Origin: a virus
Lineage: Duplodnaviria > Heunggongvirae > Uroviricota > Caudoviricetes
IMG/VR virus record: IMGVR_UViG_2541047897_000010
Length of the DNA stretch: 41,642 nt
Direction: 5' to 3' (one strand)
Shown here: positions 1 through 41,642 of the stretch, one piece after another
How the letters are laid out: each line of letters begins with the position of its first letter
Position numbering within the stretch: position 1 is the first letter of the stretch
The notes under the pieces: generated by a model
The model's input: the letters and a program-made list of their open reading frames with translations, nothing else
The model's database searches: none
Told to the model about the DNA's origin: nothing
Program-made: the position numbers and the translations under genes

Positions 1-474
1 ATGTACAGTCCGGTACAAATAGCCAATAAATTCATAACGTTGGGAAACCAACATCATAATCCTCTGACCCACATGCAACTGCAGAAGCTTACTTATATTG
101 CCCATGGTTACTATTTAGCATTAACAGGTAAGCCTTTGCTCAATGAATGTGTCTCCGCGTGGAAGTACGGTCCAGTTATTCCTGGAATGTACGATGCTTT
201 CAAAGACTATGGGAATAAACCTGTTACGAATGTAGCAGTAGCTCCTTTTGGTGGCATCGTTACTATGGATCCGCAAGCAGAGAGCATTATCGGGGCTGTT
301 TATAAGTTTTACGGCTCGAAAAATGGAATTGAGTTATCAACTCTAACTCATATGCCAGGTACGCCTTGGTCACAAGCTTATAATGGTATTGGCTCGTCAA
401 TCATCTCAAATGATGCGATCAAGGCTTATTATCATGATTTATTGAATAACCGACAGCAATGTCAGGGCCTCTGA
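1..474 (+). CDS. Panacea/DUF4065-domain protein (SocA/PanA-like putative antitoxin or Abi component); upstream context not visible
   Basis: 157-aa ORF with motifs recalled for DUF4065 (KLQKLTYIAHGYYLA, WKYGPVIPGMYD, THMPGTPW); AT-rich DNA. Confidence 0.6.
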   Translation: MYSPVQIANKFITLGNQHHNPLTHMQLQKLTYIAHGYYLALTGKPLLNECVSAWKYGPVIPGMYDAFKDYGNKPVTNVAVAPFGGIVTMDPQAESIIGAVYKFYGSKNGIELSTLTHMPGTPWSQAYNGIGSSIISNDAIKAYYHDLLNNRQQCQGL

Positions 475-495
475 AAAGTAATATTCAGGGATGAC

Positions 496-1044
496 ATGTC
501 TCACAATTCAGATATTTATAAACTTATCGGAGCGGCCGCAGGTGTTGAAAATGGTCGCTCTGAAGCATCCTTAAACTCTACTGACAGTCAAGAACAGGTT
601 TTTAAATCTGCATTTGAGCCGTCTAATCATGAGAGCGACGATGATTCTTCTTCAGAAAATAAAGCTATTCTGGAGGCAGAAGAGTTTGGTTCTAATACTG
701 GTGCATTGCATGAGTTTATGCAGCAGAACAGAATGGACAGTCTTCAAGCTCAGCTTGATATGCTCAAATCACAAGTACGGGATAAGATAGCTGACGCAAC
801 TGGTAAAGAAATAGACAATGAGCTTCGGACAAAAATGGCCTCATTCACGGTTTGGTTTATGTCGTGTTGGTGCTTATTCGTTGTCGCAATGTTTACATCG
901 TTTCTTATTGCACATGAAGGAAAGCCTCCAGTTGAAGCGATCGTTGCATTACTAGGTACAAGTACAATTAGTATTGTTGGTTTGGTTGGTTTCGTTGTTA
1001 GTGGATTGTTCAAATCAAGAAAAGATAGTGATAAAGAAAAATAA
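496..1044 (+). CDS. Small membrane protein, acidic N-terminal region and two C-terminal transmembrane helices; candidate toxin/effector partner of the Panacea protein
   Basis: 182-aa ORF 22 nt downstream of the Panacea gene; AGGGA SD 5 nt before ATG; hydrophobic stretches FTVWFMSCWCLFVVAMFTSFLIA and IVALLGTSTISIVGLVGFVV. Confidence 0.5.
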   Translation: MSHNSDIYKLIGAAAGVENGRSEASLNSTDSQEQVFKSAFEPSNHESDDDSSSENKAILEAEEFGSNTGALHEFMQQNRMDSLQAQLDMLKSQVRDKIADATGKEIDNELRTKMASFTVWFMSCWCLFVVAMFTSFLIAHEGKPPVEAIVALLGTSTISIVGLVGFVVSGLFKSRKDSDKEK

Positions 1045-1075
1045 CCCGTACATATACGGGTTATCCATAGTTTTA
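1043..1075. terminator. Bidirectional rho-independent terminator between convergent genes
   Basis: Perfect 8-bp stem AACCCGTA/TACGGGTT (1043-1050, 1055-1062) with 4-nt loop, T-rich on both sides. Confidence 0.5.
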
Positions 1076-1077
1076 GT

Positions 1078-1350
1078 TTAGTTATATTTTTGTTTTTCCG
1101 TTCTGACTTTTTCCCACTCAGCTCGCCCTTCTTCCCGTCTTTTGTCAATATATTCCGCAAGATCCTGAATGTTGATGCAGCGTTTTGCTTTTTGTGATGT
1201 ACCGATGCGATATGTAGGTACAGGCAACTTACAAGCGTTTGCTTTTGCTTCTGCTGTGGCTGGACTCATACCAAAGTATTTTTGACTAACTGCTGAGAGT
1301 TCAATGTTAGGGGTATTGAATTCAGCCATCAGTAAAAACAAGGTGTTCAT
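1078..1350 (-). CDS. PrtN-like / excisionase-like small DNA-binding protein
   Basis: ORF with start MNTLFLLMAEF at 1350 (GGAG 6 nt upstream); sequence pattern recalled for pyocin-activator PrtN family; ORF track gives a longer version from 1377. Confidence 0.45.
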   Translation of the reverse strand: MNTLFLLMAEFNTPNIELSAVSQKYFGMSPATAEAKANACKLPVPTYRIGTSQKAKRCINIQDLAEYIDKRREEGRAEWEKVRTEKQKYN

Positions 1351-1386
1351 AATTTTCTCCATCAAAACCGGCTGCACCCGGGAAAA

Positions 1387-1959
1387 TCATAATTCTGTGC
1401 TGGTGGCAGGAATTAATTTCTGCCAGATAGCGGAAACATATTTTGCCTGATGACGGGCATCGGCCAGGGCGTTGTGCCGTTCGCCATCGAAAGGCATGTC
1501 CATTTTGGGGTCGAATCCGATGGAACGCCCAAGCGTAACGATCGTGCGTACATCGTGGTCATTCCAGTATGCCCACGGGCAGATTTGTCCTGCTCGCTCG
1601 TAAGCTCCACGTAAAATTACGTTGTCGAAGGTGGCCCCGTTACCCCAGACTTTTAAATATTTTGTATTGTCTGCATGCTGATTAATGAAATGGCTCAGTT
1701 CAGAGAGTGCATCGCTGATCGACAAAGTATCATCAATACAGATTGCAGCTCGTGCTTCAGAGCTCTGTTTCAACCACCACAGGATGGTATCGCCGTCAGG
1801 TGTAGCTCCTTGCTTCATAGCACTGTCCAGGCTAACAACCGTATAGAATTCTTGTCCGATGTCTCCGGTTTCTGGAGTGAAGAACACCGCGCCAATGGAA
1901 ACGATCGGTGCATCCTTATTTTTCCCCATCGTCTCAAGGTCGATCATTAAGTTGTTCAT
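1387..1959 (-). CDS. DEDD-type 3'-5' exonuclease (DnaQ-like)
   Basis: N-terminal MIDLETMG motif (Exo I D-x-E), C-terminal H-x4-D motif region; ATG at 1959 with GAGGTGA SD. Confidence 0.6.
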   Translation of the reverse strand: MNNLMIDLETMGKNKDAPIVSIGAVFFTPETGDIGQEFYTVVSLDSAMKQGATPDGDTILWWLKQSSEARAAICIDDTLSISDALSELSHFINQHADNTKYLKVWGNGATFDNVILRGAYERAGQICPWAYWNDHDVRTIVTLGRSIGFDPKMDMPFDGERHNALADARHQAKYVSAIWQKLIPATSTEL

Positions 1960-2768
1960 CACTTCACCTCTTGTGATGGTTTTGCTGCAAAATACTCGAT
2001 ACCTTTATCCCAGATAGATTTTATGGTCGACCACGTGACTGGCACTTTAATTTCAATACGTCCGCTCCCGTCACAGGTATCGCAATCATCATCGCCAAAG
2101 CATTCCAGGCAGCTTATAAACGTAGTTTCTGAAAATTCACCGGATAGCGCCCCCTTAGCGCCGTTCTCGGCTGTTAGTCTCTTCGGCACCATAACCCAAC
2201 CATCCGGAGTTACCGGAGAGTTGCCAGACAGTGCGTTCTGCAATCGTTCCAGCTTAACGTATTCCTGAACCCTGTTTCCGTCGCACGCCTGAAGCCATTG
2301 CACAGCCTTTTGCGCATCAGTGTGAAAGGCACAAGTGCGACCGTCATCAAATTGCATTTCGTAGAGGTCAGCAACCTGTTTAAACTGCGTTTGTGGCAAC
2401 TTGTAAGCCTGGCTTGCAGGTACGGCACCATAGAGCATGGCAGCGCGGCAGGCGTTCCAGCCTTCATCAAAACCGACTATGCCATTATTTAAAGACGGAC
2501 GAGCATCTGGCACCACCGGCACTGGCTTGGCTATATATAGCGGCTGAACATACCAGCCCTTTGATAACCAACTGTCAGCAATGTTTTTACTCCTGGTTAT
2601 TGCCGGAATACCTAAGCCATTGTCTGAATGCAGCCATGCCACCGGATCCTCTTCCAGCGATGCCAGAGCAATTTCATAAGCACGGCGCTCAACATTGTCT
2701 CGCACGTCCATGCTGCTGATTCGTTCTTTGATTTCTTTAATCAGTTCTTTATCGGTAAATGTGGTCAT
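1959..2768 (-). CDS. Hypothetical phage early protein (Cys-rich C-terminus)
   Basis: 269-aa ORF, GGAG SD, start/stop overlaps with neighbours typical of an operon. Confidence 0.5.
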   Translation of the reverse strand: MTTFTDKELIKEIKERISSMDVRDNVERRAYEIALASLEEDPVAWLHSDNGLGIPAITRSKNIADSWLSKGWYVQPLYIAKPVPVVPDARPSLNNGIVGFDEGWNACRAAMLYGAVPASQAYKLPQTQFKQVADLYEMQFDDGRTCAFHTDAQKAVQWLQACDGNRVQEYVKLERLQNALSGNSPVTPDGWVMVPKRLTAENGAKGALSGEFSETTFISCLECFGDDDCDTCDGSGRIEIKVPVTWSTIKSIWDKGIEYFAAKPSQEVK

Positions 2769-3130
2769 TATGCTCCAGCCTCCGGTGCTTTTGGCATTAC
2801 TGCCCAGTGAGTGATGTTGACGTTTTCAAGGTCCCCGACCTGAAATATCCACTGCCATTCTCCGGTTTCTTTTTGCCCCCATGTATACCAGAGAGAACGC
2901 CAGCCAATCAGCCAGCCTTCTCCATTAGCATCAAATAACAGAACACTTTCATTCGCTGGCGGCAGTTCAGCTGACACTGGTATTACTTTGTTTTCCAGTG
3001 CTGCACATTTAGCTTCAAGCGCATCAAATTTACGCACCAGGTATTCAGCATCCGTTTCATTCACTTTCAGATCTCGCGGTACACATTTCCCGCGAAGAAA
3101 TCCTTCCATTTCGAAAACATTCATGCGCAT
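2768..3130 (-). CDS. DUF551-like hypothetical protein (CPS-53 YfdS-like by position and length)
   Basis: 120-aa ORF with Trp-rich C-terminal region (GWLIGW...WYTWGQ); overlapping stop/start with upstream gene. Confidence 0.5.
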   Translation of the reverse strand: MRMNVFEMEGFLRGKCVPRDLKVNETDAEYLVRKFDALEAKCAALENKVIPVSAELPPANESVLLFDANGEGWLIGWRSLWYTWGQKETGEWQWIFQVGDLENVNITHWAVMPKAPEAGA

Positions 3131-3657
3131 TTGCGTAACTCCGATAATTCGTTAAAGCGTTCCATAAACATCCCGTAGGCATGGCCTGGAGCCAGTGGAA
3201 TCACGTTGAACATCTCTGTTGCCGGGATACCTTCCAGTACAGGCCAGAAAGAGCCATCATCAAGCCCGAGATCGCGGCGTTCGGTTGCCAGCATGATGAG
3301 ATCGGCATATTTCACGGGCGTACTCATAACCGGTGGTAACCCGTATTTCTCACGGATTACGGCGTCTATTTTTTCTTCCATCCGTTTATAGTCAGGAAGA
3401 AGGCGTTTCAGTGGTGCGGGAATGTCCTGGCAATACGCTTCTGTTGCATCATGCATTAACGCTTCAAAAGCAAATTCCTGCGGCACCAGCTGGCTGCAAA
3501 GAACCGCATGTTGGGCGACGCTGTAGAAGTGCGAAAGATGACCGGCAAAGCGACAGATATTTGAAAGGGAAACCGCGATATCGTTAATATCGATGTCGTC
3601 TTTATTTATCCTGTCATAATAAAAATGCTTCCCGGAAAAAGTTTTAATAAATGACAT
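3121..3657 (-). CDS. yfdR: HD-domain phosphohydrolase (YfdR-like 5'-deoxynucleotidase)
   Basis: HD motif (ALMHDATEAY) and upstream His (FAGHLSHF); start chosen at MSFIKTF (ATG 3655-3657) giving 178 aa; ORF track extends to a GTG at 3684. Confidence 0.6.
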   Translation of the reverse strand: MSFIKTFSGKHFYYDRINKDDIDINDIAVSLSNICRFAGHLSHFYSVAQHAVLCSQLVPQEFAFEALMHDATEAYCQDIPAPLKRLLPDYKRMEEKIDAVIREKYGLPPVMSTPVKYADLIMLATERRDLGLDDGSFWPVLEGIPATEMFNVIPLAPGHAYGMFMERFNELSELRKCA

Positions 3658-3784
3658 TTTGTTTTCCACGTATATGCGCTGCACCGCGCTGAATTCTGCT
3701 AAAAAGAATCCCTCACCATCCGGTGATTATTGAGTTAATTACGTTTCCATAAATGCCCCCGCAGGGGCATTTGCAGTAATGAAA

Positions 3785-4609
3785 TCAGGCGGTGAAAGTA
3801 CCAATAAAGGTTTCTACTTTGCTGTCTTTGAATTTCTCAACAAGCAGATCACGAAATTCGTTAGCCATTTCTTCCTGCACCGCTTCCAGCTGAATAATGC
3901 GCAGAACCAGTACAGGACGATCGCCAGTGATAATGCTGAGGCGTAATTTAAACGGACGTTCTTTCAGACCTTCAAACGGAACGCATTTAAATTCAAATGC
4001 CACTGGCATAATGTCTTTGGTCTTCGCTTCGACAGACTCCATCAGGGAGCGTTTGCCGCTGAAGTCATTGTCTTCAAAATCAGCGGTCTGGTTCGCTTCA
4101 ATTGTGATTTTACGGATCGCCGCAGCCGCTTTGGTTGCCTGAATGGCGTCACCATTAGCATCAAAGCCCACAAGGTAGTCGGCCCAGTCTTCAATCCATT
4201 CTGCCAGTGACTTCTGGGAGTTACGCTCGCCATTAACAGACAACAGAGCAGAGAACGGTGCTGTCTTTTTCAGTTTGAGAGTGGCGGTGTTATCTGCGTG
4301 ACCTGGTTCATCAATAGTACCCAGGTTAAGCACACTGACGGCTCGCATATTATCGGCATCGATAAAGCAGCGGGTGCCTTCATCTGCAAGATCTTTAGAA
4401 TAACGGGTAAAGTCATCGATGCTGGCAGTGGAAAGTGCACCACGGAAACGGAAACGATTTAAATTAAATTTTTCCAGATCATGAATGCGGAAATTCTCAG
4501 GCAATGCCACAGCATCGGCACCAATCTTACTGATAATTTCATTAACACCCTGAGCAGAAATAAGGGCATGGATTTGATTAATTGCGGTTGCGTCTAAGTT
4601 CTGAGACAT
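3785..4609 (-). CDS. yfdQ: DUF2303 family protein (YfdQ-like)
   Basis: 274-aa ORF, GAGGA SD; length and sequence recalled as matching K-12 CPS-53 YfdQ. Confidence 0.55.
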
Positions 4610-4674
4610 AATAAGTCCTCACTATATAAAGATATTCAGTGATGAGATAAATAATCAGTTTATTAAGAACGATA

Positions 4675-5037
4675 TTAATGACCTGCTGCGCGGAGTTTTC
4701 CGTCAGGTTCACCGGCAAGAGTCAGTAATTGTCCCTGGTCTTCCTGCAGAATAGTCAGGCGGCCACCGCGATTGACATACATCGGCGTTTCGGTGGTGTC
4801 TTCTTCGGAAATTTTCCCGCGGTTAGTCGGGCGAACATATGAGAGTTTGTGTTTGATTTTCACACGGTTCTCATCAAATGGTTCGATTTCCAGGTTGAGC
4901 GAGACCTTACCTTTGGTTTTCGTGTTCATCACACCGGAAGCGACTTCACTGAGAACTGCGCCGATTTTGGTTTCAAATACGCCGCCGTCCAGCTCCCCGA
5001 TAAATGCCTGCACATCAGTACTGCGTTCGCTAGCCAT
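4675..5037 (-). CDS. Hypothetical early protein (YfdP-like); internal start chosen
   Basis: ATG at 5035-5037 preceded by AGGAG (7-nt spacing); 120 aa; longer ORF to 5223 lacks an SD and crosses hairpins. Confidence 0.5.
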   Translation of the reverse strand: MASERSTDVQAFIGELDGGVFETKIGAVLSEVASGVMNTKTKGKVSLNLEIEPFDENRVKIKHKLSYVRPTNRGKISEEDTTETPMYVNRGGRLTILQEDQGQLLTLAGEPDGKLRAAGH

Positions 5038-5085
5038 TTTGCTGCTCCTCATCATATCGACCCTGCAAGGTCGGTTAGTTTCTCC

Positions 5086-5174
5086 ACAAAACAGAGAAGA
5101 ACACCTGCGGTGGCAGCCGCCCGGATGGATTGGGTTATGAGCCCGTCGTCCGGTGATGCTCTTCTCTGTTTTGT
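5086..5174 (-). promoter_or_regulatory. Long RNA hairpin in early-left leader (15-bp stem ACAAAACAGAGAAGA / TCTTCTCTGTTTTGT)
   Basis: Perfect 15-bp inverted repeat 5086-5100 vs 5160-5174 with about 59-nt loop, upstream of first early-left gene. Confidence 0.4.
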
Positions 5175-5220
5175 AAAAAGAGCGGTACCAGCCGGAAGCA
5201 AGTGTACAAACTGGTACCGC
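5172..5220 (-). terminator. tL-like rho-independent terminator in the early-left leader
   Basis: 10-bp stem GCGGTACCAG/CTGGTACCGC (5182-5191, 5211-5220) followed on the minus strand by UCUUUUUA. Confidence 0.45.
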
Positions 5221-5651
5221 CAAAGCAGTGGCTGTTGTGGTGACCGGTGCTGATCTCCGGCTTGCGGTTATTTCAGACTCTCACGGGCGTTTAATTGCCC
5301 CGCCGAACAGCTCTTTTCCGCAATAGCTGCAATGTCTTTCGCGCATCAGCCTGCGCATTCACCACAACGCTGAGAGCACTTAGCCAGTTACGGCACCACA
5401 CTTTGTCGCGGTTCCATAAATGCCCTCATCGTTGCACCCTGGTCTCTTCCCAGGTGTCAAACCGAACCGCCACGCTGGTTAGGCGTCTTATCAGCATCAT
5501 CATTGACTTGCACATTCCGGCTACCTGGTTTGTTTGCCCGAGCAAGGAGTGGATTGTCCCCTTTAACGTCCCCAGACCGCTAACGACGCATGTGCCATAC
5601 GCCGTGTTACAACCAAATTTTGTTTAATCTTGCCTGTGACATGTTTCTTTT

Positions 5652-5668
5652 AGATACATTATGTATCT
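5652..5668. promoter_or_regulatory. Perfect 17-bp palindrome, candidate left operator (OL)
   Basis: AGATACAT-T-ATGTATCT just beyond the cI 3' end and terminator. Confidence 0.35.
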
Positions 5669-5688
5669 CAAGGGTACATTGTCAAGTA

Positions 5689-5712
5689 TAAAAAAACCTG
5701 CCGAAGCAGGTT
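5689..5712 (-). terminator. Rho-independent terminator of cI
   Basis: On minus strand: ACCTGC-TTCG-GCAGGT stem-loop followed by seven U; 12 nt after cI stop. Confidence 0.6.
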
Positions 5713-5723
5713 ATAAATATTGA

Positions 5724-6398
5724 TTAGGCCTTTATTTTGTATCTTCTTGGTTTTCCTGAGAAAATTACTGTACCAATTATAGAGCAATTACCGTTGATCT
5801 TAATGTAAGGTTCAGGCCAGTTTGGGTTTAATGCTTTGAGGTAACGCTGTGTTCCATCTTCTATCAACCGCTTAAAGGTGGTTTCGCCTGTATCGTGCAT
5901 CAATGCAATAACGTCGTCACCGTGGCAGGCAGGGACTTCAGGATCTACAAAAATCATGTCTCCCGGGCGGTACTCATCAATCATTGAATCACCAATCACC
6001 CGCAAGATATAAGTCATTTCGCCACAGGGTACAGGGCAGGGATAAGTTTCTGCTGTGCTCAAATCAACCTCAGAATAGCCAACTTCTTTCCATGCTCCGG
6101 CCTGTACCCATGATATGACAGGGACTAACGTTATTTGTTTGTTAGTAATTGAAACATCAGGTTTTTTTGTGATGTTTGTTGTCTGGTGTTCTTGATCAAG
6201 CCATCCGACAGGCAGGTCGAAACATTTTTCGATGTGCCGTGCCATGCTGTCACCGATATTTTTAGTAGCACCATCTCCCATAAACCTGCTGGTCTGGGTT
6301 GGCTCGCGATCAATCATGGTGGCAAAGGAAGAATTCCCGCCAACACCATCTCTCAGTTTTCTGGCGTTAGACCGCCGGATGTCATGGACTGTTTTCAT
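5724..6398 (-). CDS. cI: CI-type prophage repressor (HTH plus S24 LexA-like autopeptidase domain)
   Basis: 224 aa; C-terminal S24-like region (VIGDSM...GD.I.VD); divergent to cro-like gene. Confidence 0.75.
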   Translation of the reverse strand: MKTVHDIRRSNARKLRDGVGGNSSFATMIDREPTQTSRFMGDGATKNIGDSMARHIEKCFDLPVGWLDQEHQTTNITKKPDVSITNKQITLVPVISWVQAGAWKEVGYSEVDLSTAETYPCPVPCGEMTYILRVIGDSMIDEYRPGDMIFVDPEVPACHGDDVIALMHDTGETTFKRLIEDGTQRYLKALNPNWPEPYIKINGNCSIIGTVIFSGKPRRYKIKA

Positions 6399-6414
6399 AA
6401 CGAAATTAAAACCT

Positions 6415-6433
6415 TTGTACCGATAGGGTACAA
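6415..6433. promoter_or_regulatory. Candidate right operator palindrome
   Basis: TTGTACC-GATAG-GGTACAA inverted repeat in the cI-cro intergenic region; GGGTACA half-site also present near 5671. Confidence 0.4.
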
Positions 6434-6438
6434 GTATC

Positions 6439-6466
6439 TTGAAGGTTCATCTCAATCATGTAATAT
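6439..6466 (+). promoter_or_regulatory. Candidate PR-like promoter for cro
   Basis: -35 TTGAAG (6439-6444), 16-bp spacer, -10 TAATAT (6461-6466), about 23 nt before cro ATG. Confidence 0.35.
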
Positions 6467-6488
6467 GTATATCGGAGGTACATATTGT

Positions 6489-6689
6489 ATGAAAGCGTAT
6501 TGGGACTCTTTAACCAAAGAACAGCAGGGCGAGTTGGCCGGAAAAGTTGGCTCAACACCAGGCTACTTACGGCTGGTTTTCAATGGTTATAAAAAAGCCA
6601 GTTTTGTGCTGGCTAAAAAACTTGAGCAATGCACGTCAGGTGCAATTACGAAATCTGACTTAAGACCGGATATCTATCCGAAAGATTAA
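6489..6689 (+). CDS. cro: Cro/YdaS-like HTH regulator
   Basis: 66-aa ORF, GGAGG SD 9 nt upstream; C-terminal DLRPD motif recalled for YdaS/Cro-like family; divergent from cI. Confidence 0.6.
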   Translation: MKAYWDSLTKEQQGELAGKVGSTPGYLRLVFNGYKKASFVLAKKLEQCTSGAITKSDLRPDIYPKD

Positions 6690-6720
6690 CAGAACACCTT
6701 CAATTTTTAACCACAGAACG

Positions 6721-7284
6721 ATGAGGCTAACCGTGGGTAAGCATCACTGGAAAGTAGAAAAACAGCCTGAGTGGTACGTGAAAGCTGTCAGAAAAACTAT
6801 CGCGGCGTTGCCGGGGGGTTACGCTGAAGCTGCTGAGTGGCTGGATGTAACAGAGAACGCTTTATTCAACCGCCTTCGTGCAGATGGCGATCAGATTTTC
6901 CCGCTGGGATGGGCAATGATTTTACAGCGCGCGGCTGGCACTCACTACATTGCGGATGCTGTCGCACAGTCTGCTGGTGGGGTGTTTGTATCGCTTCCTG
7001 AAATTGAGGAAGTAGAGAACGCCGATATAAACCAGCGCCTGCTGGAAGTCATCGAACAGATCGGGAGTTACTCAAAGCAGATTCGTTCGGCAATCGAAGA
7101 TGGGGTAGTGGAGCCACACGAGCAGACAGCAATTAATGATGAGTTGTATCTGTCAATTTCGAAGCTCCAGGAGCATGCAGCACTGGTCTACAAAATCTTT
7201 TGCGCTCCAGAAAAGAGTGACGCCCGCGAGTGTGCAGCTCCGGGCGTCGTGGCGTTTTGTGTCTGTGGAGAAACTAACGCATGA
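6721..7284 (+). CDS. YdaT-like / CII-like regulatory protein (tentative)
   Basis: 187-aa ORF immediately after cro-like gene; family assignment from position and memory only. Confidence 0.4.
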   Translation: MRLTVGKHHWKVEKQPEWYVKAVRKTIAALPGGYAEAAEWLDVTENALFNRLRADGDQIFPLGWAMILQRAAGTHYIADAVAQSAGGVFVSLPEIEEVENADINQRLLEVIEQIGSYSKQIRSAIEDGVVEPHEQTAINDELYLSISKLQEHAALVYKIFCAPEKSDARECAAPGVVAFCVCGETNA

Positions 7285-8117
7285 ACAGTTTAACGGCAAA
7301 TAACCGTTTGTCGCAACAGCTGGTGGTCAGCGTCGCTGAACACCTGTTGTTACGGCATGAATGCAGATTACCAAATCACCTGGCTGTAAGTAACCACAGA
7401 GAACTTTACCTGACTGTGGGGGGCGAGTTGTGCAGGAACTTAACCGCTGGTTTCGTGACGGAAGAGGGCTTTATGTCCATGTTATTCGTTGGGAGCCAGA
7501 AACACAGCGCGTTATCTATCTTCGCAAAGACTACCCGCATGAGTGCTTTAGTCCTTTGTGGAAATTCAGGCGTGATTTTGTTGAGTGTGAAGGACCACCA
7601 GCACATTGATTCTGCCATTCCGGGACGTTACACTGTTCAGGCACCTTATAAAGCGGGTGACGGGATTGGCGTCCTGGAAATGTTATCGGCGATATATGAC
7701 GCGCCAGCGTCTTTTTTATCGTCTGTGTCTGTGCACACCCAAATTATGGTGGGCTGGACGGGGGCACCGAAAGGTGCGCCGGTTTCCGATAACGCCGGTT
7801 ACGCCAACCCCGTTCAGTTCACCACCAGCGAAATTGGCGTTTCCGGTGGTGAAGGTAATTCACTGTTATCGGAGGCTGCCATCATGGCTACTGTCCCAGC
7901 CCTCACTCGTCTGAATGATGAAGACTTACATAAACTCAGTTATGTAACAACTGCACTACGTGCTCTGCGCAAGGTAACTCTTTCGGATCCGCAGGCGCAT
8001 CAGGTTTTGGTAGAAACCCTTCTTAACTTGCAGGCTGAACGTATTCGTCTGGCGGATAAGGCTAATTTTCATATTCACCGTCTCCTGAATATCAGCGGAG
8101 GGCATCGTCATGCTTAA
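7281..8117 (+). CDS. Hypothetical early protein, no family recognised
   Basis: 278-aa ORF with ATGA stop/start overlap with upstream gene. Confidence 0.4.
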   Translation: MNSLTANNRLSQQLVVSVAEHLLLRHECRLPNHLAVSNHRELYLTVGGELCRNLTAGFVTEEGFMSMLFVGSQKHSALSIFAKTTRMSALVLCGNSGVILLSVKDHQHIDSAIPGRYTVQAPYKAGDGIGVLEMLSAIYDAPASFLSSVSVHTQIMVGWTGAPKGAPVSDNAGYANPVQFTTSEIGVSGGEGNSLLSEAAIMATVPALTRLNDEDLHKLSYVTTALRALRKVTLSDPQAHQVLVETLLNLQAERIRLADKANFHIHRLLNISGGHRHA

Positions 8118-8346
8118 TCCGTTGATCCTCAATATTTGCCGTTTGCTTCAGCGTAAAAAAACATCAATTCCTACAGTTGGGCAGTGGTACACCACGCCTG
8201 CAGGGCATGTTCTACGTGTTAGCCTGGTTGACCGTGAATGTCAGAAGGTGATTTGTGAACCGCTGGGCCGTAATTACCGCATCAGTATGCCGCTTATAGC
8301 CTTTTGCTCCGGAAAAAACATGAAGCATCTCGGAGGTGCAGCATGA
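8110..8346 (+). CDS. Hypothetical small protein
   Basis: 78-aa ORF overlapping previous stop; weak support. Confidence 0.3.
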   Translation: MLNPLILNICRLLQRKKTSIPTVGQWYTTPAGHVLRVSLVDRECQKVICEPLGRNYRISMPLIAFCSGKNMKHLGGAA

Positions 8347-9161
8347 GTATGGAGCTGATGGTTAAAGCGATGAAAATTCGAGTGGGTAATCCATTGCGAA
8401 AACTGGTTCTGATCAAGCTGGCTGATAATGCCAGCGATCAGGGTGAGTGCTGGCCCAGCTACCAGCATATTGCTGACCAGTGCGAGATTAGCAAACGTTC
8501 TGTGATGAATCATATTGCGGCCCTTTGTGATTCCGGGCTGGTAAAAAAAGTCACCCGGAAAGGTGAAAAAGGTAACTCAAGTAATATCTATCTCCTTCAT
8601 CTTGATGGTGCAGGAGATTCACTAGGGGGTAGTGCAAATAATTCACTATCTGGTGCAGCAAATTCACCAGGTAGTGCAGGAGTTGCACCAGGGGGTGGTG
8701 CAGGAGATTCACCCAGAACCAGTCACTCTTTTGAACCAGTCAAAGAACCAGTCAATGAACCAATAGCTGTTGGTGCATCAGTTGATGAGTCCGTGCGAGT
8801 TCGTTCAAACCGACCGGAATACTCTCCGGAGTTTGAGCAGGCATGGCTGGCATACCCCAAACGTGCTGGTGGCAATTCAAAATCTGCAGCCTTCAAAGCC
8901 TGGAAAGCCCGTTTGAATGAGGGGGTAAAACCCGAAACCATGCTGGAAGGTGTGAAACGCTACGCGGGCTGGGTATCTGCGATGGGTAACAGCGGCACAC
9001 AATTTGTGAAACAGGCTGTCACGTTCTTTGGTCCGGATCGTCATTTCGAAGAATCCTGGGAAGTTCCTGCGGTATCTGCAGCCAGACGCGAGGACCCGTA
9101 CTTCAAAGCCAGTTACGACAACGTGGACTACAGCCAGATCCCGGCAGGATTCAGGGGGTAA
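8343..9161 (+). CDS. Replication initiation protein with N-terminal HTH (O-like / HTH_36-type)
   Basis: ATG 8343 with GGAGG SD; N-terminal HTH-like region (LIKLADNASDQGECWPSYQHIADQCEISKRSVMNHIAAL); low-complexity central linker encoded by iteron-like repeats. Confidence 0.55.
   Translation: MSMELMVKAMKIRVGNPLRKLVLIKLADNASDQGECWPSYQHIADQCEISKRSVMNHIAALCDSGLVKKVTRKGEKGNSSNIYLLHLDGAGDSLGGSANNSLSGAANSPGSAGVAPGGGAGDSPRTSHSFEPVKEPVNEPIAVGASVDESVRVRSNRPEYSPEFEQAWLAYPKRAGGNSKSAAFKAWKARLNEGVKPETMLEGVKRYAGWVSAMGNSGTQFVKQAVTFFGPDRHFEESWEVPAVSAARREDPYFKASYDNVDYSQIPAGFRG
8607..8714. repeat. Five tandem 21-bp direct repeats (iteron-like, candidate ori)
   Basis: Repeats with core GTGCAG-A-ATTCAC at 8607, 8628, 8652, 8673, 8694 inside the O-like gene. 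Confidence 0.4.
8716..8766. repeat. 12-bp tandem repeats GAACCAGTCA (3-4 copies)
   Basis: GAACCAGTCA at 8716, 8733, 8745 and partial copy at 8757. Confidence 0.4.
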
Positions 9162-9163
9162 TC

Positions 9164-9652
9164 ATGAGTCTTTTGAATGAAGTTCAGAAATTCATTGAAG
9201 CCCATCCGGGGTGTACTTCCGGAGACATTGCAGATGCTTTTGCAGGTTACTCACGGCAGCGCGTTCTGCAGTCAGCAAGCAAGTTACGTCAGAGTGGGCG
9301 TGTGGCTCACCGTTGTGAAGGAGATACACGCAGACATTTCCCGCGCCTGACTGAGAGAGCGCAGGAGCCGGAACCACAACCAGTTCGTGAAACCAGACCT
9401 GTGCGCAATTTCTATGTCGGCACTAACGATCCCCGGGTAATTTTGTGCCTGACCCGCCAGGCTGAAGAACTGGAGTCCAGGGGCTTATACCGTCGTGCTG
9501 CAACGGTGTGGATGGCGGCATTCCGTGAAAGCCACTCCCAGCCAGAACGAAACAATTTTCTGGCGCGTCGTGAGCGGTGCTTACGGAAAAGCAGCAAGCG
9601 CGCTGTATCGGGTGAAGAGTGGTATCTGTCAGGGAATTACGTGGGGGCTTAA
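9164..9652 (+). CDS. PerC-like transcriptional regulator
   Basis: Motif AEELESRGLYRRAATVWMAAF matching the recalled PerC family signature. Confidence 0.45.
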   Translation: MSLLNEVQKFIEAHPGCTSGDIADAFAGYSRQRVLQSASKLRQSGRVAHRCEGDTRRHFPRLTERAQEPEPQPVRETRPVRNFYVGTNDPRVILCLTRQAEELESRGLYRRAATVWMAAFRESHSQPERNNFLARRERCLRKSSKRAVSGEEWYLSGNYVGA

Positions 9653-10305
9653 TGAGTAATAAATATTGCCAGGCGCTGGTGGAGCTGCGGAACAAACCAG
9701 CCCATGAACTGAAGGAAGTGGGCGATCAGTGGCGCACGCCGGATAACATTTTCTGGGGAATTAACACCCTGTTTGGCCCGTTTGTTCTGGATCTGTTCAC
9801 TGATGGTGATAACGCCAAATGTGCCGCTTATTACACTGCGGAAGACAACGCGCTGGCGCATGACTGGTCTGAACGTCTTGCGGAGCTTAAAGGTGCTGCC
9901 TTTGGTAATCCCCCGTACAGCCGCGCCAGTCAGCATGAAGGGCAATACATCACCGGCATGCGTTACATCATGAAGCATGCCAGTGCCATGCGTGATAAGG
10001 GCGGACGCTATGTTTTCCTGATCAAAGCTGCCACCAGCGAAGTGTGGTGGCCGGAAGATGCAGATCATATTGCTTTTATTCGCGGGCGTATTGGTTTTGA
10101 ACTGCCTGCCTGGTTTATCCCGAAGGACGAGAAGCAGGTGCCGACAGGCGCTTTCTTCGCTGGTGCTATTGCTGTTTTCGACAAGACCTGGAAGGGACCG
10201 GCAATCAGCTACATCGGGCGCGATGAACTTGAGGCATGTGGTGAGGCGTTTCTGGCGCAGGTTCGCCAGCAGGCAGAAAAACTGGTCAGGGAGATGGCGG
10301 CATGA
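9652..10305 (+). CDS. Phage DNA N6-adenine methyltransferase (Dam-type)
   Basis: NPPY catalytic motif (AFGNPPYS); TAATG overlap with upstream gene. Confidence 0.7.
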   Translation: MSNKYCQALVELRNKPAHELKEVGDQWRTPDNIFWGINTLFGPFVLDLFTDGDNAKCAAYYTAEDNALAHDWSERLAELKGAAFGNPPYSRASQHEGQYITGMRYIMKHASAMRDKGGRYVFLIKAATSEVWWPEDADHIAFIRGRIGFELPAWFIPKDEKQVPTGAFFAGAIAVFDKTWKGPAISYIGRDELEACGEAFLAQVRQQAEKLVREMAA

Positions 10306-10628
10306 CGACGTTAACTCAATGCCAGCAGCAGGTGCTGGATATGCTGATTTCTTATCAGAAAGAACGTGGCTTCCCGCCAACCAATCAGGAGGTGGCAACC
10401 ATGCTGGGATACCGTTCGGTGAATGCAGCGGTGGAGCATCTTCGCGCACTGGAGAAAAAAGGCGTCATCACGATAAAGCGTGGCGTGGCCCGGGGCATCA
10501 CGCTTCATACCGCGGTGAAGGACGACGGCAGCGAGGCGGTCGGGATTATCCGCGCACTGCTTGCCGGTGAGGAAAACGCCAGGCTGCGTGCAGCCCACTG
10601 GTTACATGAGAGGGGGCTGAAAGTATGA
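10302..10628 (+). CDS. LexA N-terminal DNA-binding-domain homologue lacking the S24 peptidase domain
   Basis: 108 aa; residues QQQVLDML...GFPPTNQEVA..LGYRSVNAAVEHLRALEKKGVI...RGITL align with the LexA winged-helix N-domain; no cleavage-site/Ser-Lys domain. Confidence 0.55.
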   Translation: MTTLTQCQQQVLDMLISYQKERGFPPTNQEVATMLGYRSVNAAVEHLRALEKKGVITIKRGVARGITLHTAVKDDGSEAVGIIRALLAGEENARLRAAHWLHERGLKV

Positions 10629-11014
10629 AGCTAATACTGCCTTTCCCGCCCAGCGTGAACACGTACTGGCGACACCCCAACAAAGGGGCGTTTGCTGGTA
10701 AGAGCCTGATAAGCGCGGCGGGGCGAAAATTCCAGAGCGCGGCGTGTGCAGCAATAGTTGAGCAGTTACGTCGTCTGCCAAAACCAACGTCGGCACCTGC
10801 TTCAGTGGAGATCGTGTTGTTTCCTCCGGATAACCGGATCCGCGATCTGGACAACTATAACAAGGCGCTGTTTGACGCCCTGACCCACGCGGGGGTGTGG
10901 GAAGACGACAGACAGGTGAAAAGAATGCTGGTGGAGTGGGGACCGGTTATCCCGAAAGGGAAGGTCGAGATCACTATCAGTAAGTACAAGAAAACGGCGG
11001 GTGCAGCCGCCTGA
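10625..11014 (+). CDS. rusA: RusA Holliday-junction resolvase
   Basis: 129 aa; N-terminal LPFPPSVNTYW and acidic catalytic region typical of RusA. Confidence 0.8.
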   Translation: MKLILPFPPSVNTYWRHPNKGAFAGKSLISAAGRKFQSAACAAIVEQLRRLPKPTSAPASVEIVLFPPDNRIRDLDNYNKALFDALTHAGVWEDDRQVKRMLVEWGPVIPKGKVEITISKYKKTAGAAA

Positions 11015-11033
11015 TTAAGAGGAGAAACGAAGT

Positions 11034-11843
11034 ATGAATAATCTGATGGTCATTGATGGTATTGAAGTTCGTCGTGATGCTTATGGTCGTTACAGCCTGA
11101 ACGATCTGCACAGGGCAGCCGGGGGAGAACAAAAAAACCGCCCGAAATACTGGCTCTCCAATAAGCAAACCTGTGAATTGATTGAACAACTTTTCACCGA
11201 GGGTGGAATTCCGCCTCTGGAACAAAATCAACCAGTTAGCGTCATTAATGGCGGAAATAACCAGGGGACGTATGTCTGCAAAGAACTGGTGTATGCCTAT
11301 GCAATGTGGATCAGCCCGTCATTCCATCTGAAGGTGATCCGTACTTTCGATATGGTAACCAGCGCACCGGAAAAATTATCCGGGCAGGCTGCTGACAAGA
11401 TGCAGGCTGGTGTGATTCTGCTGGACTTTATGCGTCGGGAATTAAACCTGTCTAACTCATCTGTGCTTGGGGCTTGTCAGAAACTCCAGGAGGCTGTTGG
11501 CTTACCGAATCTGGCTCCGCGCTATGCAATTGATGCTCCTGCCGATGCACCCGATGGCTCAAGTCGCCCTACGCTGTCACTGAGTGCACTGCTGAAGCAG
11601 TATGGTATCCGCCTGACGGCTAATCAGGCATATCACCAGATGGTGAAGCTGGGGATCGTCGAGCAGCGCGAACGATACAGCCGTACCGCGATTAACAACA
11701 TCAAAAAATTCTGGTCGCTGACAGCGAAAGGCTGCATGTTCGGCAAGAACATCACCAGTCCCGCAAATCCGCGCGAGACGCAGCCGCATTTCTTCGAATC
11801 CCGATTCCCTGAGCTGTTAAAGCTGCTCGATACCGTTCATTGA
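11034..11843 (+). CDS. KilA-N domain protein (possible antirepressor)
   Basis: AGGAG SD; N-terminal KilA-N-like region (YSLNDLHRAAGG...RPKYWL). Confidence 0.6.
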   Translation: MNNLMVIDGIEVRRDAYGRYSLNDLHRAAGGEQKNRPKYWLSNKQTCELIEQLFTEGGIPPLEQNQPVSVINGGNNQGTYVCKELVYAYAMWISPSFHLKVIRTFDMVTSAPEKLSGQAADKMQAGVILLDFMRRELNLSNSSVLGACQKLQEAVGLPNLAPRYAIDAPADAPDGSSRPTLSLSALLKQYGIRLTANQAYHQMVKLGIVEQRERYSRTAINNIKKFWSLTAKGCMFGKNITSPANPRETQPHFFESRFPELLKLLDTVH

Positions 11844-11844
11844 G

Positions 11845-12840
11845 GTGACCGTGAGAGCATTACTGACCCCTGAAATTGCCCCGCGTATGGGGATCGTATT
11901 GTTCAGACCCGGTTCAGAGCTGATGCCCCTGTTTATGCAGGGGCGTGTCCTGCTGGAGCCTGAGCCAGAACGTTATTCATCTTTTGCCAGTGGTGCCGTT
12001 CCGGCGGCATCACAACCGCTGGCGGATGATCCTGCTGTTCGGGCCGTGTTCCGCAATGAGGCAGTGATCCGTCGTGCTGGTGGCGTGGAATGTCTTGAAA
12101 GCTGGTTACTTCGTGAAAAAGGCTGCCAGTGGCCTCATTCCGACTGGCACAGCGAGAACATGACAACAATGCGACACGCTCCGGGCGCAATCCGTCTGTG
12201 CTGGCACTGCGATAACCAGCTGCGCGATCAGTTCACGGAACGGCTGGAATCAATGGCAACGGATAACTGTGCCCGCTGGGTGTTGTCTGTTGTGCGTCGG
12301 GATCTCGGTTTTGATGACAGTCACGTTGTGACAATGCCGGAACTGTGCTGGTGGCTGGTTCGTAATGATCTGGCGGATGCCTTACCGGAAAGCGCAGCCC
12401 GTAAGGCACTGAGATTACCGAATCCTGTTGTGCCGTCTGTCACCCGGGAAAGTGACCTTGTGCCTTCGGTTCCTGCCACCAGCATCATCCAGGATAAGGC
12501 GAAAAAGGTGCTGGCGCTGAAAGTGGATCCGGAGTCGCCGGAGTCTTTTATGTTACGCCCAAAACGTCGCCGCTGGGTTAATGAAAAGTACACGCGCTGG
12601 GTTAAGACACAGCCGTGCGCATGTTGTGGAAAGCCTGCTGATGATCCTCACCACCTGATAGGCCACGGTCAGGGGGGAATGGGTACAAAAGCGCATGACC
12701 TCTTTGTGTTGCCTTTGTGCAGAAAGCATCACGACGAGCTGCATGCGGATACCGTGGCATTTGAAGAGAAGTATGGCTCCCAGCTGGAGCTGATATTTCG
12801 TTTTATCGATCGTGCGCTGGCAATAGGCGTACTGGCGTAA
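11845..12840 (+). CDS. DUF968-domain protein (HNH-like Cys/His C-terminus)
   Basis: C-terminal CACCGKPADDPHHLIGHG...CRKHHDELH; start uncertain (GTG 11845 or 11851). Confidence 0.5.
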   Translation: MTVRALLTPEIAPRMGIVLFRPGSELMPLFMQGRVLLEPEPERYSSFASGAVPAASQPLADDPAVRAVFRNEAVIRRAGGVECLESWLLREKGCQWPHSDWHSENMTTMRHAPGAIRLCWHCDNQLRDQFTERLESMATDNCARWVLSVVRRDLGFDDSHVVTMPELCWWLVRNDLADALPESAARKALRLPNPVVPSVTRESDLVPSVPATSIIQDKAKKVLALKVDPESPESFMLRPKRRRWVNEKYTRWVKTQPCACCGKPADDPHHLIGHGQGGMGTKAHDLFVLPLCRKHHDELHADTVAFEEKYGSQLELIFRFIDRALAIGVLA

Positions 12841-12853
12841 GTGGAGAACGAGC

Positions 12854-13606
12854 ATGAACCTTGAAGCCTTACCAAAATATTACTCCCCAAAATCTCCAAA
12901 ACTGAGCGATGACGCACCGGCGACAGGCTCGGGTGGTTTAACGATTACGGATGTGATGGCTGCGCAGGGGATGGTGCAGTCGAAAGCACCGCTTGGGTTT
13001 GCCTTATTTCTGGCAAAAGTTGGTGTTCAGGATCCTCAGTTTGCGATTGAAGGTCTGCTCAATTACGCGATGGCACTGGATAACCCGACATTGAACAAAT
13101 TGAGTGAAGAAACCCGGTTACAGATCATCCCTTACCTTGTGAATTTTGCCTTTGCTGATTATTCCAGGTCTGCGGCAAGTAAGGCTCGCTGTGGGCATTG
13201 TGCTGGTACTGGATTTCATAATGTATTGCGCGAAGTGGTGAAACACTACAGACGCGGGGAATCTGTTATCAAGGAAGAGTGGGTGAAGGAACTATGTCAG
13301 CATTGCCATGGTAAGGGAGAAGTCAGCACAGCGTGCAGAGGGTGTAAGGGTAAAGGTATTGTCCTGGATGAAAAAAGGACCCGGCTTCATGGCACGCCTG
13401 TTTATAAGATTTGTGGGCGTTGCAATGGAAACCGGTTTAGCCGTTTACCAACCACACTGGCGCGGCATCATGTCCAGAAGCTGGTACCAGACCTGACGGA
13501 TTATCAGTGGTACAAAGGATATGCAGATGTCATTGATAAACTGGTGACAAAGTGCTGGCAGGAAGAAGCATATGCTGAGGCGCAATTAAGAAAAGTGACG
13601 AGATAA
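12854..13606 (+). CDS. Late-gene antiterminator Q-like protein
   Basis: Multiple CxxC/HxxC zinc-binding pairs (CGHCAGTG, CQHCHGKG, CRGCKGKG, CGRCNGN); position before lysis genes and PR'-like promoter/terminator. Confidence 0.6.
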   Translation: MNLEALPKYYSPKSPKLSDDAPATGSGGLTITDVMAAQGMVQSKAPLGFALFLAKVGVQDPQFAIEGLLNYAMALDNPTLNKLSEETRLQIIPYLVNFAFADYSRSAASKARCGHCAGTGFHNVLREVVKHYRRGESVIKEEWVKELCQHCHGKGEVSTACRGCKGKGIVLDEKRTRLHGTPVYKICGRCNGNRFSRLPTTLARHHVQKLVPDLTDYQWYKGYADVIDKLVTKCWQEEAYAEAQLRKVTR

Positions 13607-13638
13607 ATGATTTTCGCCGAAGATAGCGACATGATTCT

Positions 13639-13673
13639 TGCATTTTTCAAAAAATCTGGTTAGGATTCTCCTA
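13639..13673 (+). promoter_or_regulatory. Candidate late promoter (PR'-like)
   Basis: TTGCAT - 17 bp - TAGGAT about 45 nt upstream of the terminator hairpin. Confidence 0.25.
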
Positions 13674-13716
13674 ACGATGGGCTTTGTATGTCTGCCGTTA
13701 ACGAAATCATAACAAA

Positions 13717-13737
13717 CCTCGCTTCGGCGGGGTTTTT
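13717..13737 (+). terminator. tR'-like rho-independent terminator (target for Q antitermination)
   Basis: CCTCGC-TTCG-GCGGGG stem-loop followed by TTTTT. Confidence 0.5.
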
Positions 13738-13756
13738 GCTTTTCTGGAGGTCAATA

Positions 13757-14014
13757 ATGCAGGGCGAAAAGCAGCAGCCATATTTTTTTAATCCTGGTAT
13801 GACTGTTGAACAGCTTGAAGACTGGCTGGAGCAGCAAAAGCTTCATCTAAGCCGCTATAGCCGTCTGGTAAAAGAAAAAGCAGAGCTTGAAGAACGGCTC
13901 AGTGATATTTCTGTGGAAATTGAACGAATGTCTGCTGGTGGTTTTAACGGAAAGTTGAGTTTCCCTTGGGAGTCAAGTTCGCTTCTGAGAAATCATCAAC
14001 AGGGTAGTATTTGA
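13757..14014 (+). CDS. Hypothetical coiled-coil protein at start of late operon
   Basis: ATG 13757 with GGAGG SD (6-nt spacing); ORF track version from 13688 would cross the terminator. Confidence 0.4.
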   Translation: MQGEKQQPYFFNPGMTVEQLEDWLEQQKLHLSRYSRLVKEKAELEERLSDISVEIERMSAGGFNGKLSFPWESSSLLRNHQQGSI

Positions 14015-14093
14015 CTGAAATAATAAACAGACTGTCATTAAGATCCCTTCCCCTCATATCTGAGAGGACCAACAGCAATTAAGAGGGGGCTAA

Positions 14094-14480
14094 ATGTCCG
14101 ATCCGATTTCCGGTACTGGGCTGGCTGGTGGTGCCCTGACGGGTGCCAGTGTTTATGGACTGCTGACCGGAACTGATTACGGCGTTGTATTTGGCGCATT
14201 TGCAGGGGCTGTATTCTACATAGCAACAGCAGCAGATCTGAGTGCATCGCGCCGACTGGCATATTTTATTGTGTCATATATTGCCGGGATTCTTTGCTCT
14301 GGGTTGGTTGGCTCCAAGCTGGCGAACTTGACCGGATACAGTGATAAACCTCTGGATGCTATTGGTGCCGTAATCGTCTCTGCTTTAGCCGTTAAAATCC
14401 TGACGTTCCTGAATAATCAGGATATCGGCTCGCTGGTGGCGCTCATAACGCGCCGGGGAGGTTCAGGTGGAGCTAAATGA
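14094..14480 (+). CDS. Holin-like multi-pass membrane protein
   Basis: 128 aa, strong SD (AAGAGGGGG), Gly/Ala-rich hydrophobic segments, first gene of lysis cassette. Confidence 0.5.
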   Translation: MSDPISGTGLAGGALTGASVYGLLTGTDYGVVFGAFAGAVFYIATAADLSASRRLAYFIVSYIAGILCSGLVGSKLANLTGYSDKPLDAIGAVIVSALAVKILTFLNNQDIGSLVALITRRGGSGGAK

Positions 14481-14748
14481 CCCGACAGCAACTATAAATG
14501 CGCTGTTATGTGCTTGTGTTGTTATTACTCTGATGTTTTATCGTCGTGGTGATTCGCGGCATCGTCCTTGGGTTTCACGTTTAGCCTGGCTGATTACTGT
14601 TACATACAGTGCTGTTCCGTTGGCCTATCTCTGTGGGATTTATCCTCATTCCTCATGGCCCATTATCGTGGCGAACACTATTTTTCTTTCCGTGCTGGTG
14701 GCCGTCAGAGGCAACGTTGCACGTCTGGTTGATCATCTGAGGCACTAA
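14467..14748 (+). CDS. Second holin/antiholin-like small membrane protein (3 predicted TM)
   Basis: 93 aa, GTG start with GGGGAGG SD, overlaps previous gene, precedes endolysin. Confidence 0.45.
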   Translation: MELNDPTATINALLCACVVITLMFYRRGDSRHRPWVSRLAWLITVTYSAVPLAYLCGIYPHSSWPIIVANTIFLSVLVAVRGNVARLVDHLRH

Positions 14749-15362
14749 TGAACCAACAATTATTTCAAAAGGCGGCTGGTATTAGCGCCGGGCTGGCTGC
14801 GCGCTGGTTTCCGCACATTGATGCGGCGATGAAGGAATTCGGCATTACAGCACCAGCGGATCAGGCAATGTTTATCGCTCAGGTAGGCCATGAGTCGATG
14901 GGGTTTAGCGCCGTAGTTGAAAATTTTAACTACACACCATCTGCGCTGGTGGCGACGTTCGGAAAGAGGATCACACAGCAGCAGGCTGATGCCCTTGGCA
15001 GAACATCCGGACATGCAGCTCGTCAGGATGCTATTGCCAATCTGGTGTATAGCAACAGACTGGGTAACAAAGCACCAGGTGATGGCTGGAAATATCGTGG
15101 TAGAGGATTAATTCAAATCACTGGCCTCCATAATTATCGCATCTGTGGCGCGGCGCTGAAGTTAGATCTGGTGACTTCACCTGAACAACTGGAACAGGAA
15201 CTACAGGCTGCGCGCTCAGCTGCATGGTTCTACACCTCTAAAGGTTGCATGATCTACGGTGCCGATATTAACCGTGTTACGCGCATCATTAACGGCGGTT
15301 TGAACGGTATTGAGGATCGTAAGGTCCGATACAACAAGGCGCGGGCGGCGCTGCTGGTATGA
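14748..15362 (+). CDS. Endolysin, glycoside hydrolase family 19 (chitinase-like lysozyme)
   Basis: 204 aa with GH19-like motifs (FIAQVGHES, NYRICGAALKLDL, GRGLIQITG). Confidence 0.75.
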   Translation: MNQQLFQKAAGISAGLAARWFPHIDAAMKEFGITAPADQAMFIAQVGHESMGFSAVVENFNYTPSALVATFGKRITQQQADALGRTSGHAARQDAIANLVYSNRLGNKAPGDGWKYRGRGLIQITGLHNYRICGAALKLDLVTSPEQLEQELQAARSAAWFYTSKGCMIYGADINRVTRIINGGLNGIEDRKVRYNKARAALLV

Positions 15363-15751
15363 AGATGAGTTATTGGGCGCTCATTTTAACGTTTATTGCT
15401 TGTGTCGCTGGTGGTCTTGTCTGGTCAGCGAATCACTATCATGGAAAGTTTCTGGAGGAGCAGAAGCGTGCTGATGCTGCGGAACAGCGAGCTGATTCTA
15501 CTGAGGCTATCACCGCGAATGTTCTGCGTACTATGGCAATAACGAACATCATTCAGGAGGCGAATCAACATGCAAAACAGCAGATCGCACTGGAGTCACA
15601 GAGAACCCAGGAAGATATCAAAGTGGCTGTTGCGGATGATGATTGTGCTTCACGTCCTGTGCCTGCTGCCGCTGCTGACCGGTTGCGGAAGTACGCGAAC
15701 AGTTTACGTCCAGGTTCCGGTAGTTCCGTTACCAGCCAGCCTGACGGCTGA
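15359..15751 (+). CDS. i-spanin (Rz-like)
   Basis: N-terminal TM then coiled-coil; ATGA overlap with endolysin stop. Confidence 0.6.
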   Translation: MKMSYWALILTFIACVAGGLVWSANHYHGKFLEEQKRADAAEQRADSTEAITANVLRTMAITNIIQEANQHAKQQIALESQRTQEDIKVAVADDDCASRPVPAAAADRLRKYANSLRPGSGSSVTSQPDG

Positions 15752-15905
15752 AACCCCTCAGCCTGATTTACCTGATCATTTTACGTGGGGCTCGAGCTTA
15801 GATCTGAATGTCGCCTTGTTGTCTGCATTGGCGCAGTGTAATACCGATAAAGCTGACATCAGAAGGATTGAAGTTGAGCGTGGTCACATCATGCAAAAAA
15901 AATGA
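15636..15905 (+). CDS. o-spanin lipoprotein (Rz1-like), overlapping Rz in +1 frame
   Basis: Signal peptide with lipobox LLTGC; Pro-rich; partly embedded in Rz gene. Confidence 0.6.
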   Translation: MMIVLHVLCLLPLLTGCGSTRTVYVQVPVVPLPASLTAETPQPDLPDHFTWGSSLDLNVALLSALAQCNTDKADIRRIEVERGHIMQKK

Positions 15906-15997
15906 TGTTAACTTTGTTTTGTTCCTTGATTTGATATGTGATGGCCCAATAGATACAAAGCACCTGATTTTGGTGACTCTTTTAAAGGGCTTTACAC

Positions 15998-16318
15998 ATG
16001 AAAGATGGTATCTATTTTGTTGTTTTCAGAAGCAATCAACGTGATTTTGGTAATGGTACCGTAGTTGTCAAAAACAATGCAGTAAACGGCGGAGATTTTG
16101 GTTTTACGTATCAGGGAAAAATTGACGGTAGCCAACTTATTCTGCGCGTATCGCAGCATGATTTAAATGTCACCTCGGTTTTCCCTGGGGTAAAGAACTT
16201 TGAATTGAGTCTTTCTTTGCAGGAACGAGGACGTGATTACCTGTTAAATGGATCTGTGGTCGGAATGCCTCAGATGCAGATTTCAATTAGTGCAAAATAC
16301 ATTGGTGATCTGATTTAG
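15998..16318 (+). CDS. Moron-encoded hypothetical protein (predicted beta-rich, no signal peptide)
   Basis: 106-aa ORF in sharply AT-rich insert between lysis cassette and HNH/terminase, followed by its own terminator. Confidence 0.5.
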   Translation: MKDGIYFVVFRSNQRDFGNGTVVVKNNAVNGGDFGFTYQGKIDGSQLILRVSQHDLNVTSVFPGVKNFELSLSLQERGRDYLLNGSVVGMPQMQISISAKYIGDLI

Positions 16319-16338
16319 TTTATCGAGATGATAATTGA

Positions 16339-16359
16339 ACCGCCTCCGGGCGGTTTTTT
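16339..16359 (+). terminator. Rho-independent terminator of moron
   Basis: ACCGCC-TCCG-GGCGGT stem-loop followed by TTTTTT. Confidence 0.55.
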
Positions 16360-16410
16360 ATTGCCATTTCTATGGTCTGTTCCATCGTAATAACTTAAAG
16401 GGAAGCATTA

Positions 16411-16761
16411 ATGCCGCCACGAACCCCGAAAGCCTGCCGTGTTCGCGGCTGCCGCCATACCACTACTGACCCTTCAGGCTACTGCGAAAGCCACAAAAGC
16501 GAAGGCTGGAAGCAATACAAACCTGGACAATCCCGTCATCAGCGCGGCTACGGTTCGAAGTGGGACAGTATCCGCGCGCGTGTTCTGAAGCGTGACAAAG
16601 GTCTGTGTCAGTTATGTCTGCGTGCTGGTGTGGTGCGTGAGGCGAAAACTGTTGACCACATCATCCCTAAAGCGCATGGCGGCACTGATGCTGACAGTAA
16701 TCTGCAGAGTCTGTGCTGGCCGTGTCATAAGGCGAAGACGGCCCGTGAACGGTTAAAGTGA
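16411..16761 (+). CDS. HNH endonuclease (terminase-associated)
   Basis: Cys pairs CRVRGC / CQLC and HNH core (VDHIIPKAHGG...CWPCH). Confidence 0.75.
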   Translation: MPPRTPKACRVRGCRHTTTDPSGYCESHKSEGWKQYKPGQSRHQRGYGSKWDSIRARVLKRDKGLCQLCLRAGVVREAKTVDHIIPKAHGGTDADSNLQSLCWPCHKAKTARERLK

Positions 16762-16787
16762 TAATAATTCTCAACTGTCTGAGGGGA

Positions 16788-16850
16788 GGGGCGGGTCAAA
16801 TCCCTGCAGCCTGACGTCTTCCGGACTGCCCGCCCCATCGTTTTTTTATA
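16788..16850. other. GC-rich inverted repeat with T-run between HNH and terminase small subunit; candidate cos-region element or terminator
   Basis: GGGGCGGG (16788-16795) and CCCGCCCC (16829-16836) followed by T7. Confidence 0.3.
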
Positions 16851-16886
16851 CCCGCGAAAAATGAAATTTAACCAGGAGTGCCGCAT

Positions 16887-17372
16887 ATGGCTGGAACGGC
16901 GGGGCGTTCCGGGCGTCGCCCCAAGCCAACGGCGCGCAAGGCGCTGGCCGGAAACCCCGGCAAGCGAGCCCTGAATAAAGATGAACCTGTTTTTACGCCC
17001 ATCAAAGGTGTTGAGCCACCGGAGTGGTTCGCAGAAGAAAATCTCCCTCTCGCCACGATCATGTGGCAACTGACAACCAAAGAACTCTGCGGTCAGGGCC
17101 TGTTGTGCGTGACTGACCTCGCGGTGCTTGAGCGGTGGTGCGTGGCCTACGAGTTCTGGCGACGTGCCGTGAAAAATATTGCCAGACAGGGCAACACCAT
17201 CACCGGTGCAATGGGCGGCAGGGTCAAAAATCCGGAGCTGACCGCCAAAAAAGAACAGGAGTCCGAGATGAGCAGTACGGGGGCAATGCTCGGACTCGAC
17301 CCCAGCAGCCGCCAGCGTCTGATTGGCCTGGCGGGGAAGAAGAAAGCCACTAACCCGTTTCTGACAATCTGA
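16887..17372 (+). CDS. Terminase small subunit (P27-like)
   Basis: ATG 16887 with AGGAG SD; position before large terminase; basic N-terminus. Confidence 0.65.
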
Positions 17373-17385
17373 AAATCATCGAATC

Positions 17386-19119
17386 ATGAGCCGGAAATCT
17401 TACCCCAACGTAAATGCTGCCAATCAGTATGCCCGGAATGTCGTGCGCGGAAAGATTGTGGCCTGCCAGTTTGTGATTCAGGCCTGCCAGCGCCATCTTG
17501 ATGACCTGATGGCGGAAAAAAGTAAGTCGTTTCGTTACCGCTTCGACAAGGACCTGGCTGAACGGGCCGCGAAATTTATTCAGCTGTTGCCGCACACCAA
17601 GGGGGAGTGGGCATTCAAACGGATGCCCATCACGCTGGAGCCGTGGCAGCTATTTGTGATCTGCTGTGCGTTTGGCTGGGTCAATAAAGGCACCCGGTTG
17701 CGCCGCTTCCGGGAGGTGTACACCGAAATCCCCCGTAAGAACGGCAAATCAGCAATCTCTGCCGGTGTTGCCCTGTATTGTTTTGCCTGTGATAACGAGT
17801 TTGGCGCGGAAGTGTATTCCGGTGCCACGACAGAGAAACAGGCGTGGGAAGTCTTTCGCCCGGCGCGACTGATGTGTAAACGCACACCCATGCTGACGGA
17901 AGCGTTCGGGATTGAGGTTAACGCCTCAAACATGAACCGTCCGGAGGATGGCGCGCGGTTTGAACCGCTGATCGGCAACCCCGGTGATGGCTCATCACCC
18001 CACTGTGCGGTGGTGGATGAATATCACGAGCATGCCACCGATGCGCTTTATACCACAATGCTTACCGGGATGGGGGCGCGACGTCAGCCACTGATGTGGG
18101 CCATCACCACCGCCGGGTACAACATTGAGGGGCCGTGCTACGACAAGCGGCGGGAAGTCATCGAGATGCTCAACGGCTCGGTGCCTAACGATGAACTGTT
18201 CGGGATCATCTATACCGTTGATGAAGGTGACGACTGGACCGACCCGCAGGTGCTGGAAAAAGCCAATCCAAATATTGGCGTGTCGGTTTATCGCGAATTT
18301 TTGTTAAGTCAGCAGCAGCGTGCGAAAAATAACGCCCGTCTGGCAAACGTCTTTAAAACAAAACACCTCAATATCTGGGTGTCGGCGCGTTCGGCGTATT
18401 TCAACCTGGTGAGCTGGCAGAGCTGCGAGGATAAATCACTGACCCTTGAGCAGTTCGAGGGGCAGCCGTGCATTCTGGCCTTTGACCTGGCGCGTAAGCT
18501 GGATATGAACAGCATGGCGCGACTTTATACCCGCGAGATTGACGGTAAAACGCATTACTACAGTGTGGCCCCGCGCTTCTGGGTACCGTATGACACGGTG
18601 TACAGCGTCGAGAAAAATGAAGATAGACGGACAGCCGAACGCTTTCAGAAATGGGTGGAAATGGGCGTCCTGACCGTTACCGATGGTGCAGAGGTGGATT
18701 ATCGCTACATCCTCGAGGAGGCCAAAGCGGCGAACAAAATCAGCCCGGTCAGTGAGTCACCCATCGACCCCTTCGGGGCGACCGGGCTGTCACATGACCT
18801 TGCTGATGAAGATCTGAATCCCGTCACTATCGTCCAGAACTTCGCCAATATGTCCGATCCGATGAAAGAGCTGGAAGCAGCGATTGAATCGGGACGCTTT
18901 CATCATGACGGCAATCCCATCATGACCTGGTGTATCGGCAATGTGGTCGGCAAAAACATGCCAGGTAACGATGATGTGGTGAAGCCCGTCAAAGAGCAGG
19001 CGGAAAACAAAATCGATGGTGCAGTTGCGCTGATTATGGCGGTTGGCAGAGCCATGCTGTACGAGAAAGAAGACACGCTGTCTGACCACATTGAGTCCTA
19101 TGGGATCCGCTCGCTTTAA
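17386..19119 (+). CDS. Terminase large subunit
   Basis: 577 aa; ATPase Walker-type region and nuclease region; synteny terS-terL-portal. Confidence 0.85.
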
Positions 19120-19130
19120 CTGAGGTAATT

Positions 19131-19313
19131 ATGATCATGCTGATTCTCGCGCCTCTGGTGGGCGTGCTGGGGGCGCTTTTGCTGGCGTATGGTGCCTGGC
19201 TGATTTATCCCCCGGCGGGGTTTGTTGTTGCCGGGGCGTTGTGCCTGTTCTGGTCGTGGCTGGTGGCGCGATATCTCGACCGTACACAGTCGTCTGTCGG
19301 CGGAGGTAAATAG
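19131..19313 (+). CDS. Small hydrophobic membrane protein
   Basis: 60-aa ORF, two hydrophobic helices, between terL and portal. Confidence 0.35.
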
Positions 19314-20554
19314 TGTTCTTTTCGGGATTATTTCAACGAAAAAGTGACGCACCGGTGACCACGCCAGCAGAGCTGGCGGATGCTATCGGGTTGTCCTACG
19401 ACACCTATACCGGAAAGCAGATCAGCAGCCAGCGGGCCATGCGACTGACGGCGGTTTTTTCCTGTGTCAGGGTGCTGGCGGAGTCGGTCGGGATGTTGCC
19501 CTGCAATCTGTATCACCTGAACGGCAGCCTTAAACAGAGAGCCACCGGCGAACGTCTGCATAAGCTGATCTCCACGCATCCCAATGGCTATATGACGCCG
19601 CAGGAGTTCTGGGAGCTGGTGGTCACCTGTCTGTGCCTGAGGGGAAACTTTTACGCCTACAAAGTGAAAGCATTTGGCGAAGTGGCTGAACTGCTGCCCG
19701 TCGATCCCGGCTGTGTGGTACCGAAGCTTAACAGTAGCTGGGAACCGGTCTATCAGGTCACATTCCCGGATGGCTCCGCGGATGTACTGAGCCAGGAGGA
19801 TATCTGGCATGTGCGCACGCTGACGCTGGACGGACTGGTGGGGCTGAATCCCATCGCCTATGCCCGCGAGGCAATATCGCTGGCGGCAGCGACCGAAGAG
19901 CACGGGGCCAGACTGTTCAGCAATGGCGCGGTGACGTCGGGTGTGTTGCGTACAGAGCAGACGCTGTCAGATCAGGCTTATGAGCGCCTGAAGAAAGATT
20001 TTGAGGAGCGTCACACCGGGCTTGGCAATGCTCACCGCCCGATGATCCTTGAGATGGGGCTGGACTGGAAGTCGATGGCGCTGAACGCCGAGGACAGCCA
20101 GTTCCTGGAAACCCGCAAGTTTCAGCTTGAAGAAATCTGTCGTCTGTTCCGGGTGCCGTTGCACATGGTGCAGAACACCGATCGCGCCACCTTCAACAAT
20201 ATCGAAGAGCTGGGGCTGGGATTTATCAACTATTCACTGGTGCCGTATCTGACCCGCATCGAACAGCGGATCAACACCGGACTGGTACGAAAAAGTAAGC
20301 AGGGCGTTTATTACGCCAAATTTAACGCCGGGGCGTTACTGCGCGGGGATATGAAGTCCCGTTTTGAAGCCTACGCCACCGGGATCAACTGGGGAATTTA
20401 CTCTCCCAATGACTGCCGCGACCTGGAAGATATGAATCCACGACCCGGTGGTGATGTCTATCTCACACCGATGAACATGACCACGAAACCCTCCGATGGC
20501 AGTAAAGCCGGTAAGCAGAAGGATAACGCCAATGCAGACGAAACAACGTCTTGA
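19313..20554 (+). CDS. Portal protein (HK97 family)
   Basis: 413 aa; GTG start with GGAGG SD; synteny. Confidence 0.8.
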   Translation: MFFSGLFQRKSDAPVTTPAELADAIGLSYDTYTGKQISSQRAMRLTAVFSCVRVLAESVGMLPCNLYHLNGSLKQRATGERLHKLISTHPNGYMTPQEFWELVVTCLCLRGNFYAYKVKAFGEVAELLPVDPGCVVPKLNSSWEPVYQVTFPDGSADVLSQEDIWHVRTLTLDGLVGLNPIAYAREAISLAAATEEHGARLFSNGAVTSGVLRTEQTLSDQAYERLKKDFEERHTGLGNAHRPMILEMGLDWKSMALNAEDSQFLETRKFQLEEICRLFRVPLHMVQNTDRATFNNIEELGLGFINYSLVPYLTRIEQRINTGLVRKSKQGVYYAKFNAGALLRGDMKSRFEAYATGINWGIYSPNDCRDLEDMNPRPGGDVYLTPMNMTTKPSDGSKAGKQKDNANADETTS

Positions 20555-21182
20555 TGTACCGCTGAGTCTGAAATCTGTCAGTGACTCCGGTGAGTTTGAA
20601 GGGTATGGCTCCGTCTTTGGTGTAAAGGACAGCCACGATGATGTGGTGATGTCCGGGGCATTTGCTGCTTCCCTGCGGGCGTGGAGTGACAGAAAAGCGT
20701 TACCTGCGCTGCTCTGGCAGCACCGCATGGATGAACCCATCGGTGTTTACACCGAAATGAAGGAAGACGATGTCGGGCTTTACGTCAGGGGACGGTTGCT
20801 TATTGATGATGATCCCCTCGCAAAACGCGCACATGCACACATGAAGGCCGGTTCGTTAACCGGCCTTTCTATTGGGTACGTCCTGAAAGACTGGGAATAC
20901 GACCGGAGCAAAGAAGCCTTTCTGCTGAAAGAAATCGACCTCTGGGAAGTCAGCCTGGTGACGTTCCCGTCTAACGACGAGGCGCGGATCAGCGACGTCA
21001 AGAACGCACTGGCCCGCGGGGAAATCCCCGAACAGAAAAAAATCGAAAGAGTCCTGCGTGATGTCGGACTCTCCCGTACCCAGGCCAAAGCATTCATGGC
21101 CGGGGGCTATGGCGCACTGTCCCTGCGCGACGCTGAGGATGTGGGCTCTGCACTGAATGCACTGAAAAATCTGAACTTCTAA
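20532..21182 (+). CDS. Prohead maturation protease (HK97/S78 family)
   Basis: ATG 20532 overlapping portal 3' end; conserved N-terminal region GYGSVFG...D..V..GAF. Confidence 0.7.
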   Translation: MQTKQRLDVPLSLKSVSDSGEFEGYGSVFGVKDSHDDVVMSGAFAASLRAWSDRKALPALLWQHRMDEPIGVYTEMKEDDVGLYVRGRLLIDDDPLAKRAHAHMKAGSLTGLSIGYVLKDWEYDRSKEAFLLKEIDLWEVSLVTFPSNDEARISDVKNALARGEIPEQKKIERVLRDVGLSRTQAKAFMAGGYGALSLRDAEDVGSALNALKNLNF

Positions 21183-21196
21183 TCAGGAGAAATACG

Positions 21197-22402
21197 ATGG
21201 CGGTTGATATTAAAGATGTCGAACAGGTCGCGCAGGAGCTGCAGCAGAAGTTTGACGACTTCAAAGCAAAGAACGACAAGCGCGTGGATGCGATTGAGCA
21301 GGAAAAAGGCAAGCTTGCCGGGCAGGTGGAAACCCTGAACGGGAAACTCAGCGAGCTGGAAAATCTCAAAAGCGACCTTGAAAAAGAGCTGCTTGAGCTG
21401 AAACGTCCGGCAGGTGGTGCGCAAAATAAACTGGCCACCGAGCATAAAGAGGCGTTTGTGGGCTTCCTGCGTAAAGGCCGTGAAGACGGTCTGCGCGATC
21501 TGGAGCGTAAGGCATTGCAGGTGGGTACCGATGAAGACGGTGGCTACGCCGTGCCGGAAGAACTGGATCGCAACATTCTTAACCTGCTGAAAGATGAAGT
21601 GGTGATGCGTCAGGAAGCCACGGTGATCACCGTTGGCGGTTCCGACTACAAAAAACTGGTGAATCTGGGCGGTACGGCTTCCGGATGGGTGGGGGAAACG
21701 GATACGCGATCCCAGACTGCCACCTCCAGACTGGAGCTGATTGAACCTCTCATGGGGGAAATTTACGGCAACCCGCAGGCTACCCAGAAAATGCTGGACG
21801 ATGCCTTCTTCAACGTGGAGGCCTGGATCAACAGCGAGCTGGCAACCGAATTTGCCGAACAGGAAGAAATTGCCTTTACCTCAGGCGATGGCACCAAGAA
21901 GCCGAAAGGGTTCCTGGCGTATGAATCCACTGATGAAACCGACAAGGTCCGGGCGTTCGGCAAACTTCAGCATATTGTATCCGGCGAAGCGACCGCGGTG
22001 ACCGCAGACGCCATTATCAAACTGATTTACACGCTGCGTAAGGCACACCGCACTGGCGCGAAGTTCATGATGAACAACAACAGCCTGTTTGCCATCCGTC
22101 TGCTGAAAGACACCGAGGGTAACTATCTGTGGCGTCCTGGGCTGGAACTGGGGCAGCCATCCTCTCTGGCGGGTTACGGTATCGCTGAAAACGAGCAGAT
22201 GCCGGATATTGCCGCGGATGCGAAAGCCATTGCATTTGGTAACTTCAAACGGGGTTACACCATCGTTGACCGTATCGGTACCCGCATTCTTCGCGATCCG
22301 TACACCAATAAACCGTTTGTCGGTTTTTATACCACCAAGCGCACCGGCGGCATGCTGGTCGATTCGCAGGCCATCAAACTGCTGAAGATTGCAGCGGCGT
22401 AA
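21197..22402 (+). CDS. Major capsid protein (HK97 fold, N-terminal coiled-coil delta domain)
   Basis: 401 aa; coiled-coil N-terminus then capsid domain; follows protease. Confidence 0.8.
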   Translation: MAVDIKDVEQVAQELQQKFDDFKAKNDKRVDAIEQEKGKLAGQVETLNGKLSELENLKSDLEKELLELKRPAGGAQNKLATEHKEAFVGFLRKGREDGLRDLERKALQVGTDEDGGYAVPEELDRNILNLLKDEVVMRQEATVITVGGSDYKKLVNLGGTASGWVGETDTRSQTATSRLELIEPLMGEIYGNPQATQKMLDDAFFNVEAWINSELATEFAEQEEIAFTSGDGTKKPKGFLAYESTDETDKVRAFGKLQHIVSGEATAVTADAIIKLIYTLRKAHRTGAKFMMNNNSLFAIRLLKDTEGNYLWRPGLELGQPSSLAGYGIAENEQMPDIAADAKAIAFGNFKRGYTIVDRIGTRILRDPYTNKPFVGFYTTKRTGGMLVDSQAIKLLKIAAA

Positions 22403-22409
22403 TCACTCA

Positions 22410-22429
22410 GGGGCGCGGAACCGCGCCCC
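22410..22429 (+). promoter_or_regulatory. Strong GC hairpin just after the capsid gene (attenuator/mRNA stabiliser)
   Basis: GGGGCGCGG-AA-CCGCGCCCC, no trailing U-run. Confidence 0.35.
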
Positions 22430-22451
22430 CTGTTCTGACGGGTGAAGAATC

Positions 22452-22652
22452 ATGATCCTGAAACAAGATCTGAAATGGTCACCGGACGGTATGCGTGTTG
22501 AGGTCATTCGGGCCGGTGAGTATGACGACGGGGCGCTTCCTGCCCGGGTGCAGGAGATTGCACTTCAGGCCGGGTTAGCAGAGCGCGGAACCAGTGCAAA
22601 AAGCAGTAAAGCGACAAAAGAGAAAAAAGCCACGACCAGTAAAGAGGGCTGA
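22452..22652 (+). CDS. Hypothetical small head-associated protein
   Basis: 66-aa ORF with Lys/Ser-rich tail. Confidence 0.4.
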   Translation: MILKQDLKWSPDGMRVEVIRAGEYDDGALPARVQEIALQAGLAERGTSAKSSKATKEKKATTSKEG

Positions 22653-22654
22653 GT

Positions 22655-22978
22655 ATGCTTCTGACAATGGAAGAGATTAAAGCCCAACTCCGGCTGGATG
22701 AGGATTTCGATGCTGATGACCGCCATCTGCAACTGCTGGCCTGTGCGGCGCAAAAGCGGACGGAAACGTATCTGAACCGGAAGCTCTATGCTCCGGATGA
22801 AACCATTCCGGACAGCGATCCGGACGGGCTGCACCTGCCGGATGATATTCGTCTGGGGATGCTGATGCTTATCAGCCATTTTTACGAAAATCGCTCGTCG
22901 GTTACAGACGTTGAGAAAATGGAGTTGCCAATGAGCTTTAACTGGCTTGTCGGCCCGTACAGGTATTTCCCGCAATGA
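22655..22978 (+). CDS. Head-tail connector protein (gp6-like)
   Basis: N-terminal MEEIKAQLRLD motif recalled for Phage_connect_1. Confidence 0.6.
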   Translation: MLLTMEEIKAQLRLDEDFDADDRHLQLLACAAQKRTETYLNRKLYAPDETIPDSDPDGLHLPDDIRLGMLMLISHFYENRSSVTDVEKMELPMSFNWLVGPYRYFPQ

Positions 22979-23385
22979 AAATTCGTCAGGCGCAGACCAG
23001 CGCAACCTACATTCTGCCGGACCCCGGTGAACTGAATAAACGCGTCCTGATCCGCCAGCGGGTGGATATGCCCGCGGATAACTTTGGCGTGGAGCCTCAA
23101 TACCCGGTTACGTTCCGGACATGGGCGAAGGTTATCCAGACCAGTGCCACCACCTGGCAGGAAACCGCGCAGACCGGGGACGCCATCACCCATTACATCA
23201 CCATTCGTTACCGCCGGGGGATCACCGCTGATTATGAGGTGGTCTTCGGTGACAGTGTGTACCGGGTGAAACGTCAGCGCGATCTGAACGGGGCGCGGCG
23301 CTTTCTGCTGCTGGAGTGTACGGAGCTGGGCGAATGTAGGCAGAGTCACGGAGGCAACAATGACGACTTCCTTTTTGCACGTTGA
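22975..23385 (+). CDS. Head-tail joining / head closure protein
   Basis: 136 aa, pattern ITIRYRRGI...YRV resembling Phage_H_T_join. Confidence 0.55.
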   Translation: MKIRQAQTSATYILPDPGELNKRVLIRQRVDMPADNFGVEPQYPVTFRTWAKVIQTSATTWQETAQTGDAITHYITIRYRRGITADYEVVFGDSVYRVKRQRDLNGARRFLLLECTELGECRQSHGGNNDDFLFAR

Positions 23386-23866
23386 TTTTCAGCAGCCCGC
23401 GGAGATGCGCTTTAACCGCGCCCGTGTCCGGCGGGCGTTTGTCACGATTGGTCAGCGTCATATGCGTGATGCCCGTCGGCTGGTGATGCGCCGTGCGCGG
23501 TCGGCACCGGGTGAAAACCCCGGTTATCAGACCGGACGCCTGGCTCGTTCAATTGGTTACATGGTACCCAGAGCCAGTAAACATCGCCCTGGTTTTATGG
23601 CACGTATAGCCCCTAACCAGCGTAATGGAGAGGGAAACCGCCGTATCACCGGTGATTTTTATCCGGCTTTTTTGTTCTATGGCGTGAGGCGAGGGGCAAA
23701 GCGTCGTCGCGGCCATCATCGTGGTGCATCCGGTGGCAGCGGCTGGCGACTGGCTCCACGTAATAACTTCATGGTGGAAACTCTTGAAAAGAACCGCAGC
23801 TGGACACGCTATTTTCTGGCGCGGGAATTGCGTAAATCACTGAAGCCGGAGCGACGACACAGATGA
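23360..23866 (+). CDS. HK97 gp10-like tail component protein
   Basis: 168-aa basic protein; GGAGG SD; synteny. Confidence 0.5.
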   Translation: MTTSFLHVDFQQPAEMRFNRARVRRAFVTIGQRHMRDARRLVMRRARSAPGENPGYQTGRLARSIGYMVPRASKHRPGFMARIAPNQRNGEGNRRITGDFYPAFLFYGVRRGAKRRRGHHRGASGGSGWRLAPRNNFMVETLEKNRSWTRYFLARELRKSLKPERRHR

Positions 23867-24423
23867 AACTGACGCCCGTTATTGCTGCACTGCGTGCCCG
23901 CTGTCCGTATTTTGAAAACCGGGTGGCAGGCGCGGCACAGTTCAAAAATCTGCCGGAGGTCGGAAAGCTGAGACTCCCGGCGGCGTATGTGGTACCGGGT
24001 GATGATTCTCCGGGAGAAAACAAAAGCCAGACCGACTACTGGCAGGAGCTGAAAGAGGGTTTCTCCGTGGTTGTCATACTGAGTAACGGGCGTGATGAGC
24101 GCGGTCAGTTTGCCTCGTATGATGTGGTGGACGATGTCCGGCAGATGCTCTTTAAGGCTCTGCTGGGCTGGAACCCGGAGGCGTGCGGTAACCCGATTAC
24201 CTATGACGGCGGCACGCTGCTGGATCTGAATCGTCATGAGCTGATTTATCAGTTCGATTTTTCGGTCATCAGCGAGCTGACCGAAGACGATACCCGCCAG
24301 CAGGATGACCTGAACAGTCTGGATGAACTGCGAACGCTGGCGATTGATGTTGATTATCTCGATCCCGGTAACGGGCCTGACGGCGATATCGAACATCACA
24401 CCGAAATAACCCTTCCTACCTGA
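23863..24423 (+). CDS. Tail completion/terminator protein (Mu Gp37-like, tentative)
   Basis: 186 aa; position before DUF2635 and sheath. Confidence 0.45.
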   Translation: MKLTPVIAALRARCPYFENRVAGAAQFKNLPEVGKLRLPAAYVVPGDDSPGENKSQTDYWQELKEGFSVVVILSNGRDERGQFASYDVVDDVRQMLFKALLGWNPEACGNPITYDGGTLLDLNRHELIYQFDFSVISELTEDDTRQQDDLNSLDELRTLAIDVDYLDPGNGPDGDIEHHTEITLPT

Positions 24424-24431
24424 GAATCTTC

Positions 24432-24602
24432 ATGTTTGTGAAACCTGTTAAAGGGCGGTCAGTTCCTGACCCTGCCCGCGGCGACCTTTTGCCCGCCGAA
24501 GGGCGAAATGTTGACGAGAACAACTACTGGCTGCGCCGTGAAGCAGCGGGTGATATCCGGCGCGTGAATAAAAAGGTGAATACCGATGACGATAAGCTTT
24601 AA
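24432..24602 (+). CDS. DUF2635-like small protein preceding tail sheath (not in ORF track, under 60 aa)
   Basis: 56-aa ORF translated by hand (MFVKPVKGRSVPDPARGDLLPAEGRNVDENNYWLRREAAGDIRRVNKKVNTDDDKL); overlaps sheath start. Confidence 0.45.
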   Translation: MFVKPVKGRSVPDPARGDLLPAEGRNVDENNYWLRREAAGDIRRVNKKVNTDDDKL

Positions 24603-26082
24603 CACCATTCCGTCGAATACGCTGGTTCCGTTGTTTTATGCGGAAATGGATAACCAGGCGGCGAATACTGCACAGGACAGCGGAGCATCGCTGCTGATTG
24701 GTCATGCCAATAACGGTGCAGAGATTGTTGCCAACAGTCTGGTACTGATGCCGTCGGCAGACTATGCACGCCAGATTTGTGGTGCGGGAAGTCAGCTGGC
24801 GCGTATGGTCGAGGCTTATCGCCAGACTGACCCGTTTGGCGAGCTGTATGTGATTGCCGTTCCTGAATCCACAGGCGCGGCGGCAACAGTTACGCTGACG
24901 GTGACCGGGGCAGCAACCGAAACCGGCACGGTGAATGTTTATGTGGGACGTACCCGCGTGCAGGCACCGGTGACCAACGGCGATAACGTCGCGACGATTG
25001 CCAGCAGTATCAAAGATGCCATCAATGCCGTTCCGGCCCTGCCGTTTACGGCCTCATCTTCGGCTGGTGTGGTTACATTGACCGCTCGCCATAAGGGGCT
25101 TTGCGGGAATGAAATTCCTGTCAGCCTCAATTACTACGGCTTTGGTGGGGGCGAAGTGCTGCCAGCGGGCGTACAGATTGCCGTGGCGACGGGTACCGCC
25201 GGAACGGGTGCTCCGGTTCTCACCGGCGCGGTGGCTGCAATGGCGGATGAGCCGTTTGATTATATCGGCCTGCCGTTCAACGACACGGCCTCCGTTAACA
25301 CGCTGGTGACCGAGATGAACGATACCAGCGGTCGCTGGAGCTATGCGCGTCAGCTGTATGGTCATGTGTATACGGCAAAGATCGGCACGCTGTCAGAACT
25401 GGTGACCGCAGGTGACCAGTTTAACCAGCAGCACATTACCCTGGCGGGGTACGAAAAAGAGACCCAGACGCCTGCCGACGAGCTGGCGGCAAGCCGTACC
25501 GCCCGCGCAGCGGTGTTTATCCGCAACGATCCGGCACGTCCCACGCAGACCGGTGAGCTGGTGGGTATGCTGCCTGCGCCGAAGGGGAAACGGTTCACGA
25601 TGACCGAACAACAGACCCTGCTGTCTCATGGCGTGGCAACGGCGTATGTCGAAAGCGGGGTACTGCGCATTCAGCGTGATGTCACCACGTACAGGAAAAA
25701 CGCTTACGGGGTTGCGGATAACAGCTACCTCGACAGCGAGACGCTGCATACCAGTGCGTATGTACTGCGCAAACTGAAATCCGTCATTACCAGTAAGTAC
25801 GGGCGTCACAAGCTTGCCAGCGACGGTACCCGCTTTGGTCCCGGTCAGGCGATTGTCACCCCGGCGGTGATCAAAGGGGAACTGCTGGCAACCTACCGTC
25901 AGCTTGAGCGTGCGGGGATCGTGGAAAACTACGAACTTTTTAAGCAGTACCTGGTTGTGGAGCGTGATGCCAGCGATCCGAACCGCCTGAACACGCTGTT
26001 CCCGCCTGACTATGTTAACCAGTTGCGTGTCTTTGCCGTGGTTAACCAGTTCCGTCTTCAGTATTCAGAGGAGTCCGCATAA
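24586..26082 (+). CDS. Contractile tail sheath protein
   Basis: 498 aa; size and position typical of Mu gpL-like sheath. Confidence 0.8.
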   Translation: MTISFNTIPSNTLVPLFYAEMDNQAANTAQDSGASLLIGHANNGAEIVANSLVLMPSADYARQICGAGSQLARMVEAYRQTDPFGELYVIAVPESTGAAATVTLTVTGAATETGTVNVYVGRTRVQAPVTNGDNVATIASSIKDAINAVPALPFTASSSAGVVTLTARHKGLCGNEIPVSLNYYGFGGGEVLPAGVQIAVATGTAGTGAPVLTGAVAAMADEPFDYIGLPFNDTASVNTLVTEMNDTSGRWSYARQLYGHVYTAKIGTLSELVTAGDQFNQQHITLAGYEKETQTPADELAASRTARAAVFIRNDPARPTQTGELVGMLPAPKGKRFTMTEQQTLLSHGVATAYVESGVLRIQRDVTTYRKNAYGVADNSYLDSETLHTSAYVLRKLKSVITSKYGRHKLASDGTRFGPGQAIVTPAVIKGELLATYRQLERAGIVENYELFKQYLVVERDASDPNRLNTLFPPDYVNQLRVFAVVNQFRLQYSEESA

Positions 26083-26438
26083 TGGCCCGTATCGGGGGAA
26101 CCTGTTATTTCAAAATTGACGGTCAGCAGCTATCGCTGACCGGCGGCATTGAGGTGCCCATGAACAGGACGGTCAATGATGACATCATCGGCCTGGACGG
26201 TTCAGTGGACCGCAAGGAAACTCACCGTGCGCCTTATGTTAAAGAGACCTTCAAGGTGCCGAAGAATTTTCCGGTGAGCAAAATCACCTCGTCTGATGAG
26301 ATGACCATCACAGCCGAGCTGGCGAACGGTCAGGTCTATGTACTGTCGTCTGCCTGGCTGCACGGCGAAGCAAACCATAATGCCGAAGAAGGGACGGTTG
26401 ATCTTGAGTTCCACGGTGAAGAAGGGGATTACCAGTAA
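26082..26438 (+). CDS. Tail tube protein
   Basis: 118 aa immediately after sheath. Confidence 0.7.
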   Translation: MARIGGTCYFKIDGQQLSLTGGIEVPMNRTVNDDIIGLDGSVDRKETHRAPYVKETFKVPKNFPVSKITSSDEMTITAELANGQVYVLSSAWLHGEANHNAEEGTVDLEFHGEEGDYQ

Positions 26439-26707
26439 TGAAAGAGCTTGAGTTAAAGAAACCGATTACCGCTCATGGCGAGACACTCTCCGTACTGGAG
26501 TTTGATGAGCCCACCGGGAAAGATGTCCGCGAGCTGGGGTATCCCTACCAGATGAATCAGGATGAGTCCGTCAGACTTCTGGCGCATGTGGTATCGAAAT
26601 ACATTGTGCGGCTGGCGAAAGTGCCGCAAAGCTCTGTCGACCAGATGTCTCCGGCAGACCTGAATGCAGCGGCGTGGCTTGTGGCTGGTTTTTTCCTCCA
26701 GGCCTGA
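26438..26707 (+). CDS. Tail assembly chaperone (short form)
   Basis: 89-aa ORF between tube and tape measure with overlapping -1 frame ORF. Confidence 0.6.
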   Translation: MKELELKKPITAHGETLSVLEFDEPTGKDVRELGYPYQMNQDESVRLLAHVVSKYIVRLAKVPQSSVDQMSPADLNAAAWLVAGFFLQA

Positions 26708-26856
26708 CGGCTGAATACCTCACTGATCGCTTCTTTGACTGCGCCAGTTACTGGCGCATTAATCCTTTCGAATTGCTGAATATGCCGATCAGTGAAATTC
26801 CCTTACTGGTCAGTCAGGCAAACAGGATAGAGCAGGAGAAACGCACACATGGCTGA
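26438..26856 (+). CDS. Tail assembly chaperone, -1 programmed frameshift fusion product (slip at 26689-26695)
   Basis: Slippery heptamer T_TTT_TTC in zero frame; -1 frame ORF continues to 26856, overlapping tape measure start. Confidence 0.5.
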
Positions 26857-28681
26857 ATTTGAGCTTAAGGCGTTGATCACCGGTGTCGACAGGCTTTCTC
26901 CCGCGCTGTCGAAAATGCAAAAGAAAATCCGGGGATTTAAACGCCAGGCGGAAGAAGCGTCACAGGGTGGGCTGGCGCTTGGTGGCGGACTGGCAGCGGG
27001 TCTGACGCTTTCCCTGAAATCTTATGCCGATCAGGAAAACGCCGCCACCGGGCTGAAAGTCGCTATGATGGATGCGAACGGCGAGATTGGAAAGCGCTTT
27101 CAGGACATCAATAAACTGGCTATTGGCCTGGGTAACCAGCTACCCGGTACAACGGCTGATTTCCAGAACATGATGCAGATGCTGGTGCGTCAGGGGATCC
27201 CGGCAGAAAACATTCTGAGTGGTGTGGGTAAAGCGACAGCTTATCTTGCGGTACAACTGAAAAAAACACCGGAAGCGGCTGCTGAGTTTGCTGCAAAGAT
27301 GCAGGATGCTACCGGAACGGCGTCAGAAGACATGATGGGGCTGTTCGACACTATCCAGAAGGCGTTTTATCTGGGCGTGGACGATACCAACATGTTGTCC
27401 TTCTTCACTAAAACCAGCTCTGTTCTGAAGATGGTGAACAAGGACGGTCTTCAGGCTGCACAGAGCCTTGCCCCCATCAGCGTCATGATGGATCAGATGG
27501 GGATGAACGGGGAGTCGGCAGGTAACGCCCTGCGAAAAGTTATCCAGTCCGGATTAAGCGTTAAGAAAATCAGGGACGTCAATAAAATCATGGCCCGCCA
27601 GAAACTCGGGGTACAGCTCGATTTTACTGACGGCAAAGGGAGTTTTGGCGGTCTTGATAACATGTTCAGGCAACTGGCAAAGCTGCGAAAACTGACCGAC
27701 GTTAAACGAACTGGTGTACTTAAGGCAATATTTGGTGATGATGCCGAAACCCTTCAGGTGGTCAATGCACTAATCGATAAAGGAAAGGATGGCTACGATC
27801 AGATCCAGCAGAAGATGAATAAACAGGCCAGCCTGAATAAACGTGTTCAGGCACAGCTTGGTACGCTGTCCAACCTGTGGGAGGCAATGACAGGGACCGC
27901 AACTAACGGCCTTGCGGCTATTGGCGGCGCATTTTCTGGTGACGCTAAAAATATCACGCAATGGCTGGGGGAGTTGGGGGAGAAATTCACGAAGTTTGCG
28001 GATGAAAATCCCCGGGTTATTCGCGGCGTCGTCGGGCTTGCTGCTGGTCTTGCGATTCTGAAACTGGGATTGATGGGCGTTGGCGGTGCCATCAGTATTG
28101 TCAGCAGGATCATGTCGATGACGCCGATTGGCATGATTGCGACGGCGATAGCCCTGGCTGCGGGATTAATTATCACTAACTGGGATGTTGTCGGACCTTA
28201 TTTTAAGAAACTCTGGGAAACCATTGGTCCTTATTTTGAGGCTGGCTGGGAACTCCTTAAGAAAGTTTTTGCCTGGTCGCCGCTGGGGATGGTGATCAAT
28301 AACTGGGGGCCGGTTGTTAAGTGGTTTCAGGATATGTGGGACAAGCTGAAGCCAATTATTGAGTGGTTTACCGACAGTTCCGGTGACACGGTCGATGCCA
28401 TTAACTCTGCGCAGTGGGGCGCGGGTGCTTATGATGCTTATGGGACGGGAATACCGGCGCGGGGATACACACCTTATCCGGCGGTAGATCCGGCTCAGTC
28501 AAACAACGCCTCCGGTGCCACAGGCCCGAATCCCTTCATGATTAACAAAGCTTCTGCGCCAAAAGTTGATGGTGAGATCAAGGTCTCTTTTATGAATTCG
28601 CCTCCGGGTATGCGGGTTATGGAAACGCGATCCAGCGGTTTTGATGTCAGCCATGATGTTGGCTATACGCGGTTCAGGTAG
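26849..28681 (+). CDS. Tail tape measure protein
   Basis: 610 aa, helical/Gly-Ala-rich, follows chaperone. Confidence 0.8.
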   Translation: MAEFELKALITGVDRLSPALSKMQKKIRGFKRQAEEASQGGLALGGGLAAGLTLSLKSYADQENAATGLKVAMMDANGEIGKRFQDINKLAIGLGNQLPGTTADFQNMMQMLVRQGIPAENILSGVGKATAYLAVQLKKTPEAAAEFAAKMQDATGTASEDMMGLFDTIQKAFYLGVDDTNMLSFFTKTSSVLKMVNKDGLQAAQSLAPISVMMDQMGMNGESAGNALRKVIQSGLSVKKIRDVNKIMARQKLGVQLDFTDGKGSFGGLDNMFRQLAKLRKLTDVKRTGVLKAIFGDDAETLQVVNALIDKGKDGYDQIQQKMNKQASLNKRVQAQLGTLSNLWEAMTGTATNGLAAIGGAFSGDAKNITQWLGELGEKFTKFADENPRVIRGVVGLAAGLAILKLGLMGVGGAISIVSRIMSMTPIGMIATAIALAAGLIITNWDVVGPYFKKLWETIGPYFEAGWELLKKVFAWSPLGMVINNWGPVVKWFQDMWDKLKPIIEWFTDSSGDTVDAINSAQWGAGAYDAYGTGIPARGYTPYPAVDPAQSNNASGATGPNPFMINKASAPKVDGEIKVSFMNSPPGMRVMETRSSGFDVSHDVGYTRFR

Positions 28682-28780
28682 TGTACAAAATGATTAATGT
28701 GTTTTTGTCTGGCATAATTTGGGTTTTCAGCTTTAAGTAGTTAATATAATCATTCCTTACAAATGATTGAAGGGATGATT

Positions 28781-29275
28781 ATGCGTATCTTTGTTTTTTT
28801 TATATCTGCACTTTTATCTTTTAACTTGGCTGCGGAAGAGTGTAAGTTCAGCTTTAATGAGTCAGAATTAATCTCTTCTATAGGTATTGCACCAGTTAAG
28901 CAAGAGATAATAAAGGACGAAGGAATAACTAAGCGGCAATATGAATTCAGAAGAGAATTATCTTCTGAAGAAATGCTTAGTGATGACGCTGATGAAAAAT
29001 ATGAGCCGCAGTTTTATATATCTGTTTATAATCCATCATGCCCACAAAAGGTTATTGTTTGGTTTTTCAAAGACAATAAAAACACAATGGATTTAAGTAA
29101 TGAGGTCCTTGCTGGTAGAGCGTTCAAGTATTTAACTGGTGTTAATGAAAGTATTTTTGAAAATAAAATGAAAAAGTTTTTAAAGGTACAGTCATTTGAA
29201 TCTTTTGATGAAAGGACAGATTCTAAATTTATAAAGAGTGGTGATATTTATTCCATTGATGTTCAACTCAGATAG
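28781..29275 (+). CDS. Moron-encoded secreted protein with N-terminal signal peptide
   Basis: AT-rich insert; start MRIFVFFISALLSFNLAAEE (AGGGA SD); own TATAAT box (28745-28750) and downstream terminator. Confidence 0.5.
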   Translation: MRIFVFFISALLSFNLAAEECKFSFNESELISSIGIAPVKQEIIKDEGITKRQYEFRRELSSEEMLSDDADEKYEPQFYISVYNPSCPQKVIVWFFKDNKNTMDLSNEVLAGRAFKYLTGVNESIFENKMKKFLKVQSFESFDERTDSKFIKSGDIYSIDVQLR

Positions 29276-29294
29276 TAATTAAAAATATTAGGTT

Positions 29295-29350
29295 CCCGCC
29301 ACATCTTCTGCGATGTAAATAACTGACAAAGCAGATTTGGCGGGTTTTTT
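29295..29350 (+). terminator. Terminator-like structure after moron
   Basis: CCCGCCA ... TGGCGGG stem with internal ACATC/GATGT hairpin, followed by TTTTTT. Confidence 0.35.
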
Positions 29351-29365
29351 GTATCCGGAGTTTAT

Positions 29366-30694
29366 ATGACGTGGAAAGACAGGCTTCAGGATGCGTCATT
29401 TCGCGGCGTACCGTTTAAGGTTGAAGAAGAAAGTGCGGGAACCGGTCGCCGTGTGGAAACACACGAATATCCGAACCGCGACAAGCCCTATACCGAAGAT
29501 CTGGGAAAAGTCACTTTCCGCCCGTCCATCACAGCTTATGTGGTGGGAGATGACTGCTTTGACCAGCGCGATCGCCTGATTGACGCGCTGAATAAACCCG
29601 GTCCCGGCACGCTTGTCCACCCGACATATGGTGAGCTGAAAGTCTGTGTTGACGGGGAAGTTCGGGTCAGCACATCGAAAAGTGAAGGGCGTATTGTCCG
29701 CTTTGACCTGAAGTTTGTCGAAGCAGGAGAACTCTCTTACCCCACATCAGGTGCGGCGACGGCGCAGACGCTGATGTCATCCTGTTCTGCACTGGATGAC
29801 TGCATCAGTGACAGCTTCAGCGGTTTCAGTATCGATGGCGTGGCGGATTTCGTGCAGAACGACGTTATCGGTAATGCCAGCATAATGCTGGGGTATGTTT
29901 CTGATGCGATGAAAGTGGTGGATTCTGCCGTATCGGATGCCGCCAGGCTGTTGCAGGGGGATATCTCGGTACTTCTGCCGCCGCCATCGTCAGGCAAAAA
30001 TTTCGTTGAGCAGGTGCAGAAAATGTGGCGTACCGGGAAACGCCTTTATGGTAACGCCAGCGACCTGGTCACCATGATCAAAACGCTTTCCGGTGTCAGC
30101 CTCGGCAGCGATCTGCAACCGCGCGGCGTCTGGAAAACGGACAGTAAAACCACCGCCACGGCGACGCAGCAGCGTAACGTGGTTGCCAGCACCCTTCGTA
30201 CGACCGCAATCAGCGAAGCGGCGTATGCCGTCACCCGATTGCCTGCGCCAACAACTTCCGCGGTGATGCAGAATTCCGCAGTGGGGCAGGCAACAACACC
30301 CGCGCAGAGCACTGGCTGGCCTTCCGTCACGCATCCGGCACTGAACAATGCACCGGCGGTGAAAAACACGGTTGACCTGCCGACGTGGGAAGAACTGACT
30401 GACATTCGCGACACACTGAATACGGCAATTGATAAGGAGTTGTCCCGTACAACCAGCGATGCGCTGTTTCTGGCGCTGCGCCGGGTGAAAGCAGATCTGA
30501 ATGCGGATATCAACACGCGCCTTGAACAGTCTGCACGGATCATTCAGCGCACACCGGATGAGGTTTTACCCGCGCTGGTGCTGGCGGCGACCTGGTTTGA
30601 TAACGCGGCGCGTGACGCGGACATTATCCGGCGTAATGCCATTACGCATCCCGGCTTTGTGCCGGTGATCCCTCTGAAGGTGCCAGTGCAATGA
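29366..30694 (+). CDS. DNA circulation protein (Mu gpN-like)
   Basis: 442 aa, GGAG SD, position after tape measure. Confidence 0.65.
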   Translation: MTWKDRLQDASFRGVPFKVEEESAGTGRRVETHEYPNRDKPYTEDLGKVTFRPSITAYVVGDDCFDQRDRLIDALNKPGPGTLVHPTYGELKVCVDGEVRVSTSKSEGRIVRFDLKFVEAGELSYPTSGAATAQTLMSSCSALDDCISDSFSGFSIDGVADFVQNDVIGNASIMLGYVSDAMKVVDSAVSDAARLLQGDISVLLPPPSSGKNFVEQVQKMWRTGKRLYGNASDLVTMIKTLSGVSLGSDLQPRGVWKTDSKTTATATQQRNVVASTLRTTAISEAAYAVTRLPAPTTSAVMQNSAVGQATTPAQSTGWPSVTHPALNNAPAVKNTVDLPTWEELTDIRDTLNTAIDKELSRTTSDALFLALRRVKADLNADINTRLEQSARIIQRTPDEVLPALVLAATWFDNAARDADIIRRNAITHPGFVPVIPLKVPVQ

Positions 30695-31770
30695 ACGACA
30701 ATGTCACGCTACGGGTAAATGGCCGGGAGTGGAATGGCTGGACATCGGTGCGCATCGGTGCCGGTATTGAACGGCTGGCGCGGGATTTCAGTGTGGAGAT
30801 CACCCGCCAGTGGCCGGGAGATGAGGGTATCACCACGCTTCAGCCGCGCATTAAAAACGGTTCAAAAGTGGAGGTGCTGATTGGTGATGAGCTGGTGATC
30901 ACCGGCTGGGTGGAGGCGACGCCCGTTCGTTACGATGCCCGTTCGGTCAGCACCGGTATTGCCGGACGCAGTCTGACCGCTGACCTGATTGACTGTGCAG
31001 CCGAACCGACACAGTTTAATGGACGATCGCTGGTACAGATTGCGCAGGCGCTTGCTGCGCCTTTCGGCATTGAGGTGGTGAACAACGGTGCGCCGTCGGG
31101 TGTTATTCCTGATGTCCAGCCTGATCACGGTGAAACGGTGATTGAGGTAATCAACAAAATACTCGGTCAGCAGCAGGCACTGGCTTACGACGACCCGCAC
31201 GGCAGGCTGGTGATTGGCGGTATTGGCTCAACGCGGGCACATACTGCGCTGGTACTCGGGGAAAACATCCTTTCCTGCGATACGGAGAAGAGTATCCGGG
31301 AGCGGTTTTCTGTTTACCAGGTGGCGGGGCAGCGTGCCGGAAACGACGATGATTTCGGTGAGGCCACCACCACCGCGCTGCGGGCCCGCACAGAGGACGC
31401 ATTTATTGCCCGTTACCGTCCGATGTATATCAGGCAGACAGGGCAGGCTACGGGGGCAGGCTGTATTGCCCGTGCGGACTTTGAAGCCCGACAACGGGCG
31501 GCGCGGACGGATGAAACCACCTATGTGGTGCAGGGCTGGCGACAGGGTAACGGTACGCTGTGGCAGCCCAACCAGCGGGTGATTGTCTTTGATCCGGTCT
31601 GTGGTTTCGACAATACCGAACTGCTTGTTTCGGAAGTCACGTTTACTCAGGACCAGAACGGCACCCTGACGGAAATCCGTGTCGGCCCACCTGATGCTTA
31701 TCTGCCTGAACCCGAAGCCCCCGGCGCGCGGAAAAAGAAAAAAGCCAGAGTACAGGAGGACCCGTTCTGA
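30691..31770 (+). CDS. Baseplate hub protein (Mu gpP / P2 gpD-like)
   Basis: 359 aa; synteny in Mu-like baseplate block. Confidence 0.6.
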   Translation: MNDNVTLRVNGREWNGWTSVRIGAGIERLARDFSVEITRQWPGDEGITTLQPRIKNGSKVEVLIGDELVITGWVEATPVRYDARSVSTGIAGRSLTADLIDCAAEPTQFNGRSLVQIAQALAAPFGIEVVNNGAPSGVIPDVQPDHGETVIEVINKILGQQQALAYDDPHGRLVIGGIGSTRAHTALVLGENILSCDTEKSIRERFSVYQVAGQRAGNDDDFGEATTTALRARTEDAFIARYRPMYIRQTGQATGAGCIARADFEARQRAARTDETTYVVQGWRQGNGTLWQPNQRVIVFDPVCGFDNTELLVSEVTFTQDQNGTLTEIRVGPPDAYLPEPEAPGARKKKKARVQEDPF

Positions 31771-32318
31771 TGAGGACGATTGAAGCCATGCAGCGACAAC
31801 TCCTCGGCCTGATTGGGCGGGCCGTGGTGAAAAGCATCAGTGCCGCCACGAAATGTCAGACCGTGGATGTGTCCCTGATTGCCGGTGAACCCAAAGCCGG
31901 GGTTGAACATCTTGAACCCTACGGTTTTACCTCAAGGGCAAACAGCGGTGCGGAAGCGGTGGTGTTGTTTCCGGATGGCGACCGTTCTCATGCGGTGGTT
32001 GTTACGGTGTCGGACCGGCGCTACCGCCTGAAAGGGCTGCAGACGGGTGAGGTGGCTGTCTATGACGATCAGGGGCAGTCCGTGACGCTGACCCGGGAGG
32101 GGATCGTGGTGGACGGTGCAGGTAAAACGATCACGTTTCGCAATGCACCTGAAGCACGTTTTGAAATGGACCTGGAAGTGACAGGACAGGTGAAAGACCT
32201 GTGCGACTCCGGCGGCACCACCATGTCAGCGATGCGGCTTGCCTATAACGGGCATCGTCACAGAGAGAACGGTCAGGGCAGTAACACCGACAAACCGGAT
32301 AAAGCGATGGAGGCATGA
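31770..32318 (+). CDS. Baseplate assembly protein V-like (spike)
   Basis: 182 aa; synteny. Confidence 0.6.
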   Translation: MRTIEAMQRQLLGLIGRAVVKSISAATKCQTVDVSLIAGEPKAGVEHLEPYGFTSRANSGAEAVVLFPDGDRSHAVVVTVSDRRYRLKGLQTGEVAVYDDQGQSVTLTREGIVVDGAGKTITFRNAPEARFEMDLEVTGQVKDLCDSGGTTMSAMRLAYNGHRHRENGQGSNTDKPDKAMEA

Positions 32319-32743
32319 TGGAACTGTGGCTGACGGTGAACGGTAAACGCACCTGCGCCAGCGCACCGCTGGATCCGCTGACCCGCTCCGTGGTGATTTC
32401 CCTGTTTACCTGGCGGCGGGCGGAGCCTGATGACAACGCCGACGTCCCGATGGGATGGTGGGGGGATACCTGGCCTGCGGTACAGAATGACCGTTACGGC
32501 TCCCGACTGTGGCTGCTTCAGCGCAGCAAACTGACCAATCAGCTGGTGCAGACGGTAAGGGGGTATATCCGCGAATGCCTGCAATGGATGATTGATGATG
32601 GCGTGGTGTCCCGTATTGATCTGGATATCCGCCGCACCGGGATTAATGAACTGGGTAACAGTATCACTCTCTGGCGTCGTGACGGACCGGTAATGATTTC
32701 TTTTGATGATCTGTGGAGTGCGATAACGCATGGCGGACAGTGA
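32315..32743 (+). CDS. GP46-family baseplate protein
   Basis: 142 aa; synteny. Confidence 0.55.
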   Translation: MMELWLTVNGKRTCASAPLDPLTRSVVISLFTWRRAEPDDNADVPMGWWGDTWPAVQNDRYGSRLWLLQRSKLTNQLVQTVRGYIRECLQWMIDDGVVSRIDLDIRRTGINELGNSITLWRRDGPVMISFDDLWSAITHGGQ

Positions 32744-33788
32744 ATTTCAGCGCCCGACGCTGGCAGAAAATATCAGTATGCTCCGTAACGATTTATTCGC
32801 CAGGCTGGACGTCAGCGACACGCTCCGGCGCATGGATGAAGACGTGCGGGCAAAGGTGTATGCGGCGGCGCTGCATACGGTTTACGGGTACATCGATTAT
32901 CTGGCAATGAACATGCTGCCTGACCTGTGCGATGAGTCCTGGCTGGCGCGACATGCTGCGATGAAACGGTGTCCGCGCAAGGGGGCCACGGCTGCCAGCG
33001 GGTATATGCGCTGGGAAGGTGTCAGCGATGGCCTGAAGGTGACTGCCGGGAGCGTGATTCAGCGCGATGACCTGGTTCAGTACACGGCAACTGCCGATGC
33101 AACCAGCTCCGGTGGTGTCCTGCGTGTGCCGATCGCCTGCTCAAATGCAGGCGCGGTCGGTAACACTGACGACGGTACGGCATTAATCCTGGTCACGCCG
33201 GTGAATGGTCTGCCGTCTTCCGGTGTGGCTGACACCCTGACAGGCGGATTTGATACTGAAGATCTGGAAACGTGGCGCGCCCGCGTCATTGAGCGGTATT
33301 ACTGGACGCCTCAGGGCGGGGCTGACGGGGACTATGTCGTCTGGGCTAAAGAAGTGCCCGGCATTACCCGCGCATGGACATACCGACACTGGATGGGAAC
33401 GGGGACTGTCGGTGTGATGATTGCCAGCAGTGACCTGATTAATCCCATTCCGGAAGAGTCAACGGAAACGTCGGCAAGACAACATATCGAGCCACTGGCC
33501 CCGGTGGCAGGCTCTGATTTGTATGTATTCAGGCCGGTGGCGCATAAAGTGGATTTTCATATCCGCGTGACGCCGGACACACCGGAAATACGGGCTGCCA
33601 TCACCGCGGAGTTGCGTTCGTTCCTGCTGCGTGATGGTTATCCGCAGGGAGAACTGAAGGTGTCACGTATCAGTGAAGCGATTTCCGGTGCGAACGGGGA
33701 ATACAGCCATCAGTTGCTTGCCCCGGCGGACAATATCTCCATTGCGAAAAATGAACTGGCGGTTCTGGGGACGATTTCATGGACGTGA
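32730..33788 (+). CDS. Baseplate J-like protein
   Basis: 352 aa; synteny and size. Confidence 0.7.
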
Positions 33789-34363
33789 CAAACGATGATT
33801 ACATCCGTCTGTTGTCGGCACTGTTGCCCCCTGGTCCGGCGTGGTCAGCCAGCGATCCGGCGATTGCCGGTGCAGCACCGTCATTAACCCGCGTTCATCA
33901 GCGTGCGGATGCCCTGATGCGGGAGCTGGATCCGCGCACCACCACTGAACTGATAAACCGCTGGGAGCGTCTGTGCGGTCTGCCGGATGAATGTATTCCG
34001 GCGGTAACGCAGACCCTTCGCCAGCGTCAGCAACGGCTGGATGCGAAGGTTAACCTGGCGGGCGGCATCAACGAGGATTTTTACCTTGCACAGCTTGCTG
34101 CCCTGGGCAGACCAGACGCTACCATCACGCGATACGACAAAAGCATGTTCACCTGCTCATCGGCCTGTACTGACGCGGTGAATGCGCCGGAATGGCGGTA
34201 TTACTGGCAGGTCAACATGCCAGCAGCCACCAACACCACCTGGATGACATGTGGCGATCCCTGTGATTCCGCGCTGCGTATCTGGGGTGACACCGTTGTC
34301 GAGTGTGTGCTTAACAAACTCTGCCCGTCGCATACCTACGTAATTTTTAAATATCCGGAGTAA
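33779..34363 (+). CDS. Tail protein, DUF2313 (Mu gp48 / YmfQ-like)
   Basis: 194 aa; precedes tail fibre. Confidence 0.6.
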
Positions 34364-34366
34364 TCC

Positions 34367-35491
34367 ATGCATCGTATAGACACGAAAACCGCGCAGAAGG
34401 ATAAGTTCGGCGCGGGTAAGAACGGTTTTACCCGTGGTAACCCCCAGACTGGCACGCCTGCCACCGATCTGGATGATGACTACTTTGACATGTTGCAGGA
34501 AGAACTTTGTAGCGTTGTTGAGGCATCCGGTGCCAGTCTGGAGAAGGCGCGGCACGACCAGCTGCTTACCGCGCTTCGTGCGCTGCTGTTAAGCCGCAAG
34601 AATCCGTTTGGCGATATCAAATCGGATGGCACTGTGCAAACGGCTCTCGAAAACCTTGGTTTGGGAACACTGCAATCATCCTTCACAGATAAAACGGGTA
34701 AAATTGCATTAAATGGCGGGTGGGGGCTTGGGATAAAGGCAGACCAGGTAAGCGGAACTATGGCGGCGTTGGACGTCAGTCGCTTTGATTATTTTGCCCC
34801 TGCAGATAATATCGGTCCTTATCCTGGGCAGTGGGCTGGTGGTATTTCATTTGCTAACTCAGGTTCAACCGGGTGGCAAATCTGCGGTGCGTCTCTCGGT
34901 TCCATTCCTGACTTTAGTGTGAGGATAAAAACGAATCAGACTGCATTTTCTGACTGGTATAAGTTGTACCACACAGGATTTAAACCCACTCCCGCTGATA
35001 TAAACGCTATCCAACGTGATGCGTGTGATGTGGCTGGGTTTATTTCCAACAATCAACAAGACCCATACATGAGGCATTCGGCATCGAATAACATCATACA
35101 GCTTGCCACTCGTCAGTTTGTTTCTCAATCTATTTCCAGCCTCAGTCTGGGTACAGCAGCAACAAAAAATGTGGGTACAGGTGCTGGACAAATACCGGAT
35201 ATGTCTAGTTTTACGAGTGGTACCGGCTGGGCATCTTTACCGGGTGGGACTATTATCCAGTGGGGTATTGCAGCCTCTGGTCAAATTGGCGATCCGCAGA
35301 CAATCAATTTCCCCGTACCTTTTACAAATTACAGTACAGTTCAGCTTGTTGCTTCATATGATAACGCTGGCGCTTCAGGTGCACCTTATAGCTTTGCAGC
35401 TCAACCTATCAGTAATACCCAGTTCAAATTATTAAATTCAACATCATCATCAGCCGTTATTTACGCTCGGTGGATTGCGATCGGGAGATAA
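34367..35491 (+). CDS. Tail fibre protein (constant N-terminus joined to currently expressed variable C-terminus)
   Basis: Conserved N-terminus [22 protein letters not shown]...; crossover site inside gene; C-terminal part AT-richer. Confidence 0.75.
34645..34670. repeat. Left inversion crossover site (gix/hix-like)
   Basis: TCTCGAAAACCTTGGTTTGGGAACAC; inverted copy at 37024-37049. Confidence 0.55.
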
Positions 35492-35496
35492 TTAGA

Positions 35497-35940
35497 ATGA
35501 ATAAATATTTTTATGATGTATCTACAAATGCTTTCTATCCGATAGCTATGAAGGAAATTTATGAATCAAATGGAATTAATTTTGACAATGCTAAGGAGGT
35601 TGATGAAAAACTATTTATTGAGTATTCAGGCGAACCACCGAAAGGGAAAATCCGCATTGCTGGTGAAGATGGTTTTCCTGCCTGGGGTGATATTCCGCCG
35701 CCAACGCACGATAAACTTGTTGCAGCAACTGAAGCACAAAAACAACTGCTAATCGACCAGGCTAACGAGTACATGAACAGCAAGCAATGGCCGGGAAAAG
35801 CTGCAATGGGACGGCTGAAAGATGCCGAAAAGGTACAGTATAACGCGTGGCTGGATTACCTGGACGCACTGGAGCTGGTTGATCCCTCCAGTGCTCCAGA
35901 TATTGAATGGCCTACGCCTCCGGCAGTTCAGGCCAGATGA
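35497..35940 (+). CDS. Tail fibre assembly protein (Tfa), expressed orientation
   Basis: ATG 35497; C-terminal conserved Tfa-like region (...YNAWLDYLDALELVD...). Confidence 0.65.
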   Translation: MNKYFYDVSTNAFYPIAMKEIYESNGINFDNAKEVDEKLFIEYSGEPPKGKIRIAGEDGFPAWGDIPPPTHDKLVAATEAQKQLLIDQANEYMNSKQWPGKAAMGRLKDAEKVQYNAWLDYLDALELVDPSSAPDIEWPTPPAVQAR

Positions 35941-36505
35941 CATTCGGCGCGGTGCTGGTATCTGTTGCCGTCACCGCGTCAATGTAATCCAGCACAGCGT
36001 TAAGCCGGGTTGTTTCTGCCTGCATCAGCTTCCGTCCGGCCTGTGATTTCAGTTGAATCAGACTGATGGAAGCCATTGCAGCATCAATCAGCGACTGGCG
36101 CTGTGCTTCTGCCGCTTCTACTGCGGCGCTATGCTGTGCCTCGGTATCCGTCACCCATTTCTCACCATCCCATTTATCGTATGGCGTTAACGGTGAAAGC
36201 GTGACATAACCGTCTTTGATGGCACCGATATAATCCACTGTAACAGCTGCGCCATTTTCAGTTGAGTAAACGGTCTCATTGCGATGGTCTTCTTCATGGC
36301 TCCATCCCTTACCCGTAAATACTGCCACTTTTCCCGGAATGTTTTCGCCCGGGTCAATACCAGTGGAACAGGCGGGTATACTTACGCCAGTATTAATATA
36401 TTCATCAGACCAGCCGGTATATTCATACGTTACTGCATTATAATAAAAACAACGCATATCGCCCGGCACTGTAGCCAGCCCATTTTCATCAAAAACAGGT
36501 TTCAT
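35912..36505 (-). CDS. Alternative tail fibre assembly protein (Tfa prime), silent orientation
   Basis: 197 aa on opposite strand; C-terminal region (...LNAVLDYIDAVTATD...) parallels Tfa. Confidence 0.6.
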   Translation of the reverse strand: MKPVFDENGLATVPGDMRCFYYNAVTYEYTGWSDEYINTGVSIPACSTGIDPGENIPGKVAVFTGKGWSHEEDHRNETVYSTENGAAVTVDYIGAIKDGYVTLSPLTPYDKWDGEKWVTDTEAQHSAAVEAAEAQRQSLIDAAMASISLIQLKSQAGRKLMQAETTRLNAVLDYIDAVTATDTSTAPNVIWPELPEA

Positions 36506-37077
36506 TATTTAGCCCTCACCAGAAAGTTAAATGCAATATTTCGTGGACGGGTTTCTGTACCTACATGTCCACTAATTTCACCATAACGTTTAACACTACG
36601 AGAGCTAAGAGCTCGTAGTGAGGAAGGCACCTTAAGACCGGGTTCGTCCGTTTTAACTATTCCCCCGTCACCATATGTAGCCAGTATTCCTGGGTTTACT
36701 CCTTCCCGTGCACTTCCTGCAGCAAGCCCGTCCCCCGTCCACAATTCCATATTGTGTGCATGATCCATAATTGTGTGTGATTGCCCTGAAAGTAGGGTAC
36801 GTCCGACATCAATCCCGCGCCCATCATCCCAGATACGAATGAAATCACCCCGTGCGTCAGGTAATGCTAGCGCCGGAAACACTTTCGCCAGCACAGGGTA
36901 ATCAGTGGCAGAGAATTTCGCGCCGTTGAACTTCAAAAACACCATACTGGACCAACTGTCGATTACAGTATTTGGCATTGCGGCGGACGGCCAGAAGAAC
37001 GGAACGCCAATAGCTGGAGCACCTTCTCCCAAACCAACGTTTAAGAAAATGCAGAGATTATGGCTAACTGGCATCAT
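36505..37077 (-). CDS. Alternative tail-fibre C-terminal coding segment (promoterless; fused to constant N-terminus after inversion)
   Basis: Reverse ORF whose N-terminal codons (..NVGLGEG..) are encoded by the right crossover site, mirroring ENLGLGT at the left site. Confidence 0.5.
   Translation of the reverse strand: MMPVSHNLCIFLNVGLGEGAPAIGVPFFWPSAAMPNTVIDSWSSMVFLKFNGAKFSATDYPVLAKVFPALALPDARGDFIRIWDDGRGIDVGRTLLSGQSHTIMDHAHNMELWTGDGLAAGSAREGVNPGILATYGDGGIVKTDEPGLKVPSSLRALSSRSVKRYGEISGHVGTETRPRNIAFNFLVRAK
37024..37049. repeat. Right inversion crossover site (gix/hix-like)
   Basis: TTCTCCCAAACCAACGTTTAAGAAAA, reverse complement of left site with identical core CCCAAACCAA-G-TTT. Confidence 0.55.
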
Positions 37078-37104
37078 CCCCGGTTTTTACTCAGGGGAAT
37101 GCTC

Positions 37105-37662
37105 ATGCTTATTGGCTATGTCCGCGTATCAACAAATGACCAGAATACGGAATTGCAGCGTAATGCGCTGGAGTGTGCAGGATGTGAGCTGATTTTTGAA
37201 GATAAGATCAGCGGCACTAAGTCCGACCGACCGGGACTGAAAAAACTGCTCAGAACATTATCAGCAGGTGACACTCTGGTAGTCTGGAAACTGGACCGAC
37301 TGGGGCGCAGTATGCGGCATCTTGTCGTGCTGGTGGAGGAGTTGCGCGAACGTGGCGTTAATTTTCGCAGCCTGACGGATGCTATTGATACCAGCACACC
37401 AATGGGGCGCTTTTTCTTTCATGTGATGGGTGCCCTGGCTGAAATGGAGCGAGAGCTTATTGTCGAACGTACTAGGGCGGGCTTTGCCGCAGCACGACAA
37501 GAAGGGAGGAATGGTGGGCGAAAGCCAAAGCTGACAGTAGAACAATGGGAGCAGGCTGGCAGGTTGATTGAATCGGGAATATATCAGCAGCAAGTCGCAC
37601 TGATTTATGATCTGGGTATTTCAACGGTGTATAAAAAATTCCCTGTAGCAAGTAAACCATAA
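37105..37662 (+). CDS. pin: Serine DNA invertase (Gin/Pin/Hin family)
   Basis: N-terminus MLIGYVRVSTNDQNT...; near-collinear with recalled Gin/Pin sequences; C-terminal HTH. Confidence 0.85.
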   Translation: MLIGYVRVSTNDQNTELQRNALECAGCELIFEDKISGTKSDRPGLKKLLRTLSAGDTLVVWKLDRLGRSMRHLVVLVEELRERGVNFRSLTDAIDTSTPMGRFFFHVMGALAEMERELIVERTRAGFAAARQEGRNGGRKPKLTVEQWEQAGRLIESGIYQQQVALIYDLGISTVYKKFPVASKP

Positions 37663-37688
37663 CCTTACGCCACATTGATGATCGCGGA

Positions 37689-38384
37689 TTATGCACTATT
37701 TTTAGGTCTTGTAACCCGAGGTGGGAGTTGTTTGGTTATATGTTCAAGTGATTTTTTGCCCAAGATAGTTCTTTGGACAAAACTTTCTATAGCTTCTAGC
37801 ATTTGTTCGAACTCACTTTTATTCGGGCTCCAACTGCGATGTGCGGCGGCGTTTCCTGCATCAATTACAGAAGATATAACGCATGCCTCAGTGTCGCCTA
37901 TGACTCCATCTTGTTTTAATTTTTCAACTTTTTCACCAAGCGGCAAACCGGGGTGAATTTGTAACAGTTCAGCAGTTCGATCAAAAATCGTCCGTAAACC
38001 GATGGACGAAAGGATGAAATGGTCAGAAGTATATGAAGAATACATTTCATTAAATATTTGAAAGAGCTGACGATCAACTGATTCAAGCTTGGATAACCAT
38101 ATCGGAGCTTGAAATGTTTCAGCGGCAGGATAGGTAGTGATCATATCTATAGGCGTTTCTACAAATTCACCATCACGATATTCGTGGGTAGTATGCTCAC
38201 TGAAGTGTTCGTTGTGGTGATAGAAGACAGTATCACAGCCATTGCATTGGAGTAGGTGATGGTAATGGTACCCATAAACTGGATATTGGGAATCCTCCCA
38301 GCTAGTGGTTAGCTTCCCATGCACAGTGCAGTTACGTAACCCACCGCATGTAGGGCAAAGAGCCTTGAGTATTTCCTTTTTCAT
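37689..38384 (-). CDS. Zinc-ribbon + DUF4145-like protein; candidate phage-defence/exclusion gene
   Basis: 231 aa in AT-rich island between invertase and dinI/int; N-terminal CPTC...CNGC; C-terminal helical domain with IDAGNAAAH motif recalled for DUF4145. Confidence 0.5.
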   Translation of the reverse strand: MKKEILKALCPTCGGLRNCTVHGKLTTSWEDSQYPVYGYHYHHLLQCNGCDTVFYHHNEHFSEHTTHEYRDGEFVETPIDMITTYPAAETFQAPIWLSKLESVDRQLFQIFNEMYSSYTSDHFILSSIGLRTIFDRTAELLQIHPGLPLGEKVEKLKQDGVIGDTEACVISSVIDAGNAAAHRSWSPNKSEFEQMLEAIESFVQRTILGKKSLEHITKQLPPRVTRPKNSA

Positions 38385-38732
38385 AAAGTCTCTGATTCTA
38401 TATGTAGGTTAAGACCACTATTAGCTATACGGACCTAATAATCAATCGTGTGCAGATACAAAAAAGCCCGTATAGCGGGATTTCATGTCACTAAGGGCCG
38501 CGGCTACTTTGCGTATCTTTTTTGTCTTCTCACCGTCTGGCCGGTATTTTGCTGAGACTGCTTATTTCCAGTTTTTACTAGTGCTGTACTGGTACTGCCC
38601 AATCATGATTGGTGGGGGACGGAGTTGAAACCGCAGCCACGTCGTATGCAAGAACGCGCTGCGGTTGGCTGGTGAACTTTCGATAGTGCGAGTATTGAAT
38701 GATTTCCAGCCGTTACAGATTTTACGTGTTTA

Positions 38733-38981
38733 TTAGTGAACAAACCACTCGTCAGCAGATTCCCAGGTATCTTTCAGAGTCTCCTGAACAAAAGTTTTTG
38801 CAGAATCCTTATCTGCGGTGCGTGTAACAGAAAGGCCATCATTGCTGGTGGCTTTTACTAACACCTCAACATCGTCATAACGCTTACTGATGCGTCGGGT
38901 TAATTCTTCCTTTAACGCATCCACAGCACCGGTTGGCATTTTAGTCATTTTTTCTTTGGCTATGCAGATTTCAATACGCAT
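38733..38981 (-). CDS. dinI: DinI-like SOS-regulated protein
   Basis: 82 aa; MRIEI...[12 protein letters not shown] closely parallels DinI; tandem LexA boxes immediately upstream. Confidence 0.75.
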
Positions 38982-38994
38982 AAAAGTCCCTCCA

Positions 38995-39014
38995 TACTGT
39001 GTTTGTATACAGTA
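38995..39014. promoter_or_regulatory. LexA (SOS) box 1
   Basis: TACTGTGTTTGTATACAGTA, perfect CTGT-N8-ACAG. Confidence 0.65.
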
Positions 39015-39022
39015 TTATTTTT

Positions 39023-39042
39023 AACTGTATGGATAAACAGTG
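39023..39042. promoter_or_regulatory. LexA (SOS) box 2
   Basis: AACTGTATGGATAAACAGTG, CTGT-N8-ACAG; 9 bp from box 1. Confidence 0.6.
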
Positions 39043-40140
39043 TCAAGAGGTCTTATTTCTGCTCCTTTGGAGCTCTTCAAAACGATTATGTAAAGATTTC
39101 GGATACAGTTCGGTATATACCTGCCATAGCACGTTTAATGAACGATGCCCTGTAACCTGGGCGACTTCCTCAATACTAAAACCAGCCTCAAATAAGCGAC
39201 TTGCCCCTTCTCTACGCAAATCATGGTATCGCAGATCCTTAATACCTAATTTGCTTCTTACTCTCTGAAATCCCGCAGTAACAGAAGTGCTGTTATATGG
39301 AAAAATGAATTCCGATTTTTGGGGCTGTCGTTGGACGATATCCCAGGCTTCCCCAAGCAAGGCTACTTTCATGTGGTTGCCTTCCTTTTTGCGTGGATCT
39401 TTCCTGTCTCTTACGAGTATAGATTTTTGTTCCTGGTCGAGATCTTCCCATCGTAACCGGCATACTTCTCCGATTCGCATACAGGACCATACAGAAAATT
39501 TGAGGATATCAACGAACGGAATTTTTGAGCATTTATGAGTAGATCGTTGTTGAAGGCCTGCAATGAGCATGTCCAGTTCATCAGATGCTGGTCTACGATT
39601 ACGACGGTTTGATTTACCAATCAAACCAAGTTTAAGTAGATATGGGCGAGCGCTTTTCGCCGGGTTTGATGTGTAATTAATTCCGTATACAGGTTTGGCC
39701 GCATCCAGAACACTGCCAAGATAACTAACATCGTGGCTGACTGTTGCAGGACCTGCACCAGCGTTGTTTCTTAGCCTGCAATGTTCAATTACGTCATTTT
39801 CTGTCAGTTCAGATAGTTTGATCGCGGAGATGTCACTATCCATAAGCAGTTCCAGCACATATCTTTTAGTACGGCCTGCTTTACCTCCGGCATTTGGGTC
39901 ATTTAAATATTTGTGTAGTAAGTCACGGACTGTAAGTCCGTCAACTGCATTTGATGATGGAATGCCATATAGATCTAATTCCATCACTTTCTGTGTGCCC
40001 CATGTTTTGGCATGAGCATGTTTAGGGAATGTTTTGCTTTCCCTGTAAGTGATAACACCTTTTTCTTTGATAATCACATTACAGCGATAGCGTGGTGTGC
40101 CATCGGATTTTAGTCGTTTCTCTATGTTATAGTACGCCAT
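39043..40140 (-). CDS. int: Tyrosine integrase, dusA-associated type
   Basis: 365 aa with catalytic R...HDLRR...GHRSL...Y residues; divergent from and adjacent to dusA. Confidence 0.85.
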   Translation of the reverse strand: MAYYNIEKRLKSDGTPRYRCNVIIKEKGVITYRESKTFPKHAHAKTWGTQKVMELDLYGIPSSNAVDGLTVRDLLHKYLNDPNAGGKAGRTKRYVLELLMDSDISAIKLSELTENDVIEHCRLRNNAGAGPATVSHDVSYLGSVLDAAKPVYGINYTSNPAKSARPYLLKLGLIGKSNRRNRRPASDELDMLIAGLQQRSTHKCSKIPFVDILKFSVWSCMRIGEVCRLRWEDLDQEQKSILVRDRKDPRKKEGNHMKVALLGEAWDIVQRQPQKSEFIFPYNSTSVTAGFQRVRSKLGIKDLRYHDLRREGASRLFEAGFSIEEVAQVTGHRSLNVLWQVYTELYPKSLHNRFEELQRSRNKTS

Positions 40141-40160
40141 TACACGACCTCGTTATTTCG

Positions 40161-40195
40161 GGTTCCCATAAAACGTGGGAACCTGTGCGGGAACC
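40161..40195. promoter_or_regulatory. Inverted plus direct repeats in int-dusA intergenic region (candidate integrase/regulator binding sites)
   Basis: GGTTCCCA-7nt-TGGGAACC then GGGAACC. Confidence 0.3.
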
Positions 40196-40228
40196 TAACG
40201 CGAGAAAAATAGCCTGAAATGTTCAAAA

Positions 40229-41266
40229 ATGCACGATAATCATGAAACAAAAAAAATTAATCAAACCAGCGTGATGCCTGAAAAAACTGGTGTTTACTGG
40301 AATTCTCGGTTTAGCATTGCTCCTATGCTCGACTGGACGGACAGACATTGCCGTTATTTCCTGCGTCTGCTTTCCCGCAATACGTTGCTGTATACCGAAA
40401 TGGTGACCACAGGGGCGATTATTCACGGTAAAGGTGATTACCTGGCGTACAGTGAAGAAGAACATCCGGTAGCGTTGCAACTCGGGGGTAGCGATCCGGC
40501 GGCGCTGGCACAGTGTGCGAAGCTGGCAGAAGCGCGTGGATACGATGAGATCAACCTGAATGTCGGCTGCCCGTCTGACCGGGTGCAGAACGGCATGTTT
40601 GGTGCGTGTCTGATGGGTAATGCGCAGCTGGTTGCCGACTGCGTGAAAGCGATGCGCGATGTGGTGTCGATTCCGGTGACGGTGAAGACGCGTATTGGCA
40701 TCGATGATCAGGACAGCTATGAATTTCTCTGCGATTTCATCAACACCGTTTCCGGCAAAGGTGAGTGTGAGATGTTCATCATCCACGCACGTAAAGCCTG
40801 GCTTTCTGGGTTAAGTCCGAAAGAAAACCGTGAGATCCCGCCGCTCGATTATCCGCGTGTGTATCAACTGAAGCGTGACTTTCCGCATCTGACGATGTCG
40901 ATTAACGGTGGTATCAAGTCGCTGGAAGAAGCTAAAGCGCATTTGCAACATATGGATGGCGTGATGGTCGGGCGCGAGGCGTATCAGAATCCGGGTATTC
41001 TGGCGGCGGTAGACCGAGAGATTTTTGGTTCCTCGGATATTGATGCCGATCCGGTGGCGGTAGTGCGCGCCATGTATCCGTACATTGAGCGTGAACTCAG
41101 CCAGGGTACGTATCTCGGCCATATTACCCGGCATATGCTGGGCTTGTTCCAGGGTATTCCTGGCGCGCGGCAGTGGCGGCGTTATTTAAGTGAAAATGCC
41201 CATAAAGCGGGTGCAGACATTAATGTGCTGGAACACGCGCTCAAACTGGTGGCGGATAAGCGTTAA
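40229..41266 (+). CDS. dusA: tRNA-dihydrouridine synthase A
   Basis: 345-aa ORF with Dus TIM-barrel motifs ([21 protein letters not shown]); alternative start at 40274 (MPEKT) possible; 5' end may be phage-supplied. Confidence 0.85.
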
Positions 41267-41399
41267 CTTTTCACCAAAAAGTAGTCAAATTCACCACGCC
41301 CTGCGCACCGTCGCGGGGCGTTTTGCTGTTAAATCAACAGATTATTTTTGGCATGATTCTTGTAATGCCAGCAAGAGATTTCATATTTGGGAGAGCATC

Positions 41400-41642
41400 A
41401 TGCTGGAACTACTTTTTGTAATTGGCTTTTTTGTCATGCTGATGGTCACCGGTGTTTCGTTGTTGGGTATTATCGCCGCGCTGATTGTGGCGACGGCCTT
41501 TATGTTCCTCGGCGGTATGCTGGCATTGATGATTAAGTTGCTGCCGTGGCTGCTGTTGGCGGTTGCGGTGGTGTGGGTGATCAGGGCGATTAAAGCACCA
41601 AAAGTGCCGAAATATCAGCGTTATGACCGCTGGCGTTACTAA
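41400..41642 (+). CDS. pspG: Phage shock protein G
   Basis: 80-aa hydrophobic protein (MLELLFVIGFFVML...) downstream of dusA as in E. coli; track ORF from 41190 trimmed to ATG 41400. Confidence 0.7.
   Translation: MLELLFVIGFFVMLMVTGVSLLGIIAALIVATAFMFLGGMLALMIKLLPWLLLAVAVVWVIRAIKAPKVPKYQRYDRWRY

Follow-up and report, generated by a model that had tools for sequence, protein, structure and literature searches.

The stretch of DNA analysed here (the window) comprises the 41,642 nucleotides of the IMG/VR virus record IMGVR_UViG_2541047897_000010 (Caudoviricetes), and is a dusA-integrated lambdoid prophage together with a little host DNA. Two co-oriented genes, panA (ORF 1) and panT (ORF 2), occupy its left end and are followed by a hairpin and the xis gene, and the tyrosine integrase gene, the right att arm and dusA are located towards the opposite end (Table 1).

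Table 1. Genes and sequence elements of the window, with positions counted from its first base.
Feature	Position	Strand	Description and basis
panA	1-474	+	157-aa stand-alone Panacea (DUF4065) antitoxin; PF13274, phrog_1281, RefSeq WP_000287252.1
Spacer	475-495	+	21 nt; Shine-Dalgarno-like AGGGA at 487-491, 4 nt before the panT ATG
panT	496-1044	+	182-aa membrane toxin, Kurata T3 cluster, allele WP_021563277.1; phrog_13343, hydropathy, AlphaFold2, alignment
Hairpin (putative terminator)	1039-1066 (about)		Overlaps the panT stop codon; between convergent panT (+) and xis (-)
xis	1078-1377	-	PrtN-family excisionase; PF11112 (E 3.9e-23), phrog_1300 excisionase (E 6.2e-40)
Tyrosine integrase	39043-40140	-	PF00589; right prophage end
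GGGAACCT repeats	40177-40184 and 40189-40196		Right att arm
dusA	40229-41266	+	PF01207; phage-supplied 5' end contains attR
Crossover near ATGCTCGA	40325-40332		Comparison of attL and attR sequences

Positions 1-1044, which hold both ORFs, had a GC content of 40.2% as compared with 51.0% for the whole window, so that the pair is AT-rich, as described in the initial annotation. The spacing given there, with ORF 2 starting 22 nt after ORF 1, is correct as the start-minus-end distance, but the spacer itself is one nucleotide shorter (21 nt, 475-495). The arrangement of panA and panT is consistent with their location on one bicistronic transcript. Opposite-strand ORFs were also identified within positions 1-1044 (e.g. 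750-1160, - strand, 136 aa), which lie across two genes that are conserved and evolve under purifying selection.

The antitoxin and toxin genes

The motif-based assignment of ORF 1 to the DUF4065/Panacea domain was borne out by profile HMM comparison, in which residues 27-123 of PanA matched the Pfam family PF13274 SocA_Panacea (formerly DUF4065) with an E-value of 5.9e-18 and 66.3 bits, the curated Pfam cut-off for this family being 25.7 bits. The phage protein family phrog_1281 was matched with an E-value of 6.6e-49. The GPV signature motif of the Panacea domain, which is critical for neutralisation (Kurata et al. 2022, PMC8832971), was located at G57-P58-V59 of PanA, and was invariant across five divergent PanA relatives. 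PanA has a pI of 8.5 and is without a DNA-binding domain, and no hydrophobic segment was found in its hydropathy profile.

PanT was matched from end to end by phrog_13343 (E-value 1.9e-113), and no Pfam family scored above its cut-off in this protein; matches to DUF2207_C and 7tm_6 stayed below the cut-offs, reflect hydrophobic composition, and were rejected. Two hydrophobic segments were called by Kyte-Doolittle hydropathy (19-residue windows, ≥ 1.6), at approximately residues 116-139 (TM1) and 146-171 (TM2), and the preceding residues 1-115 carry a net charge of -11. In the AlphaFold2 model, a short helix (residues 4-14) is followed by a disordered acidic stretch (16-53) and by a long helix (53-139) extending into TM1, with TM2 placed at 146-178. 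Hydropathy, charge and structure prediction thus agree with the earlier description of ORF 2 as a protein of 182 amino acids with an acidic N-terminus and two C-terminal transmembrane helices. The mean pLDDT of the model was 59, with approximately 77-85 over residues 110-140, and the pTM was 0.28; because of this low confidence (pLDDT 59, pTM 0.28) the model was unsuited to a fold search.

In the PanT family alignment, the N-terminal ca. 100 residues were hypervariable, the juxtamembrane G..IDN.LR motif and the TM2 segment ALLGTSTISIVGLVGFVVSGLFK were near-invariant, and TM2 was rich in small residues. This pattern fits a conserved membrane-active core joined to a variable part that would be available to the antitoxin.

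Relation to the published E. coli pair and distribution

The DNA of window positions 1-1400 was 100% identical to that of two complete E. coli chromosomes, including E. coli 19-5, and on the identical DNA RefSeq annotates ORF 1 as WP_000287252.1 ("Panacea domain-containing protein") and ORF 2 as WP_021563277.1. The former accession is listed in Table 1 of Kurata et al. 2022 (PNAS 119:e2102212119, PMC8832971) as PanA(Esc. col.) of E. coli STEC O31, and the antitoxin of the window is, on sequence identity, the same protein as this experimentally validated PanA. The partner in that table is WP_000019185.1, with the mode of action "Membrane", and the respective row of the dataset records an antitoxin that lacks an N-terminal domain, a toxin of cluster T3, the order A|T, a distance of 22, and the entries "TA" and "NotPhage" (PMC8832971). 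[quoted passage not shown] Gene order and the identity of the partner, which the initial annotation had left open, are thereby supplied by the Kurata dataset as A|T with distance 22 and a PanT of cluster T3.

The two pairs differ in the accession of the toxin, which is WP_021563277.1 in the window and WP_000019185.1 in STEC O31. Its position and spacing, the description of the cluster and the neighbouring accessions lead us to infer that the window toxin is an allele of the tested protein. In 16 annotated regions of E. coli genomes, nine other accessions were found, and WP_000019185.1 was not among them. In every region inspected, an allele of 182 amino acids (in one case 185) was located downstream of PanA, with 0-13 residues of difference from the window toxin; for instance, WP_000019187.1 corresponds to V35I and WP_000019186.1 to five substitutions. 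Some of the allele differences fall in TM1, and it is assumed here that the window toxin behaves like the tested allele.

PanT(Esc. col.) is described as a T3-cluster protein with transmembrane helices, which is toxic in E. coli and neutralised by its cognate PanA, and which inhibits transcription, translation and replication indiscriminately (PMC8832971). It depolarises the membrane, as followed with DiSC3(5), and admits SYTOX Green, which its authors read as "large pore formation" (PMC8832971). The initial proposal, in which a Panacea antitoxin is combined with a toxin that depolarises the membrane, is in line with these data, with the same PanA, an allelic toxin, and toxicity, rescue and DiSC3(5) depolarisation already published (PMC8832971). 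On the whole, the window pair is very probably PanAT of E. coli, a toxin-antitoxin operon of two genes. This E. coli pair is already known, as it was published in 2022 and is labelled in a GenBank phage record: phage PhiR47_1 (PV340566.1, 99.1% identical) has its genes annotated as "PanA antitoxin" and "PanT toxin".

Either gene was present in 79 of 5426 complete E. coli genomes, and all 79 carried both genes, always on the chromosome. Homologues of PanT, down to approximately 32% identity, were spread across Enterobacterales. A Panacea gene was located directly upstream and on the same strand in 64 of the 64 informative PanT-family loci, when three loci were left out as uninformative (a contig truncated at the start of panT, and two matches of 32 residues that covered TM2 alone). 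Identities in relatives were 75, 59, 45 and 48% for PanA versus 66, 48, 42 and 48% for PanT, and since the two proteins diverge in step, a stable PanA-PanT lineage is indicated instead of a recent partner swap. In most alleles of panA, a gene of extreme conservation, 0 nonsynonymous versus up to 11 synonymous differences were counted, and pN/pS of panT ranged from 0.10 to 0.27; judged by these allele comparisons, both genes are under purifying selection.

Prophage setting and transcription

The first base of the window is also the first base of the panA ATG, and therefore the predicted panAT promoter and attL are situated outside the window. The identical chromosome carries attL and a displaced 5' part of dusA approximately 307 bp upstream of the first base of the window, and with xis and the early-left genes following on the other side, the position at the prophage edge indicated by the initial annotation was corroborated. 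The leftward early operon ends with xis, which is convergent with panAT, and panAT is accessory cargo between attL and xis, opposed to the early-left operon. The pspG gene was also identified at the right end of the window.

The contents of the slot differ among sibling phages. In PhiR40_1 and PhiR55_1, a YafO-type pair (annotated YafM/YafO) lies in the same attP-to-xis slot and in the same orientation as panAT; its proteins, however, are unrelated to PanA and PanT, and its toxin belongs to the YafO family (PF13957) and is not a membrane protein. Two unrelated small genes were found in the panAT slot of mEp460. These differing contents imply that the attL-xis slot holds exchangeable cargo, which is often toxin-antitoxin-like. 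The same pair as in the window was present in the deposited phages PhiR47_1, 1720a-02 and phiSTEC1575-Stx2k, and it resides in a dusA-integrated prophage here, whereas the table of Kurata et al. gives "NotPhage" for the STEC O31 pair.

On the 5' side of panA, a TTGACA-16-TATAAT site with 12/12 matches to the sigma-70 consensus was found at positions 5816-5843 of the identical locus L002, approximately 157 bp upstream of the panA ATG. This site is within the prophage and outside the window, and was invariant in 7 alleles; the region held 6 promoter-like sites, versus 6.2 expected from shuffled sequence. It is from this consensus sigma-70 promoter of its own that panAT would probably be transcribed in the lysogen. 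Scanned against Rfam on both strands, the locus and its upstream leader gave a single sub-threshold chance match, and folding of the leader of approximately 150 nt gave no extra stability over shuffled sequences (z -1.0), with no sign of a structured regulatory leader.

Inverted repeats of ACAGTG type surround the predicted promoter, inside the att arm. Enrichment of ACAGTG over the locus was not significant (6 found versus 3.1 expected, with 22/200 shuffles as high), and the GGGAACCT repeats, which occur on both att arms, are the better candidates for integrase arm sites. As a weaker addition to the model, the ACAGTG repeats could serve as a candidate operator coupling panAT expression to the state of integration or excision.

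At the 3' end of panT, the hairpin has a stem of 10-12 bp, and the terminator scan was run on L002, where the hairpin is located at 7039-7066. Folding energies were -12.7 kcal/mol (z -3.1) for the + strand and -14.3 kcal/mol (z -3.85) for the - strand, both strands thus folding better than nearly all shuffles. The element looks like an intrinsic terminator. Of the "strong bidirectional terminator" proposed initially, the stable hairpin holds for both strands, but a T-run follows the stem directly on the - strand only (UUUUUCUUUAUC), the tail of the + strand being CCAUAGUUUU. Because of this one-sided T-run, the hairpin would mainly terminate the leftward xis transcript, and the panAT transcript to a lesser extent.

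Candidate role and mode of neutralisation

P2-like prophages were found to carry distant PanA-PanT pairs between their gpA and portal genes, a locus described as an anti-phage hotspot (Rousset et al. 2022). The neighbours of these relatives in the hotspot included a retron RT-Toprim, a CBASS cyclase with a Cap15-like effector, AbiU, an OLD/GajA-like ATPase, PDC-S28 and an HNH protein, and one more PanAT relative adjoined a type I RM system. An entry "DUF4065 + hypothetical" is among the P2-hotspot cargo in the supplementary table of Rousset 2022, and a PanAT-type pair is not among the hotspot systems reported as validated in that study. In PADLOC-DB v2.0.0, zero matches were obtained for PanT and only a 10.8-bit match at chance level for PanA, with no defence model, and the literature search returned no paper with phage-challenge, anti-phage or abortive-infection data on the pair.

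Because the relatives associate with defence genes, abortive infection or inter-phage competition is our best guess for the role of PanAT, and, as inferred from the genomic neighbourhood only, the most likely one. If infection led to PanA being lost or inactivated, PanT would be released, a step suggested likewise solely by the neighbourhood. In a more elaborate form, which we hold tentatively and at somewhat less than an even chance, the prophage PanAT would act in abortive infection or superinfection exclusion: the pair would be constitutive in the lysogen, driven by its own promoter beside attL, the Panacea domain would be the sensor, and an incoming phage that inactivates or displaces PanA would cause PanT to form its pore. 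RosmerTA (RmrTA) of Gordonia phage Kita, one of the defence systems that use membrane effectors, is similarly a phage-borne two-gene module, and the toxins of both systems are pore-forming and membrane-depolarising; in contrast to PanAT, the antitoxin of RmrTA is an ImmA-type protease/HTH protein and not a Panacea protein, and RmrTA has measured anti-phage activity.

The main rival to the abortive-infection or inter-phage competition role is maintenance of the prophage, i.e. addiction by post-segregational killing, in which a longer-lived PanT would kill cured cells. A validated toxin-antitoxin pair carried on a mobile element beside an att site would suit such a role, and the classical YafO-type pair in the same slot of sibling phages points in the same direction, as does the discussion of addiction-type roles near rearrangement hotspots by Kurata et al. 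(PMC8832971). Neutralisation by PanAs is, however, reported to be independent of ClpXP and Lon, and an integrated prophage is rarely lost, the pair departing with the phage on excision. With regard to the neighbourhood, approximately a quarter of the P2-hotspot cargo is of maintenance type (partition systems) according to Rousset, but in the loci examined the relatives of PanAT cluster with recognised defence genes and not with partition genes. Taken together, we regard addiction as rather unlikely to be the role of the pair.

As regards the mode of action, PanT would insert in the inner membrane via its C-terminal helical hairpin, and free PanT would depolarise and permeabilise the membrane, halting all macromolecular synthesis, as published for the allelic pair. 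PanA, as a stand-alone Panacea domain, would neutralise PanT, again as published for the allelic pair, and it most likely does so by direct binding to the N-terminal and juxtamembrane part of the toxin, a view that draws on protease independence and on mapping in Bartonella. The PanT(T12/D11):PanA pair of Bartonella apis/choladocola resembles the window pair in combining a stand-alone Panacea protein with a toxin that permeabilises the membrane and bears a charged N-terminal part and C-terminal transmembrane helices. In it, the unstructured N-terminal region and the short pre-TM helix of the toxin are the predicted contact of the Panacea domain, with support from mutagenesis (Ernits et al. 2023, PMC10440598). 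The toxins nevertheless belong to different sequence clusters, and homology with T3 was deemed possible, not shown, by the authors of the Kurata study (PMC8832971).

Instead of binding PanT stoichiometrically, as a type II antitoxin would, PanA might neutralise it indirectly as a proteolytic adaptor of type VI, as the Panacea domain is shared with SocA of Caulobacter, which is a ClpXP adaptor, and the published pull-downs cover pairs other than the E. coli one. These pull-downs nonetheless gave stable complexes in all five pairs listed as validated by Kurata et al. (PMC8832971), and neither ClpXP nor Lon was necessary for neutralisation by PanAs (Kurata et al. 2022, PMC8832971). Moreover, mutations of the Panacea interface abolish neutralisation of the compositionally similar membrane PanT of Bartonella (PMC10440598), and we consider the adaptor mechanism improbable. 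Beyond the common Panacea/SocA domain of the antitoxins the two systems diverge, SocB being a replication inhibitor that is degraded via ClpXP, whereas PanT is a membrane pore-former with protease-independent neutralisation (PMC8832971). Identity of the window pair as a SocAB-type (type VI) system was also rejected, with a toxin of two transmembrane helices, no SocB-like Pfam match, and the reported protease independence.

A holin/antiholin-like device for lysis timing is very improbable and was rejected as the identity of the pair: PanT is small, has two transmembrane helices and forms large pores, and in a prophage remnant a holin gene lies a few genes upstream of one relative, but no holin family was matched in Pfam, the genes are att-proximal between attL and xis, oriented against the early-left operon and distant from the late genes and the lysis cassette, a YafO-type toxin-antitoxin pair replaces PanAT in sibling phages, and in P2-like phages the pair sits in the gpA-portal accessory hotspot and not in the lysis cassette.

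As a discovery, the window pair carries little weight, toxicity, rescue and membrane potential having already been published for the allelic pair. The added value is in the context, in that a validated E. coli PanAT listed as "NotPhage" rides in a dusA-integrating lambdoid prophage, and a prophage-borne E. coli PanAT is a convenient model for the candidate defence role and for the trigger of the Panacea domain. The biological trigger of this "hyperpromiscuous" domain was stated to be unknown by Ernits et al. 2023 (PMC10440598), and the reading of PanA as a sensor of incoming phage, if true, would give the Panacea domain a biological trigger.

The slot between attP and xis

In the integrated prophage, int lies at one end and xis at the opposite end (window 39043-40332; L002, the identical E. 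coli chromosome locus reaching upstream to attL, 5592-5760), which places attP between int and panAT-xis, and the replacement 5′ end of dusA is phage-supplied. Repeats of GGGAACCT were present on each att arm (window 40177-40184 and 40189-40196; L002 5750-5757), with an inverted GGGTTCCC at window 40160-40167; judged by sequence, these are candidate arm-type sites of the integrase.

The slot from attP to xis, equivalent to window 1-1044, is exchangeable cargo. Pairs with a YafO toxin occupy it in the sibling phages PhiR40_1 and PhiR55_1, and two unrelated small genes in mEp460. The panAT pair was entered as 'NotPhage' in the PanAT dataset of Kurata et al. 2022 (PMC8832971), whereas it was found here inside a prophage and in the deposited phage genomes PhiR47_1, 1720a-02 and phiSTEC1575-Stx2k.

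Features of the window and of comparison loci (L numbers)
Feature	Source	Position	Strand	Remark
YafO-toxin pair	PhiR40_1, L023	222-1212	as panAT	PF13957; attP-xis slot
YafO-toxin pair	PhiR55_1, L024	206-1196	as panAT	PF13957; attP-xis slot
Two small genes	mEp460, L025	1531-2434		177 and 57 aa; attP-xis slot
PanAT relative	L016	3866-6495		
PanAT relative	L018	3964-5724		
PanAT relative	L021	4051-5962		
PanAT relative	L064	2047-3945		
PanAT relative	L070	3304-5088		
PanAT relative	L077	4382-6865		
Tail-fibre assembly gene	window	35912-36505	-	PF02413
189-aa ORF	window	36505-37077	-	no Pfam family
Hin/Gin-type serine invertase	window	37060-37662	+	PF00239 and PF02796
DUF4145 protein	window	37689-38384	-	
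DinI-family protein	window	38733-38981	-	

Upstream region and start of panA

Numerous IMG/VR viral contigs (L030, L035, L045 and others) start, like the window, at the panA ATG or no more than one base away from it, so that attL and the putative panAT promoter have been lost through prophage boundary calling. This putative sigma-70 promoter, a perfect consensus match (TTGACA-16-TATAAT, L002 5816-5843), lies beyond the window, about 185 to 158 bp 5′ of position 1. It is still part of the prophage, with attL about 122 bp away, and its sequence was unchanged in 7 alleles. Inverted ACAGTG/CACTGT repeats (L002 5775-5806) flank it and an imperfect palindrome (L002 5862-5879) follows it; on sequence grounds, both may be regarded as candidate operators, and the ACAGTG-type motif was not statistically enriched over the panAT locus.

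An alternative in-frame ATG, 15 nt 5′ of the annotated panA start (window 1; L002 5986-6003), would give the 162-aa product annotated in one GenBank record. The 157-aa start is favoured, since a GAGGAGG Shine-Dalgarno sequence falls between the two ATGs.

Variation of the pair and neighbours of its relatives

Among the alleles (loci L001-L011), PanA (1-474) was almost frozen, WP_000287252.1 being retained despite up to 11 synonymous changes, and PanT (496-1044) had as many as 13 amino-acid substitutions, of which several fall in TM1 (W120C, C124W, V130A, A131G/V, T134V). Across the PanT family, to about 32% overall identity (alignment A3), TM2 (ALLGTSTISIVGLVGFVVSGLFK) was nearly invariant, as was the motif G..IDN.LR ahead of the TM region, and the N-terminal ca. 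100 residues were hypervariable in length and sequence.

At six loci, PanAT relatives were located in the P2 gpA-portal hotspot or next to an antiterminator gene, and the genes adjoining relatives include a retron RT-Toprim, a CBASS cyclase with Cap15, AbiU, an OLD/GajA-like ATPase, PDC-S28 and a type I RM system.

Right-hand end of the prophage

The Hin/Gin-type invertase adjoins the tail-fibre assembly gene and the 189-aa ORF (window 35912-37662), an arrangement that suggests an invertible switch of tail-fibre host range. Between this region and the integrase are placed the DUF4145 gene, whose product had no match in PADLOC, and the DinI-family gene, a stretch that may constitute a second accessory locus, at the opposite prophage end from panAT.

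Follow-up and report, generated by a model that had tools for sequence, protein, structure and literature searches.

How a lambdoid phage without an N gene expresses its early-left operon is the question raised by the 41,642-nucleotide stretch of phage DNA analysed here (IMG/VR record IMGVR_UViG_2541047897_000010; hereafter, the window), and a 2025 paper on a related N-less phage poses the same one. The gene cI (5724-6398) is separated from the ATG of the first early-left gene (5037) by 686 bp, and an earlier note, made from the sequence alone, had described this gap as a leader of about 680 bp. The figure holds for the distance between the genes, but the transcribed part is only ~614 nt long, on the minus strand, since the early-left promoter PL lies at 5685-5658. 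The flanks of the leader are composed of the following elements:

5695..5712, minus strand: terminator of the cI transcript, directly upstream of PL
5658..5685, minus strand: early-left promoter PL, TTGACA (5685)-N16-CATAAT (5658), agreeing with the consensus at 11 of 12 positions, with the -10 element at 5663-5658
5644-5658: operator palindrome GATACATTATGTATC, overlapped by PL
4675..5050, minus strand: Shine-Dalgarno sequence GAGGAG (5050-5045) and the first early-left gene (YfdP-like, phrog_204)

Phages SfV and Ayreon have a terminator annotated at the position of the first element, and in Ayreon a promoter is annotated at the place homologous to PL. Half-sites akin to those of the operator palindrome are also present between cI and cro. 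The YfdP-like gene is followed by genes for a YfdQ-like protein, a dNMP phosphatase and an exonuclease; the excisionase gene (1078-1377) comes last in the operon, ~4 kb downstream of the leader. No promoter-like site was found between 5180 and 5040, that is, between the leader terminator described below and the genes; together with the distal position of the excisionase gene, this suggests that read-through of the leader terminator is needed. On the right side, no strong intergenic terminator was found in the PR operon before ~13.7 kb, so that a single, left-side antitermination element would suffice.

Transcribed from PL, the intergenic stretch ahead of the first early-left gene forms a non-coding leader that is densely folded. 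As the earlier note had it, there is no credible ORF of at least 60 aa on its minus strand: the ORFs there are 24-49 aa long, and the sole long one extends the first early-left gene upstream, in frame, from a TTG start. In the 5′ to 3′ direction the leader consists of D1, the stem P6 with its variable insert, the tRNA-like D3, an intrinsic terminator, a long hairpin, a small hairpin and the ribosome-binding site. The terminator and the two hairpins nearest to the first gene had been reported in the earlier note, and all are confirmed on the minus strand; together with a further feature of the long hairpin, they are:

5175..5220, minus strand: intrinsic leader terminator, a 10-bp G+C-rich stem with a 19-nt loop and a U tract
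5086..5174, minus strand: long hairpin (LH), a 25-bp stem with a branched top
5131..5145, minus strand: CGGGCUCAUAACCCA, capping one branch of LH and mimicking the anticodon stem-loop of the initiator tRNA
5058..5073, minus strand: small hairpin, between LH and the ribosome-binding site

The terminator and both hairpins are kept across genera, and the fold goes beyond chance (whole leader against shuffles, z = -4.9), with covariation of the terminator stem and LH among homologues; LH was assessed in 18 homologous leaders from ~10 genera. The terminator arms are GCGGUACCAG (5220-5211) and CUGGUACCGC (5191-5182), followed by UCUUUUU (5181-5175). Its stem covaries in homologues from other genera, and the 3′ RACE end of sRNA-17, a published RNA discussed below, falls in the U tract (PMC7719688). 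The rho-independent terminator proposed by the earlier note at 5182-5220 thus combines a G+C-rich hairpin with a U tract directly behind it, both on the transcribed strand, and serves as a 3′ end in vivo. A pattern scanner had overlooked it, its 19-nt loop being longer than usual. Attenuation-type control, also suggested in the earlier note, may operate at this site. Likeness to a T-box (UGGUACCGC in the terminator) was considered and dismissed, as it is confined to the terminator stem of this lineage and the Rfam T-box model gives no match. In some relatives the terminator loop contains a mini-ORF, MKIMF, whose frame is not conserved, and the stretch is more likely RNA structure than an ORF.

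In homologues, pairing of the LH stem reaches 94% and 11 of its pairs show changes on both sides, values attained by none of 500 shuffles. The anticodon-arm mimic CGGGCUCAUAACCCA is identical at 14/14 positions to nucleotides 29-42 of E. coli tRNA-fMet, and its GGG/CCC stem and CUCAU loop are kept in most homologues. At the position of the small hairpin, homologues have a hairpin of unlike sequence.

Right about these hairpins, the earlier note overlooked the most conserved part of the leader, which lies upstream of the terminator. This part, D1, is organized as follows:

5438..5604, minus strand: D1, ~170 nt, five helices and two pseudoknots
5604-5599 with 5589-5584, minus strand: helix P1
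5580-5573 with 5527-5520, minus strand: helix P2
5567-5565 with 5534-5532, minus strand: helix P2a
5525-5507, minus strand: invariant 19-mer GGUAGCCGGAAUGUGCAAG
5486-5483 with 5475-5472, minus strand: helix P4
5454-5450 with 5442-5438, minus strand: helix P5, with loop GAAGAGA
5595-5590 (GCACAU) with 5515-5510 (AUGUGC), minus strand: pseudoknot PK1
5480-5477 (AACC) with 5463-5460 (GGUU), minus strand: pseudoknot PK2

In an alignment of 39 sequences less than 94% identical to each other (A2), 97% of the cells are paired and 14 pairs are changed on both sides (0/500 shuffles), while in control alignments that were slid at most 44% are paired. The covariance model of D1 (R2) matches the window at 5609-5411 with 147.9 bits. 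Several G-U pairs occur in nearly every sequence and would give A-C mismatches on the opposite strand, which places the D1 RNA on the strand of the PL transcript. The 19-nt core is invariant and the junctions are conserved, with peripheral stems that vary freely. Judged from sequence, such an invariant core and variable periphery fits binding to a conserved host machine.

D1 begins ~47 nt past the PL start. Like put of phages HK022 and HK639, it is a structured RNA close to the promoter, in an early-left leader whose lambdoid phage has no N-like product, with terminators beyond. The put RNA suppresses terminators in cis by binding the zinc-binding domain of the RNA polymerase beta-prime subunit. 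An HK022 put-like RNA was one of the possibilities raised in the earlier note, along with a covariance search for it, which we ran. The put model (R1), based on eight put sequences with the alignment rebuilt from phage records, scored its positive controls at 97 bits (HK022 putL), 92 bits (HK639 putL) and 57 bits (HK022 putR). With filters off it has no match in 5038-5650, and its best hit in the window (E = 0.19) is at an unrelated place; nor is there a match in 20 related leaders. In all, the search covered the window and 26 loci. Members of the family are defined by stem I (CGGCG/CGUCG) and by the invariant stem II core GGCGGGUUCAGGAUGAACGGCAAU, which is missing from the leader. Helix P1 of D1 and put stem I do share ACGGCG...CAUGCGUCG, including a G-U wobble at the same place, but P1 covaries freely in the D1 family (G-C is replaced by A-U in 18 of the 39 sequences), so this common 9-mer is specific to one lineage. 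In addition, put is less than half as large as D1 and of another architecture, with two stems in ~70 nt against five helices and two pseudoknots in ~170 nt. Membership in the put family is thus refuted by the model, the missing core and the unlike architecture, and the chance that a put RNA is present in the leader is close to nil. The underlying idea persists in the form of another promoter-proximal structured RNA, D1. A second D1 copy in the PR operon, forming a pair like putL and putR, was not found with R2; in HK639, as in this phage, only a left-side copy is annotated.

The P5 hairpin bears on another proposal of the earlier note, a small unannotated N-like peptide, which would act on hairpins such as this one. 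P5 has a 5-bp stem and a conserved purine-rich loop, GAAGAGA, resembling the GAAGA loop of lambda nutL boxB; akin hairpins with GAAAGA loops recur in related leaders, and ORFs of a suitable size class (24-49 aa) exist on the minus strand. None of these ORFs, in contrast, has a Pfam family, an arginine-rich motif or a Shine-Dalgarno sequence, as the proposed search for ORFs below 60 aa showed, and they overlap regions that vary by compensatory base-pair changes and by length changes that are not in triplets. Conservation is therefore that of RNA covariation rather than of codons. No N-like protein was found among the early-left products either, which leaves such a peptide without a candidate and makes it very improbable. 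The small minus-strand ORFs were rejected as genes, as was a plus-strand ORF (5295-5627, hypothetical in mEp460) that has no family and overlaps covarying helices. SfV orf33, located at the place of D1, was likewise rejected as an N analogue: its product is acidic and has no arginine-rich motif or Pfam family.

D1 is found in 1376 of 5426 complete E. coli genomes, about a quarter, and also in phages P1 (upstream of ban), P7 and phiV10, and among Stx2 and epsilon15-like phages. No annotation of it exists, and in some cases spurious 'hypothetical protein' calls cover it. An Rfam 15 scan of window positions 4500-7000 on both strands (E ≤ 10) gave only chance-level matches, none of them over D1, P6, D3 or LH, and a scan with the D1 copies of P1 and phiV10 and the copies of H2 (a second element, introduced below) from related leaders L033 and L022 gave tRNA matches only (E ≤ 1). 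Elsewhere, D1 often lies 0-120 nt downstream of repressor-type early promoters. Terminators with a GC-rich hairpin and a U-run occur downstream of D1 in most sequences inspected, but their frequency is not discriminating, the opposite strand being equally positive (98/101 vs 94/101). D1 is repeatedly bordered by tRNA genes, with tRNA-Arg on its 3′ side and tRNA-Ile on its 5′ side, and in P1 it is located between tRNA-Ile and ban. The module D1-P6-tRNA-terminator precedes many unrelated cargo genes.

Between D1 and the leader terminator, the window contains:

5365..5434, minus strand: long stem P6, CAACGAUGAGGGCA (5434-5421) with UGCUCUCAGCGUUG (5378-5365)
5420-5379, minus strand: D2, the variable insert closed by P6
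5234..5368, minus strand: D3, tRNA-like cloverleaf closed by GUUGUGGUGA (5368-5359) with UCACCACAAC (5243-5234)
5176..5369, minus strand: published sRNA-17, 193 nt (PMC7719688), corresponding to D3 and the leader terminator

P6 is a stem of 14 bp with one A-G mismatch. Its arms are kept among relatives, with compensatory changes in the variants, and the insert is replaced or ranges from ~40 to >200 nt. The LH arms (ACAAC..RAGAGCAU and GUGCUCUY..GUUGUG) resemble those of P6, and by this likeness LH is a paralogue of P6, a second stem of its type. With the 5′ end of sRNA-17 in its base, P6 is probably a processing-type stem, with a putative role for RNase III, an enzyme whose substrates are uninterrupted duplexes of roughly two helical turns. 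The minimum free energy fold of D3 is a four-arm cloverleaf, and in homologous leaders a genuine tRNA-Arg(UCU) begins exactly at the GUGG equivalent to the D3 start. No tRNA was detected in the window by ARAGORN, and none at D3 by Rfam. D3 is thus tRNA-like and not a tRNA: it has only the layout of a cloverleaf, at the position held by tRNA-Arg(UCU) in related leaders.

The RNA sRNA-17 was described in E. coli K1 RS218 as a species of ~193 nt, detected by RACE and Northern blotting, with deletion phenotypes (Front Microbiol 2020, PMC7719688). The published primers and Northern probe all match the window exactly: the full-length primers map to 5176-5207 and 5337-5369, and the 5′ RACE primers and the probe have plus-strand sequence, which puts the RNA on the minus strand. 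The authors treated it as a separate sRNA gene under ArcA regulation, and their 'promoter' fragment for it maps to 5369-5618 (PMC7719688); here, this fragment corresponds to D1 and P6. Moreover, the published qPCR amplicon maps to 5223-5618 and requires a precursor starting upstream of D1. Accumulation of sRNA-17 in cells implies that transcripts stop at the leader terminator and are cut, or begin, at the P6/D3 boundary. It thus seems that sRNA-17 is the tail of the PL leader, tRNA-like in its fold and formed by termination and processing. In comparison with the published account, sequence and strand are the same, but the RNA is here the 3′ part of the leader rather than a separate gene, and its body, folded as a tRNA-like cloverleaf, takes the place of the real tRNA-Arg found in related phages. 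The earlier note did not see that 5369-5176 is a published sRNA or that the long hairpin is probably one of two paralogous processing-type stems.

Our best guess as to what the leader does, offered tentatively and on sequence evidence, is antitermination by D1, which would be a new antiterminator RNA acting in cis. Early-left genes, including that of the excisionase, would be expressible only from PL transcripts that pass the leader terminator. D1 would act in cis to make RNA polymerase resistant to termination, possibly together with host Nus factors, and would thereby do the same job as HK022 put by means of an unrelated, larger RNA. The two long stems, P6 and LH, would be RNase III-type processing sites that part stable RNAs from the mRNA, and their processing would set translation of the first early-left gene. 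The promoter-proximal position of D1, between PL and the terminator, speaks for antitermination. Against it, relatives keep the same terminator and LH in leaders lacking D1, no terminator stands between D1 and ban in P1, the window is devoid of a consensus boxA, and accumulation of sRNA-17 indicates that termination is efficient, at least in uninduced lysogens. A bolder form of the proposal, in which D1 is the founder of a new class of structured phage RNAs that bind RNA polymerase and/or Nus factors and antiterminate without a phage protein, is possible but doubtful. Such a class would cover lambdoid, P1-like and epsilon15-like temperate phages of Enterobacterales.

The tRNA genes flanking D1 are no less compatible with a stable RNA cut out of the transcript than with a cis-acting element. 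The main rival explanation is that the leader is a stable-RNA locus, yielding processed trans-acting ncRNAs with passive, partial read-through to the early-left genes. A precursor of ~475 nt from PL or leaky transcription would be cut at P6 and the tRNA or tRNA-like module to give D1-D2 and sRNA-17, and the terminator would be the natural end of that gene. The discrete size and deletion phenotypes of sRNA-17, together with the upstream precursor needed by the qPCR amplicon, agree with this scenario, as does the D1-P6-tRNA-terminator module ahead of unrelated cargo; tRNA genes adjoin D1 in different phages as if tRNA-processing enzymes set its ends. GOLLD and ROOL, which are large RNAs of phages and are located beside tRNAs or contain them, offer an analogy. 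On the other hand, the locus has no promoter of its own in the window besides PL, which is repressed in lysogens, and RNA-seq in the table of the sRNA-17 paper itself gives just a few reads per 10 million (PMC7719688). The P1 copy lacks its own terminator, and expression of the excisionase after induction is left unexplained. We regard a stable-RNA locus as a possible, if uncertain, account.

It is also conceivable, though improbable, that D1 is a sensor, either riboswitch-like or a tRNA-sensing aptamer, that sets termination or processing in the leader according to a host signal. Invariant junctions and pseudoknots beside variable peripheral stems are an aptamer-like pattern of conservation, and the surroundings are tRNA-themed, down to the initiator-tRNA anticodon-arm mimic in LH. 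Yet ~220 nt, including two other modules, separate D1 from the terminator downstream, no alternative pairing of D1 with the terminator is seen, no Rfam riboswitch matches even at E ≤ 10, and the downstream contexts are too varied for the logic of a single ligand.

Leaders of relatives that have the same terminator and LH but lack D1 carry instead an invariant RNA element, H2. It is positioned roughly +10 to +20 nt relative to PL promoters of diverse kinds, and in many cases a hairpin and then a perfect rrn-type boxA, GCUCUUUAACAA, come after it; the perfect boxA is present in related leaders L005, L007, L009, L022, L023, L027 and L114. From H2 and this boxA, leaders of the D1 and H2 types appear to be given over to RNA- and Nus-based control of elongation. 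In the leader of the window, no match to UGCUCUUUAACAA within three mismatches was found for a consensus boxA of the GCUCUUUA type. A boxA-like octamer, UGCUCUCA (7/8 positions), is located in the P6 3′ arm, where it is base-paired and not kept in all P6 variants; the LH 3′ arm, too, has a boxA-like octamer that is paired and not universally kept. Over 587 nt, 99.3% identity is shared with the leader of mEp460, which belongs to a collection of phages that have been described as Nus-dependent. In the CPS-53 prophage of E. coli K-12, the leader is lost from the yfdO-yfdP gap.

Growth of HK022 does not depend on Nus factors. The mEp phages, in contrast, are described as Nus-dependent. In being a long untranslated structured transcript, with long stems bracketing excised RNAs and tRNA or tRNA-like modules inside, the leader resembles the rrn leader and spacer, with their boxB-boxA-boxC antitermination, RNase III processing stems and embedded tRNAs, and a perfect rrn-type boxA after a hairpin is present in relatives; unlike rrn, it has no rRNA and contains an intrinsic terminator inside the unit, and involvement of Nus factors and SuhB is putative. 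As in the lambda N leader, a long hairpin of the size and shape of an RNase III substrate lies directly upstream of the first early-left ribosome-binding site, but the downstream gene is not N, the hairpin carries the initiator-tRNA anticodon-arm mimic and there is no nut site. GOLLD and ROOL (RF01998 and RF03087; the Rfam scan took in all families) are likewise multi-domain phage ncRNAs beside tRNA genes, with variable inserts that are sometimes tRNA-like, whereas D1 has no Rfam match, is much smaller, and occurs in Enterobacterales hosts in the position of an early-operon leader. Finally, the P4 CI RNA and the P1/P7 C4 RNA are small stable immunity RNAs of temperate phages, processed from early-operon leaders by way of tRNA-like signals. 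P1 and P7 carry both C4 RNA and D1, the P1 D1 being at the ban locus and not at immI. The Rfam C4 family has no match in the leader, and complementary target sites were not identified.

Many lambdoid phages are devoid of an N gene, including Stx2-converting phages and the mEp460/LLS group. In the leader studied here, which has no put RNA, concrete and mutable RNA elements, defined by coordinates, helices and pseudoknots, stand where an antiterminator is expected. D1 is new, common and unannotated: about one in four complete E. coli genomes has it, as does P1, a model phage. The regulation and deletion phenotypes of sRNA-17 need to be re-read, given that the published 'promoter' is a structured RNA. 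A connection of early phage leaders with the biology of tRNAs, so far unexplored, is indicated by the anticodon-arm mimic and by the exchange of a tRNA-like domain for a real tRNA-Arg. If D1 does antiterminate, it would be a second, structurally unrelated answer to the problem solved by put, and together with the equally undescribed H2 it would account for early-left expression in a large group of N-less lambdoid phages.

The early-left leader, the minus-strand PL transcript between cI and the first early-left gene, was shown to be made up of a series of conserved RNA structures, with transcription in the PL direction. The features concerned are as follows.

6489-6689, plus strand: cro
5724-6398, minus strand: cI repressor gene
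5712-5695, minus strand: cI terminator, directly 3' of the cI stop codon
5685-5658, minus strand: PL, TTGACA(5685)-N16-CATAAT(5658), near-consensus, overlapping an operator-like palindrome; start near 5651
5604-5438, minus strand: D1, a ~170-nt double-pseudoknot RNA
5434-5365, minus strand: P6, a long stem downstream of D1 helix P5, with arms CAACGAUGAG(R)GCA and UGCUCUCAGCGUUG, closing a variable insert
5368-5234, minus strand: D3, at the GUGG following P6, a predicted four-arm cloverleaf closed by GUUGUGGUGA/UCACCACAAC
5220-5175, minus strand: leader terminator, stem 5220-5211 with 5191-5182, then UCUUUUU
5174-5086, minus strand: long hairpin
5145-5131, minus strand: anticodon-arm mimic CGGGCUCAUAACCCA, at the tip of one branch of the long hairpin
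5073-5058, minus strand: small hairpin
5037, minus strand: ATG of the first early-left gene
13714-13735, plus strand: strong right-arm terminator, AAACCUCGC-UUCG-GCGGGGUUU followed by a U-rich stretch, the first convincing intergenic one

The terminator, long hairpin and small hairpin lie exactly where the earlier note had placed them, and its observation is confirmed. The gap indeed lacks an N-like gene, but the transcribed leader, from near 5651 to the ATG at 5037, measures ~614 nt and not the ~680 nt then given. As also claimed, no minus-strand ORF of 60 aa or more has a credible start: those present encode 24-49 aa and, like the one exception, an in-frame extension of the first gene that starts at TTG, belong to no Pfam family; an N-like peptide, one of the explanations offered for early-left expression, seems to us highly improbable. 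The leader contains no N, no put (the HK022-type antiterminator RNA) and no consensus boxA, and no promoter-like site was found between its terminator and the early-left genes, where YfdQ-like, dNMP-phosphatase, exonuclease and excisionase genes lie downstream of the first gene. The whole leader folds much more stably than shuffles (z = -4.9). Among 18 homologous leaders, drawn from about ten genera, 94% pairing was seen in the 25-bp stem of the long hairpin, where 11 pairs were changed on both sides. The whole structure outscored each of 500 shuffles and every slid control; the terminator stem of homologous leaders covaries as well.

Two side observations concern the terminator region of related phages and prophages, whose loci (L numbers) have their own coordinates. 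The terminator loop carries an insert, CUUC...GGAGGAUGAAGAUAAUGUUCUG, conserved in several genera (L008, L009, L027, L028, L030, L031, L032; columns 30-90 of leader alignment A5), which resembles a Shine-Dalgarno sequence plus a mini-ORF of non-conserved reading frame and may be an extra hairpin. In Providencia rustigianii (L030), a 61-aa ORF (2621-2806) whose sequence is clearly CsrA-like lies in the early-left leader just 5' of the conserved terminator, at the place occupied in other phages by D1 or by the element H2 described below.

The seemingly empty part of the leader, D1, is its most conserved part. BLAST searches with the leader found 5605-5441 nearly invariant in Kosakonia and Phytobacter prophages with unrelated flanks, the exact 19-mer GGTAGCCGGAATGTGCAAG taken from this stretch occurs in >120 IMG/VR contigs, and a 191-nt D1 element is present, annotated in none, in 1376 of 5426 complete E. 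coli genomes. The 79 phage records with D1 include lambdoid (mEp460, cdtI, Ayreon, 2H10, Stx2c and Stx2a phages, 1720a-02), P1-like (P1, P7, D6, RCS47, SJ46) and epsilon15-like phages (phiV10, TL-2011b). Its structure of five helices (P1, P2, P2a, P4, P5) and two pseudoknots was tested on an alignment of 39 copies, all <94% identical: 97% of cells are paired, 14 pairs are changed on both sides, none of 500 shuffles did as well, and slid controls reached at most 44% pairing. The first pseudoknot joins the P1 loop GCACAU with AUGUGC of the 19-mer and, being invariant, has perfect conserved complementarity as its sole support. The second, between the P4 loop CACC and a downstream GGUG, covaries (CACC/GGUG versus AACC/GGUU), also when the sister sequences L022 and L024 are compared. 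Since several near-universal G-U pairs would turn into A-C if the opposite strand were the RNA, the RNA is on the strand of the PL transcript. A D1 covariance model found a single copy in the window (5609-5411, 148 bits) and none in its PR operon, nor in HK022, HK639 or SfV, and Rfam 15 gave no D1 match in the window, phage P1 or phiV10 copies. D1 belongs to no known family; that it is a sensor or riboswitch we consider improbable. 'Hypothetical protein' CDSs cover the leader in mEp460 (mEp460_036, mEp460_037) and Ayreon (SJJBTUD_0036, SJJBTUD_0037). These leader-spanning CDSs (window 5295-5627, plus strand; L003 2573-3126; L001 2573-2988) overlap D1, P6 and D3, have no Pfam family and are likely mis-annotated structured RNA.

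The earlier note had also suggested a put-like RNA. A covariance model built with published stems from HK022 putL, putR and six relatives, including the annotated HK639 putL, regained positive controls at 57-97 bits and gave no match in the leader with filters off, nor in related leaders, and put membership was rejected. D1 and put stem I do have ACGGCG...CAUGCGUCG in common: in this lineage, D1 helix P1 (5584-5604) equals stem I of HK022 putL (L004, ~4316-4237, minus strand) in CGGCG/CGUCG with the same G-U wobble, and the two are also alike in the preceding A and in CAUG before the 3' strand, the remainder of both RNAs being unrelated. Because the D1 family shows free covariation in P1 and lacks the invariant put core, we take this likeness for a coincidence specific to one lineage or, at most, for a sign of very distant kinship, and give put membership even less credence than an N-like peptide.

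Downstream of D1 the leader is modular. The P6 insert differs wholly between phages (40 to >200 nt, sometimes with tRNA-like T arms), the arm variants show compensatory changes, and an invariant GUUGUGG follows. In many phages (phiV10, L036, L038, L051, L126) a genuine tRNA-Arg(UCU) begins exactly at this GUGG. In the window no tRNA was found, and D3 was rejected as a true tRNA, its fold being only cloverleaf-like. In phage P1 and relatives, 10 nt separate the end of tRNA-Ile(CAU) from the D1 model match, and the gene behind D1 is ban, which encodes a DnaB-like helicase; in P1 and P1-like phage-plasmids (L158 = AF234172, 1421-1783; L156, L157) no terminator lies between D1 and the ban start, and even the very detailed P1 record leaves D1 without annotation. 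Genes 3' of the module are diverse (YfdP-like, Ban, gp49/66-family protein and others). Epsilon15-like phages (L159 = phiV10, 2997-3893) have a cassette of D1, P6, tRNA-Arg(UCU) and a gp49/66-family gene, inserted moron-like and antisense to the morphogenesis operon; the phiV10 CDS PhiV10p04 (locus 3248-3499), which overlaps a tRNA-Arg left unannotated on the other strand (3242-3318), is probably spurious. The window has two copies of the 14-mer GGGCAUUUAUGGAA (minus-strand sense), in the P6 5' arm region (5412-5425) and directly 3' of a GC-rich hairpin behind the YfdQ-like gene (3745-3758); it may be a module boundary or recombination linker.

Part of this region has been published as 'sRNA-17', a 193-nt RNA from an mEp460-like prophage in E. 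coli K1 that was mapped with RACE and Northern blotting (PMC7719688); the paper does not assign it to the PL leader and mentions neither D1 nor the tRNA-likeness. Every primer of the supplement matches the window exactly. The primers for 5' RACE and the probe for the Northern blot have plus-strand sequence, which puts the RNA on the minus strand, and as the full-length primers map to 5176-5369, it consists of D3 and the leader terminator. Since the 3' end of this RNA is the U tract, the terminator is active in vivo. The 5' end of the RNA (5369), which lies at the base of the P6 stem and 4 nt before the equivalent of a tRNA 5' end, would be a processing site. The reported 'promoter' fragment (5369-5618) is D1 plus P6, and the qPCR amplicon (5223-5618) can come only from a precursor starting upstream of D1, i.e. 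from PL.

The long hairpin (5086-5174), with arms ACA(A/C)AAC..AAGAGCAU and GUG(C/U)UCU..GUU(U/G)UGUGG, is a second P6-type unit paralogous to P6 (5365-5434), the common form being ACAAC..RAGAGCAU [insert] GUGCUCUY..GUUGUG. P6-type units and P5-like hairpins (GAAAGA or GAAGAG loops) are repeated several times, on either side of D1, in some related leaders (L038, L051, L055, L090, L100, L125, L129). The long-hairpin region also has an 84% identity match under annotated ymfH in another genome. The mimic CGGGCUCAUAACCCA equals, over 14 nt including the GGG/CCC pairs, the anticodon stem and loop of the initiator tRNA from E. coli. It is kept in most homologues, lies ~100 nt 5' of the first early-left start codon, and its loop CUCAU could pair with AUGAG at the Shine-Dalgarno region.

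In other genera D1 is mostly absent from leaders 5' of YfdP-like genes, and the terminator, long hairpin and small hairpin are kept. Many different PL promoters of these relatives are followed at ~+10 to +20 nt by an invariant element, H2, consisting of CGAACAGGCAGGACGCCCACGAAGUAGCCGCC, a 4-bp covarying stem around GCRUAUGAAGA, and GGAUGAUUCGC; it matches neither Rfam nor the put model and may be the counterpart of D1. After H2 there is often a hairpin (AAAAAGCGCCC..GGACGCUU) and a perfect rrn-type boxA, GCUCUUUAACAA, an arrangement with boxB ahead of boxA as in rrn operons, here in phages without an N gene. The window has neither H2 nor consensus boxA.

H2: L033 2475-2567; L002 (SfV) 3407-3499, minus strand; L005 1756-1848
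H2, further loci: L012, L013, L017, L020, L022, L023, L027-L029, L050, L117, L123
Perfect boxA: L005 1863-1874; L007 1863-1874; L009 1925-1936; L022 1465-1476; L023 1820-1831; L027 1526-1537; L114 3364-3375

The mEp collection has been described as Nus-dependent, and mEp460, belonging to it by name and origin, would itself be so. In E. coli K-12 CPS-53 (L166, 2748-3104) the yfdO-yfdP gap lacks the whole leader and has iteron-like repeats GATTTTGACGGGTCAG instead.

Our tentatively preferred reading is that early-left expression, excisionase included, would depend on read-through of the leader terminator, with D1 as the putative cis-acting antiterminator and the long hairpin and P6 stems as candidate RNase III-type processing sites. 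What makes D1 the best candidate is that it lies close to the promoter, has an invariant core and is paralleled in relatives by the H2-boxA arrangement. According to the main rival, which we rate as unlikely though far from negligible, the locus is chiefly a stable-RNA gene yielding D1 RNA and sRNA-17, whose ends come from tRNA-type processing and its own terminator, with passive read-through only; the tRNAs flanking D1, its terminator-less context in phage P1 and the existence of D1-less relatives speak for it. In the right arm there is no strong intergenic terminator before 13714-13735, which is probably the late-leader terminator on which Q acts, and the need for help appears limited to the left operon.

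That this phage group lacks N was already known. New, as judged from open-access text, are D1, a widespread and well-supported RNA class never annotated, the modular leader with its P6-type stems and its exchange between a tRNA and a tRNA-like module, the revised view of sRNA-17, the mimic of the initiator-tRNA anticodon arm and H2 of the relatives. If the read-through reading holds, early antitermination here would be RNA-based and protein-free with leader processing, which is of a known kind; what would surprise specialists is an undescribed double-pseudoknot RNA in a quarter of E. coli genomes and in phage P1. How lambdoid phages without N run their early-left operon, a long-standing gap, is now directly testable.

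What the first reader, a model, noticed from the sequence alone, without database searches (positions are those of the whole stretch)
8607..8766. Iteron-like direct repeats inside the O-like replication gene: probable origin
There are five tandem 21-bp repeats (core GTGCAG-A-ATTCAC) followed by three to four 12-bp repeats (GAACCAGTCA) inside the reading frame of the HTH replication protein, where they encode a Gly/Ser/Ala-rich linker. Lambda-type phages place ori iterons inside gene O, so this is a plausible ori. Alternatively the repeats only encode a flexible linker.
Basis: partly seen in the sequence, partly recalled or inferred. Interest (0 to 1): 0.4.

Follow-up and report, generated by a model that had tools for sequence, protein, structure and literature searches.

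The report
Predicted phage origin inside its initiator gene
The repeats are real and almost certainly the DNA sites where this prophage's replication protein binds to start copying the phage genome; next to them lies a 31-base DNA block kept unchanged in related phages of many bacterial genera.

Summary
Confirmed. Inside the 272-aa replication-initiator gene (8343-9161, +) lie five 15-bp dyad-symmetric units, GTGCA-N5-T(T/G)CAC, at 8608, 8632, 8653, 8674 and 8698 (spacings 24/21/21/24). They are followed by CC-AGAACCAGTCAC-TCTTTT-GAACCAGTCAA plus one more exact and one degenerate GAACCAGTCA copy.

Every relative examined has the same layout: an N-terminal winged-helix domain, then 1-9 palindromic units 21-24 bp apart. 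Unit sequences differ between phages and track the recognition helix.

Selection acts on the DNA, not the peptide. Against Aeromonas phage AsXd-1, third-codon positions in iterons plus block are 96% identical while amino acids are only 70%. In the folded N-domain the figures are 47% and 84%. AlphaFold2 predicts this stretch as a disordered linker.

The GAACCAGTCA repeats are not ordinary iterons. They belong to a block fixed at synonymous sites across Gammaproteobacteria, whatever the iteron type or C-terminal domain.

Differences from lambda: the initiator is HTH_36, not Phage_rep_O; there is no helicase loader gene; there is no strongly AT-rich tract. This is a known kind of feature in an unstudied variant.

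The parts
8343..9161 (+). Replication initiator gene (272 aa). The ATG overlaps the stop of the upstream ORF (ATGA), with GGAGG 5 nt upstream.
   Evidence: Pfam HTH_36 at aa 17-67 (2.8e-11); PHROG 270 'replication initiation protein' (2.4e-88). About 98% identical to SfV orf39 'replication protein'.
8343..8606 (+). Coding region for the N-terminal winged-helix DNA-binding domain (aa 1-88). The predicted recognition helix is aa 51-64 (KRSVMNHIAALCDS).
   Evidence: AlphaFold2 pLDDT 78-92, helices 3-11, 17-29, 40-47 and 51-64, plus a beta hairpin 67-85; generic winged-helix structural matches, including the DnaD N-domain 2v79.
8560..8607 (.). Least stable (most AT-rich) duplex segment of the gene, immediately left of the iterons. 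A candidate unwinding flank, but weak.
   Evidence: 30-mer stacking energy about -34 kcal/mol, against a window mean of -41.5 (sd 3.6); across the family, the 36 nt on the left are 63% AT versus 51% in the N-domain (Wilcoxon p = 3e-5). The conserved Asn/Ser/Tyr/Leu codons there partly explain this.
8608..8622 (+). Iteron 1: GTGCA-GGAGA-TTCAC
8632..8646 (+). Iteron 2: GTGCA-AATAA-TTCAC
8653..8667 (+). Iteron 3: GTGCA-GCAAA-TTCAC
8674..8688 (+). Iteron 4: GTGCA-GGAGT-TGCAC (perfect 5-N5-5 palindrome)
8689..8697 (.). Nine-bp spacer CAGGGGGTG between the last two iterons. The 24-bp last spacing and a G5 or C5 run are conserved across the family.
   Evidence: of 130 distinct contexts, 103 have a G5 or C5 run in this spacer. 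In 121 of 130, the 15-mer exactly 24 bp upstream shares its arms with the last iteron (at most 2 of 10 mismatches).
8698..8712 (+). Iteron 5: GTGCA-GGAGA-TTCAC, abutting the conserved block
8713..8743 (+). Family-wide conserved DNA block CC-AGAACCAGTCAC-TCTTTT-GAACCAGTCAA. It holds two direct GAACCAGTCA copies 17 bp apart and encodes RTSHSFEPVK.
   Evidence: 94.5% same-codon use, versus 40.3% in the N-domain, among 13 protein-selected homologues; the exact pattern occurs in at least 120 viral contigs and 86 genome loci of many gammaproteobacterial genera; third-position identity.
8745..8766 (+). Extra GAACCAGTCAA copy (8745-8755) and degenerate GAACCAATAG (8757-8766). These are lineage-specific extensions of the block, encoding EPVNEPIA.
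   Evidence: The copy number of this unit varies between relatives: EPVKEPVKEPVNEP in P0018 and a single EPV unit in many others.
8769..9161 (+). Coding region for the C-terminal helical domain (aa 143-272). It is exchangeable between family members and is presumed to contact the replication machinery.
   Evidence: PHROGs 26426, 3729 and 1701 ('DnaD-like helicase loader'); the same domain is joined to other N-domains; homologues are annotated YdaU/DUF1376; no Pfam or NCBIfam hit; helices 162-229, pLDDT 55-77.

Best explanation
The segment 8608-8755 is the replication origin of this lambdoid prophage, embedded in the linker-coding part of its own initiator gene.

Shown by sequence and comparison:
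- Five 15-bp dyad-symmetric sites (GTGCA-N5-T(T/G)CAC) sit two helical turns apart (21-24 bp), so all lie on roughly one face of the DNA.
- They are under DNA-level rather than peptide-level selection.
- They co-vary with the recognition helix of the N-terminal winged-helix domain.
- They are inherited together with that domain.

Inferred, by analogy with lambda O:
- Dimers of the N-domain bind each site and assemble a wrapped nucleoprotein complex.
- This complex stresses the adjacent DNA so that it opens. Opening could occur at the conserved block CC-AGAACCAGTCAC-TCTTTT-GAACCAGTCAA on the right, or at the AT-richer flank 8560-8607 on the left.
- The exchangeable C-terminal domain, tethered by the disordered linker that the origin itself encodes, brings in the helicase. 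This phage has no helicase, loader or primase gene, so that must be host DnaB with DnaC.

The last two iterons, with their invariant 24-bp spacing, and the block together look like the origin core. The block does not depend on initiator specificity. It therefore probably serves a step common to the whole family, such as unwinding, helicase entry or host-factor binding.
For: Repeats and their non-randomness.

Gene identity and position in the early-right operon (cI, CII..., rep..., RusA, Q).

Same layout with different unit sequences in all 16 fetched phage relatives with a readable linker. These include distant relatives that lack the block (Vibrio D80, Halomonas QHHSV-1, mEp013).

Geometry: 523 of about 575 spacings are 21-24 bp. 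The last spacing is 24 bp in 121 of 130 contexts, and the last iteron's arms are complementary at 4-5 of 5 positions in 108 of 130.

DNA-level selection. Against AsXd-1, iterons plus block show 88.7% nucleotide, 95.7% third-position and 70% amino-acid identity. The N-domain shows 75.7%, 47% and 84%. Same-codon use is 94.5% in the block versus 40.3% in the N-domain. Among 30 same-length array variants from 80 near-identical contigs, 6 of 75 iteron positions are polymorphic versus 22 of 72 elsewhere (Fisher p = 6e-4).

Helix to half-site classes:
- xRSV(M/I/Q)NH goes with GTG(C/A/T)A
- KRSVMRH and KRTAMRH go with GTGAC
- RSTVKxH goes with GGGC(A/G)
- xxAVRxH goes with TGCC(A/G)

Disordered linker.

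The recombinant P0061 carries the Min27-type N-domain and GGGCA iterons, joined at the block to this window's C-domain.

A 28-kb circular Arsenophonus replicon with ParM partition genes has a family member with GTGAC repeats and a diverged block, followed by an ATP-binding protein gene; MOB-suite types the plasmid rep_cluster_2302, and I did not check the rest of the record for other replication genes.

Precedent: oriLambda, with its iterons, lies in the middle of gene O, and two iterons plus the adjacent region are the minimal unwinding unit (PMC7466680). P22 and L gene 18 also contain repeats taken as the origin (PMC8022706).
Against: No experiment exists for any family member. PMC12315714 states that lambdoid phages with only an O-like gene have not been studied and that their replication is not understood.

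There is no strongly AT-rich tract like lambda's. The block is 58% AT, and the left flank of about 67% AT is partly explained by its amino-acid content. The unwinding site is therefore not identified.

Salmonella phage SF6, deposited as a phage genome, and prophage Stx2_16002 carry only one unit next to the block. Natural variants of this very protein have 1 or 2 units (P0042, P0028). A multi-site array is therefore not obligatory everywhere.

The helix/half-site correlation could partly reflect simple linkage of neighbouring sequences.

The sets were selected by the block pattern itself. They cannot be used to measure how conserved the block is.
Confidence: 0.75

Rival explanations
1. The protein binds the repeats, but they act as control sites and not as the start site. 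They could mediate autoregulation of the early-right transcript, titration, or 'handcuffing' copy control. Unwinding and initiation would happen elsewhere in the genome.
For: The dyad symmetry of each unit resembles operators. In iteron plasmids, inverted repeats bound by Rep dimers are typically autoregulatory (established knowledge). No clear unwinding element was found next to the array. Single iteron-like sites also occur at 7430 and 7849.
Against: No other repeat cluster appears in the window. The array keeps a fixed register with a DNA-level conserved block. Lambda iterons are dyad-symmetric too, yet are origin sites (PMC7466680). The three isolated matches outside the array are too few to argue for a second binding cluster.
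Confidence: 0.1
2. The repeats have no DNA-level role. They arose by replication slippage and persist only because they encode a tolerated, flexible low-complexity linker between two domains.
For: AlphaFold2 predicts aa 91-157 as disordered. Copy number varies from 1 to 9 in otherwise near-identical proteins, as expected for slippage-prone repeats.
Against: In this stretch, third-codon positions are conserved at 96% while amino acids are at 70%, the reverse of the folded domains. The peptide composition is not conserved across the family, but the dyad symmetry, 15-bp unit and 21-24 bp phasing are. Iteron positions are less polymorphic than the spacers.
Confidence: 0.05
3. This rival concerns the GAACCAGTCA block only. 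It is conserved as a module-boundary 'linker' that promotes homologous recombination between initiator N- and C-domain modules, or because of another overlapping code such as a frameshift signal. It would not be a functional origin element.
For: The block sits exactly where C-terminal domains are swapped. The natural recombinant P0061 has its junction there. In the +1 frame, a TGA lies within TTTTGAAC, so a shift would end translation after the N-domain plus linker (reading).
Against: Synonymous sites are fixed from Haemophilus to Pseudomonas while the flanking codons are saturated. That needs strong direct purifying selection, which second-order selection for recombinability is unlikely to give. 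The block keeps an invariant 2-bp distance from the last iteron (CC in 125 of 130 contexts). No slippery heptamer is present.
Confidence: 0.15

Closest known systems
[quoted passage not shown]
   Same: The origin lies in the middle of the initiator gene, in the part that encodes the inter-domain linker. There are several roughly 20-bp dyad-symmetric initiator sites about two helical turns apart. The N-domain binds the iterons, and the C-domain is exchangeable and contacts the helicase system. Iteron number varies between relatives (4 versus 6). The two iterons nearest the adjacent element form the core.
   Different: The initiator here is HTH_36 / DnaD_N-like, not Pfam Phage_rep_O. No P-type loader or helicase gene follows. 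There is no roughly 80% AT tract; a 31-bp block fixed at the DNA level across genera takes that place.
Predicted origins in P22 gene 18 and phage L gene 18 (PMC8022706)
   Same: Repeats inside the initiator gene are taken as the origin by sequence inspection, with different repeat sequences for different initiators.
   Different: Those phages also encode a DnaB-type helicase (gene 12). The phage L repeats are 11-bp direct repeats, not 15-bp palindromes.
Lambdoid phages with a one-gene replication module ('LLS functional type', PMC12315714)
   Same: The window has only an O-like gene between cI and Q. Its early-left operon has yfbR- and yfdQ-like genes. That paper relates ST64B, whose initiator gene is 87% identical to the window's, to LLS through its early-left operon.
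   Different: That paper does not describe an origin and says replication of this type is not understood. I did not verify that the LLS initiator belongs to this exact family.
Iteron-type plasmid origins (RepE/F, pi/R6K, TrfA/RK2, RepA/pPS10); established knowledge
   Same: A winged-helix initiator binds phased repeats next to an opening region. A family member sits in a circular 28-kb Arsenophonus replicon with ParM partition genes.
   Different: Plasmid iterons are direct repeats bound by monomers and lie outside the rep gene. They usually come with DnaA boxes and AT-rich 13-mers, none of which was seen here.
DnaD-like 'replisome organiser' initiators of Gram-positive phages, such as SPP1 G38P with oriL inside gene 38; recalled from my own knowledge, not tested here
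   Same: The N-terminal winged helix is related to the DnaD N-domain (Pfam DnaD_N 8e-5, below its cut-off; Foldseek hit 2v79). The origin repeats lie inside the initiator gene.
   Different: Different hosts and partner proteins. No sequence-level membership was shown.

Membership tests
Lambda-type origin embedded in the initiator gene | Several initiator-binding repeats with internal dyad symmetry, inside the initiator ORF between its two domains | tested here: met
   Five GTGCA-N5-T(T/G)CAC units at 8608-8712, in frame between the N-domain (aa 1-88) and the C-domain (aa 143-272).
Lambda-type origin embedded in the initiator gene | A strongly AT-rich unwinding tract directly next to the iterons | tested here: inconclusive
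   The left flank 8560-8607 is about 67% AT and is the least stable part of the gene. The block on the right is 58% AT. Nothing approaches lambda's tract.
Lambda-type origin embedded in the initiator gene | Initiator belongs to the lambda O protein family (Pfam Phage_rep_O) | tested here: not met
   Pfam gives only HTH_36 (2.8e-11) and a sub-threshold DnaD_N match, and no Phage_rep_O hit at E <= 0.01. PHROG labels such as 'O-like' are only names.
Lambda-type origin embedded in the initiator gene | Phage-encoded helicase loader (P) or helicase next to the initiator | tested here: not met
   The next genes are PerC-like, Dam, a LexA DNA-binding domain protein and RusA. None of the ten further ORFs of 187 aa or more between window 1387 and 19119 that I scanned against PHROGs is a helicase, loader or primase, and the genes beside rep are not either. 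Phage 2H10, with the same module, has none in its whole genome.
Lambda-type origin embedded in the initiator gene | Iteron sequence co-varies with the initiator's DNA-binding domain among relatives | tested here: met
   About five half-site classes match recognition-helix classes across 46 helix variants. Linkage may contribute to this.
Lambda-type origin embedded in the initiator gene | The initiator binds the repeats, and the segment supports replication | not testable with these tools
   This needs EMSA or footprinting and an origin-cloning assay. No published data were found for any member.
Iteron-plasmid origins (Rep_3 / RepE-like) | Direct, non-palindromic 17-22-bp iterons outside the rep gene, with DnaA boxes | tested here: not met
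   The units are palindromic and lie inside the gene. No TTATCCACA-like box was seen in 8300-9200 by eye. Pfam gave no plasmid Rep family at E <= 0.01.
HTH_36 phage initiator family with the conserved RTSHSFEPV block | N-terminal MSMxLMxKAM...KVGNPLRKLVLIKLADNA winged helix, then palindromic repeats, then CC-AGAACCAGTCAC-N6-GAACCAGTCA | tested here: met
   The window matches all three features. I define this grouping here; it is not a curated family.

The most novel reading that the evidence does not exclude
The 31-bp block CC-AGAACCAGTCAC-TCTTTT-GAACCAGTCAA is a previously undescribed universal origin core. It would serve as an unwinding site, a helicase-entry site or a host-factor site, independent of initiator specificity. 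It is shared by a Gammaproteobacteria-wide family of phage and phage-plasmid replicons.

Together with the last two iterons, it would let a single phage protein recruit the host DnaB system with no phage-encoded loader. That would explain how 'O-only' lambdoid phages replicate.
Probability: 0.4. Interest if true: 0.65.

Novelty: new variant of a known kind. Interest (0 to 1): 0.45.

Why it matters
Origins embedded in initiator genes are textbook for lambda. This initiator family is very common: 5583 homologues at E <= 1e-10, and a DNA match to the gene in about half of complete E. coli genomes (full-length in 897 of 5426). It occurs in SfV, ST64B, Stx2c-converting phages and the K-12 CPS-53 remnant, yet it has no experimentally defined origin.

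A 2025 survey says replication of lambdoid phages with only an O-like gene is not understood. The analysis here gives:
- precise, testable binding sites;
- a predicted code linking recognition helix to half-site, for example N56R should switch GTGCA to GTGAC;
- a compact candidate core for origin cloning.

It also gives a clean example of a coding stretch where selection acts on the DNA and the peptide is a passenger. The ultraconserved block is a ready handle for finding such origins in prophages and phage-plasmids of many genera.

Tried and rejected
Literature. Full-text searches for the sequences GAACCAGTCA, AGAACCAGTCAC and TSHSFEP found only unrelated primer lists. Searches linking iterons with SfV, ST64B, mEp460, ZF40 or Aaphi23 found nothing relevant. 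The SfV genome paper is not held. The 'Eru' Stx-phage replication paper does not mention iterons.

Known-family searches.
- PDB by sequence: no significant hit.
- Foldseek against PDB: only generic winged helices, E about 0.03.
- Pfam and NCBIfam for the C-domain: nothing.
- Rfam over the whole window: nothing at this locus.
- Sigma-70 promoter scan of 8000-9400: none. One terminator-like hairpin on the minus strand at 8551-8566 is at chance level.

Looking for a lambda-like AT-rich unwinding tract gave only modest enrichment.

Reading the block by eye against the DnaA box, IHF, Fis and oriC 13-mer consensus sequences gave no convincing match. This was not a formal test.

The search for related loci with the N-domain returned only 99-100% identical copies. 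It therefore served for copy-number and polymorphism counts, not for distant sampling.

My first ORF extraction around the block used the wrong frame and was redone.

Full report
**1. The observation**

The ORF 8343-9161 (+) starts at an ATG that overlaps the stop of the upstream ORF, with a GGAGG 5 nt upstream. It encodes 272 aa. Pfam HTH_36 matches aa 17-67 (2.8e-11), DnaD_N matches weakly, and PHROG 270 'replication initiation protein' matches at 2.4e-88.

Inside it, GTGCANNANNTTCAC (at most 1 mismatch) occurs at 8608, 8632, 8653, 8674 and 8698. Only 0.88 matches are expected in the whole window. The spacing is 24/21/21/24, not a uniform 21. Each unit is a 5-N5-5 imperfect palindrome: the arms GTGCA and T(T/G)CAC are nearly invariant, while the centre varies. 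This is why Tandem Repeats Finder scores the array poorly.

GAACCAGTCA occurs exactly at 8716, 8733 and 8745, with a degenerate copy at 8757.

**2. Context**

The order of genes is:
- CI-like repressor (5724-6398, minus strand)
- CII/CP76 (6721-7284)
- an Ash/immunity-type region (7281-8117)
- a small ORF (8110-8346)
- the initiator
- a PerC/YfdN-like gene, Dam, a LexA DNA-binding-domain protein and RusA
- a regulator, an HNH protein, Q (12854-13606), lysis genes and terminase

The ORFs I scanned between window 1387 and 19119 include no helicase, loader or primase gene. Phage 2H10, which shares the module at 99.5%, has none in its whole genome.

The module is about 98% identical in SfV (orf39 'replication protein'), mEp460, Ayreon and Stx2c-converting phages. 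Matches to the gene occur in 2718 of 5426 complete E. coli genomes, covering at least 80% of it in 897. No record that I opened annotates an origin.

A 2025 paper notes that 34 of 314 lambdoid phages encode only an O homologue. It says none has been studied and that their replication 'is not yet understood' (PMC12315714).

**3. Relatives all have the same layout with different repeats**

tblastn found 269 phage records. The family is mosaic. A conserved N-domain (50-60% identity) is joined to different C-domains and different partner genes:
- DnaB-like helicase in V039C and ZF40
- primase-helicase in SF6, S135 and Min27
- a P-like loader in S1249
- none here

.

In every one, tandem units follow the N-domain directly, but the unit differs:
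- GGGCA-GGAGC-TGCCC in Min27
- GTGAC-N5-GTCAC in Vibrio D160
- TGCCA-N5-TGGCA in klb_E
- TGCCG...AGCA in S135 and ZF40
- TGCCA-GCAGA-TAGCA, four times, in S1249

The encoded peptides are unrelated in composition (GAGDS, GGAGAA, PSDRMSP, PPMPSDG, PVPPKST, GMPADST). The 15-bp dyad unit and the 21-24 bp phasing are nevertheless kept; 523 of about 575 measured spacings fall in that range.

More distant relatives also carry GTGAC/GTCAC palindromes after the N-domain. These are Vibrio D80 (29% identity), Halomonas QHHSV-1 and mEp013.

**4. Selection is on the DNA**

Compare the window with Aeromonas phage AsXd-1:

| Region | Nucleotide identity | Third-position identity | Amino-acid identity |
|---|---|---|---|
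| N-domain | 75.7% | 47% | 84% |
| Iterons + block (141 nt) | 88.7% | 95.7% | 70% |

The second pattern is the reverse of ordinary protein-coding selection.

Among 80 contigs with a 99-100% identical N-domain, 78 have five units. Across the 30 distinct arrays of modal length, polymorphic sites are 6 of 75 inside the 15-mers and 22 of 72 elsewhere (Fisher p = 6e-4).

AlphaFold2 predicts aa 1-90 as a winged helix (pLDDT 78-92, recognition helix 51-64). It predicts aa 91-157 as unstructured (pLDDT 30-46) and aa 162-229 as helical. The repeats therefore lie where the protein tolerates almost any sequence.

**5. Specificity**

The first seven residues of the recognition helix sort with the half-site:
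- KRSVMNH, ERSVQNH, RRSVINH and RRSAINH go with GTG(C/A/T)A
- KRSVMRH (Erwinia, Izhakiella) and KRTAMRH (Vibrio D160) go with GTGAC
- RSTVK(L/V/S)H goes with GGGC(A/G)
- K(S/T)AVRxH, KTSVRNH and KASARTH go with TGCC(A/G) or TAGCA
- RSTVR(K/R)H goes with TAGGC / TGCTT

Because helix and sites are about 100 bp apart, linkage alone could produce some of this. The stronger points are these. All units of one array share arms. The arms are self-complementary. The recombinant P0061 carries the Min27-type N-domain together with GGGCA units, fused to this window's C-domain.

**6. The GAACCAGTCA repeats are something else**

They are part of a block, CC-AGAACCAGTCAC-TCTTTT-GAACCAGTCAA, that abuts the last iteron.

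In 13 homologues chosen by protein similarity only, residues that are identical use the same codon in 94.5% of pairs inside the block. In the N-domain the figure is 40.3%. AGA, AGT, TCT, CCA and GTC are fixed.

Scanning for GAACCAGTCAC-N6-GAACCAGTCA found at least 120 viral contigs and 86 genome loci. The genera include Pseudomonas, Xenorhabdus, Photorhabdus, Shewanella, Marinomonas, Microbulbifer, Vibrio, Haemophilus, Erwinia, Providencia and Proteus. Where the gene could be read, nearly all were at the same place in the same kind of gene (the one clear exception is a Pirellulaceae MAG hit with no N-domain). These two sets were selected by the pattern, so they show distribution, not conservation.

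Geometry is fixed across 130 distinct contexts:
- 'CC' separates the last iteron from AGA in 125.
- The previous iteron lies exactly 24 bp upstream in 121.
- The 9-bp spacer contains a G5 or C5 run in 103.

The block does not depend on iteron class or on the C-domain. It is also where domains are swapped.

I could not identify what binds it. I found no DnaA-box, IHF or promoter match (and inspection), no hairpin, and only 58% AT.

In lambda, the two iterons next to the AT-rich tract are the minimal unwinding unit (PMC7466680). The conserved 'last two iterons plus block' looks like the counterpart of that unit.

**7. Points against, and open points**

- There is no strongly AT-rich tract. The least stable DNA in the gene is 8560-8609, left of the array. 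Across the family, AT content is 63% in the left flank, 44% in the iterons, 58% in the block, and 54% in the next 40 nt.
- Salmonella phage SF6, deposited as a phage genome, and Stx2_16002 have a single unit.
- Variants of this very protein have 1, 2, 7, 8 or 9 units.
- One variant, P0038, has lost the last unit and the block.
- Nothing here shows binding or origin firing.

**8. Comparison and verdict**

In function this is a lambda-style origin inside its initiator gene. That principle is established for lambda, and the repeats in P22 and L gene 18 are read the same way (PMC8022706). In membership it differs: the initiator is not in the Phage_rep_O family, there is no loader gene, and there is no AT tract.

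A circular 28-kb Arsenophonus element with ParM partition genes carries a family member with GTGAC repeats and a diverged block, followed by an ATP-binding protein gene. This is consistent with autonomous replication from such a module.

I rate the origin interpretation at 0.75. I call it a new variant of a known kind, of moderate interest. The most interesting part is the DNA-level ultraconserved block and what it implies for 'O-only' lambdoid phages.

Noticed in passing
window 7641-7717 and 7742-7829 (+): Rfam gathering-level hits to isrK (55.4 bits) and C4 antisense RNA (82.8 bits). Both lie inside the mechanical 278-aa ORF 7281-8117, whose aa 117-210 match Pfam Phage_ASH; this is SfV 'orf37 immunity region'. 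It looks like a P1/P7 immI-type or Gifsy isrK-type regulatory RNA module just upstream of the initiator. The 5' part of the long ORF may be spurious.
   Followed up: no
window 1387-13606: Between the repressor and Q there is only one replication gene. The early-left arm has a DnaQ-like exonuclease, a YfbR-like 5'-nucleotidase and a YfdQ-like protein, but no Red/Erf-type recombination module. This fits the 'LLS functional type' of PMC12315714.
   Followed up: partly
proteins P0001, P0002, P0024, P0028, P0042; locus L002 1501-2385; L033: Natural variants of the same initiator (87-92% overall identity, the differences being almost all inserted or deleted repeat units) carry 1, 2, 7, 8 or 9 iterons instead of 5. 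Whole 66-90 bp blocks of units are duplicated or deleted in frame. The 2-unit form was seen on 64 contigs.
   Followed up: partly
protein P0061: A natural recombinant. It has the Min27-type N-domain with its GGGCA-type repeats, joined at the RTYHSFEPV block to the C-domain of this window's protein. The conserved block is the crossover point.
   Followed up: partly
protein P0038: A variant with an in-frame deletion that removes the last iteron and the whole block (...GSAGVAPG|VGASADES...). The break apparently falls between the GGTGCA repeats at 8696 and 8771. Seen on 3 contigs. It may be a defective prophage, or a natural test of whether the block is essential.
   Followed up: no
L010 (Salmonella phage SF6) 1501-2133; L007 (Stx2_16002): These relatives have a single GGGCA-GGAGC-TGACC unit next to the block and are followed by a large primase-helicase gene. 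Either one site is enough when the phage brings its own helicase, or their origin lies elsewhere.
   Followed up: no
window 7430-7444 (+) and 7849-7863 (-): Two isolated iteron-like sites, GTGCAGGAACTTAAC and GTGAATTACCTTCAC; the second has perfect GTGAA/TTCAC arms. They lie 0.75-1.2 kb upstream of the array, inside the Ash/immunity region. Their number is too small to judge.
   Followed up: no
L306 (Arsenophonus nasoniae plasmid paNv_CH13) 3507-4280: A 28-kb circular element with ParM/ParR partition genes carries a family member. It has GGTGACAAAAA(C/T)GACA repeats, a GGTGACAC-A-GTGTCACC palindrome and a diverged block (AGAACCAGTCAT-AAAATA-GAACC). An ATP-binding (loader-like) gene follows. 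About ten such Arsenophonus plasmids match.
   Followed up: partly
window 8769-9161: The C-terminal domain has no Pfam or NCBIfam model hit. It recurs behind unrelated N-domains in other phages (Tritos 'replisome organiser', Bcep22-like Burkholderia phages, several Stx phages). Some homologues are annotated YdaU/DUF1376.
   Followed up: partly

Follow-up and report, generated by a model that had tools for sequence, protein, structure and literature searches.

A LexA DNA-binding domain protein without the autopeptidase domain is encoded in the nin region of an SfV/mEp460-like lambdoid prophage

The window that we analyzed, the whole stretch of 41,642 nucleotides (41.6 kb), is an SfV/mEp460-like lambdoid prophage integrated beside dusA. 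In its nin region, an open reading frame on the plus strand (10302-10628), which we call lexN, starts with ATG, stops with TGA and encodes a product of 108 aa. The genes that lead up to it are, in order, cI (on the minus strand), cro, a cII-like gene, an Ash-family gene, a replication gene, a PerC-like gene and Dam, and those on its 3' side are RusA, a KilA-N gene, DUF968/HNH and Q. The cI-type prophage repressor (5724..6398, minus strand) carries an S24 autopeptidase domain (PF00717, E=1.5e-26). The PerC-like gene (9164-9652) lies upstream of the gene for the Dam N6-adenine methyltransferase (9619..10305, plus strand; PF05869, E=1e-45), which belongs to the same operon as lexN and overlaps it by 4 bp (ATGA at the dam stop). 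lexN in turn overlaps, with its own TGA, the ATG of the gene for RusA, a Holliday-junction resolvase, by 4 bp (10625..11014, plus strand; PF05866). Farther downstream, a DUF968/HNH protein (11845..12840, plus strand) is part of a conserved lexN-(rusA)-DUF968-Q block, and a Q-type antiterminator (12854..13606, plus strand; PF03589) stands at the end of the early-right operon that includes lexN. A promoter scan of the plus strand in the 1.3 kb upstream of lexN gave no candidate and terminator-like matches there were only weak, so that lexN is most simply read, from the gene layout, as a delayed-early gene of the rightward cro-to-Q operon. A search with PADLOC for membership in a defense system gave no meaningful match.

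Several searches identify the product of lexN (10302..10628, plus strand) as a LexA-N-domain-only protein. The Pfam family LexA_DNA_bind (PF01726) matches residues 1-65 with its positions 1-65 of 65 (E=2.9e-19; 69 bits, with a cutoff of 23.7), and phmmer against PDB sequences aligns residues 2-83 with the N-terminal domain of E. coli LexA (1lea, E=2.5e-16). The profile of phrog_362 matches at full length (residues 1-108 to positions 1-106 of 106, E=1.4e-58). With Pfam, no Peptidase_S24 domain (PF00717) was found in lexN; residue 108 is the last of the protein, and rusA starts immediately. The NCBIfam lexA equivalog TIGR00498 is matched only at model positions 1-91 of 203, with 69.6 bits, which is below the cutoff of 110.95. 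The PF01726 match and the lack of Peptidase_S24 confirm the original prediction, in which this open reading frame had been described as encoding a 108-aa LexA N-domain protein without an S24 domain. Both peptides quoted there, RSVNAAVEHLRALEKKGVI from lexN and RSPNAAEEHLKALARKGVI from LexA, are correct, and the alignment with the LexA N-domain that it proposed is significant by phmmer, with about 50% identity over residues 1-68. The statement that the product aligns with LexA along its length holds up to about residue 84; residues ~85-108 are not LexA-like. The lexN protein is a phage-borne LexA N-terminal domain followed by the hinge and a new tail, without the autopeptidase.

A single-sequence AlphaFold model of the protein was poor (pLDDT 61), and an AlphaFold2 model with a 43-sequence family alignment as input (mean pLDDT 83) was used in its place. 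In this model, codons 1-68 (10302..10505, plus strand) form a LexA-type winged helix-turn-helix at a pLDDT of about 89, with helices at residues 6-22, 28-35 and 40-52 and the beta strands of the wing at 56-58 and 66-68. Foldseek superimposes the model on 3jso_B, from a LexA-DNA complex, with an RMSD of 1.0 Å over 68 columns at 50% identity. After a linker of low confidence (residues 71-74), codons 76-103 (10527..10610, plus strand) are modeled as a family-specific helical hairpin with helices at 76-88 and 93-103 (pLDDT 87-89). An AGE motif in the hairpin region aligns with the LexA hinge, and the last ~25 residues of the protein are without a LexA counterpart. This tail is conserved in the 43 aligned members, with no variation at Ala97 and Leu101, next to none at Ala79 and Ala93, and a hydrophobic residue in every member at positions 82, 83, 86, 87 and 100. 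We predict that the C-terminal hairpin is a dimerization element.

E. coli LexA contacts DNA through Ser39, Asn41, Ala42, Glu44 and Glu45 (PMC3091678), and the alignment places the equivalent residues of lexN at Ser39 and in the recognition helix (codons 39-52, SVNAAVEHLRALEK; 10416..10457, plus strand). Four of the five contact residues are kept (Ser39, Asn41, Ala42 and Glu45); Glu44 is replaced by Val, and so is Pro40. Ser39 and Asn41 are invariant in the 43 family members, as are Lys53, Arg64 and Gly65, and Ala42 is present in 37 of the 43; His46, retained in lexN along with Lys53, Arg64 and Gly65, is likewise conserved across the family. At position 44, by contrast, no phage family member has Glu (0/43) and Ala, Val, Leu, Phe, Thr, Asn or Ser is found instead, compared to Glu44 in 73/75 genuine LexAs. 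These 75 S24-bearing control proteins, from different gamma- and betaproteobacterial species, came from a search of species-representative genomes, with the family alignment as query, that was swamped by genuine host lexA. Position 45 in the phage family is Glu in 23/43, Asp in 9/43, Leu in 6/43 and another residue in 5/43; the control set is biased at this position by the search pattern, which makes the comparison unusable there. Since genuine LexAs naturally differ at position 40 (Pro, Ala, Val or Thr, with the octamer SVNAAEEH in 6/75), the change of Pro40 to Val is unremarkable.

A survey of the neighborhoods of the lexN family covered 259 loci, over which helix 3 takes the form of 11 different octamers. 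The helix is fixed within each lineage, positions 44 and 45 are lineage-specific and hypervariable between lineages, and the rest of the scaffold is conserved. The host SOS box is not known to vary within the Enterobacteriaceae. The loss of Glu44 together with the 11 helix-3 variants would be unexpected if every member of the family read that same box. Replacement of Glu44 by Val probably alters or relaxes the specificity relative to that of LexA, and for this reason the operators of lexN may be a subset or a variant of the canonical SOS boxes.

Among 85 E. coli-type copies of lexN, 55 nucleotide alleles encode 14 protein alleles, none of which has a substitution in the helix-turn-helix. Mean pS is 0.099 and mean pN is 0.006, for a pN/pS of 0.06. 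lexN is a real gene under strong purifying selection and not a truncated relic. The 327-bp gene is present at 95-99% identity in 50 phage records, including SfV (orf42), SfII, SfIV, mEp460 (as "LexA DNA binding domain protein") and Stx2c/Stx2a/Stx2k phages, and in 2233 of 5426 complete E. coli genomes (about 41%). Relatives with 40-87% identity are found in Citrobacter, Salmonella, Cronobacter, Klebsiella, Enterobacter, Kosakonia, Atlantibacter and Hafnia. RefSeq names the E. coli product "LexA family transcriptional regulator", the label of phrog_362 is "transcriptional repressor", and across the family annotators have chosen labels as varied as LexA, Rrf2 and hypothetical. LexA-domain-only proteins are also commonly encoded by unrelated phages. 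A survey of Stx phages placed a PF01726-only family, "pham 237", among the lysis-lysogeny genes on the basis of annotation (PMC8136144), and pham 237 is very probably lexN. Our search of the literature for an experimental or functional study of the lexN family found none. The gene is already widely annotated, of which the original prediction was unaware, and belongs to the known phage LexA-domain-only proteins.

To locate LexA boxes we used a position weight matrix (PWM) built from 20 E. coli SOS boxes, which themselves score 13-27. Only two strong boxes were found in the 41.6 kb, both with scores inside the range of the training boxes, and the next best site scored <10. Box 1 (TACTGTGTTTGTATACAGTA, 38995..39014, PWM 23.6) lies over the transcription start of a DinI-like gene (38733..38981, minus strand; PF06183, E=1e-19) and box 2 (AACTGTATGGATAAACAGTG, 39023..39042, PWM 21.3) fills the 17-nt spacer between the hexamers TTGACA (-35) and TAAAAT (-10) in the promoter of this gene, which reads, on the minus strand, cTTGACA-ctgtttatccatacagt-TAAAAT-aa-TACTGTATACAAACACAGTA-tGGAGGgacttttATG. 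The tandem CTGT-N8-ACAG boxes that had been proposed before the dinI-like gene are therefore real and strong, and a scan of the prophage for the same motif adds a third exact match, at 7384, which lies in a coding region and scores poorly. The two boxes that control the DinI-like gene are textbook targets of host LexA; for the lexN protein they are candidate targets only. The dinI-like gene adjoins the integrase in the lexN-carrying phages mEp460, SKA5, phiSTEC1575-Stx2k and 1720a-02, and SfV-type relatives are without the dinI module.

Scans for other operators gave little. Neither 4-nt dyads with an 8-nt spacer nor one-base variants of CTGT yielded a convincing alternative operator in the whole window, TGT-N8-ACA occurs there 12 times compared to 10.9 expected, and 5-6-nt dyads in the intergenic DNA of the window correspond only to terminators and to the dinI boxes. 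We rejected CAGT-N8-ACTG, which occurs 5 times compared to 0.7 expected, because the excess is not significant once corrected for multiple testing and the occurrences are spread over late genes. In the DNA that precedes the Klebsiella lexN, the 22-bp palindrome CTTTTCA-N8-TGAAAAG was also set aside as lying within chance expectation and probably a by-product of coding sequence.

The sister lineages of lexN show an unexpected tie to the SOS response. In the Klebsiella type, the lexN product has 130 aa and the helix 3 sequence SSNAVLLH, a small phrog_1813 open reading frame (X) precedes lexN in 78/80 loci, and a strong LexA box lies within 1 kb upstream in 72/80. Farther upstream than X, a consensus LexA box precedes a DinI-like gene, and some of these loci also have a UmuD-like gene (phrog_3469) behind a second LexA box. 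A lineage in Salmonella (L010, helix 3 SQNTVFIH) and one in Enterobacter (L254, helix 3 SPNAAAEH) share the order terminator, promoter with a LexA box, X and lexN, and no terminator was found between the LexA-box promoter and lexN in either. Because a canonical LexA box stands upstream without an intervening terminator, lexN looks SOS-inducible in the Klebsiella, Salmonella and Enterobacter lineages. By comparison, no LexA box was found within 1 kb upstream of lexN in any of the E. coli-type loci (0/85). The lineages in which a LexA box precedes lexN are mostly hydrophobic at positions 44 and 45 (Leu-Leu, Phe-Ile), with Glu45 kept in Enterobacter. SOS-inducible expression would fit both negative feedback by an uncleavable LexA and a second-tier regulator like the gp6 protein of phage GIL01.

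The leading mechanism, which we hold tentatively and at somewhat less than an even chance, is that lexN encodes a repressor, dimerized by its tail, that occupies LexA-type palindromes during lytic growth. lexN would be a functional early-lytic gene whose source was an enterobacterial lexA, of which it keeps the N-terminal half. Cleavage of cI, or infection, would start the rightward transcript from which the lexN protein is made; the tail would make the protein dimeric, and the dimer would use helix 3 and the wing to bind LexA-type palindromes of 16 bp. RecA* would be unable to remove it, since it has neither the cleavage site in context nor the catalytic domain. The most likely consequence would be renewed repression of some or all LexA-box promoters, including the phage dinI-like promoter and those of host SOS genes, at a time when host LexA is depleted, and hence a damping or reshaping of the SOS response in lytic growth. 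The natural cleavage fragment of LexA, residues 1-84, still represses weakly, and ClpXP removes it. In the complex with LexA, RecA* engages the C-terminal domain, with a minor contribution from the N-terminal domain (PMC11787620); as the C-terminal domain is absent here, the lexN protein should be insensitive to RecA*. As described in PMC7595419, the isolated DNA-binding domain of LexA represses sulA only if it is fused to a dimerizing partner.

We favor this mechanism on the basis of the LexA fold, the four of five contact residues, the pN/pS of 0.06 and the conserved tail, because the prophage has no strong LexA-like palindromes other than the dinI boxes, and because the sister lineages have LexA boxes and DinI-/UmuD-like neighbors. 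It is weakened by the contrast at position 44 between the phage family and genuine LexAs, by a position 45 that is Glu or Asp in only 32/43 members, by the number of helix-3 variants facing an invariant host box, and by the hydrophobic residues at 44/45 in most of the lineages that are preceded by a LexA box. The E. coli-type loci without such a box and the SfV-type phages without the dinI module also count against it, as does the characterized analogue gp6, which does not bind LexA boxes (PMC6182141). A role for lexN in rewiring SOS control, as originally predicted, is plausible but unproven. A broader version of the same idea seems doubtful to us, namely that an uncleavable LexA serves as an SOS terminator in enterobacterial lambdoid prophages; in the E. 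coli type it would be made from the early lytic transcript and would re-shut LexA-box promoters with RecA* still active, and in the Klebsiella, Salmonella and Enterobacter types, where it lies behind a LexA box, it would form a damage-induced negative-feedback cassette.

Alternatively, and on the unlikely side of possible, the LexA scaffold was captured and retargeted, with helix 3 now reading a lineage-specific, non-SOS site in the phage or the host. lexN would then be a secondary repressor or activator in the phage program and, in the sister lineages, a second tier triggered by SOS. There is a direct precedent in GIL01, a tectivirus of Bacillus thuringiensis, whose gp6 is a truncated LexA homologue expressed from the LexA-controlled P1 promoter; gp6 does not bind the host LexA box and instead binds its own palindrome, GaCACAnnTGTGaC, which overlaps the -35 element of the late promoter P3, and activates that promoter, an activity that requires Lys38 (PMC6182141). 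The position of lexN behind a LexA box in the sister lineages resembles that of gp6 behind P1. Positions 44 and 45 that are fixed within each lineage and hypervariable between lineages form the pattern expected of diversified specificities, and the universal loss of Glu44 in the family points the same way. Nevertheless, the E. coli-type protein keeps most of the LexA contact residues, the scans for alternative operators returned only terminators and the dinI boxes, and late control in lambdoid phages is already exerted through Q.

The constancy of the downstream genes raises another explanation, that lexN is an accessory of RusA and DUF968/HNH, either as a DNA-binding partner or as a translationally coupled leader of rusA, and not a transcription factor. 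lexN occupies the same nin-region position in the 259 loci, upstream of rusA and/or DUF968 and Q, an order that the window shares, and DUF968 is found downstream in nearly all of them. rusA follows directly, usually overlapping, in 178/179 loci that are not of the Klebsiella type, with 10 helix-3 variants among them, and it stays constant while the upstream neighbor changes between Dam, a C5 methyltransferase, the replication gene and PerC; Dam itself varies among relatives and precedes lexN in 57/85 E. coli-type loci. However, rusA follows lexN in none of the Klebsiella-type loci (0/80), and RusA-DUF968 blocks close to these ones lack lexN in ST64B and in Klebsiella phage ST147-VIM1phi7.2, for which reasons we reject an obligatory partnership with RusA. 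RusA by itself resolves junctions in vitro (Chan et al. 1997, as cited in PMC12711010). In addition, rusA and DUF968 are better conserved (70-75% identity) than lexN (45-50%). Because of this difference, the blocks without lexN and the Klebsiella lexN without rusA, we read the linkage as shared descent of a nin-region block and not as a functional partnership, and an accessory role seems improbable. It is very improbable that lexN is a captured lexA in decay, or a generic winged-helix protein that lacks a sequence-specific role. The shortness of the protein and its inconsistent annotation would suit a relic of this kind, which is already disfavored by the low pN/pS, by the invariance of Ser39, Asn41, Lys53, Arg64 and Gly65, and by conservation of the full length, tail included, at 40% to 99% identity over at least nine enterobacterial genera.

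The carriers of lexN include Stx2c, Stx2a and Stx2k phages and the serotype-converting phages of Shigella. If the protein occupies SOS boxes uncleavably, lysogens and non-lysogens would differ in the duration and strength of the SOS response, which would matter for mutagenesis, antibiotic tolerance, cross-induction between co-resident prophages and the output of Shiga toxin. If it acts as an SOS terminator, host SOS functions and the LexA-controlled genes of rival mobile elements could be silenced. As a negative-feedback cassette, it would set the amplitude and duration of SOS and thus mutagenesis, the thresholds of prophage induction and toxin release, and a large share of clinical isolates would be affected. 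If lexN has instead been retargeted, it would be a second, Gram-negative case of the gp6 principle, the reuse of a LexA scaffold for a phage regulator.

Compared to known systems, lexN is structurally no different from the proteins recorded as phrog_362, under the RefSeq name, as pham 237, as SfV orf42 and in mEp460, all of which were named by homology. With E. coli LexA it shares the winged-helix fold (68 residues with about 50% identity, RMSD 1.0 Å), the residues Ser39, Asn41, Ala42 and Glu45, the Arg64-Gly65 of the wing and part of the hinge. It differs from LexA in that it has no S24 domain and no Ser119/Lys156 dyad, scores under the TIGR00498 cutoff, has Val for Glu44 and bears a new C-terminal helical hairpin; in addition, it is phage-borne, lies inside an early-right operon and, in this lineage, has no LexA box of its own. 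Like lexN, the DinI- and UmuD-like SOS modulators of prophages are small SOS accessory genes borrowed from the host, and they adjoin lexN in the Klebsiella lineage; unlike it, they act on RecA or on polymerase management and not on operators, and they have no homology to lexN. The architecture that we propose is that of the LexA two-hybrid fusions of Dmitrova et al. 1998, described in PMC7595419 as non-cleavable repressors of the sulA operator, but those fusions are synthetic and have a wild-type helix 3, whereas both the dimerization of lexN and its choice of operator are predictions. By analogy, the closest characterized counterpart of lexN appears to be GIL01 gp6, the only phage LexA-domain-only protein known to have been characterized, which, as described in PMC6182141, is also a LexA DNA-binding domain encoded alone by a temperate phage. 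gp6 comes from a Gram-positive tectivirus and is essentially a winged helix alone, its wing formed by a C-terminal extension of 14 residues, with no helical tail (PMC6182141), and at the position of its Lys38 lexN has Arg38, in a family in which position 38 is variable.

Promoter units that combine a LexA box with lexN, the gene for a LexA winged helix without an S24 domain, are found at 5476-6357 of locus L010, a Salmonella prophage, and at 4500-5408 of locus L254, an Enterobacter prophage. The order in both is a terminator, a promoter that carries a canonical LexA box, and then approximately 150 nt of untranslated leader ahead of the phrog_1813 ORF and lexN. Because the LexA-box promoter precedes the phrog_1813 ORF and lexN, lexN appears to be SOS-inducible in these two lineages. 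The Klebsiella-type loci carry lexN in a compact nin-region cassette, located at 1880-3600 in the viral contig L174 and likewise present in L175-L253. Its first half in L174 consists of a LexA box, a UmuD-like ORF (phrog_3469) that lacks the SGDSM catalytic motif, and a terminator; its second half opens with another LexA box, followed by a DinI-like gene, the small phrog_1813 ORF, lexN, a 67-aa ORF (phrog_1212) and DUF968. A strong LexA box lies at most 1 kb upstream of lexN in 72 of the 80 Klebsiella-type loci.

LexA boxes also occur at other places in E. coli-type relatives. At position 4765 of both L045 and L080, the box TACTGTATTTATGAACAGTG separates rusA from a KilA-N/antirepressor-like gene that runs divergently, and this gene looks like a LexA-controlled accessory gene of antirepressor type directly downstream of lexN-rusA. 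In about 12 relatives (for example, L012:1095, L031:444 and L034:330), a cI-type repressor gene belonging to another immunity type has the near-perfect box TACTGTTTTTATATACAGTA within its coding sequence. SfV (L001, position 23907) and about 10 E. coli-type loci have a third box, TACTGTAAAAATAAACAGTG, which sits approximately 3.9 kb downstream of lexN and just past Q, where the accessory gene that separates Q from the lysis genes begins. In the window, this box has only a degenerate counterpart, at position 14013, with a score of 9.4 against a position weight matrix built from 20 E. coli SOS boxes.

The lexN product ends in a helical hairpin whose turn, Ala-Gly-Glu-Glu (codons 88-91; window 10563-10574), aligns with the Val-Ala-Ala/Gly-Glu-Pro cleavage-site region of LexA. 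Among 43 aligned family members, Ala88 is found in 25, Gly89 in 24 and Glu90 in 32, and the turn is probably a vestige of the LexA hinge. Several family members terminate in -AA or -xA, resembling ClpX tags. Three protein representatives (P0131, P0147 and P0156) contain two tandem LexA DNA-binding domains per chain and no S24 domain, so that each resembles a naturally occurring dimer of the LexA winged helix within a single chain.

Within the window, a 24-bp perfect palindrome, ATAACCCGTACATATACGGGTTAT (1041-1064), lies between convergent genes of the early-left region and is probably a bidirectional terminator. CAGT-N8-ACTG sites are scattered in the late genes (14147, 24315, 25752, 33078 and 36050), with 5 observed compared to 0.7 expected, an excess that is not significant once corrected for 256 half-sites. 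The region at 37060-38384 contains a Hin/Gin-type invertase gene (37060-37662) that adjoins the tail-fibre genes. After it, on the opposite strand, comes an accessory gene whose 231-aa product has a Cys-rich N-terminus and a DUF4145 domain; PADLOC gave no match for this gene.

On the prophage map, the integrase is found at the tail-fibre end, away from the early-left genes. This tyrosine integrase, on the minus strand, and the adjoining divergent dusA (tRNA-dihydrouridine synthase A) occupy 39043-41266, and their junction shows that the prophage ends at the 5' end of dusA. Directly below the integrase stop codon is the promoter of a DinI-like gene (38733-39042, including two strong LexA boxes), a near-consensus promoter (TTGACA, 17 nt, TAAAAT) overlapped by both boxes. 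The same dinI-int module is found in mEp460, SKA5, phiSTEC1575-Stx2k and 1720a-02, all of which carry lexN.

Follow-up and report, generated by a model that had tools for sequence, protein, structure and literature searches.

The window analysed here, a 41,642-nt stretch of DNA in its entirety, belongs to an SfI/SfV-like E. coli myovirus prophage and carries, between the last gene of its lysis cassette and the first gene of its packaging module, a single short open reading frame (ORF) with a leader and a terminator of its own (Table 1). Pfam and PGAP, the latter taken from a 98-99.9% identical prophage of ETEC H10407, agree on the identity of the genes that frame this unit. The product of the ORF begins MKDGIYFVVFRSNQ.

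Table 1. Features of the late region and of the inserted cassette, in positions of the window.
Feature	Position	Strand	Basis or remark
PerC-domain protein, in the same prophage	9164-9652		
Q antiterminator	12854-13606		Pfam and PGAP in agreement
Two holins	between Q and endolysin in the neighbour list		Pfam and PGAP in agreement
GH19 endolysin	14748-15362		Pfam and PGAP in agreement
Rz	15359-15751		Pfam and PGAP in agreement
Rz1/LysC o-spanin gene, left neighbour	15570-15905	+	Pfam LysC 66.8 bits; PGAP lysC
Whole inserted cassette, 505 bp	15906-16410	+	Alignment with L007/L008 (empty) and L009 (occupied); GC 0.35-0.42
AT-rich leader, GC about 0.34	15906-15997	+	Accompanies the ORF
Promoter-like element, conserved	15925-15955	+	Block conservation in type-A leaders
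Small inverted repeat or hairpin, CACC-N7-GGTG	15961-15975	+	CACC and GTG invariant in leader alignments
Shine-Dalgarno-like AAAGGG, 8 nt 5' of ATG	15984-15989	+	Sequence
GrlR-superfamily beta-barrel ORF (predicted), 106 aa, phrog_2483, monocistronic	15998-16318	+	
Intrinsic terminator: 8-bp GC-rich stem, 4-nt loop, T-run	16337-16362	+	18 nt past the stop codon
HNH endonuclease gene, right neighbour, start of packaging module	16411-16761	+	Pfam HNH 60.1 bits; PGAP
P27-type small terminase (coordinates given), then large terminase	16878-17372		Pfam and PGAP in agreement

Comparison of the window with 5,426 complete E. coli genomes recovered an 801-bp query (15700-16500) whole, that is, at least 80% covered, in 54 genomes at an identity of 99% or more, and a 1,441-bp query (15360-16800) whole in 55, with many more genomes carrying the flanks only. 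Two related prophages, L007 and L008, have 26 bp from the stop of Rz1 to the start of the HNH gene where the window has 505 bp, which corresponds to a net insertion of about 479 bp. A third prophage, L009, carries a 54%-identical allele of the ORF behind a 90%-identical leader; alignment of the left flank shows that the last ~150 nt of Rz1 in the window are likewise of the L009 type, unlike those of the empty-site relatives. The slot between Rz1 and HNH is occupied by other genes in SfI, 689R6 and L109-L112, and at least four unrelated single genes are found there among relatives (SfI_0065, which is DUF6979/phrog_5039, as well as phrog_5789, phrog_18591 and phrog_6169); as hints to function these are uninformative, since every one of the families lacks an assigned function. 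Because related prophages have either 26 bp or an unrelated gene at the 505-bp site, the cassette is a true insertion, and it has the structural hallmarks of a moron in the Hendrix/Juhala sense: presence and absence at one junction, deviating composition and its own terminator.

The compositional contrast is pronounced, with GC contents of 0.35-0.42 in 200-bp windows over 15800-16400 as compared with about 0.49-0.60 on both sides, and of 0.39 for the ORF as compared with 0.52 for its flanks. The original prediction had described a 106-aa ORF in a low-GC insert, preceded by an AT-rich region and followed by a clean terminator, and had read the whole as a moron in the position that lambda uses for bor-type genes. 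The ORF, the composition of the insert and that of the leader are all as predicted, and the moron reading is right as to structure, given the insertion after Rz/Rz1, the alternative cargo, the composition and the use of other slots elsewhere; the likeness to bor, in contrast, is positional only. The terminator is also upheld. Its stem, GAACCGCC-TCCG-GGCGGTTT, spans 16337-16356 and overlaps a run of six T residues (16354-16359); for the 44 nt that contain it the folding energy is -16.5 kcal/mol (z = -3.96), a value reached by none of 200 shuffled sequences. A loose scan of the window for terminators performed at chance level, with two found as compared with 2.0 expected. What makes the terminator convincing is therefore its conservation: of 38 distinct loci of the family, 37 have a hairpin and T-run after the stop codon, usually at a distance of 15-19 nt, and the stem sequences differ.

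Members of the same family occur well beyond this prophage. Across 80 IMG/VR loci, the homologue is always co-oriented with the late genes and lies either directly 3' of Rz/Rz1, before the HNH or terminase gene, or between the Q side and the holin; almost all copies flank the lysis cassette directly, and the lysins and terminases themselves vary between phages. Phage Pm34 has its homologue between Q and the lysis genes, and Acinetobacter phage qsb1 has one among its tail genes. The family is found on 41 plasmids as well, where the copies have no lysis genes nearby and, on small mobilisable plasmids, adjoin a RelE/RelB module. In each of the 38 distinct loci, the GC content of the homologue is below that of its flanks. 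The ratio dN/dS between the ORF and close alleles is 0.14-0.28, and the length of the product is uniformly 106-107 aa over 91 homologues; the ORF is thus a functional gene under purifying selection, and it passes from one phage backbone to another together with its leader and terminator.

We examined the leader for signals that could drive expression of the gene. No canonical sigma-70 promoter was detected upstream of the ORF, the sole plus-strand match of the scan overlapping the start codon. The conserved promoter-like element can be read instead as a sigma-32-like pair, CTTGAT (15925-15930) and CCCAATAG (15945-15952), separated by 14 nt; a sigma-70 alternative, TTGATT and TAGATA (15950-15955) at a spacing of 18 nt, is poor and was missed by the sigma-70 scan. 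Relative to the E. coli sigma-32 consensus, CTTGAA and CCCCATWT (PMC6687850, PMC12077118), the element differs at two positions. It thus resembles the sigma-32 consensus more closely than that of sigma-70, and we regard it as a candidate promoter. A pattern written from the element occurs once in the window as compared with 0.08 expected occurrences, a figure to be read in light of its post hoc derivation.

The leaders of family loci fall into types. Type A, which comprises the window and eight other loci, is built of a TTGAww block, about 14 nt, and a CCCAAT(A)(A/G)ATA block, followed by an inverted repeat GCACC-N5-7-GGTGC, a T-rich tract and an AAGGA Shine-Dalgarno sequence. The TTGA and CCCAAT blocks are kept in 7-9 of the nine type-A leaders, and an AAGGA/GAGG motif stands at the Shine-Dalgarno position in all family leaders. 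Leader identity to the window is 66-71% in loci where the coding sequence, its synonymous sites saturated, has a nucleotide identity of only 58-60%; it reaches 90% in L009, as against 58% for its coding sequence. A leader that is at least as well conserved as a coding sequence with saturated synonymous sites must be under constraint. Other subfamilies have leaders of different make-up: in the Klebsiella type, a perfect TATAAT lies at -62 to -57, whereas the low-GC subfamily combines a terminator further upstream with a TTAGATATA element and a hairpin of another kind. Autonomous transcription is plausible across the family on the strength of these leaders, and the ORF would be expressed from its own promoter, possibly in a stress- or sigma-32-responsive manner. 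Such independent expression in the lysogen is what would turn the moron into a lysogenic-conversion gene.

The inverted repeat at 15961-15975 might serve as a 5'-UTR stem or as an operator; the copy in the window is a weak one, of which the predicted fold (z = -1.0) makes no use. There is in addition a perfect 9-nt complementarity between 15948-15956 and codons 4-6 of the ORF (16008-16016). A conserved leader RNA structure built on the hairpin and this complementarity was rejected: 88% of cells pair, but covariation is no better than in column shuffles. A dispersed CACC-N5-9-GGTG operator family was likewise set aside; the window holds 12 such sites as compared with 3.3 expected, and the others lie in coding sequence with different spacers. 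An Rfam scan of 15700-16500 returned only sub-threshold chance matches.

Since the ORF lies downstream of Q, it should, following the lambda paradigm, also be transcribed during lytic growth. This placement raises the question of whether the gene is a late-phase accessory, acting in lysis timing or in the lysis-to-packaging transition from the Q-antiterminated late transcript. Such a role would suit the position within the late operon, the common orientation in 80 of 80 IMG/VR loci and the finding that almost all copies adjoin the lysis genes directly, on the Rz/Rz1 side or immediately ahead of the holin; the absence of a canonical sigma-70 promoter is compatible with it too, and the terminator of the ORF could be read through. 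A gene needed at this stage is, however, hard to reconcile with L007 and L008, which do without it, and with other close prophages that have unrelated genes in its stead. Nor does a late role sit easily with a terminator of the gene's own in 37 of 38 loci, with the qsb1 copy among tail genes or with the plasmid copies, near which there are no lysis genes. The slots that flank the lysis cassette are, moreover, the classical moron slots of lambdoid phages, as used by stx and bor. We therefore consider a late accessory function unlikely, and return to the reading of the cassette as a moron that would serve the resident prophage.

To place the product of the ORF, sequence and structure searches were combined. 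ETEC H10407 has a near-identical gene, whose RefSeq protein WP_000651450.1 is named 'GrlR family regulatory protein', and the product of the ORF is 100% identical to the orthologue of phage SKA5 (tblastn). A phmmer search aligned it over residues 1-105, full length, with the GrlR structures 2OVS and 4KT5 in the PDB (E = 1.6e-10), the latter a complex with GrlA. Pfam GrlR (PF16518) matched at E = 6.6e-6 and 26.7 bits, just under its gathering score of 26.8, and the NCBIfam GrlR equivalog NF010652 at 40.5 bits, far under its cut-off of 205. A full-length match was obtained to phrog_2483 (E = 6e-53); the PHROG 2483 record gives neither a function nor a connection to GrlR, and the link between the two is drawn here and in the NCBI naming. 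An AF2 model computed from 86 homologues has a pLDDT of 93.8 and consists of eight strands and no helix. Foldseek placed GrlR at the top for this model, with 4kt5_A at a TM score of 0.87, an rmsd of 2.1 Å and 28% identity; chains 4kt5_A, 4kt5_B and 2ovs_A together span E values of 1e-8 to 3e-7 and TM scores of 0.86-0.87, and the next matches have E values above 4e-3. A search of viral folds in BFVD gave no significant match. The product accordingly belongs to the GrlR superfamily and is modelled as a small barrel of eight beta-strands, predicted to be cytoplasmic.

Two features named in the original prediction, the absence of a signal peptide and a beta-rich look, agree with this model, in which the N-terminus forms strand 1 of the barrel. 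Its statement that the function was unknown overlooked a clear homology to GrlR, evident in both sequence and fold and already reflected in the RefSeq annotation; homology search and structure prediction, which it had proposed as a check, yielded GrlR as the only homology. A bor-type lipoprotein was rejected on the same evidence, the N-terminus MKDGIYFVVF being barrel strand 1 rather than a signal peptide and GrlR the only homology found.

A profile of the phage family detects the GrlR of the LEE at 68.4 bits (E = 5e-14 at Z = 1.8e9 proteins) and gathers 505 clusters into a superfamily at E<=1e-3. Nearly all of the 150 clusters listed are single-domain proteins of about 105-125 aa, and the hosts of the superfamily include Enterobacterales, Acinetobacter, Pseudomonas, Betaproteobacteria, Verrucomicrobiota and Planctomycetes. 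A fusion to a STAS-like DUF4325 domain occurs in one homologue, and a distant homologue in Opitutus has a gene for a ThsB-like TIR protein 6 bp downstream (PADLOC E = 5.6e-24). Searches of the literature with phage and 'GrlR-like' homologues and with the accession, PHROG and Pfam identifiers found no functional study; one paper states that no function has been assigned to such 'orthologs'.

GrlR forms a dimer, with hydrophobic residues I7, I23, I25, V39 and I107 at the interface (PMC1868957). The corresponding residues of the query are I5 (invariant), T21, V23, T37 and I102 (mostly conserved), of which I5, V23 and I102, opposite I7, I25 and I107, are invariant or nearly so; the phage protein would probably dimerise as well. 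The crystal of GrlR also has an internal hydrophobic cavity that holds Triton X-100, from which its authors proposed a hydrophobic ligand (PMC1868957), and the phage barrel could by analogy be a small-ligand binder of the calycin or lipocalin sort, sensing or sequestering a hydrophobic molecule. Foldseek finds a weak likeness to lipocalins, FABPs, avidins and TbpB/HpuA barrels (E = 0.004-0.15, TM 0.4-0.59). This likeness exists only at the level of a generic eight-strand barrel, however, and for no member of the family is a ligand known; we judge a ligand-binding role to be very unlikely and favour the binding of a protein partner.

In the LEE, GrlR is encoded in the grlRA operon, next to GrlA, an activator of the CaiF/GrlA family. 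Alone among its relatives in having been characterised, GrlR acts as a dimer: it occupies the helix-turn-helix of GrlA and so keeps this activator off DNA. Its surface EDED motif (residues 46-49) is needed for GrlA binding and repression (PMC1868957). In the alignment, EDED falls on a 'D-GSQ' loop in the query, at positions 41-46, which are variable among the 86 sequences and across the superfamily. The 13-residue C-terminal tail of GrlR (residues 111-123) is absent from the query. The query has a pI of 8.0, as compared with 4.7 for residues 3-110 of GrlR, an acidic protein that complements the basic GrlA, so the electrostatic logic of the GrlR-GrlA interaction does not transfer; the family median is 5.7, with a range of 4.6-8.0. 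A tblastn search of the window and of 88 related loci with GrlA found no grlA gene at E<=10, and a two-sequence GrlA profile run over the six-frame translation of the window gave nothing better than E = 0.4. Neither the 80 phage loci nor a set of 18 distant genomic loci showed a conserved partner gene or other neighbour. The proteins closest to GrlR form a separate clade, which comprises the LEE proteins of E. coli and E. albertii, a 53%-identical protein of S. salamae/Citrobacter and several Salmonella proteins. Judged by these sequence comparisons, the product of the ORF is not an orthologue of GrlR.

These differences bear directly on whether the gene encodes a true GrlR-type repressor of the LEE type III secretion system (T3SS) that acts on GrlA in attaching-effacing lysogens. 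Database names such as 'T3SS negative regulator GrlR' and 'GrlR family regulatory protein' point that way, as do the shared fold and the PerC-domain protein of the same prophage, PerC/Pch proteins being activators of ler. The missing EDED motif, the basic charge, the scores below both the NCBIfam and the Pfam thresholds and the absence of grlA from the window and the 88 loci all argue against such a role. ETEC H10407 and the family hosts Klebsiella, Serratia, Acinetobacter and Pseudomonas are, moreover, not known to carry a LEE. A repressor of the LEE is thus extremely unlikely, and the sequestration of some other protein is the reading that we pursue.

What we propose, tentatively and with somewhat less than even confidence, is that the ORF encodes a small cytoplasmic regulator that sequesters a partner protein and acts on behalf of the resident prophage. 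On this model, the moron, made up of a leader with a promoter-like element, the ORF and an intrinsic terminator and inserted between Rz1 and the HNH/terminase module, would supply a barrel, probably dimeric, that binds its partner stoichiometrically and neutralises it for as long as the prophage is resident. The partner would not be GrlA; the most plausible candidate is a DNA-binding regulator, either the host's own or one from a competing mobile element, and its neutralisation would benefit the lysogen. Both the sequestration and the benefit are drawn by analogy with GrlR. GrlR itself is the precedent: besides binding the helix-turn-helix of GrlA, it represses LEE promoters in K-12 delta-hns even when GrlA is absent (PMC9979310). 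The Salmonella IncF plasmid p24399 provides a second, independent pairing of a GrlR-family with a CaiF/GrlA-family gene; the GrlA-family gene scores 89 bits in Pfam and is 31% identical to GrlA, and the cluster also holds IbrA- and IbrB-like genes.

The target of such a barrel might instead belong to an incoming phage or to the defences of the host, in which case the cassette would be a moron for superinfection exclusion, anti-phage defence or counter-defence. The locus is a variable single-gene cargo hotspot in a temperate phage, and hotspots of this kind are typical for defence morons. The ThsB-like TIR neighbour in Opitutus and the DUF4325 fusion, two anecdotes, and the RelE/RelB module beside the family gene on small mobilisable plasmids are consistent with a defensive setting. 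Neighbours are not conserved, however, so the TIR and DUF4325 cases may be chance; the protein has neither an enzymatic nor a membrane domain to serve as an effector, and a scan of it against PADLOC-DB 2.0 matched 0 families at E<=1. We regard a defence function as unlikely. It overlaps with the sequestration model, sharing its mechanism and differing in the target.

A wider form of the sequestration model can be formulated for the superfamily as a whole. Solo GrlR-like barrels span at least 505 sequence clusters, are found in temperate phages, small plasmids and genomic islands, and extend from Enterobacterales to Verrucomicrobiota. They might be widespread regulators of mobile elements that neutralise proteins of the host or of rival elements, the present subfamily being driven by sigma-32-type promoters and LEE GrlR being a domesticated descendant that acquired GrlA as a dedicated partner; this generalisation we consider unlikely.

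GrlR has been known solely for its part in the GrlR-GrlA switch, which governs the type III secretion system of the LEE. Most of its relatives, by contrast, are partner-less mobile cassettes of temperate phages and plasmids, in hosts not known to have a LEE. That these relatives lack both a partner and the GrlA-binding motif and have a conserved control region of their own implies a more general target for the fold. Such a target could also explain the GrlA-independent repression reported for GrlR (PMC9979310), and its discovery would reveal a new type of small regulator or defence factor encoded by prophages. Phage genes labelled 'T3SS negative regulator' should not, in any event, be taken to have a virulence function. 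While the GrlR-family naming of the ORF was already public in RefSeq, the analysis adds a partner-less, EDED-less clade of phages and plasmids within a large superfamily, the joint travel of leader, ORF and terminator, and a conserved, non-canonical, sigma-32-like element in the leader. The gene has a modest but real practical value: it is short, and among its carriers are the well-studied ETEC H10407 and phage SKA5.

Two known systems frame these conclusions. The first is that of the lambdoid morons, which include lambda bor downstream of Rz, lom, HK97 gp15 and stx between Q and S, and which were reportedly described by Juhala et al. in 2000 and by Barondess and Beckwith in 1990. Like them, the cassette adds a single extra gene of lower GC content, with its own terminator, to a set of conserved late genes, is present or absent among close relatives and uses the same two lysis-flanking slots. 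It differs from them in its product, Bor (a lipoprotein) and Lom being envelope proteins with signal sequences and the present protein being predicted to be cytoplasmic, and from bor in its orientation, since bor lies on the opposite strand and runs antisense to the late operon, and the ORF is co-oriented with the late genes. The classical definition of a moron further includes a canonical sigma-70 promoter, and none is evident for the ORF.

The second system is GrlR, the negative regulator and virulence anti-activator encoded in the LEE of EPEC, EHEC and C. rodentium. The phage protein departs from GrlR in having neither the EDED motif nor the C-terminal tail and in being basic rather than acidic; its gene resides in phages and plasmids rather than in the LEE, and its neighbours are Rz1 and HNH, with no grlA adjacent. 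It shares with GrlR the eight-stranded barrel, a collinear full-length alignment at 28-29% identity, the N-terminal MKDGIY together with the G-x-G, (N/T)GGD and YQG motifs, and hydrophobic positions at the dimer interface, and each is a small cytoplasmic protein encoded on horizontally acquired DNA.

SfI/SfV-like E. coli prophages have a hotspot for single-gene cargo at the junction between Rz1 and the HNH gene, with a slot that houses members of at least five families, unrelated to one another and all of unknown function (phrog_2483, the family of the GrlR-like gene, together with 5039/DUF6979, 5789, 18591 and 6169) and that in other states holds an unannotated filler of ~420 bp or is empty. 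Comparison of window positions 15700-15905 with two empty-site prophages (L007, L008) and a prophage carrying an allele of the cassette (L009) revealed that the final ~150-200 nt of Rz1 are mosaic: one 3'-end variant is common to the window and L009, whereas the empty-site prophages have another, of about 65% identity. This division of Rz1 ends by cassette presence suggests that recombination within the Rz1 3' end is the route of cassette exchange. A further ORF, lying in an stx-like slot near Q and matching no Pfam family, may be a second moron; the GrlR-like gene itself occupies the Q-to-holin position in some relatives.

Positions of the features in the window and in the compared loci (L numbers)
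Feature	Locus	Position	Strand	Detail
Rz1-HNH slot	window	15906-16410
Rz1-HNH slot	L005	1740-2114
Rz1-HNH slot	L006	1938-2444
Rz1-HNH slot	L109	992-1447
Rz1-HNH slot	L110	806-1243
Rz1-HNH slot	L111	498-1007
Rz1-HNH slot	L112	638-1144
Rz1-HNH slot	L113	438-855
108-aa ORF	window	13688-14014	+	between Q antiterminator and first holin
Antisense sigma-70-like site	window	16071-16044	-	good (TTGACA, N16, CAAAAT; 10/12), within AT-rich ORF
PerC-domain protein gene	window	9164-9652	+	Pfam PerC E 3.3e-9; PGAP 'PerC family transcriptional regulator' in H10407 relative
GrlR-family gene and upstream gene	L114	4451-5322		124-aa K/E-rich hypothetical protein upstream; adjoins RelE/RelB module
GrlR-family gene and upstream gene	L115	129-1000		124-aa K/E-rich hypothetical protein upstream; adjoins RelE/RelB module
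Co-oriented five-gene cluster with GrlR-family gene	L117	896-4327		Salmonella houtenae IncF plasmid p24399

Inspection of the leader and the GrlR-like ORF showed that the -10-like element AATAGATAC (15948-15956) is perfectly complementary over 9 nt to codons 4-6, GTATCTATT (16008-16016). This complementarity is retained in the compared locus L076, with A:T replacing G:C, and in a formal count covariation for the pairing did not rise above shuffles. The antisense site within the ORF could be one of the spurious intragenic promoters that AT-rich acquired DNA commonly contains. Of the three copies of the 9-mer GATTTTGGT (15966, 16043 and 16094), one lies in the leader hairpin and the other two fall within the ORF, coding there for D-F-G; the repetition is probably due to chance in AT-rich sequence.

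The GrlR family is not confined to phages, since it is present on two different small Acinetobacter plasmids (MOBQ, 6-8 kb; L114, L115), between which the 124-aa upstream protein is conserved. An Opitutus sp. MAG (L095, 4001-5139) has, 6 bp downstream of a distant GrlR-like gene, the gene for a 265-aa protein carrying a TIR domain at its C-terminus (PADLOC ThsB, E 5.6e-24), an arrangement seen in one instance only that may represent a defence or toxin-inhibitor pair. Domain fusions occur as well: in P0201 (211 aa, JGI metagenome) the GrlR-like barrel (residues 101-207) is preceded by a STAS-like DUF4325 domain (residues 17-75), and P0175 (226 aa) bears an unannotated N-terminal domain unlike that of P0201.

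On p24399, the clustered genes encode a CaiF/GrlA-family regulator, a hypothetical protein, a PAPS-reductase/DUF3440 (IbrA-like) protein, an IbrB-like protein (in which a Pfam scan found no domain, despite its PLSDB label of ParB N-terminal domain-containing) and the GrlR-family protein. Beyond the LEE, this cluster supplies a second pairing of the GrlR/GrlA type, of which we found no description in the literature searched. PerC/Pch proteins activate the LEE regulator gene ler, and carriers such as ETEC H10407 are not known to have a LEE. Because a PerC-domain gene joins the GrlR-like gene, the phage has a homologue of a positive LEE regulator alongside one of a negative regulator.

Follow-up and report, generated by a model that had tools for sequence, protein, structure and literature searches.

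A complete-looking E. coli prophage with a very probable two-site inversion switch of the Pin/Gin type in its tail-fibre operon

Known inversion systems and the layout of the locus

Textbooks have described the switching of genes by site-specific DNA inversion since the 1980s, and pinE, stfP and the gene for a tail fibre assembly protein are annotated routinely in E. coli genomes. The core of the hix sites, AA/TT, is also that of the crossover sites described here. In the present work, the whole stretch of viral DNA that was analysed, 41,642 nt, is referred to as the window. Salmonella Hin/hix, the P1 Cin/C segment and p15B Min have the recombinase subfamily and the 26-bp site design in common with the window. 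Hin flips a promoter, whereas the segment in the window carries coding cassettes, and p15B Min, with six sites, can adopt many permutations; the window has two sites. The G segment of phage Mu, with its invertase Gin, agrees with the window in logic and layout: the order Sc, gixL, Sv, U, U', S'v, gixR and invertase is the same, a Mu-type baseplate is encoded upstream, and at its 5' end the invertase gene of the window shares conserved DNA sequence with Mu gin. However, the core of the Mu sites is TC/GA and their outer bases are different, the G segment is ~3 kb long rather than 2,382 bp, the constant part comprises ~170 codons rather than 97, and the Mu fibre proteins are essentially unrelated to those in the window (at most 37% over short stretches).

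The nearest relative is the Pin system of e14, a cryptic element at icd. In published experiments the e14 P segment was inverted by PinE and PinQ, and both of its orientations coexisted in K-12 cultures (PMC4272514, PMC12529663); the e14 protein StfE2 is reported to block the adsorption of other phages (PMC12529663). Gene order (stfP-tfaP / tfaE-stfE, pinE) and the TT/AA core are the same in e14 and the window, and the left and right sites in the window are identical to pixL and pixR at 24 and 25 of 26 positions, respectively. The segment in the window is longer than that of e14 (2,382 bp compared with 1,797 bp) and its host element is a complete-looking prophage, with ORFs from terminase to baseplate and a tyrosine integrase that adjoins dusA. 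The mechanism is the textbook one of the e14 and Mu kind, well known as the earlier note on this DNA had stated, and only the pair of cassettes is new, forming a new mosaic. The locus comprises the following features, in window coordinates:

34367..34657, plus strand: constant N-terminal part of the tail fibre (Sc, residues 1-97), outside the segment; ORF 34367-35491
34644..34669, no strand: left crossover site (pixL-like), CTCTCGAAAACC TT GGTTTGGGAACA, in a 12+2+12 register
34656..37037, no strand: invertible segment, 2,382 bp from central dinucleotide to central dinucleotide
34658..35491, plus strand: Sv, the currently expressed fibre C-terminus, 277 aa, with a gp53-like C-terminal domain at its end
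35497..35940, plus strand: Sv chaperone (U/TfaP-like, 147 aa); Caudo_TAP 9.8e-31, PHROG 188
35912..36505, minus strand: S'v chaperone (U'/TfaE-like, 197 aa); Caudo_TAP 7.5e-26, PHROG 105 1.5e-82
36505..37035, minus strand: S'v, the alternative C-terminus of tail-collar type (176 aa), silent in the present orientation, delimited by in-silico flip
37024..37049, no strand: right crossover site (pixR-like), TTCTCCCAAACC AA CGTTTAAGAAAA
37105..37662, plus strand: serine DNA invertase of the Pin/Gin family, 185 aa, outside the segment and 55 bp beyond the right site
37126..37189, no strand: candidate recombinational (Fis) enhancer, within the invertase gene at its 5' end

We consider it very probable that these features constitute a two-site Pin/Gin-type inversion switch in the tail-fibre operon of this prophage. 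In such a switch, invertase dimers would bind the two 26-bp sites and, with a Fis-bound enhancer that probably lies in the 5' end of the invertase gene, would assemble into a synaptic tetramer on supercoiled DNA. Cleavage of both sites would be staggered by 2 bp at the central TT/AA, half of the complex would rotate by 180 degrees, and religation would leave the 2,382-bp segment flipped while the promoter of the fibre gene and codons 1-97 remain fixed. In the present orientation Sc would continue into Sv (277 aa, gp53-like tip), with the Sv chaperone gene behind it, and the other orientation would place Sc in frame with S'v (176 aa, tail-collar-type tip), followed by the S'v chaperone gene, so that a lysogen population would release two kinds of virion with different receptor specificity. 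We infer that inversion occurs in the window's own strain, that it depends on Fis and that the receptors of the two tips differ.

Crossover sites and the frame of the fibre gene

Both crossover sites are 26-bp imperfect dyads in opposite (inverted) orientation with an identical central dinucleotide, TT at 34656-34657 in the left site and AA at 37036-37037 in the right site. The two site strings quoted in the earlier note are present at the coordinates given there, with the right site at exactly 37024-37049; for the left site, the string does begin at 34645 but the canonical register begins one base to the left, at 34644. A repeat search recovers the pair as a 16-nt inverted repeat that is 94% complementary, with its arms 2360 nt apart. 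The pattern AAACCWWGGTTT, with at most one mismatch, has two matches in the window, both at the crossover sites, but with 0.44 matches expected and two or more found in 6 of 100 shuffles this is a weak test alone. A half-site weight matrix, trained only on sites outside the window (Mu gixL/R, e14 pixL/R and other prophages), scores the two sites at 30.2 and 29.7 bits, making them the top two 26-mers of the 41.6-kb window, with the next-best 26-mer at 8.2 bits and the best among 30 shuffles at 18.7 bits. The inverted orientation that had been proposed for the two 26-bp sites is confirmed. The site pair is not a chance repeat, and the window contains exactly two sites; a multi-site, shufflon-like system was rejected, as only two sites rise above background in the whole window. 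The right site is identical to that of E. coli elppa4, and the left inner half-site, together with the Sv sequence next to it, exactly matches the site recombined in the prophage pair UPEC132/N50.

The sites lie where a crossover keeps the fibre reading frame. The central TT of the left site forms bases 2-3 of the Leu97 codon in E-N-L-G-L-G, the stretch in which the crossover had been placed by the earlier note. Flipping the segment in silico joins the 97-residue Sc in frame to S'v and yields a 273-aa fibre, which agrees with the predicted fusion of a constant N-terminus to an alternative C-terminus. The fibre locus combines a constant N-terminus with two alternative C-termini; behind each C-terminus lies a Caudo_TAP chaperone gene of its own, and the crossover leaves the reading frame intact. 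That two opposed sets of fibre C-terminus and Tfa genes lie between the sites, also claimed previously, is confirmed by ORFs, Pfam and PHROG; the two convergent tfa genes overlap by 29 bp, at the 3' end of the S'v chaperone gene. The constant part is identical to the N-terminus of e14 StfP at 96 of 97 residues, and the genes upstream of it match the Pfam families Baseplate_J and Phage_Mu_Gp48; Sc attaches the fibre to the Mu-type baseplate, whose genes lie immediately upstream. The sites, the gene layout, the preserved frame and the intact invertase are all direct observations. Their consequences matter little past annotation: annotation of the fibre gene should list two alternative products, and a 2.4-kb inversion between assemblies of the prophage need not be an error.

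Fibre tips, their chaperones and a possible role in host defence

The two tips belong to known fibre families. Residues 291-374 of the full protein that ends in Sv match Pfam PF21882 (5.3e-14), and Sv matches the PHROG 1396 tail fibre family (6.9e-73). Its nucleotide sequence is 98.3% identical to E. coli LP50-1 and 97.4% identical to UPEC132. Among deposited phages, the best match to Sv has 40.6% amino acid identity across 67% of its length, and none was found that covers 80% of the tip. S'v matches PHROG 3100 and 523, tail and tail-collar fibres (1e-50), has no Pfam match and is at most 59% identical to deposited phages; NCBIfam gave no match for either tip. PDB sequence searches with both fibre forms returned marginal matches only (9ZD7 gp92, E=0.004; T4 gp37 2XGF, E=1e-4, the latter a weak match of S'v to the gp37 tip) and no close solved structure for either tip. 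Comparing the tips with known proteins, as had been suggested, gives matches at the family level (Pfam, PHROG) and marginal ones in the PDB. The earlier suggestion that the variable domains may be new receptor-binding modules holds only in part: deposited phages contain no close match to either tip, but both are diverged variants within fibre-tip families already known. Among E. coli genomes, the S'v cassette is widespread and the Sv cassette rare. Sv may recognise a receptor that has so far been assigned to no fibre, and the rare tip could be exploited as a receptor-binding module when host range is to be engineered, although there is no sign of an unusual receptor.

Compared with e14, the locus has the same system with different cassettes. 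Sv has 277 aa and the e14 StfP tip 112 aa, with 43% identity across 100 aligned residues, and amino acid identities are 58% between the Sv chaperone and TfaP, 53% between S'v and StfE, and 63% between the S'v chaperone and TfaE. In the present orientation, the S'v reading frame extends to an ATG at 37077, outside the segment, and the resulting invertase-proximal ORF starts MMP..., as does stfE in e14. This arrangement allows for a host-defence role, added to or replacing host-range switching, in which a truncated tip protein masks receptors and blocks the adsorption of other phages. The ORF from 37077 would then consist of a short leader and whichever tip adjoins it, so that inversion would switch the tip. 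A leader-type start is found both in e14 stfE (MMPFACYFFIFINV) and in the window (MMPVSHNLCIFLNV), after a flip the invertase-proximal ORF would carry a gp53-like domain, as StfE2 does, and it is for e14 StfE2 that the adsorption block was reported (PMC12529663). However, a consensus scan found no promoter-like site for the minus-strand ORF, PADLOC gave no match, and the Sv tip has only the 43% identity to the StfP tip noted above. The prophage is also complete-looking, unlike the cryptic e14, so that the classic virion function suffices. We therefore regard a host-defence role as unlikely, and hold as equally doubtful the combined form in which leader MMPVSHNLCIFLNV plus tip acts as a free receptor-masking protein while the same switch also sets the prophage's own host range. 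If it were true, the resistance of the host to other phages would switch with each inversion, as reported for e14 StfE2, but in a prophage that appears to be functional.

The invertase, its candidate enhancer and natural inversion in sister prophages

The invertase gene is intact and has the features of its family. Its ATG at 37105 is preceded by an AGGGGA Shine-Dalgarno sequence; a longer ORF from 37060 was rejected because homologues do not support it. The protein matches Pfam Resolvase PF00239 (1.8e-51) and HTH_7 PF02796 (2.2e-11), aligns with the Gin structures 3UJ3 (E=1.1e-91) and 4M6F, and is 84% identical to PinE, 76% to Mu Gin and 100% to WP_021563296 of E. coli elppa4, while NCBIfam returned only distant recombinase models, below their cut-offs. 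The start and serine family of the Gin-like invertase in the earlier note were thus correct, but the closest system is that of e14 Pin rather than Mu Gin. The N-terminal MLIGYVRVS9T is invariant with Gin and PinE and includes the catalytic Ser9, and in an alignment of six invertases Ser9 and 127 other positions are invariant, all of them kept in the intact ORF. Residues specific to Fis/enhancer-dependent invertases have been defined in Hin as K47, K48, R51, Q151, R154 and L155 (PMC3798978). The invertase in the window has these Fis-contact residues in common with Hin, as K46, K47, R50, Q150, R153 and L154.

The candidate enhancer consists of two G..C 15-mers at 37126-37140 and 37175-37189, with centres 49 bp apart and the first centre 96.5 bp from the centre of the right site, in a stretch conserved with Mu gin DNA. 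Across seven invertase genes, synonymous invariance is concentrated in the first 15 codons (7/14, compared with 11/100 elsewhere; Fisher p=0.0014), but at the distal candidate Fis site, whose centre is rich in G+C, the same comparison gave no excess of synonymous conservation. When synonymous sites were profiled pairwise against gin, pinE and the LP50-1 invertase, the results were noisy and uninformative on the enhancer. The pattern of conservation only suggests an enhancer in the 5' end of the gene. A simple consensus scan found no promoter for the invertase, and fewer sites than in shuffles; within the segment it found no sigma-70-like promoter other than one weak internal match at 35228, and the promoter and terminator scan of the segment gave nothing useful.

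Inversion at these sites is seen directly in relatives. Whole-segment megablast searches of 5,426 complete E. coli genomes, with the native and the in-silico flipped segment, found no genome covering at least 80% of the query, and relatives were therefore compared through sister prophage pairs and 400-bp junction probes. In E. coli JB2 and 19SZHZ886Rt, flanks of 1871 bp and 947 bp are identical, the intervening 1882 bp is the reverse complement with one mismatch, and the breakpoints lie inside TTGGTTTGGGAGAAG. The second pair, UPEC132 and N50, has identical flanks of 2076 bp and 2966 bp around 2326 bp that is an exact reverse complement, with the crossover confined to TTGGTTT, central TT included. 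Sister prophages have therefore undergone natural inversion at these sites. With the junction probes, Sv is fused to Sc in 2 complete E. coli genomes and adjoins the invertase in 2, and S'v is fused to Sc in 73 and adjoins the invertase in 253.

These observations bear on whether the locus could be a frozen relic, with the layout of a switch but a defective invertase, site or enhancer, such that the Sv fibre is always made. The window is a single sequence in one orientation only, its inner half-sites are unlike in their last bases (GGTTTGGGAACA compared with GGTTTGGGAGAA), the enhancer is a candidate and the invertase promoter was not found by the scan, all of which speaks for a relic. However, the invertase ORF is intact and keeps the residues, Ser9 among them, that are invariant in Gin, PinE and four other prophage invertases, the identical protein is kept in E. 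coli elppa4, and an inner half-site with this same asymmetric sequence, GGTTTGGGAACA, was used in the UPEC132/N50 inversion. Other invertases of the Pin family, if present in the same cell, could also work in trans, as has been reported for the action of PinQ, PinR and PinE on e14. A relic is thus very unlikely, somewhat more so than a role in host defence. A chance inverted repeat beside an unrelated resolvase gene, with no site-specific inversion, has in its favour only the weak short-pattern test and is effectively refuted by weight-matrix scores far above every shuffle, sites located exactly at the frame-preserving point of two fibre genes and near-identical to the experimentally used e14 sites, and sister-prophage inversions that break within them.

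The locus in the window is also linked by its Sv cassette to P2-like prophages. UPEC132 and N50, in which both orientations are observed, carry the Sv + tfa cassette of the window at 97.4-97.5% nucleotide identity and have an identical inner half-site. They differ in that their constant part is a long P2 H-type N-terminus, their left outer half-site is TTCTCACATACC, their invertase gene is only ~80% identical in nucleotide sequence, and their other cassette diverges beyond window position 36193. The mosaic joints at the crossover sites illustrate the movement of fibre-tip cassettes between prophages with Mu-type baseplates and P2-type prophages.

Gene order and reading frame of the invertible segment

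The window very probably contains a Pin-type inversion switch with two sites and a probable dependence on Fis, which alternates two fibre tips and, with each tip, the chaperone that matches it. The genes upstream of the fibre gene encode a baseplate of the Mu type (Baseplate_J, Phage_Mu_Gp48), and the invertible segment itself extends from 34656 to 37037 (2,382 bp) between two crossover sites:

34367-35491, + strand: gene for a 374-aa fibre that ends in a gp53-like domain (PF21882, 5.3e-14; PHROG 1396, 6.9e-73)
34644-34669: left crossover site, CTCTCGAAAACC TT GGTTTGGGAACA, 12+2+12 register of Gin/Hin-family sites
35497-35940, + strand: Caudo_TAP chaperone gene (Pfam domain search)
35912-36505, - strand: second Caudo_TAP chaperone gene (Pfam domain search), overlapping the first by 29 bp
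36505-37035, - strand: tail-collar-type fibre C-terminus without its own N-terminus (PHROG 3100 and 523, ~1e-50)
37024-37049: right crossover site, TTCTCCCAAACC AA CGTTTAAGAAAA, 12+2+12 register of Gin/Hin-family sites
37105-37662, + strand: serine recombinase, 185 aa (Resolvase, 1.8e-51; HTH_7, 2.2e-11)

In the present orientation the constant N-terminal part of the fibre (Sc, residues 1-97) is joined to one tip (Sv), with the alternative tip (S'v) silent. In the left site, the central TT forms bases 2-3 of the Leu97 codon (…A-L-E-N-L-G-L-G…), and the right site, read on the minus strand as …L-N-V-G-L-G-E-G…, has the same phase. Reverse complementing 34656-37037 in silico yields an unbroken protein of 273 aa that consists of Sc (1-97) and S'v (176 aa), which bears out the proposal of an earlier note that crossover within the ENLGLG codons joins the N-terminus to an alternative C-terminus. 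The opposed sets of fibre C-terminus and Tfa genes expected between the sites were also found, as two fibre tips and two Caudo_TAP genes. Inversion would alternate Sc-Sv and Sc-S'v, each tip with its own chaperone. A simple promoter scan detected essentially no promoters inside the segment, which fits expression of a cassette only when it is joined to the fixed 5' end.

The silent-tip ORF (36505-37077, - strand) begins at an ATG-ATG (MMPVSHNLCIFLNV), 14 codons outside the segment. The start of e14 stfE is of the same kind, and conservation of TGGCATCAT reaches as far as Mu. An invertase-proximal product of the StfE/StfE2 type may really start here, or the stretch may belong to the promoter region of the invertase. 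A block of phage adsorption has been reported for e14 StfE/StfE2 (PMC12529663), and by analogy this ORF could have an added role in host defence, compatible with the inversion switch. Such a role is unlikely, however, with no promoter for the ORF in the promoter scan and no match from PADLOC.

Invertase, crossover sites and inversion in related prophages

The recombinase gene, which starts outside the segment, encodes the Gin-like serine invertase that had been predicted there, with 76% identity to Mu Gin, 84% identity to PinE of e14 and 100% identity to a protein from E. coli elppa4, in which the prophage shares the dusA context. Among solved structures it matches Gin best, in the catalytic-domain and full-length entries 3UJ3 (E=1e-91) and 4M6F (E=3e-90), and Ser9 and 127 further positions are invariant in an alignment of six invertases. 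Fis/enhancer-dependent invertases are set apart from resolvases by Hin K47, K48, and R51 in helix B and Q151, R154, and L155 in the DNA-binding domain (McLean et al., PMC3798978). In the alignment, the window invertase keeps all of the equivalent residues (K46, K47, and R50; Q150, R153, and L154).

E. coli JB2 and 19SZHZ886Rt share a prophage region with identical flanks of 1871 bp (left) and 947 bp (right), between which 1882 bp are reverse complemented with 1 mismatch and breakpoints within TTGGTTTGGGAGAAG / CTTCTCCCAAACCAA. A P2-like prophage of UPEC132 and N50 has a cassette 97.4-97.5% identical in nucleotide sequence to Sv and tfa of the window (2493-4041 of the extracted UPEC132 locus, L008; 2872-4414 of the N50 locus, L009), with an inner half-site, GGTTTGGGAACA, identical to that of the window. 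Here the flanks are identical over 2076 and 2966 bp and the 2326 bp between them are an exact reverse complement. The differing half-sites on the two sides confine the exchange to TTGGTTT, which includes the central TT. In this prophage a long fibre N-terminus of the P2 H type precedes the cassette, and both orientations are represented across the two genomes. For the P segment of e14, both orientations coexist in K-12 cultures (PMC4272514), inversion is carried out by PinE, PinQ, and PinR at TTGGTTTGGGAGAAGG, and the inverted state is deposited for about one third of 562 E. coli genomes (PMC12529663). Counting with 400-bp junction probes in complete E. coli genomes placed Sv fused to Sc in 2 genomes and adjoining the invertase in 2, and S'v in these positions in 73 and 253 genomes, respectively. 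That the window holds a frozen copy that has lost the capacity to invert is quite improbable, given its intact invertase and the part that an identical asymmetric half-site played in the real UPEC132/N50 inversion.

The left and right sites are mutually inverted and have a common central dinucleotide, which reads TT on one strand and AA on the opposite one. In a repeat search the pair came up as an inverted repeat of 16 nt with 94% complementarity and a spacing of 2360 nt. The short core pattern, which matches twice in the window, is weak evidence by itself, with at least two matches in 6 of 100 shuffles. A half-site weight matrix trained on outside sites only (Mu gixL/R, e14 pixL/R, and three other prophages) gave the two sites scores of 30.2 and 29.7 bits, compared with 8.2 for the third-ranked 26-mer of the 41.6-kb window and 18.7 for the top of 30 shuffles. 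The crossover sites are real and number exactly two, and a chance repeat has next to no probability. The site strings quoted in the earlier note occur where it placed them, with the left register beginning one base further left, and both its observation and its interpretation of an invertible fibre segment are correct.

In Hin, the proximal Fis site lies ~100 bp from hixL (PMC3798978), and for Mu the title of Kahmann 1985 (cited by PMC3798978) refers to a stimulating site inside gin. A G…C 15-mer at 37126-37140, its centre 96.5 bp from that of the right site, is a candidate proximal Fis site in the window, and another at 37175-37189, centred 49 bp beyond the first, is a candidate distal site. 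DNA conservation between this stretch and Mu gin is strong. Across seven invertase genes, invariant amino acids have invariant codons in 7 of 14 cases within codons 1-15 (37105-37149) and 11 of 100 elsewhere (Fisher one-sided p=0.0014, with the codon window picked after data inspection), which suggests an overlapping cis element that is probably the proximal Fis site of an enhancer. The distal candidate has no excess of synonymous-codon invariance in these genes. Overall, the sequence features suggest a candidate Fis enhancer within the 5' end of the invertase gene.

Known systems and possible origin of the fibre-tip cassettes

The e14 P segment is the closest relative: its pix sites match the window sites at 24/26 and 25/26 positions, and its constant fibre N-terminus is the same at 96/97 aa. 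In contrast, Sv is 277 aa long and the StfP tip 112 aa, with 43% identity across 100 aligned residues. S'v shares 53% identity with StfE, and the chaperones 58% and 63% with those of e14. In sequence, the window cassettes are different alleles from the e14 cassettes. The Mu G segment follows the same logic, but its site core is TC/GA and its fibres are unrelated to those of the window.

The window is 98.3% identical to E. coli LP50-1 over 31300-36193, 99.7% identical at the nucleotide level to elppa4 over 37023-40698, and 90% identical to JB2 over 35588-37634. Similarity changes precisely at the crossover sites (34666; 37021-37023) and once inside tfa', the chaperone gene of S'v (36193), which suggests that fibre-tip cassettes have been exchanged among prophages at or near recombination sites. 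No complete E. coli genome matched at least 80% of a 3.4-kb query comprising the segment and its flanks (34300-37700) in either orientation. As an inversion switch, the system belongs to a very well-known kind, of which it is a new mosaic member. LP50-1 has a near-identical fibre gene (98.3% nucleotide identity; 3068-4192 of its extracted locus, L001) annotated as a truncated stfP pseudogene and a separate gp53-like gene; this split, compared with the one intact 374-aa ORF of the window, may reflect either a frameshift or an artefact of annotation.

The closest match to Sv among 50,697 deposited phage genomes has 40.6% identity over 67% of its length, and the closest to S'v 58.6% over its full length. 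This makes the two tips divergent alleles within fibre-tip families that are already known. The suggestion that they may be new receptor-binding modules holds only in part. By their sequence matches, both tips are known from prophages and not from characterised phages.

Other features of the prophage

Between the invertase and the integrase (37689-38981, - strand) are cargo genes for a DinI-like protein and for a 231-aa DUF4145 protein (PHROG 1305, 'DNA binding protein'); PADLOC defence models matched neither product. In the early region, adjoining Rfam matches to isrK (RF01394, 55.4 bits) and C4 antisense RNA (RF01695, 82.8 bits) at 7641-7829 (+ strand) resemble a c4 antisense immunity/antirepressor control module of the P1/P7 type, here in a prophage with a Mu-type baseplate. 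A tyrosine integrase gene (39043-40140, - strand) directly adjoins dusA (40229-41266, + strand), so the prophage is inserted at the 5' end of dusA, an arrangement also present in E. coli elppa4 and T309.Ta3.
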